A DNA stretch of 64,000 nucleotides from Auanema rhodensis. Its lineage: Eukaryota > Animalia > Nematoda. Positions 1-64,000 of the stretch are shown here, one piece after another (the stretch's first letter is position 1; every line of letters begins with the position of its first letter). The position numbers and the translations under genes are program-made. Where the stretch lies: NCBI GenBank assembly GCA_964057225.1, contig OZ059899.1:5456001-5520000 (forward strand). The letters run 5' to 3'. The notes under the pieces were generated by a model. The model worked only from the letters and a program-made list of their open reading frames with translations, had not been told where the DNA came from and ran no database searches.

Positions 1-301
1 AACTTTATGAAGATGGCATGTTTAAGATTGTTCCGTTTAATATGAATTATTTCTTAGCCCTTTTGCCTCGAGCTAGTAATGCATTTTGCGTGTTTTATCT
101 TGTTTCAAATCTTTTTTGACACAGACACATTCGTTTTATCTACGAACCATGATCGTGTAAAGTATTTTGTACAAAATCTTCTATTTTCTCAAATTAAGAA
201 CAGTTTATACTTTTCTCACTTTTTTGACGAATTTGTCACGTTTTTTGGTCGTTAAGTTCATGTGTTTTATTTTATAGCCGAGTATTTAACTTACTAAAAA
301 A

Positions 302-3300
302 ATGTCAAATAGCGAAGAGCAGCGTCTAAGACAAAGAGTTCTTGAGGTATGTTCAGTTTTTACTACAATTATTTACTTTACTCTGTAGCATCTTCGAAGA
401 GATCCGGATAATTTGGTGAGTTCTGGTGACTTATATCTGGCTCTAGGAGGTCAAAAGGTTCTACGATACACAGAGACAGAATTTAGGTGCTGGCTTCATG
501 TTTTTCATGCAATTTATTTAATATTAACTCTTTAGAGAGTTTCTTCGAAATTCTTGTTCGTTTGTAGAAGAGCAGGAGAGTAAAGGAGATGAGAATCGTT
601 CACCTAAGTAACAATTGATGTTATTCTTTCTTAACCGTTTTGTTTTTAGATATGCTTTGCAAGATACTTTACGTAGAAAACGTACTAGTGTGAACAAATT
701 ACGTTCAGCTAGCTCATCTCACATCAGCTCGGATAAATCCAGAAAAGGATTTACTGTGCAAAAGGTTAACAACATATTTATGCAATCATTCAACGCAAGT
801 TCTTTTTAGGATGGATTCAGAGCTATTATCTGTGCTGCTAGGAGGTTATCAGAAACTTCAGGAGATGGAACTATTGTATGGAATGAGCTTAGAACTAATT
901 ACAGGTATTTTTTTGAATATATATATATATATATGGTCTTGAATTGAAATATTAATTTTTAGAAAGGAAACTGGAAGACATCTAACCGTAGATGAATTGA
1001 ATAACATGCTTGGCACCAAAAATCTTACTAAGTAAAAACTTTTTGAACATATTGTTTATTTAATTTTCATATACAGATTCCAAATTCTTACAACTAAGTT
1101 AAGTGGAATTATGGAGCCTGTTGATAATAAAGGATTAATTCTTCGATTAGTCAATTCAAGAAGCCTATCATCACCAAGTCCAATGAGAGTTTCATCAGTT
1201 TCTTCCAATGGATCTACTAACAGCGATCGTTTGTTTATTCATTCTTTTTGCTTTCATGGTTATCCTATTTCAGATACTTCCCCTCCACGTAGTAACCAAT
1301 TGTCAGCAACAAGTCCACAAGTAGATTTTTTTTGTTTGTTATCTACTATGTTTTCCTTTATTTTAGCGTTCTCCTTCTGAAATTGTGGAATCTGCCTCTC
1401 CAAAAACCGAGCCTTGCCTATCAACAGTATCTGAAAACAAAAATGAAGCTGTTTCGGTATCTGCTTACGAGTCTAACTCCGACGTCCTCACCCAGGAAAC
1501 AATTGTACGTGACGTAAAACTCAGAGAAAAGGCTCCAATTTCTAAAGACGTACTTGAGGCAAGTGTATATATCGAAGATTTTAATGTGAATAATACTCTT
1601 ATAGGGAGATGATGATGTTTTCACTTCAGAATCTAATGCTGAATTGAACACGCAAACTGTAAGTAATTGCTAGGAAAGCTTATATTTCTTTCATTATTTA
1701 CAGCACTTTGAGAATGATGAAGAGACTGTCAATAAATTTGCTGAGAGTTTAATTCAACATAGAAATTCTCTTCCAGATGAATTTGGAGATGAGGTTTTTT
1801 CATTCTGTTTTTCATTTCACTATTTTGTAATTTCTTACTTCAAGATTTATGGTGGAGAAGATGTGAATGTTACTGAAACAATCAACGCCGAAAAAGTTGA
1901 AGACTCAACTGTCGATAAATCTCAGTTTGATGAGAGTTCGATAGCTTTGAATGAACAGGTTTGTATATCAGATAAGTTCAATAAGTAATTTGCATTTTAC
2001 AGTCTGATACCAGCACTGGTATGAATGCAGCTTTCATCGCTGATGATTCTTTGAGAACATCTTTCTTTAGTCCAATGAATGGATCTGCCACCACATTTGA
2101 AACAAGTGGAGAGCATGGTTACACTACTTGTTCGGAGCAGGTTTTATATAGCTCATCAAACTTCGTTATCACTTATTTTCAGTTGAGTGATGCTGCTTGT
2201 GATATTTCTTTGAATATGTCTTGTGCTGAAAGTGTAGATCCACCTACACCTCGTAGAACACATGAGATCACTTTGTGCTCCAGCCGAAATGGTACATTAA
2301 CTGATATGGTATAAATTGTCTCCACATTGATTAATAGGATTGTTTTTGTTGCAGCCAGATCCAGATATTAGTCCTCTGTGTTCTGCCAGCCACAGCTTGG
2401 ATTCTCCTTCAATCTTCAACAGTATCCGAGAAGAGGTTTGCATAGTTGTATATCTATTCTCTGTATGTAAATATATCAATTAAGAAGGACGCTGTAACTC
2501 CAGAATCTGTGGTAGAACCTGTTCCTCTTCCTCGGAAAACTGTTTCCATTATTCCTGTTTCTGTACCATCCGAGCCTGTTGAAGATCTAACGCAAAAAAC
2601 TCCATTAAAAGATCAGTCTGTTATAGAAGTTGAGCAATCTCCCGCTAAGATTGCCAGCTCAACGGAATTGGATCCCATAAAAGCTGAGCAAATTTCGGAA
2701 AATATCAAAGATGTTGTACCATCCGAGCCTATTGATAACGTAGTTCAGATCAAGTCTGCTACTCCTGTAATTCCGCTGGATGATCATCCTGTTGTTGAAA
2801 TTACTCCAGAAAAAATTCAACCAGATATTATTATTGTTCAAGGCGATTCTGAATCCTCTCCAGTACCACTTGAACCTTTTACTGAAAATTCTCCAGTCCC
2901 TCACGAACCATTCACCGAGGATTCTTCAGTGCCACAGGAGGCTTTCATGGAGAAATCTTCAGTACCTTTTGATCCAACGACAGAATCCTCACCAACACCA
3001 GCTGAACCTACTGCTAACCAGTCACGTCTTTTGCGGGTGCCTACTGTAGAAGTTACTCCAGCTGATGACGATGTCAAAGTTGAAGAGCCAATCCCTTCGG
3101 AAACTATGAGAGCAAATTCATTTATCGAAGAAGTTTCAATTGTTACTGATACCGCTCACAAGGAAGATCCTGTTAATAAGAGCTGCACATTTATAGAAGA
3201 GTATTCCATTCTTAACGAAGATTATACACCTTCAGTACAGTCAACTGTTTCAAAGGATGTTGAGGCTGAACCCCTCACAGAAGATTCCACAGCTAGCGAT

Positions 3301-4069
3301 GATACCGAAGAGTTGGAAAAGCCATTGTGTCATAAATCTGAGAGTGTTAATACTGTTATTGAGCAGCCATTAACATTGGATGTTGATAACAAAGAAATTG
3401 ATAATGGGGAAGATGTACGTCTTATATTTTAAATAATAGATAAATAAATATTCTTTTTAGGAATCAGATATTCAATATGACAACGATGAGAGTAGCAACT
3501 CTTCTTCACCTGTTAAGACTGTTACCGTAGAGGTTGAACTTAAACCAAATACTGATGTTGAGGTTTTGAATTTTGGTTTGGAAGAGCTTTATAGTTTTTT
3601 TGAAGACTGTCCCCACAAACACTACATTTGAATTACAACTTCAAACTGAAACAACTGAAGTAGAGTTAAAGAAGGAGATTCCTGAAGCTATGCCCGAAGA
3701 AGACCAGCGATCCCCCGTTGATGACGAGCCTTCCAGAGAGCCTTCTGTAATTTCCAGAGAAGATACTGAAAAACAACAGGTACGTTCTTTAAAAAAAATT
3801 TTTTCAAGGATATCATTTTCCTAGGAGCCTGTTGTAATTGAACGAGAGGAGGATCGTATCGATTGTCTCTCCCCAGAAGCAGAATTACCCCAACAAGGTC
3901 TATTAGTAGATAAGCAACATCAAGATCCTGCCGAGGTGAGATAATGTTATTTCATATTGGATATCTTGGAATATTTTAATTGCAGACTGATTCTAAGCGA
4001 AAAAACAAGAAAAGGACTCGTATTGTTGCTCCAAGACGACGCATTTTTGACTGCTGTACTGTTCTTTAA
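302..4069 (+). CDS. Multi-exon unknown protein: two N-terminal winged-helix/LOTUS-like domains, long acidic Ser/Pro/Glu-rich disordered region, C-terminal polybasic + CaaX tail
   Basis: ATG at 302. GT-AG exons join in frame: MSNSEEQRLRQRVLE-HLRRDPDNLVSSGDLYLALGG...EFREFLRNSCSFV...DGFRAIICAARRLSETSGDGTIVWNELRTNYRKETGRHLTVDELNNMLG. Includes ORFs 2446..3432 and 3573..3824. Last exon 3986-4069 reads TDSKRKNKKRTRIVAPRRRIFDCCTVL*. Confidence 0.85.
2854..3018 (+). repeat. Coding tandem repeat, about 5 x 33 bp (11 aa)
   Basis: SSPVPLEPFTE/NSPVPHEPFTE/DSSVPQEAFME/KSSVPFDPTTE/SSPTPAEPTAN within ORF 2446..3432. Confidence 0.8.
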
Positions 4070-5070
4070 ATGTTCTCATTGTTCGCTTAAACTGGAATTT
4101 TCGACTTTAAAGCCTTTATTCTCATCAAAGCTTTAATAGGTGCTCATTGATTATGAATTGTCTAATTTTAAAGCTCTTGAATGTTACCAAACGTTCTTAG
4201 GTTGTTTGACTCATCTGGTCGGGTCCCTGAGGAACATTTACCTGTGCTATTATTTAATAATTATCTTTAAATTATGTCTCTATATTCTTTCTTCATTCGC
4301 CATACATTTTGCATGTTTTGCTCTTGTTTTTTTTTACATCTACATGAATATTTCTTAAGAAATTTCTTATTTGACAGTTAATGTATGGATTTCTACTTTT
4401 CTATTATAAAACATGTATAGTTCTTTGTTGTAAACGGACGAAAATTAAGGAGTGCCGTCTTTCTTTGACCACATGGTTTTCCTCAGACTTGCTGCTGCAT
4501 TAGTGATTATCCATCGATATCTTGAAGCATTGAAAATATCCATTAGTGGGAAATCTTGATGAAATCAAATGTGAAGGAATAGTGTAGCTAATCATACACG
4601 AACAAGGAGACTTGTGGTCTAAAAATTGACCTAAATTTCGTGGTCTGGTCGGGTATAGTCAGCATACGTGACATTATCTTCTTATTCCAGTGTTCAGTGA
4701 TAATCCGTCTCAGAATTCCTGGAGAAAGTGTTCGTATGAAATGAGGTTTTCTCACTTTCGTCTCATTTGCGAGTTTCACTTTTTAAAAACGAAGAAATTT
4801 ATTTTCATTATCTGTTACTTTTATTATTGAACTATTGCTTATATCTTTATAAATATAAAATATTTATTTAAAGTTCATGATTAAAAAACAGCAAAATGTT
4901 AATTGATGTGGCCTGTTGACCTTTCGATATGATCATTAAGGGGTAAGCAGGATTTTCGTTTTCATTATCATCTCAGATCACTTTCACTACGAAAAGTTTA
5001 AGTCAGATGAAGTTAAACGATATCTTATTTCTATAGTAGTTTTCTTTTTATTTCAGAAGATGTATCTTGA

Positions 5071-5075
<5 letters not shown>

Positions 5076-5123
<48 letters not shown>
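5076..5123. repeat. (TA)n microsatellite
   Basis: Uninterrupted TA dinucleotide run of about 48 bp. Confidence 0.95.
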
Positions 5124-5127
<4 letters not shown>

Positions 5128-7322
5128 TTATTTTTCTATTATATAAAGATATTCTACAATGAATTCGAAGATCAATTTTTATAGTTAGATCGAGGATTAG
5201 TCTTTAATTTATTTTCGGAAATCAAAAAATGTTTCCATCCTAATAAGATAATAAAGCTTTGTTTTGCCTTATTTGATCTACTACCCTCTTAGTTTAAACC
5301 ATTCTGATGTGAATTTGTCATAATAGCAATAGCATAGACTATCAGTCATCTATTTTTTAATGGATATATAGACAGAAAACAAAGTTTGTCATTATCTTCC
5401 ATTGTTTCGGCTTTGGTCTTCGTTCATTTTCCTTGTTTCTCTCTATTTCATCATCTTAATCATTTCATTTTCTCTTATTTGATGACCAGTTGAGATTATA
5501 TTGTGGTTGTATTACCATACCACCATAGCTGTATGATTTTGTCGTGTATGGACTGACTGTTTTACCAACTTGTTTCACCAGTAACTGTTTGTTTTCTTTT
5601 TTTTTTGCAAAAAAAGAAGGTTTCGCCGCTTTGCCTAACAGTGTATTAAGAGGTTTTGTATCAAGTCTGTATCAAGACAAATTAATCAATGTAAAATCAT
5701 CGAAAAAATGTTTTACATGTCTATTCACGTGTAAGAGAAGCCTTGATAAATCGTCTGGTCCGATGTAAGCTTCCGTAATGTTTGAAGGACAAACACCGTT
5801 TTCGAAATTAATGATTATATCATGTATCAAAGGTTATTGAAAAGATATATATTTTTATATACATTTACAGATGTGACGACCTCTTATATCATGGTCTATT
5901 CATGGATTATCGTACGACATACATTTTGCTATAACTATTGAGAATAGCCTAAAAATATATAATATAATATATATAAATGTTATTACTCTAATCGCTTTTT
6001 ATCTAGCTAATTAGTATTTGAATCATCAATCATAACAAGTCAGTTGCTCGAATAGTATGTGATATTGATAATTGATTTTATCAAACAAAATGTTGTAATT
6101 AGTTGTTTAATCTGTACTTTAAGCTTTGAAGTATATTTTATTTATTATAAATATGCCAAAAAATATTAAGTAGTACAACGATTGTAATCTTGACATTATA
6201 TTTCTTTATTTTGAACTATCTATTGCCCTCTTTCGCACTGGCTTATCGTACTTCACCCTCATTTCTTAAACCTCTTCATATAATTTTAACAATAAGTGTT
6301 CTATTGTTGATCGCAAAAGTTCATTTCGAAATCTTGAATATAATCCATTGAAATGTGTAATTTTCTTAGGTCACTGAGCATTAATAGGATATAGATGTTT
6401 AAAATGATACTAACTAGTTGAAATATCCAACTAAATAAAACATTTTTGATGAAGAATATTCTTTTAATATATGGGAAGTATTAACGCTTTATCTTTTGTT
6501 TTAACAGAATAATGAAGCAAAAACTGTTAGAAAAACGAAATTAATTACTTAGTTTTCATATTATCTTTACGTTTCTCATAGAAATCTATAAAACTTATTA
6601 ATTTATTTCCCCTCTCCGTCACTAAAGTTCTTTCTTAGTCATCTTCATTCTCAATTTTATTTTTGAATGACTACTATTTACAAGAAAATTTGAACCTATT
6701 CACATATTCTGCCGCGCTGTTTAAGGATGTGTCCATCTTTCGTCGGCTGTTCAAAGACCTTGTTGGTCGCTTGAGGTAGAAAGGTGGGGTTTGTCCAGAA
6801 GACGAACACAAACCGGATAGAGATATCGCCTTCATTGTGAAGTCTCAGGTAGGCTAAAGTCCGAAGTAGAAAATTTTTGCGACAAATGTCATCACAGCAT
6901 AACAGCATTGTTCAAATCTCGCTCCTATGTTCTCTCTCCTATTCACTTGCATCTTATCCTTATTCATATTTTCAGTTCTTCATACATACAGAGATACATG
7001 TACAGTTTCTCTCCGCTGTTATGTGCTGCCTACCTATTTCAAATTATCTAAATCTCTTTGTCATCACTTTCTGATGTATCCGTTTATTTTCTTGGAAATC
7101 TCACTCTGCAACTCGAAAAATGAAAGTTTCTTTATTTTGTTTGCATATGATTATATTCTTATTCTGCTGTTATTCACTATACATATTTATTTTATTAAAT
7201 GTTCTAATAGTATAATTTGTAGAGTTATCACAGTTATATTTATTCATTTATTTAATAATTTCTGTTTTATAGTTTAATCTGAAGTTACTGTATTCGATGC
7301 TTCTACCACTACCCCCTCTTCC

Positions 7323-7346
7323 CTCTCTCTCTCTCTCTCTCTCTCT
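7323..7346. repeat. (CT)n microsatellite
   Basis: About 12 CT units. Confidence 0.9.
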
Positions 7347-8907
7347 ACTCGTTTTACTTTTTCGTTAGTGATTAGCTTATATCAGTGCTTTAATATAGCT
7401 TATGGTAAAAAAACATAATTATATCCATTCGATTATATCATCTCCCACCCAAACATCATCCATTTACCCCTCCCCTTCTTTCATTCTACTACATAACAAG
7501 ATGCTTTCAATCTCTTGTTAGCTTTCATAATCATAATATTCATTGTATTATTCATCATCTAATCATCAAATAAGCCTACTTGTCATTCATTTCGTCTTCA
7601 GTTAGCTTTAACATCAGCTATAACAATTTGTTTCATTCATTTATCATAAGATATTCACATGATCTAGATACATATAACATCAGCTTTTCCATTCATCAAA
7701 TATCAATTTCTTTGTACATGGTCACTATGTATTAATTTCATAAATTCAATTTAAACTTGAACTCATATCCATTTCTTTTTAAATTTTCTGTAAACACCGT
7801 CTATATACAAGGACATTGATCAGATAATATCTGAAATCTTTCATCTAATGCTTCAAGCTCTTCGACAAGCTATTGTTTCTATACGTTGAAAATGAAAATT
7901 CCAGAAAGGTTTAGTGAAACTATTCGTCTTTATCTCAAAGCATATAGTTAAAAATTGATGCAAATGCTTCTTCAGACTGAAGATGTTCTGTAAAGTATAA
8001 TTGTTCTACTTAACGCTACAGTGTAGCGAGGACGTTCAAGAGGAAATTGTCGTATTAGGCAGATTTTAACTCTATGATGCATAAGAAGCATTATCCAATC
8101 TTATCCTTTGTGGACTGTAAAATATTTTATGAGCTAATTTTCTATTTAATTAGATTTTTCTTTTAATTGGCCTTCTCTACATGCTTACAACTCATTTGTA
8201 TATACGTCATTTCTCAGAATCTTGTTCTTCTAACGGAACATGCTTTTACACTTTTTTATCGTCTGTTCAAATGATAGACAGTCTAACGAAAGAGAGGTCT
8301 TAGAAAGGCTTATAAGAAAAATATCATTTCATTTGTTCATGTGAATGCCTAACAACGATTTGCGATCATTTGTACAAAGCTACGCTATATCGAGTTCATC
8401 ATCGCAAATATCTCTCAAAATTGCCAAAAACAATTCATTAAAGCACTTCATTCCTATATCCGTGACCTCGGGGATGAAATTCTTAGTTTTGACGCCCAAT
8501 TCATGTTGGATTAATGTAAAAAGAAACCATAAGTGAAGAAAGGTTGACTTCTCTTATTCTCCAAAATATTCCTCTCTCTGTCTAAATCTCTTGTACAGCG
8601 TTATATCGAAAGTTAAGCTTACGGCATACAATAGTATTCTCACTTTGACCCAGAAACTTCGAAATGTCCTTTGAAAACCAAATACTTTCATATTCGTACT
8701 GGTTTCATTTCCTTTTCATTTGTCTCTTCTTTTTTAAATATATGTTCCGTGAATAAGCATTATTTTCTTGATAATCTTATTCAACACCGGAGGTCTTTTA
8801 CCTATCAAATCTTGTTTACTTTCACCATTTTTTCGAATAATTATTCTGTCTGAAAGATTTAATGAATCACAAACTTCATCATTTTATTTCAGTTAGTTCA
8901 ATGTATA

Positions 8908-11699
8908 ATGCAGGACGGTTTAATGAATTTGTTATTTCCGAATAACCTTACGGACACGGTCCACAGTGAATTTATATCCACAAATGCTACAACTATTCCA
9001 TTTATTGATAGAATATTTTCAAATACCTCATTAGGTCATCGATTATTAGAACGGTAATTATTTTTAAATATTATAATTTCTCTTATAATCATTATTTTTC
9101 TTCAAACCACATTAAACCATAAAAATATTTATGCAGTCAGATTTATTTATTTCAATTCCAGACATACCCAATGTCCTAAAACCATAATATTAATCTAGTT
9201 CCAGACGGTTTTCTTTTTTTTCAGGATGACATTGACGAATCTTCGACATGCATTTTACCTGATTTCTCCATATGAAACTGCTGTACCAACATTAGAACAA
9301 GTTCCAAACTATAATGTTGAAGTATCAGCATGGTGGATCACATTCATTATAATTGAGTTTATTCTCTTAACTATATCTGGACATCATGATCGATTTGCTA
9401 TGAATGACTCCATCACATCTATATGTGCTGGAATGCTCAGTCAATGTTTCAAGTTTGTTTCATTTCATTTCATTCATATTTCGTAATTTAATTTCAAAAG
9501 TTTCAAATCCTAATCAACATAAGTAATTTAAAAAAATTGTTTCTCACTTTGATCATCAGTTCGATTTATGTCCGGCGAATAGAAAACAAAGTGATAATTC
9601 TTAAAGATGTGTTTCAAAGATCAATTGAAAATCATTCACAGAACTAGGAAAAAAATAAAAAAATAAACTAAACTTTGGAAAAACTTCCAAATATATATTA
9701 ATCTTATGTTCAGAAGTAGTGATACTTATTATATCTGATTTTTCAGTTTTATTCTATCTTTGATTTTCAAAATCAACTATTTCTTATAAAAGTACATTCG
9801 ATTCTTCAATTCTGTTTTCTTTCTTTCAGATTCGGTGGTCGAACAGTCGCAATTTTTTTGTATGTTTATGTATGGAATACATTTCGTTTATTAGAATTAC
9901 CCTGGGATTCACCATGGACTTGGATATTATGTTTATTCTTTCAAGATCTAATGTACTATTTTGGACATCGAGCTGTACATGGTAGATTATTTATTATTTA
10001 TTTTATATAATAATGAGACAATGTAATTACACCGACGATGTTTCCAACATTCAGAACTCAAAGCGATTTCCTTGTAAATTTTTTTATTTTTATTTATAGA
10101 AGCTGGTTTCTTTTGGGGATTACATACTATTCATCATAGTTCGGAATATTACAACTTTTCGACGGCGTTAAGACAAGCTGCTATACAAGATGCTGGTCTA
10201 GCAATATATGATGTGATACAGGTAAATAATTTTATTTTAATCAAGTTTTTATATATTAATTTTTTGATATTAAAACAGATGTATACTTTGATTGATTAAT
10301 ATGAAATATTTCAGGCCTTCTTCATTCCGCCACCTATATTCTTAGTTCATCGATATTTTAGTGAAATTTTCCAATTCATAATGCATACGAGTGTTAGAAG
10401 TTTATATAATAAATTTTATTTATTAATTAATTTAGTTGGTTGGAACATTGGGACCATTAGGAATTATTTTTAATACCCCATCACATCATCGAGTACATCA
10501 CGGCCGTAATCCATATTGTATTGACAAAAATTATGGTGGAGTATTTATTATTTGGGATAAGGTAAATAATAATCATTATTATAATTATAATTATATAAGT
10601 GAATTTTTAATTTATTATCTGATTGTTGTCAGATGTTTGGAACATTTGAAGCTGAAAGAGCAGATGATCCTCCTGTATATGGACTAGTAACCAATGAGAA
10701 TAATTTCAATCAATTATATTTACAGGTAAACATTTAAACCAAATCCATCGTTTATAATTAGATTGTTTTCACAGTTTCATGTAATCTGGGATTTACTTAT
10801 TTTCAAAGGACAACAAAAAGATAAAGAAGGAAAACCTATTTTCCCTGGTGTTATGAATAAGGTTGTTTATAGCTAACAAACTTAATTGCATAATTATACC
10901 CATAAATTTTAAGATTAAAGCAGCCTTATATCCACCAGGATGGTTCCCGAATGTTCCGGTAATCCCATTTTTTCATTGGATGAGCATGGTAGATCCGGCA
11001 CATGGAGTTCCTGAAGTAAAACCTTATTTTACCTTTAAAGAAAACTCATAAACATTTTAGCCAGAGAAACCTGTAATTAGATATAATCCACAACTGCAAT
11101 TGTGGAAGAAATTTTATCTAATGAGCCATTTCTGTCTATTTCTGGCCATTTTCTTTCACTTCGAATATGATCGCAACAATCTTGGCTATATAAATTTCAC
11201 TGCAAAAATTGCGTTTTTTGCTTTGACAATGCAATCTTTTGGAGCATTTTTTGACCAAAGGTAAGGAAAACAATTGAACAATGGCTTTTATAACCTATTT
11301 AGATGGTTTGCACCTTATCTAGAAGTATTCCGATGTTTGGGTGTGTTGGGATTCTACGCTTTTCTGGTATTAGACCACATTGGACCAAAACCCCACAGAC
11401 TTTTTATGATAAGTATCCACACTATCTCATTAATAGTTTGGGTAGGTTATATCATAAAAGAGGTGGTTAGTTTAAAATATTATCAGCATGAAAACGTTTA
11501 TTCCAGAAAGTGAGTTCAGCTCAAAAAGCTTCACATGTATCACAAGTGCCAATAAAAACAGTCAGCGTATCTGTAAGTTTCATGATAACACAATTGAATA
11601 AGTACATATTGGGTTTAGATGATCTCTTCAAACTTGCCAGATTTAACTGTTAACTCAATAGCCAACGAAGCGAAAGCAAACCTTAGTTCGAGGATATGA
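8908..11699 (+). CDS. agmo-1: Alkylglycerol monooxygenase (fatty acid hydroxylase superfamily, His boxes)
   Basis: Spliced product ...[34 protein letters not shown]...[10 protein letters not shown]...[19 protein letters not shown]...[30 protein letters not shown] matches recalled AGMO/agmo-1. TTTCAG acceptor at 8887-8892 precedes the ATG. TGA at 11697-11699. Confidence 0.95.
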
Positions 11700-11915
11700 G
11701 TAAAATTAGTAATAATTCATATTGTTGTACAGAATTTGTATTTATTTTCTGTGAATCCGTAATATCTCAAAGATAAATTATTTTTATTAACATTTTCTAT
11801 CGAATAAAAGAATAAAGAATAACCAAGAACATATTATACACTTATAGACATGTACATAAATATTTGCATGAAGCATTGGCTATTTTCTAACAAAAAAAAT
11901 AGTATTACAGTTCTA

Positions 11916-14027
11916 TCATGAAGACAATAGATGCTTGCTGATGTGATCCAATTTGAACAAGCGAAACAGATCTACACTGTGATATGTGAGTATCATTGTT
12001 TGATAAACCTCCTATAAAAAATTAAAATATCACTAATAAGCTAGTATAGAAACGTACGAAAATCGAGCCCATCAGCAAAATAATATTTCCCATTCTCTCG
12101 GCCTTATTCTCACGATTCTTTAAAAATTAAAAAAAAATTAAATGGAAAAAAGGATATACATACTTCGTAATAAGCATTTAATCCTATCAGTAAACCTTTC
12201 TCATGTTCCTTGGCTATTGCCCTCATATGCTGTGTGTAATCACAATAGCCTGAAAAGAAGATCACGATATATAAAAATTTGAAAAGAATCCATATTATTG
12301 TTCATTGGTCATTTACTTTGAAACTCACCCATCTTCCAAACGCAAAAAGCTTTTAAAGCAGCATATTCAACTTGATCAACTTTATATTCGAAAAACGGTT
12401 GAACAATTGCGAAATAAAATCGTTGAATAACGTCCAAAAACAGTCTGAAAACCAAGTATAAAATAGTTACAATACTAAATTTCACCTAGATTTTTCTTCC
12501 CTGTTCATGCCAACTTCGTCCTCCCACCCATGACTTAAATCTTGCACAGATGAGACGCTACCATCGGTATAAAGTATAACCTAACACACATTTTCAAATG
12601 TTTACTTGAAAAAAAGAATTAACGGAACCTTATCTTCTAATTTCGTTGCTTGTGAGGTAATCCATGCAATATCTAAAATGCAAAATGACATAGTAGCTGT
12701 CCGAAAGAAAACAATCTTAAAATAAATATAATTCAAACTAGTTATAAAAGACCTCAAACTCTTTCTTCTGTTGTTAACTGCTCATATCCAGGACATCCTT
12801 GGCAGTATTCAAACGCCAATAAATGATCAAATTTTTGTCCTTCTACTTGTCCTTTTATAGTATGTGGATGACTACTTTCCAAAGAATACGGCTAAATATA
12901 TGAGTGCTAACAGAAAATTACGTTCAACCCATACCACAGACTTATAACTACCGGCCATAGCCCGAAAAGGGTCATCAGTGAACATGATACATCTTCGATC
13001 CATAGCTTTTCGAAGCTAAATATCATACTTTTCTCAAAATATTCCCTAGTTTAATCGTACCTCGTTGACATAATGTGTTAAAAGATCTGAGCCAGAAATA
13101 CCTAACGTAAGTGCCTGTTCTAGAATGCCGAATAATAAGGAATAGCACCTTAAGGATATTTCAACCTTTCATTGAGCCGATTGTCAGATTTGCTTCTGAT
13201 GAAGAAGTTGACAGTTGGTCTTGCATATCAAAACGAGGCAAATTGGAAGGTGATGCGCTCATAGAACTAGACTGGAGAGAATATGATGGACATGATGATA
13301 ATCCTGATGACGAAGGCATCATCTCAGGACTAGCACCTGAACTTGCGTTGTCTACAAATGAATCATTATTATATATCATTTTGTTCAATATTTCAATATT
13401 CAACGGCTTCATCAATGGTTTTGATATACTTACATAAGATTGTAGTAGGTGCATCAACATCAAATATCATTGCCTCTTTGGAATCTCCGTTTGAGCGCCT
13501 TTTTAGAACATCTAAAAGAGGCGAACAGGTTGTCATACTCAGAACTCTTCTTAAAATATCTTACGTTTTCGTTTCATGCCAGCATGAAGACATTTAACAA
13601 ATCGACAGCCACGACATGACATGCGATATTCTATGAAATTTTTTTAAAGTATTACTTTACTATATCGTACCATAATAAATGCGACATTTCCCATTTTTCT
13701 TACATATGAATTCCAATTCCAATGCAACAGTTCTTCTGCAAATATTAAAGTTAATCAAATAAAAATTTAAAAATCGGGTAAATGCAATCAGTGAACAACG
13801 TTAGTAAAGTTAACATTGAAAAATGTTTCTATTGATTGCATTGTTATCTAATGATTAGCATATCACGTGGTATTGTCAACGCAGTACACGTAAACGTACC
13901 TGAAAAACGCGGCACACGCTAAACAGGATATACTACCAAAATGAGAAGAAGCAACAGGATGTGAACATACATGACATGCTTGTCCTGAGCTTTTATCGTC
14001 TAAAATCAATTGAGAGTCTGAATGCAT
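11916..14027 (-). CDS. Nematode nuclear hormone receptor (C4 zinc-finger DBD + LBD)
   Basis: Exons give CHVCSHPVASSHFGSISCLACAAFFR-RTVALELEFICKKNGKCRIYY-EYRMSCRGCRFVKCLHAGMK, a Ser-rich hinge (ORF 13161..13463), then LBD exons ending ...SVDLFRLFKLDHISKHLLSS*. The start at 14027 is the nearest in-frame ATG and is uncertain. Confidence 0.9.
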
Positions 14028-14763
14028 GAATGAAAATTATTCAAACGGCTAGAAATACTGTCTATTTGCCAATGCGCGGCACTTGTAGAAGCGTTGCAAA
14101 ACTATCTAAGACGGGTGCGCAATGAAATTTTCAAATAAACGAATTACAGCATGTTCACATTAGCGATTGTTTGTAAAAGTGAAATTGTGCATTATATACA
14201 AATAATTTGGGTATATGAAGTAATATATAAAATTCAAACCTAAAATAGCTGGAATGGCAGTGATATTAGTTTCCATATGTGACTAGAGTATAGTTGATGA
14301 TTAGTCTATCTATCAATCTAGTCAGGGGAGCTAAGAACGAGAAAAGACAGCATGTAGTGTCACTCTTGTGCGGTTCTCTCTCCGACGATAGCAGGATTGA
14401 TAAGGACAGCGAAAATTGTAAGAACGGTACAGTAGAGGGTCGCTCACATAATTGTTGACGTCATGTAGCCTTGTGAATGTAGCTAACTAACACATAAGGC
14501 ATCTTTTAAAGTTGCGTGACTAGATTTTCCTACAACAAGTACATTTTCTTCTTCTTTCCTTTCCAACTGTATTAATATTCTTCTCTTTCGATTGCGTTGT
14601 TTGCCCATATAGACTAGACATAGACTGCGAATATAGCATGCCAAATTATATTGAAAACTATATTGTTTAAGATTTAAATAATTTTATATTTATAACGTCA
14701 ACAATTAAGATAACAAACAATATATAACTACATAATATCCTATGTGACTATATAAACGACACA

Positions 14764-15393
14764 TTATAATGATGGTTCAACAAGATTTTCAGTAGTTTTG
14801 ATGTCATTGATACGTAGAACGGTGGCCTCTTTACTAAGCCCTGAAAACTTTTGTTTTTCATTGCGATCATTGTTATTATCGTATTCAGCATCGTCATTCA
14901 AACTCACAATTAATACTTTTCATTTGATAGTGATTGTTGTGATAATAACGTAGTTCGGGATTTGTAGTACTCTTTTCAACTACTGTTGCTGTAACAGAAA
15001 CAGAACTTTTATCTAGTAAAGGCCGCCCGAACACGGAGAAATTGCTTCCACCAACCATTAACACCTATAACTTCATTTTAGCGGAAGTAAGGAGAAACAT
15101 GTGACTAACCTTATCTAAATTAATTCTGTCTCCGATACTTAAAGGCACACTCCCTTGAAGGGAAATAAGGTCTCCCTGGCCAACTTTCCATTGTCTTCCG
15201 TTAACATATACAACAGCAAACAAACGATTTTGCTGATCACAGGTTTCCTCCAGGATCAAAGAAGATACCTAGATAATTGGTGGGATAAATTGTATTCTGA
15301 GGTTACAAAGAGAACCTTCTTAGCTAATCCTTCATCGATAACTTCAGCTTTAGTAGCAAAACGACGAAAAGTGGTAAAGCCAACCCTAAGCAT
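14764..15393 (-). CDS. mrpl-21: Mitochondrial ribosomal protein bL21m
   Basis: L21 signature RLFAVVYVNGRQWKVGQGDLI...GDRINLDKVLMVGGSNFSVFGRPLL...VTATVVEK...TVLRINDI. Mitochondrial-type presequence MLRVGFTTFRRFA. Confidence 0.93.
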
Positions 15394-15576
15394 TCTTTTT
15401 TCTAGAATTAGCTAATTAAAAAAAAAGAGACACAGGAAATGTAGCAATATCGAAATAACGATATATAAAACAATAAGGTATTAAAAATTGAAATTAGTAT
15501 TTTTGATAAAAAAATAGCAAAAATTCAAAATGAAGTATACACGAGACCAATATCACAGTGAAAGCTATTCAACAGC

Positions 15577-16286
15577 TTAACAACTTCGAGTAAAACAACT
15601 ACCACCCAATCCTTCTTCTTGTTGATATATCTAAAGAAACAAACTCGCAAAATAGAAAAAAAAACATGAAAAGTACCTGTTCAGCTAACTGAGCAAATGA
15701 TGCTTTTTCATCTTCAGTTAACGAGCTCATTAATTGTTCAACATTTGAACCAAGACCCATTGCCTAAAAGTGACAAGCCTAAAAGTGAATTCAGATTAAG
15801 ACTAAACCAGTAGTCTTCGATCCAGTTCGTCATCTGACATTGTGTATTCGTCAATTGTATCCTTCAAAACTTTTTTCATGTACTCTTCGTGCTCCGGCTC
15901 ATCATCAGAATCCAAAGGTTCACCACCGTCTTCCTCTGGATTGCTTATTCCACCCCCTGAAAATATTTTCTTAGAAAACGGTACAAATACTATTAACATA
16001 CCTGGCATTTCATCAGTTTCTCCTCTGACAAACTTATTCATATGCTCTTCAAATGTATCTGTTGGCTTTCCTTCAAACTTATGTCCTTCCAATTGTTGTT
16101 TCACACAATTTTTATAAAAAATTTCGGTACACGCATTATGCTTCTCATTACGATAACATCTAATTAAAACATACTTTAATTATAAAATATCATAAAACCA
16201 TACTTCATGCTGCAGTAATTAATATTACATTTTGGACAACAATATAACTCTCTTCGTTCCGTTGGACAAAACTGACACACCTGCAT
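15577..16286 (-). CDS. Zinc finger HIT-domain protein, ZNHIT2-like (short)
   Basis: MQVCQFC...YCCPKCNINYCSMKCYRNEKHNACTEIFYKNCVKQQL, a zf-HIT followed by C-x-E-x-FY, then PLDSDDE and SLTEDEKASF motifs as in ZNHIT2. Confidence 0.85.
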
Positions 16287-16461
16287 CTGAAAATATTAAT
16301 TCATTCTTTTTCTTATTGTTAAATAATTTAAGGTATGATACGGTATAGTAAAAGAACTATCAAAATTGTCAATTCAATTAAAGCAATTTCATAACAAATT
16401 TAACAAAAGTAACAAATAATTCAACAACATATATTAATTTGAATAAGACTCATGATTTTCA

Positions 16462-18119
16462 TTAATCTTCGTCGTCAGTATCATCGTTATCATCTTCATC
16501 CTCATCCTCATCATCATCATCTCGGTCTTCATCGTCGTCGTCTTCAGTTTCATCATTGTCATCTTCATCAGTTTCACTGTTATCATCGCTATCACTATCA
16601 TCATCTTCTTCATCATCGTCATCGTCATCATCGCTTTCGGGGTTATTCTTTTTCCTCTTTTTGTTAGCCAAGAGATCGTCAAAGAATCTATTGAAGAGCA
16701 ACATGAAAAAGAAAATGAAGTAGAAACTAACCCTTCCTTCACGATTGGTTTTCTTTTTTTGATACTATCAGCTCTAAGGATTGGAACATCTTCAAGTAAT
16801 TTTGATAAAGACCAGAACTGAAAAAAAAATATGTAAAAGGACACAATCGGAAAAATTACTTTTAACGTTGAGGCCATTCCTGAATAAGTCACAACATGAT
16901 CACGATCAGGTGCCACCACAATACCATCAATTCCTTCACCCTGTTCTCCATGAGTTCCGGCAACACCTAACCGCTTTGTAGGTAACACATTCAATAATCT
17001 TTACACCAGTGATATTATAAAATAAAAAACCAAAACCAAAACCTCAATTTACTAGAACTTTCGCTTGCAGTGAGAAGAAGACCTTTTCTTAATTGTACTA
17101 TACTTTCAACGCCCTAAAATAAACAAAATACTTTAAATAAAAATATGTATTCTATACCATACTATATCCGCTTTCAATTCTTTCAAGTATATTACCATAC
17201 TCACCATGGGAAAATACTTCAATATGACCATCCCGACTTCCCACATAAACATATCTACAAAAAGAAAAATTGAAACGGAAGAAAAATAGAACAAACTTGT
17301 CAGTTTTAGCAATTGAGAGCAATTCTGAATGCATTGTTTCACTTTTAACACGCATTTTGCATTTCCTGGAGTCATAAGCAACGAGGGTACCTAATAAAAG
17401 TATAAAGTGAACCGTTGTCATCAGTCAAGTATGTAAAAAACAGAAAAATAATTCAAATAAAAAATACCATCTGAGCATGCAGAGAGAAGACTAAACTTAT
17501 TATCTAATTCCAATGCGTTAATACTCTAAAAGCAGAAAATCAAAAAAAAATATATATAGTATACTCCACCTCTTCTTGCTCTTTCCATGTACAAACAAGT
17601 GGATCATTTATTCGAAAGTCAAACGTTCTAATCTATATAAAAAGATCATTAAATGGACTAAATAAGGTATACCCCACCTCCCCACTTTCATCACCTACGC
17701 AAAACTGATGCCTTCTTGCAGCTAATGAAGGAAAGACAAATAGCTTATTCGGTTTGTCCCTAGTTGCTTTCAACATACAGCGAGTCCTTAGAAAAAAATT
17801 CGATGAATATAACGACGGCAAAAAAAAACCTAACACCAGTTTCTAAGTCAAAACTGCATACTGCTTTGCTTCTTGTGATTGCATATACGCCAGTTCCTAT
17901 ACCATCAAACTGAGCATCTCTGATACTTGATTTCATTTGAAACATCCATGATAGCTATCAAATCGAACACATTTATGAAATGTTTTTTTTAATTACCTCT
18001 ATATCAATATCATCATCATATTTATTTAAAGATAAACTTCCATCTGCTGCTCCAATTAGAATACTTTTATTTGATCCAAGGGAGACTGAACTAATAGGAG
18101 CATCCCATTCGACTTCCAT
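16462..18119 (-). CDS. WD40-repeat protein WDR55-like with acidic C-terminal tail
   Basis: WD repeats (CVGDESGEIRTFDFR, LLSACSDGTLVAYDSRK, KSETMHSELLS, VGSRDGHIEVFSHGEYGNILERI), a C-terminal FFDDL motif and a long D/E tract. Confidence 0.85.
16465..16632 (-). repeat. Low-complexity (GAY/GAR)n Asp/Glu tract in the WDR55-like tail
   Basis: DDDDDDDEEDDDSDSDDNSETDEDDNDETEDDDDEDRDDDDEDEDEDDNDDTDDED. Confidence 0.9.
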
Positions 18120-18345
18120 AATCTGAATTTATTAATTGTTTAAATTTCTGTTGAGAGAAAATCTGCAGAACTATTAGCCAGATACGAATACTCAGAGAAG
18201 ATGAATAAAACCTCGAAAAACATATAGAATGATTTCAAAAAATTTATGACAATTTAATACAGCGCATAATACAGACTTATGTTGAGAATAGGAATATTTT
18301 GACCAGTTTAGTTGCACAATAGAAAGTTATATAATGGTAGATTTG

Positions 18346-21300
18346 TTACACTTCATCATCAGAATCTATTATCCGGCTGATTTTCTTCTTAGGGCGCACT
18401 GGTGAAGCGCCAGGTGAAGCTGATTGGCGCATTGCATCACTTTGCTTAGCACTTGGAGCTACTTCATCGAAGCCATTGCTGGTTCCCTCGTCTTCATCGT
18501 CAGATATGACAACTCGCTTACGCTTCTAAAAACAAACAATGAAATAAGAAAAAAAAAAGGAATTATACTACCTTAGAGGCAGTAATGACAACAGGTTCTG
18601 CAGGAGGTAATTCCTGAAAATATTATAGATATAAAATAGGAATAAGTTACACTTACAGTAGTAAACATTCTAGCTCCAGCATCACCCATCTCATCATCAC
18701 TATCAATTAAAACACTACTAATTTTAGAGGATTCCTTAATTTTATAATATTACAAGGAAAAACACTTTAACTTACCTCATTTGTAATGTCAGACAAAACT
18801 GCATTGTTTTTTACTGGCGGATCTGGCTCAGCAGGTCCATCACTAATGTCATCCCGAATAAGATCAGACTCTTCATCAATTTGCTTTTCATTTTTATTCA
18901 AATCTTTCTTTTTATTCAAATCTTCATCTTCCATTTCTTCTTCGTCATCTTCTTCTTCTTCCTCACTTTCACCACTGTTATTTTCATTTTCAGAATCGGA
19001 ATTTGCGATAAAATCTTTTTTCTTCTTCTGGCTTTTTTCTCTTTTTGCAGATCTTAAAAACTTTAAATAAGGATAAACAATTGGAAAATAGGCTAACGGT
19101 TTCTTTTTCTTTTCATAAGGGCATCCAACATAAGCTAATTGCTTGATAATTTTCTGACGTGAGTATTCTCCCTTTCCAGCTTCAGAAAGAGAATTTCTCA
19201 AGTAATCCACAAGATCTTCTGAATCTTTCGTGTATACTTTTAATTAGAGGCTGATCTTACGTTCTTTCAAAGTTTCACTAGCGTTATACTCATCAATAAA
19301 ATCTTTGAAATCAATTATTGGGAAGCTTCGTTCTTTGGCACTTCTTAAGAAAATACGGTCCGGTAAAAGAAAAAAATAAGTTATACCCTTTGTTTATTTT
19401 GGCCCCAAGAGTTTCTAATCCAAGATCACGAAGTTTTCTGTGAATTTGTCTACGTGTTCGTGGCTGAGTCATGTTATGTTCAATGAAATCAAGAACATCC
19501 AAATCTAAAATACATATTGAGGAATAAGTGAAATACGAGAAATACCTGTTGGCCTTTCTTCCATTGACATGTATTCACTATGAAGAGATCTCACTTCATC
19601 TTCTAAATCTTCCGGCCATTTCATTTTATGAATATCTCTATGTCTGTAAGAACAAGCCTAGAGCATAGTAGTGCTCGTTATAACTTACTCATATTTCGTT
19701 TCATACTTATTCTCAATCTCAAATGATTCCTTAGCACCTTTCCAAAATAAGATTTCAGGAGCCAATTTATCACCGATTTCGGCAAAAGCAGCCAAATAGC
19801 TATAATAAAACTGCATATAATCAATGGTGTTTGAAATATATTACCGTTTAAGCAAATGGTAACCAAAAGTGTAAAGTTCAAATAATGGACTTCTTTTACG
19901 TTCATCTTGACTGAAACCTTTCAGCTTTTCATTAACTTGTGAAAAAATACGGAACAGTGATAGCTAAAAACAGTCATAACTTATAAACTCAGAATAAATA
20001 ATATTGATCAGAACCTGATACAAGCGACTGGGCATCTTTAAATCAAACGAAACTCGGTGAAGCATCTTCACTAGAGCTTTGTTCAGTTCAGAGCTGTTCA
20101 CATCAAATTCTCCAAGTAAATATACATACCTTAAAAAACAAATAACAAATAATTAAGAAACTCCAAATTACCATCGTAGAACTTCCGTTCGAGCATATTT
20201 TCCAACATATTCATCGAAGTCAAAGGAAACCTGAAAAAACGGTAATATCCAAAAATATTATAGAAATACTACAAAACCTCTTTAGTTTCGTAATCGATCC
20301 TTTCCTCGTCCTCACTGTCATTCCCTCCTTCATCATCAAAAACTTCTTTACCACGGAATTTTTCATCAGTGACGGTTTCAGCAGTTAGAAGAGCTGACGA
20401 AATCTATAGATATCGTGATGAGAACAAAGAAAACAACCCAAATGGACTTACTTCTTTTAAATCTCCAAAAAATATTTCTCGAATCTCACAAAATTCTTCT
20501 TCAGGAGTCATACCCTTTTCACCGAAAATTCCTGAAACAATTATTTAATAGTATGAATATCTAAGTATTCAACAAAACCTTCGTCGTACCAGATTTCACG
20601 AGAATTGCGATATAATCCAACAGCATTTTGAACATTTTCTTCCCTTAATGCTCTTTGAATATACAACATAGCAAATTGTTGATGCTGCTCATCGGTGACA
20701 TCCAGAAGTGAATTAATAGGTGACTTGTCCGTAGCTGGATCAAGATAACCTATGATACAATCACTCAATTCCTCAGCAATATCTGACCAAAGAGAGTCTA
20801 ACTCTTCGCCATCAATATTATCAACAGGATTAGGCTTCGGTACTTCGTCCTGCTTTTTATTAGCTAAACAACACAAATATTCACCATTAGTAAAAAAATC
20901 AGAATACCTGGTTTTCTAGCTTTTCTCTTTTTCTGTTTCTTGCTTACTGTGGTTAAATTACCCGTTTTAACACTAACTTCCAATAACCGTAGATAATGAT
21001 GACTAGACAAAACTAATTCACGCAGAAAACCTTTAGAGAAAGCTCCAGGCTAAATAAAATCTTTGATTAAACATTATTATGAAAAAAAGAACCATGAATC
21101 TTCGCATAACTCCAGATGTCAAATCACGGTACTCTTCAACTTTCAAAATGTGATCACAAGTTCTCTGTGCTAATTCTCTTTCATCTGGTGAGCCATTATC
21201 AAGCATATTTTGATGCCTAAATGAAAACATTTATAAAAAACCAATAATTTTTACTTACGTTAAGATTAATTCTTTATATGCAGACACAGCATATTGAGCT

Positions 21301-23155
21301 TTAATACCGAATCCTTTGGCTTCCTTCCGCTGAGCAGCAGCATTTTCAAGAGCTTCTTCCAACTGTATTTGTAGATGATGAAAAGCTTCGATACCAAGAC
21401 AAGATGAAACCTGTACAAGAAACTAGTGAACAAAAACCTATATGTGAATACCGAAGAAGTTGATAGCTTAGCAAGTCTAGCATATTCCAGGAAAAATCTC
21501 ATTACTAAAAAATAATGAACATCTGAATTTTTTTGGCCCAATACGCTGCGAGCATTAAACGCCTGGAGATGACAGAAATATACAATATCTTTTAAATATG
21601 CCTACCAATTCCTTCGAATTTTTCATCAAAACATTAAAAGCTTTAGATAATATAAGCTCCACAAATGATTTTAACTGGAGCCTAACTTCAATAGAGGATG
21701 TGTGAGTTTTATCAGAAGATTCAAACGGTCTATAAATGTTTTTCATTAATAAAATAAATAAATCAAACAAAAACATACCTTCTGTTTTTAGCAATACGTT
21801 TCTTGACTTTCCTTTCATCGTTGAATGTTATTTTTGTAATATCTTTAACTACTCTAAATATAATAAATGAATAAAACAATGAATAAAAAAATCTTACTTA
21901 TGAACAACAAAATCATTGTCTCTATTAACTGCCTGTACACCCTTTACCACATATGATCCCGCAAATCTTTGAAAATCAAATAAATAATTAGTTTCTTTAA
22001 AACTTACCTTGTATGTCGGCTTGATAGCACATTTCTCTTTAGTGCTTTGTCTTTATTCATCTCGTTTTCGAAAATCATTTTCATTTCCTCCTCTGCTTTA
22101 CTTTTCTCTTCACGACTCCTTCCTTGAAAAGTTGAAACGATATCAGAAGGAGTCTTAACATAGAACCATATTTTTCATTAAAATATTTTATAAAACATAC
22201 ATGCTCTTTAACGACATATCCAATAATTTGTAAAATTGATAGATGAAAATCACGTTCACTTGAAGTAGATGCTATGTGAGCTAATACCTACGATTTACCA
22301 AACTTTATTTTAAAACATATTATAAATCAATCACCTCCGAGATTTTAGAATCGACAAAAGCTGATATTACTCTATCATGAGTATTGGTTTCCATTTTAGT
22401 TCTCTGCAAGCAATGAATTAGATAACCATTCTGAATCATTGATATACATACTCTATCGTCACCTTTACCACACGGAATTGCGAATATATAGCGGATAAGT
22501 ACAATGATTCTTTCCATAACTAGCTTCTGGTCTTCTGTCCGATCATCCCAATCCTGTTAAATGTTTTTTTTCAATTTCAAATGTTTTTTAACTTACTGTG
22601 TATAAAAAATATTTTTCTAACTTTTTCTTTAAAATAATGAAGAACTCCGGATCGGTAAATGCGGATTTAGTTCGTCTAAACATAAATGATTAAAATTCCA
22701 AATGAACAAGAAAAATAACCTCAAATTTTCTTCCAAAGACCAAAGAATATGATATGATTCTCTATCCTGGGGCGGTTTACCCAGCATACTCATAGCAGCA
22801 GGTTGTACAAGATTGGCTATTAGTCTTAAAATAATAATTTGTTGTATTGAATTCTTCAAAGACGTTATTACAAACCTCAATACAATGTCAAACATTTTTT
22901 CATTATTTTGCTCAGCTTTCATTATATGAATAAGATCATTTTCAACAATGTTTCGTTCTCCGCAAATACGCCGAGCAATCAAATCATCTGTATCATTTCG
23001 TAAAAATCTAATAAGATCTCTGATACTTTCTGAATTAAATTGTTTTACAATTGACTATATATTATATGCAAACCAAAACAATCGGGTTCCTGATAGTAAT
23101 TTCCATCTTCTAAAAAACCTAGAGCTGCTATGGTTCCTTGTATTAGTGTTTCCAT
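18346..23155 (-). CDS. tim-1: Timeless/TIM-1 replication fork protection and cohesion protein
   Basis: METLIQGTIAALGFLEDGNYYQEPDCF-ESIRDLIRFLRND...RRICGERNIVENDLIHI...LIANLVQPA. Also SNRHTRFAGSYVV, ELNKALVKMLHRVSFDLK, LAPEILFWK. More than 20 exons. Confidence 0.95.
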
Positions 23156-23612
23156 TGTTTACTAAAAACTTTTTGATTCCAAATATGATTTTATATTGAA
23201 AAACCCTATAATCAAGCTAAATATTAAAAGTCGTGAAGAATTTTAATACCAAAAGATAACTGTTTCAAAAGCATAAAATTCGCGCCAGTTCTCTCCAATT
23301 TTTCGCACACTACCGTATCAGCAAATTCCTTCGGGGCTTGCCATAAACACTATTATTTAAATTGTTTATTGAATACATGAAGCGCAAGATGTTTATACTA
23401 TATGTTAATAATATTGTAGTACTGAAATGTATACACTTCACTATTTTTTTCTGAAGTTCAATTTGAATTGATGTTGATTTTCTCTCAAAGTGAATGGTAT
23501 AGTAGTTATGATAGTTACAGTTAACTATATTGTTGTAAGAAGAAATTCAATATTATCTTAAACATTTCTAAAAGGTAATTAGTATAAGGTCATGTATAGT
23601 AATTAGTTACTG

Positions 23613-23855
23613 TTATTTATTTATTATTGTTTTAAACTTCTGTTTGTTTTCAACTATTCGATTTCTATCTACAACATCTGTTATCATCACACTATCGCCA
23701 ACATTCCGGAAAACACGATCGTTCGCACATCTATTGCCTACAGATCCATCAAAGTGGAGCTTCTGCTTTCTGAGCTTGGATATGTATTTCTCTTTTACTT
23801 GCTTAGCTAGATTTAAAATAGTTTTGTTTGAGAATAGTCGAATTTCCTTCTCTAA
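23613..23855 (-). mobile_element. Possible decayed LTR-retrotransposon integrase C-terminal fragment
   Basis: Intronless open frame LNLAKQVKEKYISKLRKQKLHFDGS...RVFRNVGDSVMITDVVDRNR resembles the post-core segment of gypsy/BEL integrases. No LTRs seen. Confidence 0.4.
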
Positions 23856-25909
23856 TTAATCATAAAGATATCTTTGTCCTCATACACTTAATTATTGTTT
23901 CAATGTTAATTATTTTGGTTACAATCTATTTTTTCTCTCTATTTTGTTCACTAATTCTGTACATCTTAAATATTAAATTCAAGGTTAGTTAGTAACACAG
24001 CTGTCTAGTAAAATCCGTGAAGTAATCAAAAACTAAAAATAAGAAAAGACAAATGTGTTTTTAATAGCTATTTGATGGAAAATGTTCCATGTGGGCTTGA
24101 AAATAATTAATGACAGTGCAAAAAAAATTTTGATATACTACTTTCTATCTGATAACTTGCTGAGATCAAGTAAATATGATAATTGGTAAGAGATATTTTT
24201 TCTTTCCACAGAGTTTCTTTTTTTTTAAATAAAGAACTATTTAATATTTATCTGATGATATTAACCTTCTTGTTAAAAGAGGCAGTTGTCTGTGGTTGGC
24301 TTTTCGGAACATTAACATGAGAAGATCGAGGCAAGCCGACTAGAACACCTGATTAATCTTGTTGGACATCCAATATCATTGTCGGATGTACTTCGAATCA
24401 TTTTTATTATGTTTAATGCATATTTACAAGTCTGTTCTTCTCATTTCTCTATTTTTCTTGCAAATCTCTTTGATCAATGAATTATTGGTATAATTTAAAT
24501 GTTAAATTATTGTGATTATATCTACTTTTTATATGATATACTTATCTAATTTAAAACGTCAGATGTAATATTAAAGGACATTATTGCTTTCTGTAATAGA
24601 AACATTGTGATTGTTAGTGTCATATGTTATCACTTGGAAGATATACTCGATGACTGATCATATCATTTGATGATATCAAACTTTCTTTATTTTAAATCCG
24701 ATCAATAGCTGAGTTCAAAAAATCGTATCTAAAGAAAATACTTAACTGAAATGTGCGAATGTAATGCGCTAAGCTTTACTAAAAAAAACTATAGATAACC
24801 GTTTTAAAGTACATAAAGACTGCCCTGCTTATTTCAACTATCTTCTTCATCTCAAACTGAAGCTTTTTTGATATTATGAGGGTCTCGTAAAACATAATGT
24901 GAGGTGACATCTACAGGTGAGCTATCCGTCTTTCTCACTCTGAACTTCTTGACATTCAATTCCTGTAGGTAAGCATTTTTTCAATTTGCGTTGGTCTTGC
25001 TTCCATATCTCTAAAAACTTCTCAAAAATTTTCGATGACACATATCATGTCAATTTCGTTTTTCTTGCTCATAATTGACAGATTTTCTTGTGCAAGATGG
25101 TTAGCATCACTGAGATCATCGTTGAAAATTCGATGTCTACACGATGATGAAGAAGAGCACAACCTATTCTGATCTGTTATTTCTTACTCACCATTCACCG
25201 TGACATAGCGCATCGATCATTGTCTTTTCTGATTTTCAAGCTAAGTCAGTTGTGCCGTTTATCTTTCAATCGCCTCTTCTTACATGCCAACAACAACTAC
25301 GTTTCATGTTCTTTCCCTTTCATCTGTTTGCCGTGACACTGTTTATTAATATCTATATTCAATACCTTATGCGATGGCTTCTAATCTCCGGGCTAAAAAT
25401 CAAATTTTTAAAGCATCGATGAAACGTTAATCATATTTGTAATCCAGTACTGATCATTAGAATCATTAGAATCTATTTACTAAAAAAGTTTCACTCGTGC
25501 ACTTTTCTTAAATCTTCTCAAAAATCAGAATGTCTATATTCAAAATTCACTAGCCACTTCAGCCTTGTACGCATAGTAAACTACATGTCCAACCCATAAC
25601 TAGCTTTAGCTTCTTGTAGTCTTTCACAGCTTCAAGAAGAAAAGATTGTCGTCGACCCTCCCCTCCCTATTATCTTATTCGTTTTTTTCTCTTTCATTCT
25701 TTTTTTCTTTTGATTTTCTCCAAAAAATTTATTATCAACTTCTTTATTCTTATTCTGTTGCTCAAAAACAATATTTACACTTTATTCTATTTTCTCATAG
25801 TTTCTGGTTTGTTCATATTTACTATATCCTTCATCATCAAACGTACTTCAATTTTGACTATAATCTACCTTTATTCCTATGTAATAATATATTTAATAGC
25901 ACTATGTAG

Positions 25910-26726
25910 ATGTCGTGATTCTACATACTCACTGCGTATTACTTATTCATTAAGGTTTTAACCTATTCTATAACTTTACAATGTTTTCTACATTTACATT
26001 TCTTGGTAGCAATTTTTTAAATTTAGAAACATTGGTAAGCTGGCTTCGCCAAGACAACACGATACAACACTGGCTCCTCACATCATTAATCGTACTAATG
26101 AGCATCTTCAACCATGTACCAATTTAATTAATGATATTCACAAGGTTCAAAATATTCTTTTCCAAAAGAAAGAAACTTTTTTTTATTTTGTCTTAGAACA
26201 CAGTCAAGAAGAAAGTTGTTCCACCTTTACCAATTCGTTCTACATCTAGTTTAATATCATCCAAAGTTGATTTAATTGATCGTCGTAAACGGTAACTAAT
26301 TATAAATATCGTGATTATTTTAAAAACTTTGCAGAGTGAGCTTAGTGCCATCAGTTGTTGATGGTACCTCATGTTTCATTGATTCGCATACACCTCCGCC
26401 GCCATTAATTAGAGTGAATTCTGATTTAATTGAGCCAACTAGCTCTGCATTATTATCTCCTACCTCAAGCACAAGTTCCAGAACACCTAGAAAGTTCAGC
26501 AAAATTAATGGTTTGTTTTTCAAACACATTGCAAAAGCAGCTTACAATCATGATCGCTTTATTTTCTTGAAAATTTTATAAGCAACAATATTTTTTGGCT
26601 ATTAACAGCCAATATAGCCAAAAAATATATTTATTAAATATATAAAAATCTTGTTTTATAAAAAGCAGTGGATTAGTGTACCGATGATGTATTTATTGTG
26701 TTTATTACTAATTCATAGGGTTTTGA
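25910..26726 (+). CDS. Orphan spliced Ser/Pro-rich ORF; 5' end not identified
   Basis: Phase-compatible GT-AG exons 25910-25954, 26027-26144, 26197-26291 and 26335-26510 give ...NIGKLASPRQHDTT...NTVKKKVVPPLPIRSTSS...HTPPPPLIRVNSD...TPRKFSKIN. The last exon is uncertain. Confidence 0.55.
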
Positions 26727-26906
26727 GTACAACGCTCATAAAGACAATGAATGCTCTTGAATTTCAATCGCAACCTAAGTTGGTTGTTAACCAAAATAAT
26801 ATACATAACATACCTCGTTCATCCTAGTCTTGTTTCAAAAGTTTTGTAAACCTACAATTGATAGAATATTTTACATCTTAAATGATTAACGATTAACTTG
26901 TAATGT

Positions 26907-26978
26907 GACTGCTTGGCGCAATGGTAGCGCGTTCGACTCCAGATCGAAAGGTTGGGCGTTCGATCCGCTCAGTGGTCA
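26907..26978 (+). tRNA. tRNA-Trp (CCA)
   Basis: 72-nt cloverleaf GACTGCTTGGCGCAATGGTAGCGCGTTCGACTCCAGATCGAAAGGTTGGGCGTTCGATCCGCTCAGTGGTCA, anticodon CCA, T-loop GTTCGATCC; matches recalled nematode tRNA-Trp. Confidence 0.97.
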
Positions 26979-26981
26979 AAA

Positions 26982-26987
26982 TTTTTT
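26982..26987 (+). terminator. Pol III oligo-T terminator
   Basis: TTTTTT 3 nt after the tRNA end. Confidence 0.85.
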
Positions 26988-28028
26988 CCCTTTTCTTCGT
27001 CATAAATTTAAGAAAGTCCATCAACCAAAGCAACAAAGTTTACAAATTCTAAATGTTTCATAAAAGTAAGGGTTACGTAATGGAGAATGCCAAGGATTCA
27101 AAGTCTTTTCGCACGCAAGGCACCCGAAGTTTGCTTAATTATTTATAAGAATCTTAGTCTCTGATTACTTCTTAAATAAACTTATTCCTTAAAGCATTCT
27201 TTATCGCATTTTGCTGTAACGGCAAGATAGTTTAATCACTAATAGTATGGATACATCTCATTCAGAGGAAAACTTATTCCCATATATCTCGATGTATTCT
27301 TCTTCTAGCAGATCTTGTAGGTTTTTTAAGCTCTTGCTTTAAAAGAAATGTCTTTTGAGTGTTAAAAATGAGGTTTACTAAAAATGTGCCAGAATACGAG
27401 ACTTGTTCGGAAGACTAAATTCTTCATCTTCCTTTTTCTTGAGCGTTCCTCATTAGTATTGAGACACAACTGGACAATGTCAATTGAATCAAGCCCCTGA
27501 GATATCTCCCGAGCGTCCGCTTGACCTTCGTCCACTTTGGACAGTTGAAGCTTCTTAGGTCATCAACTTATTCAAGTCATAATCAACTCATTTCACTCCT
27601 TATGATGATGACTCAAGTTCTTGGTCAAGGCACCTTCAATTCTTTCAAATATACGAACTCTGATTCGGATTCATATATTCAGCATTCTCTTCATTAAAAT
27701 TGTCCATAGCTCCTTTTCTGACACAAAATCAACAACACAGTAAAAAGAATATGCTGAATTGTTTTTTCCCTCCACTGAAAAATGTGCTTCAAAGCGGAAT
27801 ATAGCTAACGATGGCAATGTTTCAGTTCATCGCTGTTAGAAATCAGAAGCGTAACATTGTCGACGACTAAATCTCTTGAATCACATTAGGTTATCCTTGT
27901 TTTCTCTTTCTATCTCCATCTCTCTCTCTAAGGCTCTTGTTTAAATTCTTCTATCTCAATCTTTGTCAAGCTTGTCACAAGCATTTCATGGAAGTAATAG
28001 TGACTAGCGTTACATTCAAATGCAGAAA

Positions 28029-29338
28029 ATGGTACTTACCTCATTGGATGAAAAACCTCATTATAACTACAAAATAATATCAACACAAGGACCATGTCCC
28101 TTATATCCTATACACTATTCAGGTGAAAATTCTTATTTTTATTTTTCTCTAAGCCTTATTCATTATGAATGCATACAAATTAGAAATTAATTTTTTTCCT
28201 AAAGATGCCCCCAACAAACTTGAAGTCTATCTAATAGCTGATAATCACAAAATGATCTTATCTACTATATAACTATTTTGCTTCTTATATTATGTTTTTA
28301 GTAAAGTTTACTGCAGCCTTTTCACGCTAATTCTATATCTTATACATTTTCTAAAATATAAAATATATTTATTCATTTATGTTTTTTAATATTTTTTATA
28401 ACTTAAAACTAAATAGATATGAAGCCTCGAGACACAATTGTGAGTTTCGCAGAAGATCCAGTGCCACCCAGTCACTGTTGCTGTGGATCAGTTCGAGTAG
28501 AAGTAATTATTTCAAATTTTTTTCTATTTTTTTTAAATTTTTGAATCATGCTCTCTTCATCTTCACATTCCAGAGTGGTTGTCGCATCGTTGCAATATTA
28601 TCATTAATAGGAATGACAACAAATGCCATTCTATACTTCTTCGGTTTAAGTCGTCTAGGATTAAGCACCTATTTAGAACTTCTTATCATAATTCTTGATT
28701 TCATAGCTGTAGTTTGTTTATTTATGGGTATTTCTAACAAACGTTCTTCAATGCTGAAACCATACTTATTTTTCATGGTATCAATTCTATTTATATTGTT
28801 CAATATATTTAATATACTTTAGACATTATGGACTTTATCCCTGATTCTTCTGTTTTTATCTTGTTTGTGGAATGTTTTAAGAAATCGTGAATTTGCTCGA
28901 AATTTGTTACAAAACGTTTATCATCTAAAAGGTGATCCAGATCCACATCGTATGCGACATGTTCGTCATGGAGATGACGGAGGTAAACACTGCATTTGAA
29001 AAAAAAATCCTCAAAAAAAAAACCAAATGATATTTATTTTGAAACAAAGCATAACATTAATTTTTTATTATTTATCTATTCTGTTGGTGAATATCAGTAA
29101 AACTGAATTTTAGTCCATTTCTTGGTGACAACTATATTAATGGTCGCATTGGGTTTGATAATATTTATTGATGGATTATTTCTTCATGTTGTATATCGAG
29201 GGTTTCAGGTAAACTTTTAATTTAAATATTTAATTCATAAAATTTATTTAGTATTTTGCTTATAAAGAAGATAAAGATCGTGAAGACGAAGAAAGAAAAA
29301 GTCCAAGAGCCAATGGGTCAAGCCATTTATCTACATGA
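28029..29338 (+). CDS. Small four-transmembrane protein (LAPTM4/DUF4728-like topology)
   Basis: ...HCCCGSVRVE-SGCRIVAILSLIG...VCLFMGISNKRSSMLKPYLFFM-TLWTLSLILLFL...VHFLVTTILMVALGLIIFIDGLFLHVVYRGFQ-YFAYKEDKDRE...ST*. CCCG motif before TM1. Start could be 28020, 28029 or 28419. Confidence 0.8.
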
Positions 29339-29524
29339 TTATAACATATTAGAAAGTTTTTTTTTTAATTCTTTCAGTATTTAGTTCCTTTAAGATTTTT
29401 ATTTCAAAGAAATATTCCAGACTTAAATATACAAAAAAAAATTATTTATATAATCTCCAAATTATGATAGATCTCTTACAATCGGGTTGTATGTACTTAA
29501 TCATTGAAATAAAATAAATATATT

Positions 29525-30147
29525 TTACTTTCCAATAATAGCTAAGTTTGTTTTAATAATTGGATCACACTTATTGTCAAGCCAGTCGTTGATGTCAAGT
29601 TCCTAAATTTATGTAAGTAACAAGAATATATGATCAAATGCTTACTTGAGCAATTTTATCAAACATTTCGTTCAAAACCTGAACATACTCAAGCTTGGCG
29701 TCATCTTGGGATTTTCCCTTCAATTCGGCCCATGTATCCCTATAAAAGATAATTTTCAAATTAGCTCTAATGATATTTCATGATGGTTAAGTTTGAACTA
29801 TTTACAATCACTTTAAAACTTTTTGAGCAAGTTAAATAAATATAAAATATTGATTATGTTGGAAAGCGTACCACTTCTTTCTCTCAACAAAACTGAGAAT
29901 GCCAGGTCTCTCAGTATTCACATCACCAATGGTAGCTTGTTTGAAAAGAGAGTAAAACTTCAATTTTTGGTCATTCGAAGTACTTACTGGTCCTGAAATA
30001 GATAATTAAAATTTTCTTTTAAATTTATATCATGAGACTTTATCAACTTATTATATAAATATTATTCTGATTCAAATATTTCTCACCTTCTTTTGGTAAT
30101 TTTTGAATAATTTCAACGGCAGCGTTGAACTTGTCAGTCAAAGACAT
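29525..30147 (-). CDS. acbp-3: Acyl-CoA-binding protein
   Basis: MSLTDKFNAAVEIIQKLPKE-GPVSTSNDQKLKFYSLFKQATIGDVNTERPG...ERKKW-DTW...NEMFDKIAQ-ELDINDWL...DPIIKTNLAIIGK*, close to recalled C. elegans ACBP-3. Confidence 0.92.
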
Positions 30148-31680
30148 GTCGACCTGTAGAAAAAATATTAAAATGGCATAAAAAAGAAAAATATATTAAA
30201 GCAAAGGAGTTGGTACTATACTACAAAAGAAAAAGTTAAATGATAACAAGACATTTCATAGAAAAAATTGATAACGTAGTTTATGTTTTTGGAATGAAAT
30301 GTATTAAACTATTTCAAAAAGACTTAAATTGTTCTTAACAAGTTTTTGAAATAAATATTACAAAGTCCAGTAATGTGAGTTCTGAATAGATAGGAGACGT
30401 GGATCTTTGACAACAATATAAAAGATTTCAAAACACTGAACGTTCAAAGGGAAACAATCTTTAAGACATAACAGGCAGTATAGTGACAGCCGGCCAAATA
30501 TAGGTAAGTGAGAGATGAAATGGAATATCGTTCTCCATCAACGAAATTGTGGCTAGATGTGGTCAATAAAATAGTCTGACCTAAATATATCGGTCTTCTT
30601 CGTTCAATCTTTCTATTCTTCTTGATTTTGGAGATGATCCAAGAATGCCCTATTAAGGATACAAGGTAGCCAACGAATATGCAATGTTCAATAAAGGTGT
30701 TTCAAATTTATATTGTTACTTTGATAGTTTAGATCTATTTTAAAATAAAGAAAAAACGGTTGTATTTCATATTGATCTCAATAGAGTATGAAGTTTTAAA
30801 CGAGAAAAGGAAATCATATGTATATATAAAAATTCTGAAAAGTGGAACTGATTCACATAATAAAAAGAGAAAAAATATAGTCTATTAAACATAATAAATT
30901 GTCTTCTCAATTAAAACATATCAAAAATTGATGAACTTATAGAACAATAATACTCCGAAGTAAATTTTTTTTTTTCCAAAATGGTATGTATGTAACTAGT
31001 AATTGTAGAAATATATATATTCAGAAAATGAAAAGCATTAAAAAACAACAAGTTTAACTTTACTAGAGAAAACCTAGGTTTAGACCTTCTTCTTGATGGT
31101 CTTATACATAGGTGTGATCATTAAATCTTACCATTTTACGATAAAGAAAGAAATGCAGACATTGGTGGTAGCATCAAACCAATCTATTCCTTTCTCGTTT
31201 CTAAAGGAAACGTTTCTTCGATATATTTAGAAGATTTGTCTTTCAATATAACCGTTTTTTATAAGAAATTATGAATTTCAACTTTAAATTCTTAATTTTA
31301 TTCCATTACTCTTCAAATTCAGTTCAAAACTACTCAGTTTAATTTGTGGAACACTTCAAAAAATAACATTATATCTAGGTTCAAAGATCATATACTCCTT
31401 AGACTGATCACTGAATTTTCGTGTTATACCTTTTTCACTAATAAATCGATCCAAAAGGTTCTGTCCCCACACCTTTAAACGATGTGTGTTAGCGGAATAA
31501 TGTCCAACATGACGGACGGATTGGCTGTTGTTTACGGAAACTCTCGTTGTTCGCAATTATGTTGACTGAAGCTGCAACCGTTCTTCATGTTGTTTATAAG
31601 AATTAAATTTTGTCTTAATTATTAGTTTAAACAGTATATATTTTATTTGTAATTATTCAAAGATTTCAGTGTCTTCCAAA

Positions 31681-33611
31681 ATGCTCAGCAGAATCAGTCA
31701 GCCTTTGCTACAAAATGCACAAAAGGTTTGCATCTTTTAGATTATTTACTTCAGCAAGCTTTACACAATAACCGTCATTGATTTTTGTCAAGTCATGATT
31801 TTATAAGTTATTTTTAGACACTTGCTTCTTCAGCTAGAAACTTGATGCTCCATGAGCATCATGGCATGGCTGTTCTTCAGAAGGAAGACATCAGAGTAAG
31901 CTATTTACTTTTTCGTTTTGACATATCTTGTTTATAGGTTCCACCTTTCGGAGTAGCTAGATCTGCCGAGGAAGCTAAACAACAGGCTACTAAGATTGGT
32001 AAAAAGAAATTAGGAATTAATCTCTGCAATGTATTTTTATTAAGGAGGAAAAGACTATGTCATCAAGGCTCAAGTTCTTGCCGGAGGTCGTGGAAAGGGT
32101 CGTTTTGATTCTGGACTCCAAGGAGGAGTTCAAATTGTCTTCACGTAAACTTTTTTGAAATATAAGTATATTGGAATATATTTTTAGCCCAGAAGAAGCA
32201 CAAGAAAAGGCCCGACTTATGATTGGATCTAATCTTGTTACTAAGCAAACTGACCACAGAGGAAAAAAATGCGAGGAGGTTATTTCAGTTATAATATAAA
32301 ATATTTACTCTTATATTCTTAGGTTATGGTTTGTCAACGTCTATTCACTCGCCGTGAATATTACTTCTCCATTACTCTCGATAGAACTACTAACGTATAA
32401 CTTTTTATTACTACTACTGCCTACAGTACAGTTTTAGGGACCCATCATTATTGGATCATCTAGAGGAGGAGTCAATATTGAAGAGGTTGCTGCTACAGAG
32501 CCCGAAGCTATTGTTAAAGTTCCAATTGATTTGAGCGTTGGAATTAATAAGGAAATTGCCACAGATGTTGCTTCAAAGATGGGATTCCAAGTTTGCACTA
32601 TATTCTTTTACATTTTTGATTAATTTTTTAAGGGAGATTGTTTAACCCAAGCTTCTGAAATCATTCAAAAGCTTTACAATCTTTTCCGTAAGAGTGACGC
32701 AACTCTTATTGAAATCAATCCAATGGCTGAAGATGTCAATGGAGATGGTATAATATTGTCTTTTGTTATATTACTAAATAATATTCTATTTGTAGTTTAT
32801 TGTATGGATTGCAAACTTCTTCTCGACTCCAATGCTGAATTCCGTCAACCTGATCTTTTTGCTCTTAAGGATTCTAAGCAAGAAGACGAGCTCGAGGTGT
32901 TAATTTATTCAGTATCTATATTAATTTCCTTAATCAGATCCGCGCTGCTGCAGCTAACCTCAACTACATCCGATTAGATGGAAATATCGGATGCATGGGT
33001 ATTTCAGATTTCTAAATTAAAACTAAATAATTCTTTCAGTTAATGGAGCTGGTCTTGCCATGGCTACCATGGATATCATCAAACTTCACGGTGGTGAGCC
33101 TGCTAACTTCCTTGATGTTGGAGGTGGAGCTACTGTTGAGCAGGTCACTGAAGCTTTCAAGATCATTACCGCTGATGAAAAGAAGGTCCTTATTTATTTT
33201 TTTAATCATTTTAAATATCTTTTTTTATAGGTTAACGCTATCTTGGTTAACATTTTCGGTGGAATTATGCGTTGTGATGTTATTGCACAAGGAATTATTA
33301 AGGCAGCCAATGACTTGAAGCTCAAAATCCCTATTGTTGTCCGCCTTCAGGGTTCGTCGCAAGACTTATTTCTGTTAGCTTCCCATTTTTTTCATTTTCA
33401 GGAACAAAGGTTGAAGATGCTAAGGCCCTAATTGCTACTTCCCAATTAAGGATTCTTCCATGTGATAATCTTGACGAGGTATTACTATCATTGAGATTAT
33501 CCAGCATTTTTTTCATTGTTTCAGGCAGCTAAGATGGTAGTGAAGCTTTCGAACATCGTGAATCTCGCTCGTGCTGCTCAAATTGATGTCAAATTCGAAT
33601 TGTCCATCTAA
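31681..33611 (+). CDS. suca-1: Succinyl-CoA ligase [ADP-forming] beta subunit, mitochondrial (SUCLA2)
   Basis: [86 protein letters not shown]; ends VKFELSI*. Confidence 0.96.
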
Positions 33612-34306
33612 ATCTAGTCTTGTCTTAGTCAATTAGATTTATTTAAAAGCAGAGTATAGCACAAAAGCATGAATTGTCCCTATTTCTCTGAATAGTTCGC
33701 AATTTTTGCCGATTGTGTATTTGTAGATGACTTAACAATCAGACTTACCACCTTGTTCGCAGATTGCAATACACATGTGCACATCTCTTAGTGACTTGAC
33801 TATAATAAAACAGCTTTTAAGTATTTGCTTTTATTTGAGCAGGTCTTTATAAATCTTATTTTCGATGTTTTCTTTTAATTAAACTTATGTTTTTTCTTTG
33901 TAAGGGAGTTCCCTCGTCAATACTTTATCGGAATTTTTTGTTGCATGGAGCACTACTCTGAACGTGGCGGCGTATCTGTCTTGTCATCCCATTGGAGCAT
34001 TATCTTATCGTGACTTTAGACGTGACCACCCACCTGTGGGACCGTGCAGACTTGTACTTATCAGACCATTGAAGGGTAGGCGACCTATCACTATGATGAA
34101 ACCTCGTATCTCTAGCTGTTGTGCTCATTGTAACTCCTTTCTTGACTATGTAGTTGTGTGAGCCTTATCTTTTCTCTGTTGAGTTCTCTATAATAAGGCA
34201 ATTTTTGAAAATGTTTCACGCTTCAATGTCCGAATTTATCGCTTTTTTTTATCTTGTATTTTTCTTTGTTTTCCGTTTGTTGATCGTAAGCTTCTTTTTT
34301 TTTAGA

Positions 34307-36237
<1,931 letters not shown>

Positions 36238-36433
36238 TAATCATTTATTTATAAAATGTTTGCGAAATATTGGGATCCTGTAATAAGTAGCTGTACATCA
36301 TTTCATGTGCGATAAACTATCTGATCTCTTGCTATGTGTGGTTTAAATTTAATTGGTTTTTTCCCATTATATACAATTTAAACCTTTCAAACATCTGAAC
36401 TGACAAAAATTATTGCTAGCAAGAAGATAGAAC

Positions 36434-37606
36434 ATGAGTGATGTAGAAGAACTCACTGATATGATAGAGCTACTCCTTCTTCGTCATCGTAAAGAAAAGA
36501 AAGAGTTACGAGGTATTTATTATTGGTTCTTAACTGCTTACTGCTATTCTTAAGAAACCTGTGTTACAATGAAGAAAGCTGCTAAATCCGGCAATAAGCA
36601 GAAACAAAAAGAAACTAATGCTCAAATCGATACTATGGAAAAAGAATTAGAAGCTAGACAAGCTCGAGAACTTAAGGAAGTTGTTATCATTTACAGGAGT
36701 ATTTTCTAATAATCGGCTCTAGGCTCAATCTAGTGTAGACACTAAAGAAGAGATTCTTGCGACGGAACCCGCTGAAGAAAATAGTTTTTACAAAGAACGG
36801 CAAGTAACAGGGAAACAAGCTAAACGTCAAGCTAAAAAAGATCAAAATGCCAAGCGCATTGCAGAAGCTATCCAGGAGGATCGGTCCAATTCTTCCTCTT
36901 CTTTGAGACTTATTGAACTGAAAGCTATTCAAAAGGTTTTTCCTTACTTGACTTGCAATAATTTTGCTCTAATGAAAAACGAAAGGAATTAATTTGTTTT
37001 TGTCAGGTTTTGGAAGAACAATCTCTTCAACTTTTCGACATTGCTCCTGACGGTGATTGCTTGTATAACGCAGTTGCTCACCAGCTCTCAAAGACCATGG
37101 GATTCGAAGCTGTTTGTAGTTTCTATCGTTTTCTTATTTATTCGTTGCTTAGGTTACTGGGAAAGATATGCGGCGTCGTGCTGCAAAGTATTTACTTGAG
37201 CATAAAGATGATTTTGCTCCATTCTTGACGAATGTAATTTTTCTTTACCCATTTTCATAATAAATAAATAAATTTTTAGGATGATGGCGAACCACTAGAT
37301 GAATTTGAGTTTGAAGAATATTGCAATAAAGTATTAAATGTTGCCCAAGACGGAGGTGTTTGGGGCGGTGAACCCGAGTTAAACGCACTTAGCTTATGTT
37401 TGGAAAGAAAGATTGTTGTAAGTTTAAGATTATGAATTTATGAAAATTCGTATAAAATTAATTTTCAGGTAATACAACCAGAAGGTAGATTTGTAACTTT
37501 CGGAGAGCAATTTACTACAAAACCTTTGACTGTTGTTTATCATAGACACGCTTATCAATTAGGAGAACACTATAATTCAACGGAACCTAGAAAATTAACT
37601 GAATAA
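36434..37606 (+). CDS. OTU-domain deubiquitinase, OTUD6B-like
   Basis: N-terminal LLRHRKEKKELR coiled coil; catalytic IAPDGDCLYNAVAHQL, WGGEPELNALS, YHRHAYQLGEHYNS. Confidence 0.93.
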
Positions 37607-37787
37607 TTTGTCATTATAATTATTTTATTTGTTCACGTTTGTTCATTTCATTTTATATTTATAATAAAAATGCATAATCATTATTTTTTATAAGGAAAAA
37701 TAGGATTTTCCTTTTATTATTTAATTTATTAATTAGGAAAACTTTTCTTAATTTTAACTCATCTTATTTTTTTAGCATAATAGCTTC

Positions 37788-38979
37788 ATGTCTTCTAACC
37801 ATTATGAACCAGTAGTATCTTCATGGAATATTTTAAATAATTTATTTATCTCATGTTACTTTTTGTGTCAAGATGTTTGGAGTATGATTACGGGAAAAAG
37901 TCATTTAGAAAGGATTGTAAATATTATCCAATTTCCTTTATTTTAATATAATCATTTAGTTGGTACAGCCAAGATCTCATAGAGCTCAAATCATATCACA
38001 CGTTGAATGGTTTCTAGTTAAAACACAGTGTCTTGTTTTAGGATCTCTGTGAGCTATAAGTATTTTATTCAACTTTAAATTTGGAAATTAAGAAAAAAAA
38101 TGGATCCAGAAGAACTGTTAAAAAAACATGCTGTATCTGCAAATGGCCAAGAGAGACTGGATTTGATTGTTCGACTGGATAGATATCTCACTGAAGTTGT
38201 GACATACAACAAGCTATTAGAAATGGTTTACTTCGGTTATTAGCTTTTTCATAATCGCCTAGTTCAGGTTGATGAAAAACGCAGAGAAACATTCAATGTT
38301 CGTAATAGCGACCATGTAGAAAAATTAAGAGAACTTTGGTGCTTAACTATACCTAATAAAGCCTCTGAGTTCGCCTTAGTTTCTATTCTTTGGCAAGATG
38401 TAGGGTTTCAAGTAAGTTCAGGAATATTACATGAAAATGTCAATTACTAATTCAAATTAGGGAAATGATCCTTCAACAGATTTACGAGGAATGGGAATGC
38501 TTTCGATCGATCAATTGATATTTTTAGCCAAAAAACATCCAAAAGATATGAAAAATATTTTACAATTGTGTAATCATCCTACTATAGGATTCCCAATGGC
38601 CGTAGCTGGTAAAATAAAAAAGAAAAATAACTTAAAAGCATTGAAATATGATTTGTTCAGGAATAACAATATCATCTCTCACCTTCCATATGCTTAAAAC
38701 TGGGATATTAAGAAAACATTTTTATAATCTAAGTGCTTCTCATAAAGTTGATTTTATAGAATACAACAATGCATATTGTAGGTTTAAATATATTCAAGTT
38801 TACCTCTTTCTTCTCGTTTAGGCCATATTTTCAAACTGTTCTGTGAATATTGGATAAGAAGCAATCCCAAATCTGTAATGTGCTTTAATGAGCACAGACT
38901 GAATTTTGAAAAATCTTTATATAATCTTCTAAACAATGATCGCGCTGATTTATTAGCAATCAATCTCAATAACTTATAA
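37788..38979 (+). CDS. ELMO domain-containing protein (ELMOD, ARF/ARL GAP)
   Basis: WQDVGFQ-GNDPSTDLRGMGMLSIDQLIFLA, HPTIGFPMAVAGITIS, LFCEYWIRSNPKSVMCFN. Confidence 0.92.
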
Positions 38980-39101
38980 TTACATAATGTGAGCATATTA
39001 AATTTTTTGAAAGTAATGTACTTTATTCCTTCGCAAAACAGTATACAAAATAAAGAATATTATTATGAATAAGTATTTACATTTCACACACATTTGTTAA
39101 T

Positions 39102-40399
39102 TCACTTCACTCCAAATTTTAGTTTAATCGGAGCCCTTACACCTCCTTTGTTGAGTATCGTCTGCTGCTCGGTTTTGTTTAAAGCCTCTTTCTCTTTCTG
39201 TAGCTCTTGGCGTTCCCTTTCCAACTGACTTCTTTGAGCTAGCATTGCCAATTTTTCCTCATTCTGAAAACGAATCCATCATATATGATATAAATTTAGG
39301 GCCAACCAAAAGGTAACCTTAATGGCTACTTCCTTTTTTGGATGAACAAGTGATAAAATTCATTTTCATTACCAAACCTGTTTATTTCCGAAAGCTCACC
39401 TCTCGTAGAAAATGGATTTACGTGAGCTGTAGGGTATGCAGAAATCCTCCATGAACAACATTAAGCTGTATGAACAATAGAATTCTTCGCGCTATTTTTC
39501 ATGCTTATACTATTTTTCGAAACAAAAACAAAAAAATATGCGCAGACTTATACAAAAAGCAATATCTTAAATAACTTAATACTGAAAATACATTAACAGG
39601 GTCAGGCCATACATATGTTTTAATTATTATTAGAAATATAAAAAAACTAACATATTTTTTTTCACTTTCTTCGGCGTCCTTGAGTTTTTGCTTCAATTGC
39701 TCTTCTAGAGCTTCACAGCGACGTCGAGAATCTTCCTAAATACAAACGAAGGTATAAACTTTAAAATCTGAATGTACCTCTCTACGTCGCGTTGATTGAA
39801 TTTCTTCAGCCATTTCAGCTTCTATCTGTACGCGTAACCTTTGTTCCACGTCAATGCGAGCTTTAGCAATTCGTTCAGCCATAGCTGCTTCTAATTTATC
39901 AACACGTGAAAGAACCTTAAAATACAAATAAGATATGCAACTAATAAAAACTATGTACCTGTTCGGCAATGCGATCTTCTAACCATTTCTTTGCTGTATC
40001 ACTGAGGGTGGACGAATCGAAATTACCACTTAATTCTTTTTGTACATCTTTAGGAATAGCTACAGCCTCAACTTTTCTAAATAAATAAAAACAAAAAATG
40101 AATAAGTTTAAATGTTTCACTTTTTCTCCTTTTCACGACTTCGGCTTCGATTTCTTTTCCTTTCCTTGAGTAAGCTACCTAGTTTGACACCTTCGGAATC
40201 TGAGACTTCGGATGATTCAGCTCGATATCTAAAATAACTTTTAAAAAATGCTTTAAGATCATTTTTGTACTCACCTTTTCTTTTTCTCTTTCTTATGTTT
40301 CCGTTCCCTACTTCTATCACGATCCCTCTCCCGATCTCTTTCCCTGCTCCTGTCTCGTTCTCTACTGTTTCGAGGTGATCGAGATCTTGATCGACCCAT
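39102..40399 (-). CDS. ARGLU1: Arginine- and glutamate-rich protein 1 (splicing/Mediator regulator)
   Basis: RS-rich N-terminus MGRSRSRSPRNSRERDRSRERDRE, E/R coiled coil, C-terminus EQQTILNKGGVRAPIKLKFGVK* resembling the ARGLU1 tail. Confidence 0.85.
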
Positions 40400-40625
40400 A
40401 AGAAAAGCTTCTAAAAAATAATCTTAGTACAAGAATAAAGATTAAAAAAAAAGAGATATTACAAAAGGAACAAACTTTAACAGTTTAAAAAGAAAATACA
40501 TCATATAATTCATTTTAATAAGAATAAAAATGAAAACCCGCATAGTACGATAAGTGAGTATCAGAACAATTAACAAATCGAAATCAACAAATTATTTGAA
40601 TAATATACAAAACGTGTAAAGGGCG

Positions 40626-42506
<1,881 letters not shown>

Positions 42507-42806
42507 TTTCAGTCAAAATTTTATACAATATAAAAAATTTGAAATTTAAAAACTGTGCGCCTTAACAACTCAAAAATGAGTCCAAATCAATACACGCTTG
42601 AGTATAAGCGTATTGTCGCGTACGTAACGATAAATTACGTACATTGTGAAGAATTTTTTCCCCACTAAAGAAAATTTGCTATTTACAAAAAAAATGTGAA
42701 GATTGCGCAGAAATAATTTATTACATTGAAAATTATGAAGTACAAGCAATAAGTATCTTTAAGGGATTAAAACAATTATAGGAAATTAAATCGGAAAATT
42801 CAGTGA

Positions 42807-44119
42807 TCATTGCTTAACAGTAGTAAGCGCTGTCCTGGCTTGTTCTACAGCTGATATTAAAGTAGATGCTCCAGGATTATTCGTCTTAAACTTAATAATA
42901 TAAATAACAGTATTTTCTCAAATACATACACTCTTATAAATGTTAATTATTTTGTCCATGGCTCCTGTTCCAACTGCAATGCTCTCTTTTTTCTTATCTA
43001 CAGCACCTTTGAAATGATTAACAAGATAATTCGTGCACTAGAAATGATATAAATATTTAAGAAAACAAGTATATACGTACAAGTACAATTCCGTATAAAG
43101 CACGTAAATCTTTGGGATTAAGTTTAATTGTTTGATCGTAGTAAGACTTGGCAAGCTCAATATTATCTTGGCCACCTTGACAATAGCGTAAATCTGCTAA
43201 TCGCCGTAAAAATAGAGTATTCAATGGCTATAAAAGAGATACAACAAAATTATAATTGAGTGAAACTGACCGAAATTAAAACACATTCTTCTAAACAATG
43301 TACTGCCTTAGGAAGATCATTTTCTGTGAGAAAGAGTTCGCTCAATTGAAGCCATGCTTCACTATCGTTCAAAAAAACCTAAGAACGTGATTGAAACATA
43401 GCTATTTAACTATTATATACTTGTAAATAATCATTTAATTCTCGTATTGCCTCCAACCGTTTAGACTGAGCTAAAAAAAGAGCTACTTTTCGTTTACGAA
43501 TACCCTAAACTGTACTTTGAGTAAAAGAAAGAAAAAATATATTTACATTATTAGTAGGATCATTATCAATAAGACCATTGTAAATTTTTAAAGCTGCATC
43601 ATATCTTCAAAAATAAAAGCTTTTTTTTAATAAAAAGAGCCTTGTCTACCTGCCCTGAGCTTCATAAAACATTGCTTTTAATTTTAACACACGGGGACTG
43701 TTAGGGAATCGGCCATTTAGTGTTTTTAAACATTCATCAACAATAGGAATTTCAAAGCGATCAATAGCAGCAAAGCATAGCTAGAATTAAGAAGAAATTA
43801 TAAATTCTGAGAAAAAAAAGGCCAACTTGTTCGTATATGATCCACAATTCATCCCCTAAACCTGATCGATTTTTCTGCAAAACAAGTTCCCAAATATCTA
43901 TTATCTGTAAATTATTAAATTCATAAAGCAAAGGAGAGGAAACTGAACATCTTCGCTATTACGTGCTCCTGAATCCCTCCACTCTTTTAACAATTTCCTA
44001 GCATCTAAAAAACATTTTTCTATGCGAAATAATTAATAAATAATGAAAAATTATATATTTTTCTAAATACCTTCAAAAGATAACTCATTCAAATTGTCTT
44101 TATTATAATCTAGTACCAT
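42807..44119 (-). CDS. emc-2: ER membrane protein complex subunit 2 (TPR)
   Basis: LGDELWIIYEQ, RFPNSPRVLKLKAMFYEA, DPTNNGIRKRKVA, AIRELNDYLQVFLNDSEAWLQLSELF, DLRALYG. Confidence 0.94.
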
Positions 44120-44444
44120 TCTAAAAATAAAAAACTTGTATGGAACAAACGGTAAGTTAAAACTATGAAATATATTGATATTCTGCCCTTACAGTAGCTT
44201 GGCACCATGAATAGGTTATATTAAGTTGGTGCATATTTGGTGCTATGGTGCATGTTACGCTAATACAATAGATTCGGTCTGCAGTTTTATTCCTTCGATT
44301 GAATAATTCATAACAAAACTTGTTAAAAAATCCATGATGATCATACCCATAGCATGCAAATATAAAAACGACAATTGGAAATTAGTATGTTACACACATT
44401 TTAACAGAAATAAATATATTTACAGTACAAATGCAATCTAATTT

Positions 44445-45820
44445 TTATAAACAGATAATGAAATCAATTCTGGATAAAATTGGAGGAATATTATCACCGT
44501 TTCCACCAGAATGTTTCCAATTTTCGGTCAAAATTCTGTTAAAAATAGTAAATTTTAAAAAAGAAGGGCTAATACCTCGAAGATTGTTCCTCACAAAACT
44601 CCCTTGTCTCAGATGTCCTAGATAATGTTAACAAATTCAATCTATCACCAGTCTGAATTTTAAAAAAAAGTTAGATTCTTAATATTGGGGTTACCTGGTT
44701 TGTATCAGGATCACAGAATGCATGTAGAACCAAAGGAGCATCCCATTTCATTTTATCAATACCTAACAAACTGATCACTCCAACACTGGATTTTGATGTT
44801 CCGATTCCTAAAACTCTTTCATTTCGATGTGTTAATTTTAATGTTTTGCTAACGAGTTCGAACTGTTTCATGCAACGATGCTCGTTCAATTTTTTCCGTC
44901 AAAGGAATAGGTTGGAATAATGGACTGTGAAAATTAGTCTATAAAATAGGATATACGTCCCAGAATACACAGAAACAGATTAATAATACCATAACATATT
45001 GATTCAGATCTTTCACCAATTGATCGGCATTGGAGCCGGAAAATAATATTGTTCTAGTTAAAACTTCCGGGGAATTTTTGTTTATCTAAACCAAAAAATG
45101 CATTTTTTAATATTATTGACTAACCTTATTTTTATAAAATTTTTGCATTGTAAACTGTACAATTTGTTTTCCTGAATCAGGTAAAGATTTGTACCTCTCC
45201 AACACTACATTCAGATTTTCTGCCCATAAGATATTAGGCTTCGAATTGGAAGAAAAACTCTGAAAATCAAACAATACTTTAAAATATAAAACTATAACAT
45301 ACAAAGAAAATTGCCAAAATGAGACCGCAAACTATACAGGCTAAAATGTATAGACGATTCTTCAAGACAAAGTCGTTATTCATATTTCTACTAATATTAT
45401 CCATGTAGTCGCACATTTGTTGCCATATGGGTTGAGCAACGAAATCGGTAGCTGGTTTATTAGCATCCAAGAAAACGTCAATTTTTTTCTCCATTAAGCT
45501 CCTTCTGAATATTATCTTTACAATACAAGGATAACTACCATATTCGTGACAAATTGTAAAAATTGAGAAGTAAGAAATAAATTACTACCTGGATTTTGAA
45601 ATTCGTTTCATTCTATCTTGTGCTGCAGAATATTCGTTATACTGTTCGCTAAATCTAAGCCATAATATTAATCCGAGAAACATGCATACTCTGTAAATTC
45701 CTCTTGTTCTTCCCTAGCCTGTTCAACAACGGAGGATTCAGACGATCTATAAATTCTCAAATTGTAATAAAATTTTCCTTTCAACAAAAACCCCTGGAAA
45801 GAATCTATTTCCTGATCCAT
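44445..45820 (-). CDS. Type II membrane protein with a LAP1/LULL1 (TOR1AIP)-like luminal domain; candidate torsin activator
   Basis: Charged N-terminus, one TM (RLYILACIVCGLILAIFF), then luminal ...GIDKMKWDAPLVLHAFCDPD...LTENWKHSGGNGDNIPPILSRIDFIICL*. The gene model is solid; the family call is by motif recognition. Confidence 0.72.
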
Positions 45821-46283
45821 TACACGTCGTAACCGAGCTTTGAGATGCGTAAAAAAGAAACACTTAATAATTTAGAAACCCGCTACAAAAAATGCAAAGC
45901 ACACTATGAATTACGTATTTATTAGAATAATAATATGTATATATGAAGTTGAATATATGGATAAATCTTAGGCAGTTGATTTATCTGTTTTAGAATAAAA
46001 TGATAATAAAATCCGCAACCTATCAAATTACTATATATTATCTAGATACATAACATAATAAAATAAGTAATAAGTATAAGGAGTAATAACACAGAGCATT
46101 TTCGGTCAAACGGCAGTTAATTTTTTTCTCATTTTTAAAGTTCTTTTTTTTCGTGTTTAATATTTAAATTTTATTTTTGTAACTAATTCAATTTTCATAG
46201 TGGGAAATGGGGAAGAGCAAACATAAAGAAGAAAAGGTTTTGAATTCACAAAATATGCAAATTTTATTAATTCGTTTAAGGAA
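45821..46283. promoter_or_regulatory. Compact bidirectional promoter region between two divergent gene clusters
   Basis: About 460-bp AT-rich gap between divergent ATGs at 45820 (-) and 46284 (+). Confidence 0.55.
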
Positions 46284-47282
46284 ATGTCAGTGGATTCCCT
46301 TCCTACTATCTTATATAGTGATAGTGACAGAGCATCTTTATCTTCTAATTCAACTGATGATGACATAGATGAAACTGAGCTTCCAGTAAAGGTATAATGT
46401 TCTATAATTCTTTCTAATTAATGCTTATGTTAAGAAGTTTAATCCTGAAATGGATGATATGGAACCCTCCCCTAAAAAATCTAGGAAAAGTTTTGGAATT
46501 GAGCCTGAGCCAACTAACGTAATTTTGACAATGTTTTGTTGTGTAATCATTTTGTTTATTTTAGGTAGATGATGAATATTCAGGTGTTGACAGCAGTAAT
46601 GCGGAAATTATTTTGATAAGGAAACCGATTGAAGTGAGATCAGATTTTGTTTTGAAAATTTATGATTATTAATAGGTTTCTATCGGGGATTTGAAAAATC
46701 TGAAGTTGATTAAGTTAGCATCTAAGAATAAGAACTTCACTACGGGTATCATTTTTCACATTTATGACTTTTAAAATGTATTTTGCAGGAGATGGAACTT
46801 TTGATGTTTCTCTTACTGATTGCAAAGAAATGGTTCATATTTCTTGTCCAACGTTTACTACTGCTAAAGATGTGTTTAATATCAAGCCTAGTAAGTTCAA
46901 TATGTTATTAATTAACTCCGATATCTTAAATTAGGCGGTACTATTTCACAACATATCAATATTAAAAGAGTCCAAGATATACCAGGTATTTTATTCAATA
47001 TAATTAATATACTATGTTTCTTACAGAAGAAGAGACTAATATTCGTATAAAATCTATTCGTAAAAAACCTTCATTGAAAATGGGACATCTACAACAACGT
47101 CTTAAGGCTTATGGTGAGCAATTTTTTTTAGTGTTTTCTACATCTTTTAATGGACGCTCTAATAATCCTGCAATCCAACTGTGTCGAATTTCGACGAGAC
47201 ATACAAATATTCTTGTTAGTTTTATATTTCTGTATTTAAAATAATTTTAGGAGTCCGTCGTAAAAAAATTGAGAAACAATAA
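46284..47282 (+). CDS. Small protein resembling RNA polymerase I subunit RPA34/POLR1G (CD3EAP, A34.5)
   Basis: Spliced product contains AEIILIRKPIEVSIGDLKNLKL and KPSLKMGHLQQRLKAYGVRRKK*, resembling RPA34 ELWLI-x-AP and LRPRFCAFG motifs. Confidence 0.6.
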
Positions 47283-47332
47283 GCTGAAAGTGGGACAATT
47301 TTCCAATTCTCAATTATGAGTTAAGATGCTTT

Positions 47333-47378
47333 GCTGTTGTTGTTGTTGTTGTTATTGTTGTTAGCACCGCTGTTGTTA
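47333..47378 (+). repeat. (TGT)n U/G-rich tract in the spacer between RPA34-like and snapin
   Basis: gctgttgttgttgttgttgttattgttgttagcaccgctgttgtt. Confidence 0.75.
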
Positions 47379-47486
47379 AATTTGTTCATAAATTTTTATC
47401 AAGTTCAATTTCATTATATTGAATCTGTTTTGTCAATAGTTACTTAAGAGTTCATATTCTTTCTAAGTAACCCAACGGTTTTCAAG

Positions 47487-47951
47487 ATGTCCTCGGGCTC
47501 GGAAAGCACGTGTTCTGACTATGGAGGTTCAGATATGGGAGAAGGATTGATGAGTGTTGTTCGTCCAGCGATTCATCAACTTGATGCTCAAGTAGAATCA
47601 ACCAAACTTAGTCAAGTATTATCATACTATAAACTAAATTGAAATCGTATTTGTTTGTTATAGGTATTACTAGCCACGAGAATTCAAGAGTTATCGGAAC
47701 TGCTCCGCGAAATCAGTGAAGATCAACCGTATGATTTGGATGTTTATGCCAGAAAATTAAATGACAGTAGAAGGTATGCTACTGTTGTATAGTAAAAAAA
47801 TGTGTTTTATTTCAGAAGAGTAACAGCTTCTGGAAAACTTCTTGAAAACATTCACGAACGGTTGATTAAACTACAACGTGATGTTGCGCGAAAGTCTCAT
47901 GTAGTTAAGTCAGATATGACATCTCCGCCTCCGCAGCCCCCTACAAGATGA
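47487..47951 (+). CDS. snpn-1: Snapin, BLOC-1/BORC subunit
   Basis: GEGLMSVVRPAIHQLDAQVESTKLSQ-VLLATRIQEL...PYDLDVYARKLNDSRRRV...LENIHERLIKL. Confidence 0.92.
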
Positions 47952-48408
47952 ATCTGTAGAATGATTTCAACTAGTTTTGTAGGATCTTGGTTATTTTCTG
48001 ATATATCTGCCCATTGATATTCTTTTCAAAAACTAAAATAATCAAAATGTTTTTTAAAATTTTCTAATTAAAAAAAGCGATTTGTCCGTAATTTTGTATA
48101 TATTTGTGATATTATGTTGGCCCTGGTGAGCAGATCTCATTATGTTAACTATTATTATTTTTATGAAAATTTCTTAAAAACCTTTTTTAAATGAACATTA
48201 CGTAATTGAAGATGAAATTGGTGTTTGTTTATAGTTTCCGACCTTGGCAATAAAACTTCATAGTTGACAACAATTCTGGCCATTCTCGCCTGTTCTCATT
48301 TGTGGTGATCCTCCGAGACGTTTGGCCTTGGCTCTCGGTTAATTCTATTCTATTATCCTAGTTCATTTATTTAAAATTTTCACCTATTATTTCTGGATAT
48401 AAAACTTA

Positions 48409-51400
48409 ATGAGACTCCTGTTCATCTTAACCCTAGCCTTTTGCTGGGGGAGGTGCGAAGCACAAGAGTTTTCGAGCTCGGTGAGTTTTTCTTATCTCTC
48501 CCGAAATTTGAAAAAAAATGCTGCTTTGTTCTCACATAACATGTAGAAAAAAACAGAAGTTACTACTTGATTAAACTTTAAGATTAATTACATATATAAA
48601 CTCGTGGATTATTTATATCCAAGTTTGAACTGCTTACCCGAAGATAATATATCGGATAAATTTACTTATAAACATATTTTGAAGATTGAATATGAAATGA
48701 ATAATCTTCATCATTATCAGCTTATAAGAACAAGTTTTCCTTCAAAGTAGACCGTTTACTTGTTTTCATAGCTTTTTATTTGGGTCATTTAGATAAATTA
48801 GAATTTTTGATAACAAAAAGATTATTTTTCTAAAATTATTTGAAAACAATAATTTTTTTATTTCAGGATCATCCATATATTCAATTTCATGAACGCCCTC
48901 TCCCAATTCCCCCTTTCCATGGAGGAGACGGTCCACAGGTTAGAAATTAGTTTAAAAATCAAATTGAAACAAAGTTATAATTGGAATGTTTTTCTAAGTA
49001 ATCTTAGATTCTCCACGCTGTTCAAGGATATGATGCAGATCCACATTGCCGAACACCAAGGAACGCAGCTACAGTGTTCATTGAATTCTCAGAAAATATT
49101 CTAGAAGATTACTCAGATGGTGCTCGAATGCCCGTGAAAGGTTTGTATGAAGTTTTCGGTTTAATCGATAAAGTTTTTGACATTTAATATAGCTATTGGA
49201 GATCCTTTTGATTTAGTTGACCAATTCATTAGATAGAGGTCAATCAGTGAGCCTTTTGAGTTTTTAGAAGTTTTTGTCTTTTAGATGATTATCGCTACAG
49301 TATTATCATACATTAGTTTAAAATTTTCAATCTTTTCAAGTTTCATAATATTTATTAGTTTCTATATATAAGTATATACACATATACATGTATATGTATA
49401 TCAGTATTTTAAAAATCAGAAAACCAAGATAAAATATAATATATAAATAAATAGTTTTGTTATCAAACTTTATATCTTTTTAGATTTTATATTTTCGGTT
49501 TTGAATTAAATTTTTAGAAAAAAGAGACAAAAAAAAAACAAAGTGAATTGAAGTAAAAAAAAAATATTTTTTTTAGCCTCATGTGCTCCTTGTAAGACGG
49601 GATCCAGATTTTCATATGCTCCACTTCCAAGGGGACAAGATCTTGATGAACTTGTTGTTGGTGATATTAAAGATATAGTTATTGGAGGTATAATTTCAAA
49701 AGAAATGATTTATTTTATGGAAGATTAATATAATAATTATTTTATTATAATTATTTATAATAATACTTTTTCAGGGTTTAGATGTGCAAATAATTCCCAC
49801 CTATGTGTCGAGGCAACAGATGGAACATATTACAAGGCCAATTCTGATAATGTTGTAATTTGGCCTATACCATATTTAAAAAGTTTAAATCTGCTAAATT
49901 CAACATTTTAAATAATAATTACAGATAAAAAGCCTGTAATGCTGGGTATTCTAGATCCAACTGAATCTCTTAGAGAACTGATTGGAACTAAAATAGAGAG
50001 TGGATCTAATCAATTAATGGTTACATTTGAAAAATAACAATTTAATAGAAGCTTATAACTAATTTTAGAGCACAAATCCAATGAAATACAAGAAAGGATA
50101 TGAACATAAATATATCGAATTGGAAGGAATTTCATGTAATTCATGCAATGGTGCCATGAAACAGTGTCCCCTATTGGCTGGACCTCCAAGAACACAACTC
50201 AGACTTAATGATTGGAGAGTTCCGTGGGTACATTGTGTGAAATATTTGTTATAAACAATATGCTTATAGTGGAACTGATATTAAACCTCCAGGTGAAGCA
50301 CCAGTAGCTCACATAGAACAACCAAATATTGAAAAAGCTGGATATAAGTATAGTTTTTAAAAATGTTAAAATAATTTAAAGCTTTTATAATTCAAGTTAT
50401 AATGGACCAGAAACTTATTCATCTGATACATATAGTAAAGAACAAAAATCTGCAACAGAAGAGCCATATTCTAACTTAGGTTTGAACTTATTTTTTTATA
50501 AATTTATTAATATATGTATAGGATATGAAGAAAATGGAGTTTATGTACAACCCGATGGAATGAATCCTTATCTTGATCCAAATTTTGATTTAAATGATAA
50601 ATCAACATCAAATTCCGGAAATGTTAAGGCTAAAGGTTAAAGTTACAGATAAATGTTTAAGTAAACAATTTATTATTTTAGATTCACAAATTCGTTTAAC
50701 CTATCCAACAACAACAACGACCACAACAACAACACCAACTGTAAAACCAGTTGTTCAGAGATTCACTGATAATAGAAGAATCATTGAGGTTAAGAAGTAT
50801 CAAAAACTTAATTTTATATAAGATATTATAGACTATAAATTCTCGTATTTCTTCGCAATCTCGTGGCCAAGATATTAGACGGTTTTCTAATCTTTTTGTA
50901 AACACAATTATTATTTTATTTATAGTGCTCCTGTACCAGTTCATATGAAAAATGATTTTCTACAAAAATCGCTCTTCACTTCTCGTCTAACTCCAAAAAT
51001 TCATCAGATGCTGACGACTCAAGCTCAACTTGAGGTCACTGTTATGCCTCTCAATCCTCCCCCTGTTGTAACCCCACAACACCAAGTTCAATTACAGAGA
51101 AATGTTGTTAATAATATTGTTGAACCTGTTGTACAGAGTACAACAGTTAGAGTGCCTGTGCCAGAGGAAAGGGTGCCTAAAATGCCTGAAAATTCTCAAC
51201 CGCCAACATTTGTATCTATGAACCAATCTCCACAACCCGAAAATCTTCCAGTTCGTGTTGCTGTTCAAAATCCCTCTATTACCATTCCTATAGAGACTTC
51301 TGTACCATTAATGTCTCACGGTTCTCTTCAGAATATCCCACCACAGTTCTCTTCCCAAGTCACTTCGCAAAATGTCCCAGAAATGACTCCTCCCAATATT

Positions 51401-52984
51401 GCCCTCCAGAATCATGTATCTCTAAATGTTCCCCAGACTTCCTCTCCTGAAATTCCTTCGTCACAAAGTGATATTATAAATCTCACACCTCCAGCTGTTC
51501 ATGAACAGTTTCCTCCTATGGTTTCCCATCAAAATATATCGCCTGAAGCTCGTTTACCGAATCTCAATCTTCACACTTTTGCATCACAACTTCCTCAAGA
51601 TACACAACCTCAATCAATTCCTCAAAATATTCCATTCCACTTCATTCAGCAAAATACTCCCATCCAGCCAGTTTCTGAGATGATTCCTGTGCAGTTTATC
51701 TTCCGAAATCCTACAAATTCAGCACCTATGATGATTACTCAGAATATTCCTACTAATGAGCTTGTTCAGCTGCTTGCTGCTGAGTTCATGTCTCAAAATC
51801 CATCTATGAATGCTCAGCAATCTCCAACCTTCCCAGAGCAACAAACATTTGCACGAACACAGTTTCCTCCTAGCGTATTCCCCGTGCAAAATAATCAAAA
51901 TATTCCTACATCAAAACCTGCAGCAATGTCATTGCAACAAAATTCAACTGTACCAACTGAAGCTCAACAAGTTCTTAAAACAAATAATGTGCCTACCTTT
52001 GATTCTACTACAACAACATTCGAGCCCCAGGCAGTAACCGTGCAACCTCCTCAACCAATAGTTTCTCAAATTCCTATTCAAAATCATAATCCCGTGGAAA
52101 ATAGTTTCAGTATTGATGCTGAACCAAAACAAGACTTTGTTAAGCATCTTAATGATGTTATACCTTCCATACCCCGACCAATACAATCTCCTCCCCAATT
52201 TGTCCAACGGCCGGTACAACCTGCTCAACCATTTATTTCATCTATCCAATCTTCTCAACATATTTCAACAACAACATCTCCTTCCGTCAATATTCGAATT
52301 CCTGCTCACCGTTCTCAATCTTTGTTTGATTCCAATTCAGAACCCTTCCAACGAAGGCTTCTTCAACCTGCTCCGGAAACTATTAACTCAATCTGGGGAC
52401 AAGAAGCACTTAGATTCCCTGAATTAATTTCACCTGTTGAACAATCCTTATTGTTAAACTCGATTATTTCACCAGCAACTGGAGAAACTGTACCAGTGTT
52501 TCAACGTAACCCATTTCAACATCTACCTTTCGCTAATTCTGCCCCGGCATCACCTCCAGGAACATCAAAGTTCTTCCAAACAGAACTTCGTCCAGAACAC
52601 CCCTTCGAAGCTCAAATTGAAACAACAACATCACATCCTGATTTTTTGATCACCGAATCTAGTCAAAGTACAACTGAGACAATAAGTACAACAACCGAAG
52701 CAATAACTACAGTTGCTGAAGTAGGATCTGAAGCTGATATCAGCACGTTAAGTCCATTACCTCTGATTGGAGGTCCTGTTCCACCGCCAAAGGAAACAGC
52801 TTTTGATGGAAAGTTCACACAAGAATCACCCAGTATTGTTAGTTGTAACCATAATAACTATTTTTTCAATTTTGATATATTTCAGAAAGATGGACCACCT
52901 AGTCAAGTTCCAACATGGCAGTGGTTAATGGAACACCCAGCTCGTATGCGAGCTTTACTTCGTAGACGAAAGATGCGCGTCTGA
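48409..52984 (+). CDS. Secreted protein: signal peptide, Cys-rich N-terminal domain, long Pro/Gln/Thr/Ser mucin-like region
   Basis: Signal peptide MRLLFILTLAFCWGRCEA; exons with HCRTP, SCAPCK, GFRC..LCV, ISCNSC..QCP; poly-Thr; ORF 50945..52984; 48-nt in-frame intron at 52838-52885. Confidence 0.82.
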
Positions 52985-53310
52985 ATTTCGTTTAATCATT
53001 GAACAAACATTATTATAATATGAAATATTTTTTATTATTATAGTAATATATCATTGTATAAATTATTATAAAGCTCGAATTAAAGTGAAAGACAATTATA
53101 GGAAACCTATTAGATTGTAACAATATTGAAATCTATTAACATGAAAAGTTCCTATTTGATGATTTCAGTAGTCATTTTACCTATAGATAATCGAGATAAA
53201 TCTATTAAATGTATATAACACTGATAAGAAGATGAAAAACAAAGAAAAAAAAAACATAAAAATTGATTATGTATATTATGTGAAATAATTTGTATGATAA
53301 TAATAGATGG

Positions 53311-53330
53311 TCATGTCATGTCATGTCATG
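53311..53330. repeat. (TCATG)4 pentanucleotide repeat
   Basis: tcatgtcatgtcatgtcatg. Confidence 0.85.
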
Positions 53331-53600
53331 GAAAAAGAAAATGACTATCCTCATCCTATCTCACATTTGTTGATGAAAATATATAAAAACTATATAAATA
53401 GATGAGGTTAGTGCCATTTTATGGTCTTATATATGAACGTTTGAACTTTTGAATTCTAGAAATTTCTTAATTCTAGAATCATCTAATCTTGAGTTATTAT
53501 TCATTATCATGATCAAAGCACATAGAATCAAAAATTTGTTCTCTTTTCTTTCTTCTTAACCTTTTCTGTATTATTATGTTCTTTTTTACTTAATACAAAT

Positions 53601-53641
53601 ACACACACACACACACACATATATATAGTATATATATATAA
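53601..53641. repeat. Compound (AC)n/(AT)n microsatellite
   Basis: AC run followed by an interrupted AT run. Confidence 0.85.
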
Positions 53642-53952
53642 TAGAAAACACAAGGCACAATAGGACCAGCTGCTAGATGTACAGAACATGATATTCTCTC
53701 GACCTTGTTGAGCATGTAAAACAAGATGATGTCATTCATGTTTGATCATAAACATATTTGCAATTTAGTTTTCAAGGAAAATTTGATATGGAAAGAAAAC
53801 ACGAATGTTGGACAAATTAATTTTGAAAAGAGATTATTGGCTTCGCTCCCCGCAAATTTTTATTTGGTTTCTCATGAAAACCTATTAATCTAACCTCGAT
53901 CTTATACCCACATGTTATGAAGGAAAACATTTGTCTTTCTATTTCCTGTGAT

Positions 53953-56900
53953 TTAATGAGCTTTCGAAAATGCTCCCAGCATTAGACTTCCTGACTTCCA
54001 ACGCTTTTGACCTCCGGTTGACGAGTGAATGCCTCGTGCTCGACGCGCCTGCTTGATGTCGTCAACAGAAGATTGACGTCGTGAATGTCTGTAAATATGT
54101 GATCATATGTGTGCATTCACCGTTTTTCTGTTTTTGATAATTTTTTTTGTAAATCTCATGACTTGTACAACATATTAAGAAAATTATCTTCATAAATATT
54201 TAAGATAGTAGTTGCAGCAAAACCCTATTGTTATATAATTTTGTAAAAATTTATTTAAGATTGATAACTTTCGATTCGTTTTTTTTTTATTTTCTTATCT
54301 TCATTGAAGAATAATGATAGAATTATATGTATTATTGGATTATTATCTGTATAGTTTTTGCAAAAGACTAAATAATGCATATGTTTTATTGGAGATTGAT
54401 ATAATAAAAGAAAAAAATATAAATGATATATCATTAGTATTTAACTTCTTCTTTTTTCTTTTTTCTTGTCTTATGAATTAATTTATTATTTTAAAAGTTT
54501 TGTCTAATATTTCCCTTCGTTTATCTTTTGACACATTATGCTCTGTTTGATTTTGGATATCATCATAATCTGAAACTTACTTTGGTTTAACATAGAGATG
54601 CTGAGCATGTTGCGATCCCATAGCAGCTGATGAACTACTCGGCGATAAAGTTTCATTTGAAGAAATCTGCAAAGATGTGATTCAAGACAAAAAAGAAACA
54701 GCTGCATCTTTAATAAAAAAAACTTCAAAAGCAACTTTTCAAAGACTTATATATACACTTTTCATTGTTTAGTTTTATTAAAAGTTTCGTACCACAATTT
54801 GAGGTGAAGATACACAACTTGGAGAAGTTGGAGAAGTAGGCTGTGAAGATGCCATTGATAACCTGTAAATACCATAATAGTACTGTATCTCAAAATTCTA
54901 ATATTATAAAAGTATGATATTGATCTGATTCATTATTCGCCTTATTCTCAAACAACTTATTTTAAAAAGAACTTATCGTTCTACATACGTCATTCATCAA
55001 GACAGACGACGACATCACGCCTGGCGTTGACATCAAGCTGCGAGTTGACGAAATGTTGAGATAGTTTGAAAATCAGCGAACAGGAAAAAGAAGAAGAATT
55101 TGCGAAATAGTGAGTGAGCCAGAGAAATAAAAAGAAAGAGAGAGAGAAGAAAAAAAGAGAGGATAAACGAGACATACGGACATGAATAGAATCACTTACT
55201 TAGCTACATTGAGTAGCAGCTGTCCTGTAGAAGTGATACCTTCGTTACCCCCAGTTATCACTAAATTCTTGGTCAAATCTAAACGTTGTCGTCGTTCAAT
55301 TTCCGCATTCTCTTCAGCAATAATTTCCATTGTTCTTCTGAAAAGTAAAGAATGTTCATAAAATATCCCAATAAATACATTTTTTAAGAATATGTTTCCC
55401 TTCTCCCATAATAATAATAATATGTTTTCTTTTTGCCTTTATTTTCACCGTCGGTGTTTTTTTCTCAATAGACATAATAAGGGACTTCATATCAGCCCAT
55501 CTCCGAAGAGTTAGTGCTCGAATCTTCTGTCCGGCTGATAGGAACTATGTTCTCAAGCAGAAAACGGGTTTCCGACACGTGGTCGACGACTGTATGAACT
55601 GATAGCCATTAGAAGATGAAATAATTGAAATGAGAGCGAATGAGAGATAGAGAACAAGAGAAGAAAATATTAAATGAATTAACCTGGAGAGAAAAGATAG
55701 AAAGCTATGATGGTTTGATCATCTGCGTAACATAGACGTCATACCAACAACCTGTTGATTTTATTACATATCAATTTTAATTTCGGACACTTTCACACAT
55801 ATTTTTAATTTTTTTTGGCAATATTTATGTTCCGTGATCTATTTTCGGCTATAATAATGTTATTTATGATATAATTATTACGTGATGTTTTAGAAAAATG
55901 TAAAATTTTTTATTTTTCATTTTTACTTTATCTCAATCCACCCCCTCCCTCCCCCCTCTTCACTCGTCAACCTTTGCATGTCTTGCAAGCATGACGGGTC
56001 TCTCAATTATTCGGCCCAATCTATTTTTTCTTCAGAAGAAACAGATAACAATGAGAATACACCAATGATGAATAGAGCGATGGTGTGATAGGAGAAGCAA
56101 GCGCGCTAGACAGGGAGAGAGAGAAAGAAAGAAAGATAGAGAAAAGGTTAGAAAGATAGTGAGAGATAGAATAGTACCCTGGTGGACATTTGAATTTTAT
56201 TTGAAATAAGCGTGCGAATATAATAAGACCACGTGAGTTATTCTGATCATGAACATCTATATGATATTCATGTGACATATCTATATATAGTTAGCTTCTA
56301 ATCAAATAAAGATTTGTACCGTAATGCAGCATTTTTACCACCAGCTGAGCCTGTTACCATCCATGCTTCTGAATTCATATTTGGCCTGAAGTAGAATACA
56401 TTTTACAAAACATATTGTATAATTATTGAATAACCGTAATGTTGATGTCCAATATGCTAAGAAAATCATTAATGGAATTGAAAATACCACAATCGGAAGA
56501 ATAGCAATATTCATGAATTCTGTCATAGAATCATATCGAGGATACTTTTCATAACTGATTATTGACCATCCAAGGCGATTTGCAATTTCTGTCAGATGTT
56601 TTGTCAGCATATCTAAATTGCATCATCATTCTGAGCTAGTTTATCGTTCACGTAGCTATGTAGATATAAAGATATCTCTTATTTTTAAATTTTCTATCAA
56701 TTTATCTTTGGTTCTGACTTGTTGGTCATTTTAGGATCATAACATGAAACATAAATGACTAATATACCTTAGCTTATTGAATAGTATAAAGAATAGTTGA
56801 TTCTATTGATAAACATTAAATTAACAAAGATAAAAATAGAAAAGAAACTAGTATAATCTATTTCTATAATAGTACATATGTGAAGCACATACGTTTTTTT

Positions 56901-58038
56901 TTGTCAAAACTTTCAAACAACAGATATGACAGTAATAGAAAACACGAGAGTCTTTGAAAAAGAAAGAAAGAGAGAAAAGAAAAAGAAGAGAGAATAGTGT
57001 ACCTGATATGACTGCTCGTGGTATAAGTGGTCTTTGTTGTTTATTAGCAGCATCTGTATTATGGGGCAAAATGATGTAAAATTTAATTTGTATTGCTCCA
57101 TATTCTCGGCGTGGGAAACCATCAAGCAAAACTATTTGTTCCGGATTAAATATTATTCTGAAAAAAATATTTGATCATGAAGCAATCTGTTACTTCTTTG
57201 AGCGTTCTTTGAGCTTTTTAAATGTTTCTTCCGATATTGCGTTCAACTTAAAACATTGCTTAATCTTTGTGGTCTGACCACCCCCTTTTTTGTATTTTTT
57301 CGTTAAAAAAATCTTAAAACAGGTAGAAGATGATGAAAAAGATTGACATACGGAGTTCTCATGTTGCAAGCTGTCGCATTGTGACAATATTTGGTAGTAA
57401 TTTTGGCCATCGTTCGACGAAATGGCGAGATGAGATCAGGTAATGGAGCGTCAACACAATACGCTACCCTAATACCAGAAGACCACTCAAACATCTCGAG
57501 TTCTGGAAGCATTGATCTTATCAAAATCATTTTTTTTGTGCTCATCTATCTTTCAATGAGATGAAAAAAGGATCAGATGATTGATCTTGTTCACACAGTT
57601 TTTGGTTCAATCATCTGTCATTTGTTTGAAGAATAGCGAGGTATTGACTTGAACTTTTTAGTTTCAATAATTTGAGTGCAGAAAGAATCGAATTCCCATT
57701 GTTTGAGCATGAAGGTTTCAACATTATTTTATTTAAAAGATACTTTTCAATTTTTAAAGATTATTAGTGGTTGTATAGATAAGAAGAAACACATTACAGC
57801 CTGCTTTCAAAAGTTGATACGTTTGTTGGGACTCTTTGTAGCTGATGAAGCTTGGGCACAAAATGTTATACTCAAGTTTCCTCTGTTCAATATTTTCTTT
57901 GTGTTTCAATTGTTGTTTTAGAGAAATTTAATTTCAAAAAAGTTGTTTACCCTGATAACTAGGATCTTCTTGATGACCGGCATAACAGAATATATATGGA
58001 ATATATAATAATAAGCCAAATATCAGAATAAAAAACAT
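53953..58038 (-). CDS. Type I single-pass membrane protein: signal peptide, Cys-containing ectodomain, TM, Ser-rich cytoplasmic tail
   Basis: In-frame exons MFFILIFGLLLYIPYIFCYAGHQEDPSYQ-ELEMFEWSSGIRVAYCVD...KYCHNATACNMRTP-IIFNPEQIVLLDGFPRREYG...-DMLTKHL...IAILPIVVFSIPLMIFLAYW-RPNMNSEAW...NAALR-RTMEIIAEEN...-LSMASSQPTSP-ISSNETLSP...-HSRRQSSVDD...GAFSKAH*. Confidence 0.82.
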
Positions 58039-61000
58039 GAACCAAATTCTATTCTGTAAAGGTTTTTAATTAATTATTAATCAGAAGCAAATAAAAGGTA
58101 AGAAGTAAATAAACAAAGATAATTTGTAGTTTAAAAATTGAATTTGAGACCAATAAGATCAAATCATTTTTGCCTGTCAAGCCAGAACATCATTTTTCAT
58201 TTTTGAACTTTTATATCACGAAAATGGCTAATAAAACATTTCAAGAATGATACTAAAAGATTATTAATAAATAAGAAAAATCATAAGATCATAAGAATAT
58301 CACGAGTCACACTACTATTGAGCTGAAAAGCATTATGTAATTGTAAAACATTATGCACATCTGGATGTATCATTGAATAATTGAAACCACTTTAAGCTTG
58401 TTGCACATATGTTTTGTGATTTGAAAATTAGACTATAAGATATAACATTGCAAAAAACGTTTTTTTTTATAGTTTTTGTCGCTTTCATCTTCAATGATTG
58501 GTCTTTCACATATCAATTTTCTATATAGTATTAATAATACGTTGACCTAACCCTACGAACTGACGTCAATCTATACTAAAATTTCATCAGACATAGTAAA
58601 ACAACTGATGCACTCTAATAGCTAATGAATGAGATGCCAGAAGGATAGCATCTCTATTTTGCTTCTTTTTACTAATTAAAGCCTTTTATGGTTCCAAAAG
58701 ACACTGATGCTACTGCTTTTAGTAAGATAAGATAATAGAAACGAGTTAAGACTATGTTGAAAAATAAGAAAAAGATTAGCTCTTGAACGAATTTCTTTTT
58801 CAAATTAGGAAAATGGGAAAAAATCGTGCCAGCTCAATTATAGTATGGATAACAAAGAAATAAATCAGCAAGTAAAGAATTTCTAAATAGAAAAATATTT
58901 TTTATAGTATATATAGAAATCTATACCACACATATTTTCGTGGGTACAGATGATTAGGGCGGCAATTTGATAGAGAACACCAGAGAGGAGATAGATGGAT
59001 CTAAGAATCATGAAGTCAGGCACTGGCTATTGTGCCTGCAGTGTCGGGTGCAAGTCAGGATAAGATGCTGTAGTTTAGAAGAAGAAGAACATGAGAGAAT
59101 ATGAGATAGATATTCTTCACTATCCGGTGGCAGGCGTCGAGAAACTTATCCTATATGCTTTGAATCTTAGAGTGAATAGAGAGAAAACGGACTAATTCTC
59201 CAAAACCTATCTTTCTCTCCTCAATGCTAGTGCTTTAACTTGAAATCGTTGTAAAAAAGAGCAGGTTCTTCTATCATTCTCTCTCTTCCCATATTTCAAT
59301 CTTGTTGATTATTTTCATTTTTTCCTCGGAGAAATATGAGATATCATCTCTTGACTTGTTTCCAACATATGTGCTATCATTGTTATACTTACTTTTGAAC
59401 TTAACCAATTAGTAATCAACTTGTCTATATATAAATATAGATTCTTAATATATAAAGTTACAAAACACCTATTAAATACTATAATGTTTCTGATACTCTG
59501 CAGAAAATAGACGCAGAGACCTTTCCATCTGTGTATTAACACACGTAAGCACTGAACCCGAGATGGGAGGAGGAGCCAACCAGACAACAAGAGAGAAGTG
59601 AAAGAGCGTGTCAGTCGCCTTCTCAGAGACCCTACTGATCACCAGCACAGCCAAATAGTCTCTGTACATAAATGATGATTGTTTGAAGCAGATTTTAAAA
59701 TTTTCAAAGCATAGGCCAGCTGATGACCATGGACGACCTCGGTCCGAATGTCAACTGTACCATTCTGCTTCTTCTCCTCTCACGTTGTAGTTTTGTATTA
59801 AGTGACCTTCTCAGCAATGTCTTTGTTTTCTCTTAATTTTTTATCATTTTTCTACACCGCTCTCTTTCCATTTCGCTATCTATTATTTTTTCAATTCCTC
59901 TTCATCATTTCTCTGTTTGCCTCGCTTCAAATTTCCACGTGATACGTGAGTTCGTCTACTGAGGCGCGCTTTTTTATTTCTATTTTTAAAATTCAAATCA
60001 GAGGTTGTCCAGTCACTGTTCTTTCTGCTCTCTTCCCCTTTCTTCGTTTTCTTTTTCTAGTTGCATGACAGTGTCGGCTCGTTTGTAAACTTATATAGAA
60101 GTCTTAACAATTTTACTTTTCTGCATAGGGTTAAGTTAAAGCACGTCAGGTTAGATGTCCGTTTCTTGTTTCTTAGCGTCCACTCTTCCAATTTGTCCTT
60201 GCCTTTAGATCCAGTTATCTCCCTTGCAAAGCAGAACACATCAAGGGTTGATTGCTTGGTTATAATGTCGTCACCTATTATTCACCCGTTTTCGTTGTAT
60301 CGATAATTTGTTAATTTCAAAAAGTACTTAGCACTGAGCAGTGTAATACCTACGTTATGGCGCTTTTAAAAAGCACCAAAAGTGAAGCAGTATGTCCCTC
60401 AGTTCTTTTCTTTATTCATCTTTTCATTTTTCCATCTCTCTCTAAACGTTTCTCTCATCTTCGCTCATCTGAAAGAAACACACGTTGCAAATAAAATCAT
60501 CACGGCATACACATACACACAGCTGTTCGTAGCGTTTGATTTTTTCTTTGGAAATGCCTATTTATTATATAAAGAAACGGCTGTTCATCCAGTTGTAGCC
60601 ATTTAAGTAGGACCATATCATTGCTTTTCAAACCTGTAGTTTCCTTGTTTCATCTGAAGTCAGTTTGCAAAGCGACCGCACTGTTCTGGTTACGTTGATT
60701 AAAAAGTGCAAAGCTTCTTTTGAACTTTGAACTTGTTCAAGCCATATGACTATTTTCTCAAAACTCGCAACTGTCTGCGCCTCCGCCTGGCTTTTACAAA
60801 TATTTAAAAAGTTTTTCATCAGTCAGCTACAACAGCAGCTTCACTTTGGTGTCTTAAACAAGCAGAAGCTGTGTTGCGGTTCATTCTACTGTCTAAGCAG
60901 GTTTAAAGGACTCCAAAGTTGAATTCACGAAGCCGTCAGAAATCTTGATGTCATTGTCATTATCCAAGGCGTTCGCTGATCAGTCATCATTCCAATTGTC

Positions 61001-62441
61001 TATTATCTCCTCCAGACTGTTTTCTGTGATTATTCGAGATCGTTCTATATCAAATATCGAAGACGTTTCTACTTATTATCAATCGTCCACATAATATGAT
61101 CTTACGATAATGATACCAGTATTTGAAGGATGAAGCCCAGCTGAACCTGAGTTAAATCAAGCCTACCTCCTGTTATTTATCTGTTAAATTATTTATTTGC
61201 ACAGCACTACTTGCTGCCAGCACACAGTCGTCAAACGATCACGTGATATATTACGAAGTTGTGATGAAATTCTCGTTTTTTCATTATTTTCGCTGATAAC
61301 GTCCTATTAGGTCAGTACTGGAGATTTTCGACTCCTTTGTCAATACACCACGACAGTACAAGTGCAAAGAGACAAATTAAAATTCGAAGAGTTCTTTGAG
61401 AGAAACGATATAAAACTATTCGGCTTTACTATAAGCAGTAATGTTAGCGCTCTACGAATTGTTCATATACGAGAGCAGTTTATGACCTAGGGTTTAATTA
61501 TTCTCAAGAGGGTAAAAACTTGGAGCAGAGCGAGAAGCGATTCTCTTATCTATCAGTATCATACTCTTCTCATATGGTCCTATGCTTTGATAAATAATAT
61601 ATTATCTTGCATCATGAGCGTTCAACAACGCGTCAGCTTTTTGCATCTATCTTCTCACAACTTTTTCGCATGATCAACTCTTGATTTTTGTGATTTGTGC
61701 GCAATCTGTGATAGGACTCTCGACCTCCCATTAAGCCCCACCCTCTTTTGCCTGTGCGTCGAATCTGTCCTACGATCTGTCTCGGACACAGTCGTCTTCT
61801 TCTTCTCTCGACCTTTTGTGTGCTCAAAGCGTGTGCGAGAGAGAGAGGAATAGGGCAACCATCACAGATCCACCTTTGTGCCACACAACAGGGTCAGCCG
61901 CTCCTGGTTCCCGCCTTCCGCACGTAAGAGAGGCTCCGATATACACGTGCTAGACTCAGTTTCTGTTGGGTCCAATCGCGTTGTTGCATCATCTTGCATC
62001 ATGCCCCACTCGCCTTTTGGTGGCCTGACAACAAGCGCCAATCCGTTCTCATTACGATCTTACCTCTTGTCCCAATTGGCGCTTGGTATAATTTAGTCAA
62101 ATATTTCCTCCTTAAAACATTTAGATCATTCAAGTTTCCTACATTTAAACATTCAGGTTCAAAAGTTAAAGCATTCTAGCTTCATCTTGCAATTTAAGCC
62201 CCCATTTTATGTTCTCAAGTACGCAATAAGCCGTTAGCCGTAACCCCGGGAAATTCCAATCAATTTTTTTCTTATTTCAAGTACGTAGTATGCACTTTAC
62301 GTCACTTTCATTGATCTTGATTATTTTGCCACCTCAAATTATTCAGTCTTGTCTTATCGACTTTGTTGCATACTCCTTTCTCTTAGATTGTATTTTAATT
62401 TTATGCTTATTACTCAAATTTCTTTTTAAGCTCTTTTAATA

Positions 62442-64000
62442 ATGATTGGTCGGTTTCTCTGTCGCCCTCTGGAAGCTTGCAAGCAAGCAATTCGTAGTGG
62501 ATCAATTTCCTCACGGTAAGCTGAAACCGGAAACAGTAATAATTTTTTCTTTAGTAGTCAGGATAGTGCTCTACCATGGAGTCCATCTGGGGATCCACAC
62601 ACTTCCTTCTACGCAAGTGACTTGTTAATTACCCCCGTTAACGAGAAGAAGATGAAGCCTACAGATGTATGCTTTGTACTTCCGTTTTTTTCTTTATTTA
62701 TGAATTCCTAGAATGACAATCTCGGTTTTGGCTTACTTTTTGCCGATTATATGTTGGATATTGACTGGAACTCCAAGTCTGGTTGGACTCGTCCCCATAT
62801 TAAGAAAATGGAAAATCTTTCCATTCACCCTGCTGCGAAGGTATTTTTTCTAATTTGCGTATCTGAAATACAATTATTTATAGTCACTTCACTATGCTGC
62901 CCAGCTCTTTGAAGGAATGAAGGCATACAGAGGTGTTGACGGAAGAGTTCGCCTGTTCCGACCAGACTTGAATATGGCTCGTATGAGAAGATCTGCTGCA
63001 CGGTGTGCTCTTCCCGACTTCAATGGTGACCAATTAATTGATATTATTGTTGAATTGGTAATTTTCCATAGTAATATTTGTATTATATATTTCCGAACAG
63101 GTACGACAAGATCTGGACTGGGTTCCATACTCTGAAGTTGGATCTCTCTACATTCGTCCTACATTGATTGGAACTGATTCTACTCTTGGTGTAGCTCAAT
63201 CCTTAGATGCCAAGTTATTTGTTTTAACAGGACCTGTTGGAGGCTATTTCGGAAAAGGAAATCAGGTATATTCAAATTTCTACTTCTATAAAGTATAATA
63301 AATAATTTTAGGCAGTCACTCTTCTTGCTGATTCCAAATGTATCCGTGCTTGGCCCGGAGGTGTTGGACAATACAAAATGGGATGCAACTACGCTCCTAC
63401 TGTGAGAGTATCTGCCAATGCTTTAAATAAAGGCTGTCAGCAAGTTTTATGGCTTAGCGAAGAAGAGCAATGGGTATACATTTGCTAAAATAAAAAAAAA
63501 GTTATTATTTAAAATTAGGTAACCGAGGCAGGAACTATGAATATATTTATGTTCTGGCGTAATGAGCAGGGAGAGAATGAATTGGTCACCCCATCCCTCA
63601 AGAGCGGTTTGATTTTCTTTTCTGCGCACTATTAAAATATATCTTTTTAGGTGCCATTCTTCCCGGTGTAACTCGCCAGTCCCTTTTGGATTTATCCAGA
63701 CAATGGGGTGAATTCCAAGTTGTCGAAAAAGATTTCACTATTAAGCAATTGAAACAGGCTGCTAAGGAAAATCGGGTAAGAAATGCTCTACTGCTATTGA
63801 CAGCTGATATCTGTCTCGAGTTAATTATTTAATTTTAAGGTATTTGAATTCTTCGGATGTGGTACAGCTGCTGTTGTAACACCCGTGGAAGGTATTTTAT
63901 ATGTTAACCATGAAACTCAACAAGAAGAAAGAATCTCTATCCCAACTATGAGTAGTCCATATGGAATAATGAAGAGGTATGTTAAATAAGTGTTAATGAT
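62442..64000 (+). CDS. bcat-1: Branched-chain amino acid aminotransferase, 3' end outside the window
   Basis: [50 protein letters not shown] (PLP lysine), [30 protein letters not shown]. Confidence 0.95.

Follow-up and report, generated by a model that had tools for sequence, protein, structure and literature searches.

To our knowledge, the ER lumen contains no AAA+ ATPases apart from the torsins. These enzymes depend on LAP1 or LULL1 for the arginine finger, and defects in torsin or in LAP1/LULL1 lead to dystonia and nuclear-envelope disease. A gene on the minus strand at 45820-44445 of the window, the whole 64-kb stretch of DNA analysed here, raises the question of whether it encodes such a cofactor, as an earlier note on this DNA had proposed. 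Since divergent LAP1/LULL1 homologues occur in C. elegans, a gene of this kind is to be expected in a nematode-like genome. We consider it fairly likely, on the basis of its predicted product, that the gene codes for a diverged torsin cofactor of the LAP1/LULL1 family which would supply Arg324 as the arginine finger.

A nine-exon gene encodes a protein of 331 residues

Joining of nine exons between 45820 and 44445 on the minus strand gave a clean frame of 331 aa, which runs uninterrupted for 996 nt (331 codons and a TAA stop codon). The gene had earlier been spliced by hand, and that model holds; all the peptide strings quoted for it, namely APLVLHAFCDPDTNQ, NLLTL, EEQSSRILTENW, and DNIPPILSRIDFIICL followed by the stop, were found in the product. 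The eight introns, all GT..AG, measure 35-84 nt and have T-rich acceptors, and the exons range in size from 21 to 67 codons. No second copy of the gene was detected in the window on tblastn of the model.

All the exons lie on the minus strand. Exon 1 (45690-45820) opens the N-terminal part, which would be cytoplasmic or nucleoplasmic, with an ATG at 45820-45818, the first ATG past an in-frame stop 17 codons upstream. An acidic and then a basic stretch of this part are encoded by exon 2 (45589-45654), and its remainder, together with the single membrane helix, by exon 3 (45303-45504). The luminal domain begins in exon 4 (45125-45259). Exon 5 (44990-45085) encodes TILFSG, a hydrophobic strand, and after it the amphipathic helix DQLVKDLNQYV; exon 6 (44854-44938) adds a further part of the luminal domain, and exon 7 (44695-44807) encodes two hydrophobic strands, VGVISLLGI and APLVLHAF, the latter leading into Cys270-Asp271. 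The strand RLNLLTL and Cys296 are found in exon 8 (44576-44652), with an N-Q-T sequon at the exon 7/8 junction, and exon 9 (44445-44535) closes the frame with the stop codon at 44447-44445.

On the other side of the start codon, a divergent gene was observed at 46207-46600 (plus strand), with an ATG at 46207 (MGKSKHKEEK...), a second exon rich in Ser and Asp, and no Pfam family. Both genes would share the intervening 386 nt as a promoter region, which leaves little room for more 5' coding exons of the candidate.

It could be argued that there is no real gene here, or that it has been mis-spliced, so that no such 331-aa product is made. The gene model comes from genomic sequence, and the in-frame GT..AG alternatives are combinatorially numerous. 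When all in-frame GT..AG pairs were enumerated, alternative acceptors were found for intron 1 (45654/45648), intron 2 (45504/45501/45498) and intron 6 (44813/44807); the junction alternatives amount to shifts of two to six codons, and affect no landmark residue. Such an error is nevertheless very improbable, as eight consecutive short introns with good donors and T-rich acceptors would have to restore one frame over 996 nt by accident. The exons are also richer in G+C than the introns by 9.5 percentage points (0.345 vs 0.250), and the opposite strand of the gene carries short ORFs only, with no competing ORF.

The product has the layout of a type II membrane protein

In the predicted product, an N-terminal part of 116 aa precedes a single membrane helix, and a C-terminal domain of 198 aa follows it. 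The helix (residues 117-133, LYILACIVCGLILAIFF, encoded at 45303-45353 on the minus strand) is the sole strongly hydrophobic stretch of the protein, with a Kyte-Doolittle maximum of 2.73 over 19 residues from residue 117. The residues K-N-R stand just before it, and hence point to a type II orientation. The topology suggested in the earlier note is thus borne out by one helix, by K/R on its N-terminal side and by the 198 residues that follow it; the luminal part had been put there at roughly 190 aa, and is indeed present, at the slightly larger size computed here.

In the C-terminal domain there are only three cysteines (270, 296 and 330) and one N-x-T sequon (275). A regular-expression search of the product, which serves as a test of absence only, found neither Walker A (G....GK[ST]) nor hhhhD[DE]. 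The topology and this absence of Walker motifs are, like the gene model, direct observations. A Chou-Fasman-type profile of the luminal domain, crude and with no discriminating power, showed hydrophobic strands alternating with helices.

In human LAP1 and LULL1, which have the type II orientation, the activation domain is luminal and about 230 residues long, and structural papers on LAP1 describe a domain that lacks Walker motifs and retains a Walker-B remnant, hhhhHR. The candidate is like human LAP1 (TOR1AIP1) in being a single-pass type II protein whose C-terminal luminal domain is without Walker A and B. It is unlike it in that its luminal domain falls short of the human one by about 25-30 residues and its N-terminal part has 116 aa, against roughly 340 residues in LAP1B. 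The shorter non-luminal part gives it a layout closer to that of human LULL1 (TOR1AIP2) than to that of LAP1, although it departs from LULL1 in the same respects as it does from LAP1. Since LAP1 and LULL1 are indistinguishable by primary sequence (Sosa et al.), the candidate can be assigned to neither paralogue.

Counterparts of three hallmark residues are collinear with human LAP1

In human LAP1, Sosa et al. call Cys496 'the most conserved cysteine' and describe Arg563 as the 'strictly conserved' arginine finger. According to the structural papers on LAP1, Cys424 in helix alpha1 is disulfide-bonded to Cys582 beside the C-terminus; the LULL1 equivalents are the C310-C468 disulfide near the C-terminus and the R449 finger. 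We took the human LAP1B sequence from PMC4252041 and compared it with the candidate by short landmark windows only. These were windows of 11 residues around the residues singled out, except for Cys582, for which the last seven residues were used and anchored at the C-terminus. The windows were then fitted to the 198-aa domain without gaps and in the human order, each spacing being allowed to differ from that in human LAP1 by up to 20 residues, and the best such placement was kept.

The chain of Cys496, Arg563 and Cys582 placed on Cys270, Arg324 and Cys330 of the candidate, so that collinear counterparts of three hallmark residues are directly observed. The best-matching landmark is the window of Cys270 (LVLHAFCD in the candidate, LIFYKYCD in human; score 20), in which the Cys ends a hydrophobic strand, and Cys270-Asp271 (codons at 44710-44715, minus strand) is the counterpart of human Cys496-Asp. 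Arg324 (codon at 44469-44471, minus strand), the proposed arginine finger, lies in ILSRIDFII, opposite human LWSRISHLV, and the comparison of ILSRIDF with LWSRISH contributes to a window score of 13. The earlier note had placed the Cys-Asp at 44715-44710 and the Ser-Arg-Ile arginine at 44471-44469, which is exact, and it was right that the motifs follow each other in the human order, Cys270 preceding Arg324. Cys330 (codon at 44451-44453, minus strand) is the last-but-one residue, as is Cys582 in human LAP1. The anchored 7-mers, IDFIICL and LKRGICL, gave a score of 11 (P=0.003 in shuffles), a match which arises because both proteins end in I-C-L. This identity of the last three residues with the human LAP1 C-terminus (PMC4252041) was absent from the earlier note. 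The candidate has in common with human LAP1 a strand ending in Cys-Asp, a Ser-Arg-Ile arginine with hydrophobic flanks, here the putative finger, and a terminal I-C-L.

A further residue was brought opposite its human position by ungapped alignment anchored on the conserved Cys, in which Asp256 falls opposite human Glu482. The E482A change in human LAP1 is listed as a folding mutation, and the correspondence may count as a small extra point for the LAP1/LULL1 reading.

A second S-R-I triplet is present in the domain. Its arginine, Arg302, is encoded across the exon 8/9 junction (AG|A; 44532-44577, minus strand). Scored by hand, the window of Arg302, in which polar residues flank the arginine, comes to about -4, and that of Arg324 to 13, so that Arg324 is the better candidate for the finger and Arg302 a less likely one. 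The second triplet still leaves some doubt as to which arginine would be the equivalent of Arg563.

The match is unlikely to have arisen by chance

The three-landmark chain scored 44; shuffles averaged 2.9 (sd 8.3), and 8 in 100,000 of them reached the observed value; the shuffle statistics, here and below, are partly circular because the hypothesis arose from two of the three landmarks. With five landmarks and no minimum separation the score was 62 (shuffle mean 17.3, sd 9.6), and none of 3000 shuffles reached it. When the windows were kept at least 11 residues apart it was 54 (mean 15.6, sd 9.6), a value attained in 3 of 10,000. The two motifs of the earlier note taken alone scored 33 (mean 16.7, sd 5.3), and were equalled by 78 of 10,000 shuffles (P=0.008).

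The main alternative is that the gene encodes a lineage-specific type II membrane protein of the ER or Golgi which is unrelated to LAP1/LULL1, and that its motif matches are accidental. On this view the matches to Cys-Asp, Ser-Arg-Ile and Ile-Cys-Leu would have come about by chance in a proteome rich in I, L, F, N and K, and the placement of the alpha1 and Walker-B-remnant windows, which is not robust, speaks for it. As a control on junk sequence, the three-landmark test was run along the stop-free six-frame translation of the whole window, where 7 of 119,662 positions reached the candidate's score, one of them with all three key residues as well. This puts the false-positive rate at about 1e-5 to 6e-5 per position in this AT-rich window. 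Junk frames can thus do as well as the candidate at about 6e-5 of positions, but what has to be explained is a match at a true C-terminus; over the about 15 real C-termini in the window the chance expectation is roughly 1e-3, even before a type II layout is required. For an unrelated protein, a true C-terminus, the topology, the domain size, the lack of Walker motifs and three collinear residues must all coincide. We judge that a chance match to the landmarks, with topology and domain size also demanded, is unlikely from these sequence counts, and that an unrelated membrane protein is accordingly a minority possibility, though one to be taken seriously.

Departures from the known activators

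Several features of the candidate do not fit the family. One is the alpha1 cysteine, which is absent: the best placement of this window sets DQLVKDLNQYV against human EEALRCLSEQI, and has Asp204 at the position of Cys424. As no Cys is available in the alpha1 region, the conserved disulfide of the family (C424-C582 in LAP1) is impossible in its usual form, and Cys330 would either stay unpaired or bond with Cys296 or Cys270. The structural papers describe the disulfide of the alpha1 Cys as highly conserved in LAP1/LULL1, and do not call it defining. Another is the distance from Arg324 to the C-terminal Cys, which is 6 residues compared with 19 in human LAP1, a loss of about 13 residues from the tail. 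The distance from Cys270 to Arg324 departs from the human one as well, at 54 residues in place of 67.

These departures bear on another possibility, in which the gene does descend from a LAP1/LULL1 ancestor and no longer activates torsin. The protein would then be a degenerate paralogue, acting as a scaffold or an inhibitor or having no torsin-related role. The loss of the alpha1 Cys and the shortened tail after the arginine would agree with this, as would the N-terminal part, which is short, with no recognisable domain and no evident lamin- or chromatin-binding region. Against such decay, the features which the structural papers tie to activation have been kept, namely the arginine with the hydrophobic residues around it and the cysteine that is most conserved in the family, and we regard a non-activating descendant as improbable.

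The proposal of the earlier note, that this is a protein of LAP1/LULL1 type, is thus supported in part, by the three collinear hallmark residues and the lack of Walker motifs, and needs to be qualified by the missing alpha1 Cys and the shorter tail. Membership of the LAP1/LULL1 family is in our opinion plausible, not proven.

Searches for relatives

Database searches were run exon by exon, with pieces of 25-67 aa. None of eight exon pieces matched a Pfam family at E<=10, and phmmer of exon 3 and all six luminal exons against the PDB, at E<=10, retrieved no LAP1/LULL1 chain; what was retrieved were chance matches to TFAM, ribosomal protein S25 and tau. Exon 3, the longest (67 aa), which covers N-terminal part and helix, had 0 matches in a whole-library phmmer search. 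The non-luminal part of the LAP1/LULL1 family is not conserved. Word-based homologue searches with stretches of exon 7 and exon 4 were blank among candidates of 0.55-1.75 times the query length, and metagenome scans with exon 3 and the exon-7 stretch found no relatives.

That no relative emerged from phmmer, word-based, metagenome, exon-wise Pfam or PDB searches is what an unrelated, lineage-specific protein would lead one to expect. The blank results say little, however, because the queries were short pieces and the word-based candidates were confined to the stated range of lengths. They do set a bound on the resemblance. A 55-aa exon of the neighbouring EMC2 gene was matched easily, and any similarity between the candidate and human LAP1 must therefore be far weaker, lying beneath detection by exon-wise phmmer. 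For a LAP1/LULL1 homologue, a similarity as weak as this fits the literature term 'divergent', as used for the C. elegans proteins.

Nematode homologues have already been reported

The earlier note knew of no well-established LAP1/LULL1 orthologue in nematodes and raised the prospect of novelty, which fails on the literature. In C. elegans, GEI-18 and T09B4.2 have been published as divergent LAP1/LULL1 homologues among the proteins associated with the torsin OOC-5, with which they co-purify (PMC7733798), and the preprint version of that paper lists deletion alleles of both genes. C. elegans is also among the species in the torsin/LAP1 alignments of Sosa et al. As mentions of GEI-18 and T09B4.2 together with torsin are limited, in the literature searched, to PMC7733798 and its preprint, the two proteins are known but barely characterised. 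Judging by their published description, the candidate would, if it is from a nematode, most likely be orthologous to one of the two. It is probably an ordinary diverged, and unusually compact, member of the family already reported in C. elegans.

An EMC2 gene lies directly downstream

The next gene downstream on the same strand is EMC2 (42900-44119, minus strand, the lower bound being approximate), which has about nine short exons. Its exon at 43060-43224 (55 aa) matches human EMC2 residues 179-226, in the TPR region, with E=1.7e-9, and EMC2 chains were the top matches; the emc-2 neighbour named in the earlier note is thereby confirmed. A prokaryotic genome scan with this exon found no relatives. 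The EMC2 ATG at 44119 comes directly after a T-rich, acceptor-like ttttatttttag, and is separated from the stop codon of the candidate by 326 nt. Between the two stands an AATAAA hexamer (44286-44291, minus strand), a possible poly(A) signal of the candidate gene, 154 nt past its stop, which leaves about 166 nt to the ATG of EMC2. Such an arrangement would be compatible with a nematode-type operon and with the co-transcription proposed in the earlier note. In C. elegans, neither the GEI-18 gene nor the T09B4.2 gene is known to neighbour emc-2.

A bolder version of the cofactor reading can be built on this arrangement. The protein would be a stripped-down torsin activator, with its arginine 6 residues from the C-terminal Cys, its alpha1 Cys gone and its disulfide lost or else formed anew between Cys330 and Cys296 or Cys270, and an operon with EMC2 would couple torsin activation to the insertion of membrane proteins into the ER. 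We think this extended proposal unlikely.

Other features of the window

No P-loop motif was found in any frame of the 64-kb window, and hence there is no torsin gene in it. On the plus strand, 5 kb from the candidate gene, a 679-aa open frame (50945-52984) rich in P, Q, S and T was observed, which has no Pfam family, no homologue in a word-based search among candidates of 0.55-1.75 times the query length and no identical entry in the assembly collection. An exon at 47487-47639 (plus strand) showed a weak match to Snapin/Pallidin (E=0.001, below the Pfam cut-off), and may belong to a gene for a BLOC-1 subunit. A further exon, at 22632-22982 (minus strand), matches the TIMELESS family with E=1.4e-5. 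Weak to moderate Pfam matches were obtained for fatty acid hydroxylase (10436-10684, plus strand), WDR55 (17155-17421, minus strand), OTU protease (37010-37225, plus strand) and ARGLU1 (39739-39969, minus strand), all of them pan-eukaryotic families. The only Rfam match in the window is a tRNA-Trp (CCA) gene at 26906-26979 (plus strand).

Proposed mode of action and significance

If the candidate is a diverged LAP1/LULL1-type cofactor, as we favour, its product would be inserted in type II orientation in the membrane of the ER or the nuclear envelope, with the 116-aa N-terminus facing the cytoplasm or nucleoplasm and the 198-aa C-terminal domain facing the lumen. By analogy with human LAP1 and LULL1, the luminal domain would adopt an AAA+-like fold unable to bind nucleotide. 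It might then dock on an ATP-bound torsin of the OOC-5 type, and in doing so would push Arg324 into the torsin active site, which would trigger ATP hydrolysis.

The gene would not stand for a new kind of system, since OOC-5-associated nematode homologues have already been published (PMC7733798); if the assignment holds, it is a compact addition to a known family. A very small and diverged activator of this kind would, if real, reveal which parts of the cofactor are indispensable, namely the arginine, the conserved Cys and the terminal Cys, and the disulfide partner in alpha1 and the C-terminal tail would appear to be dispensable. The candidate could also aid the annotation of the fast-evolving LAP1/LULL1 family in nematode-like genomes.
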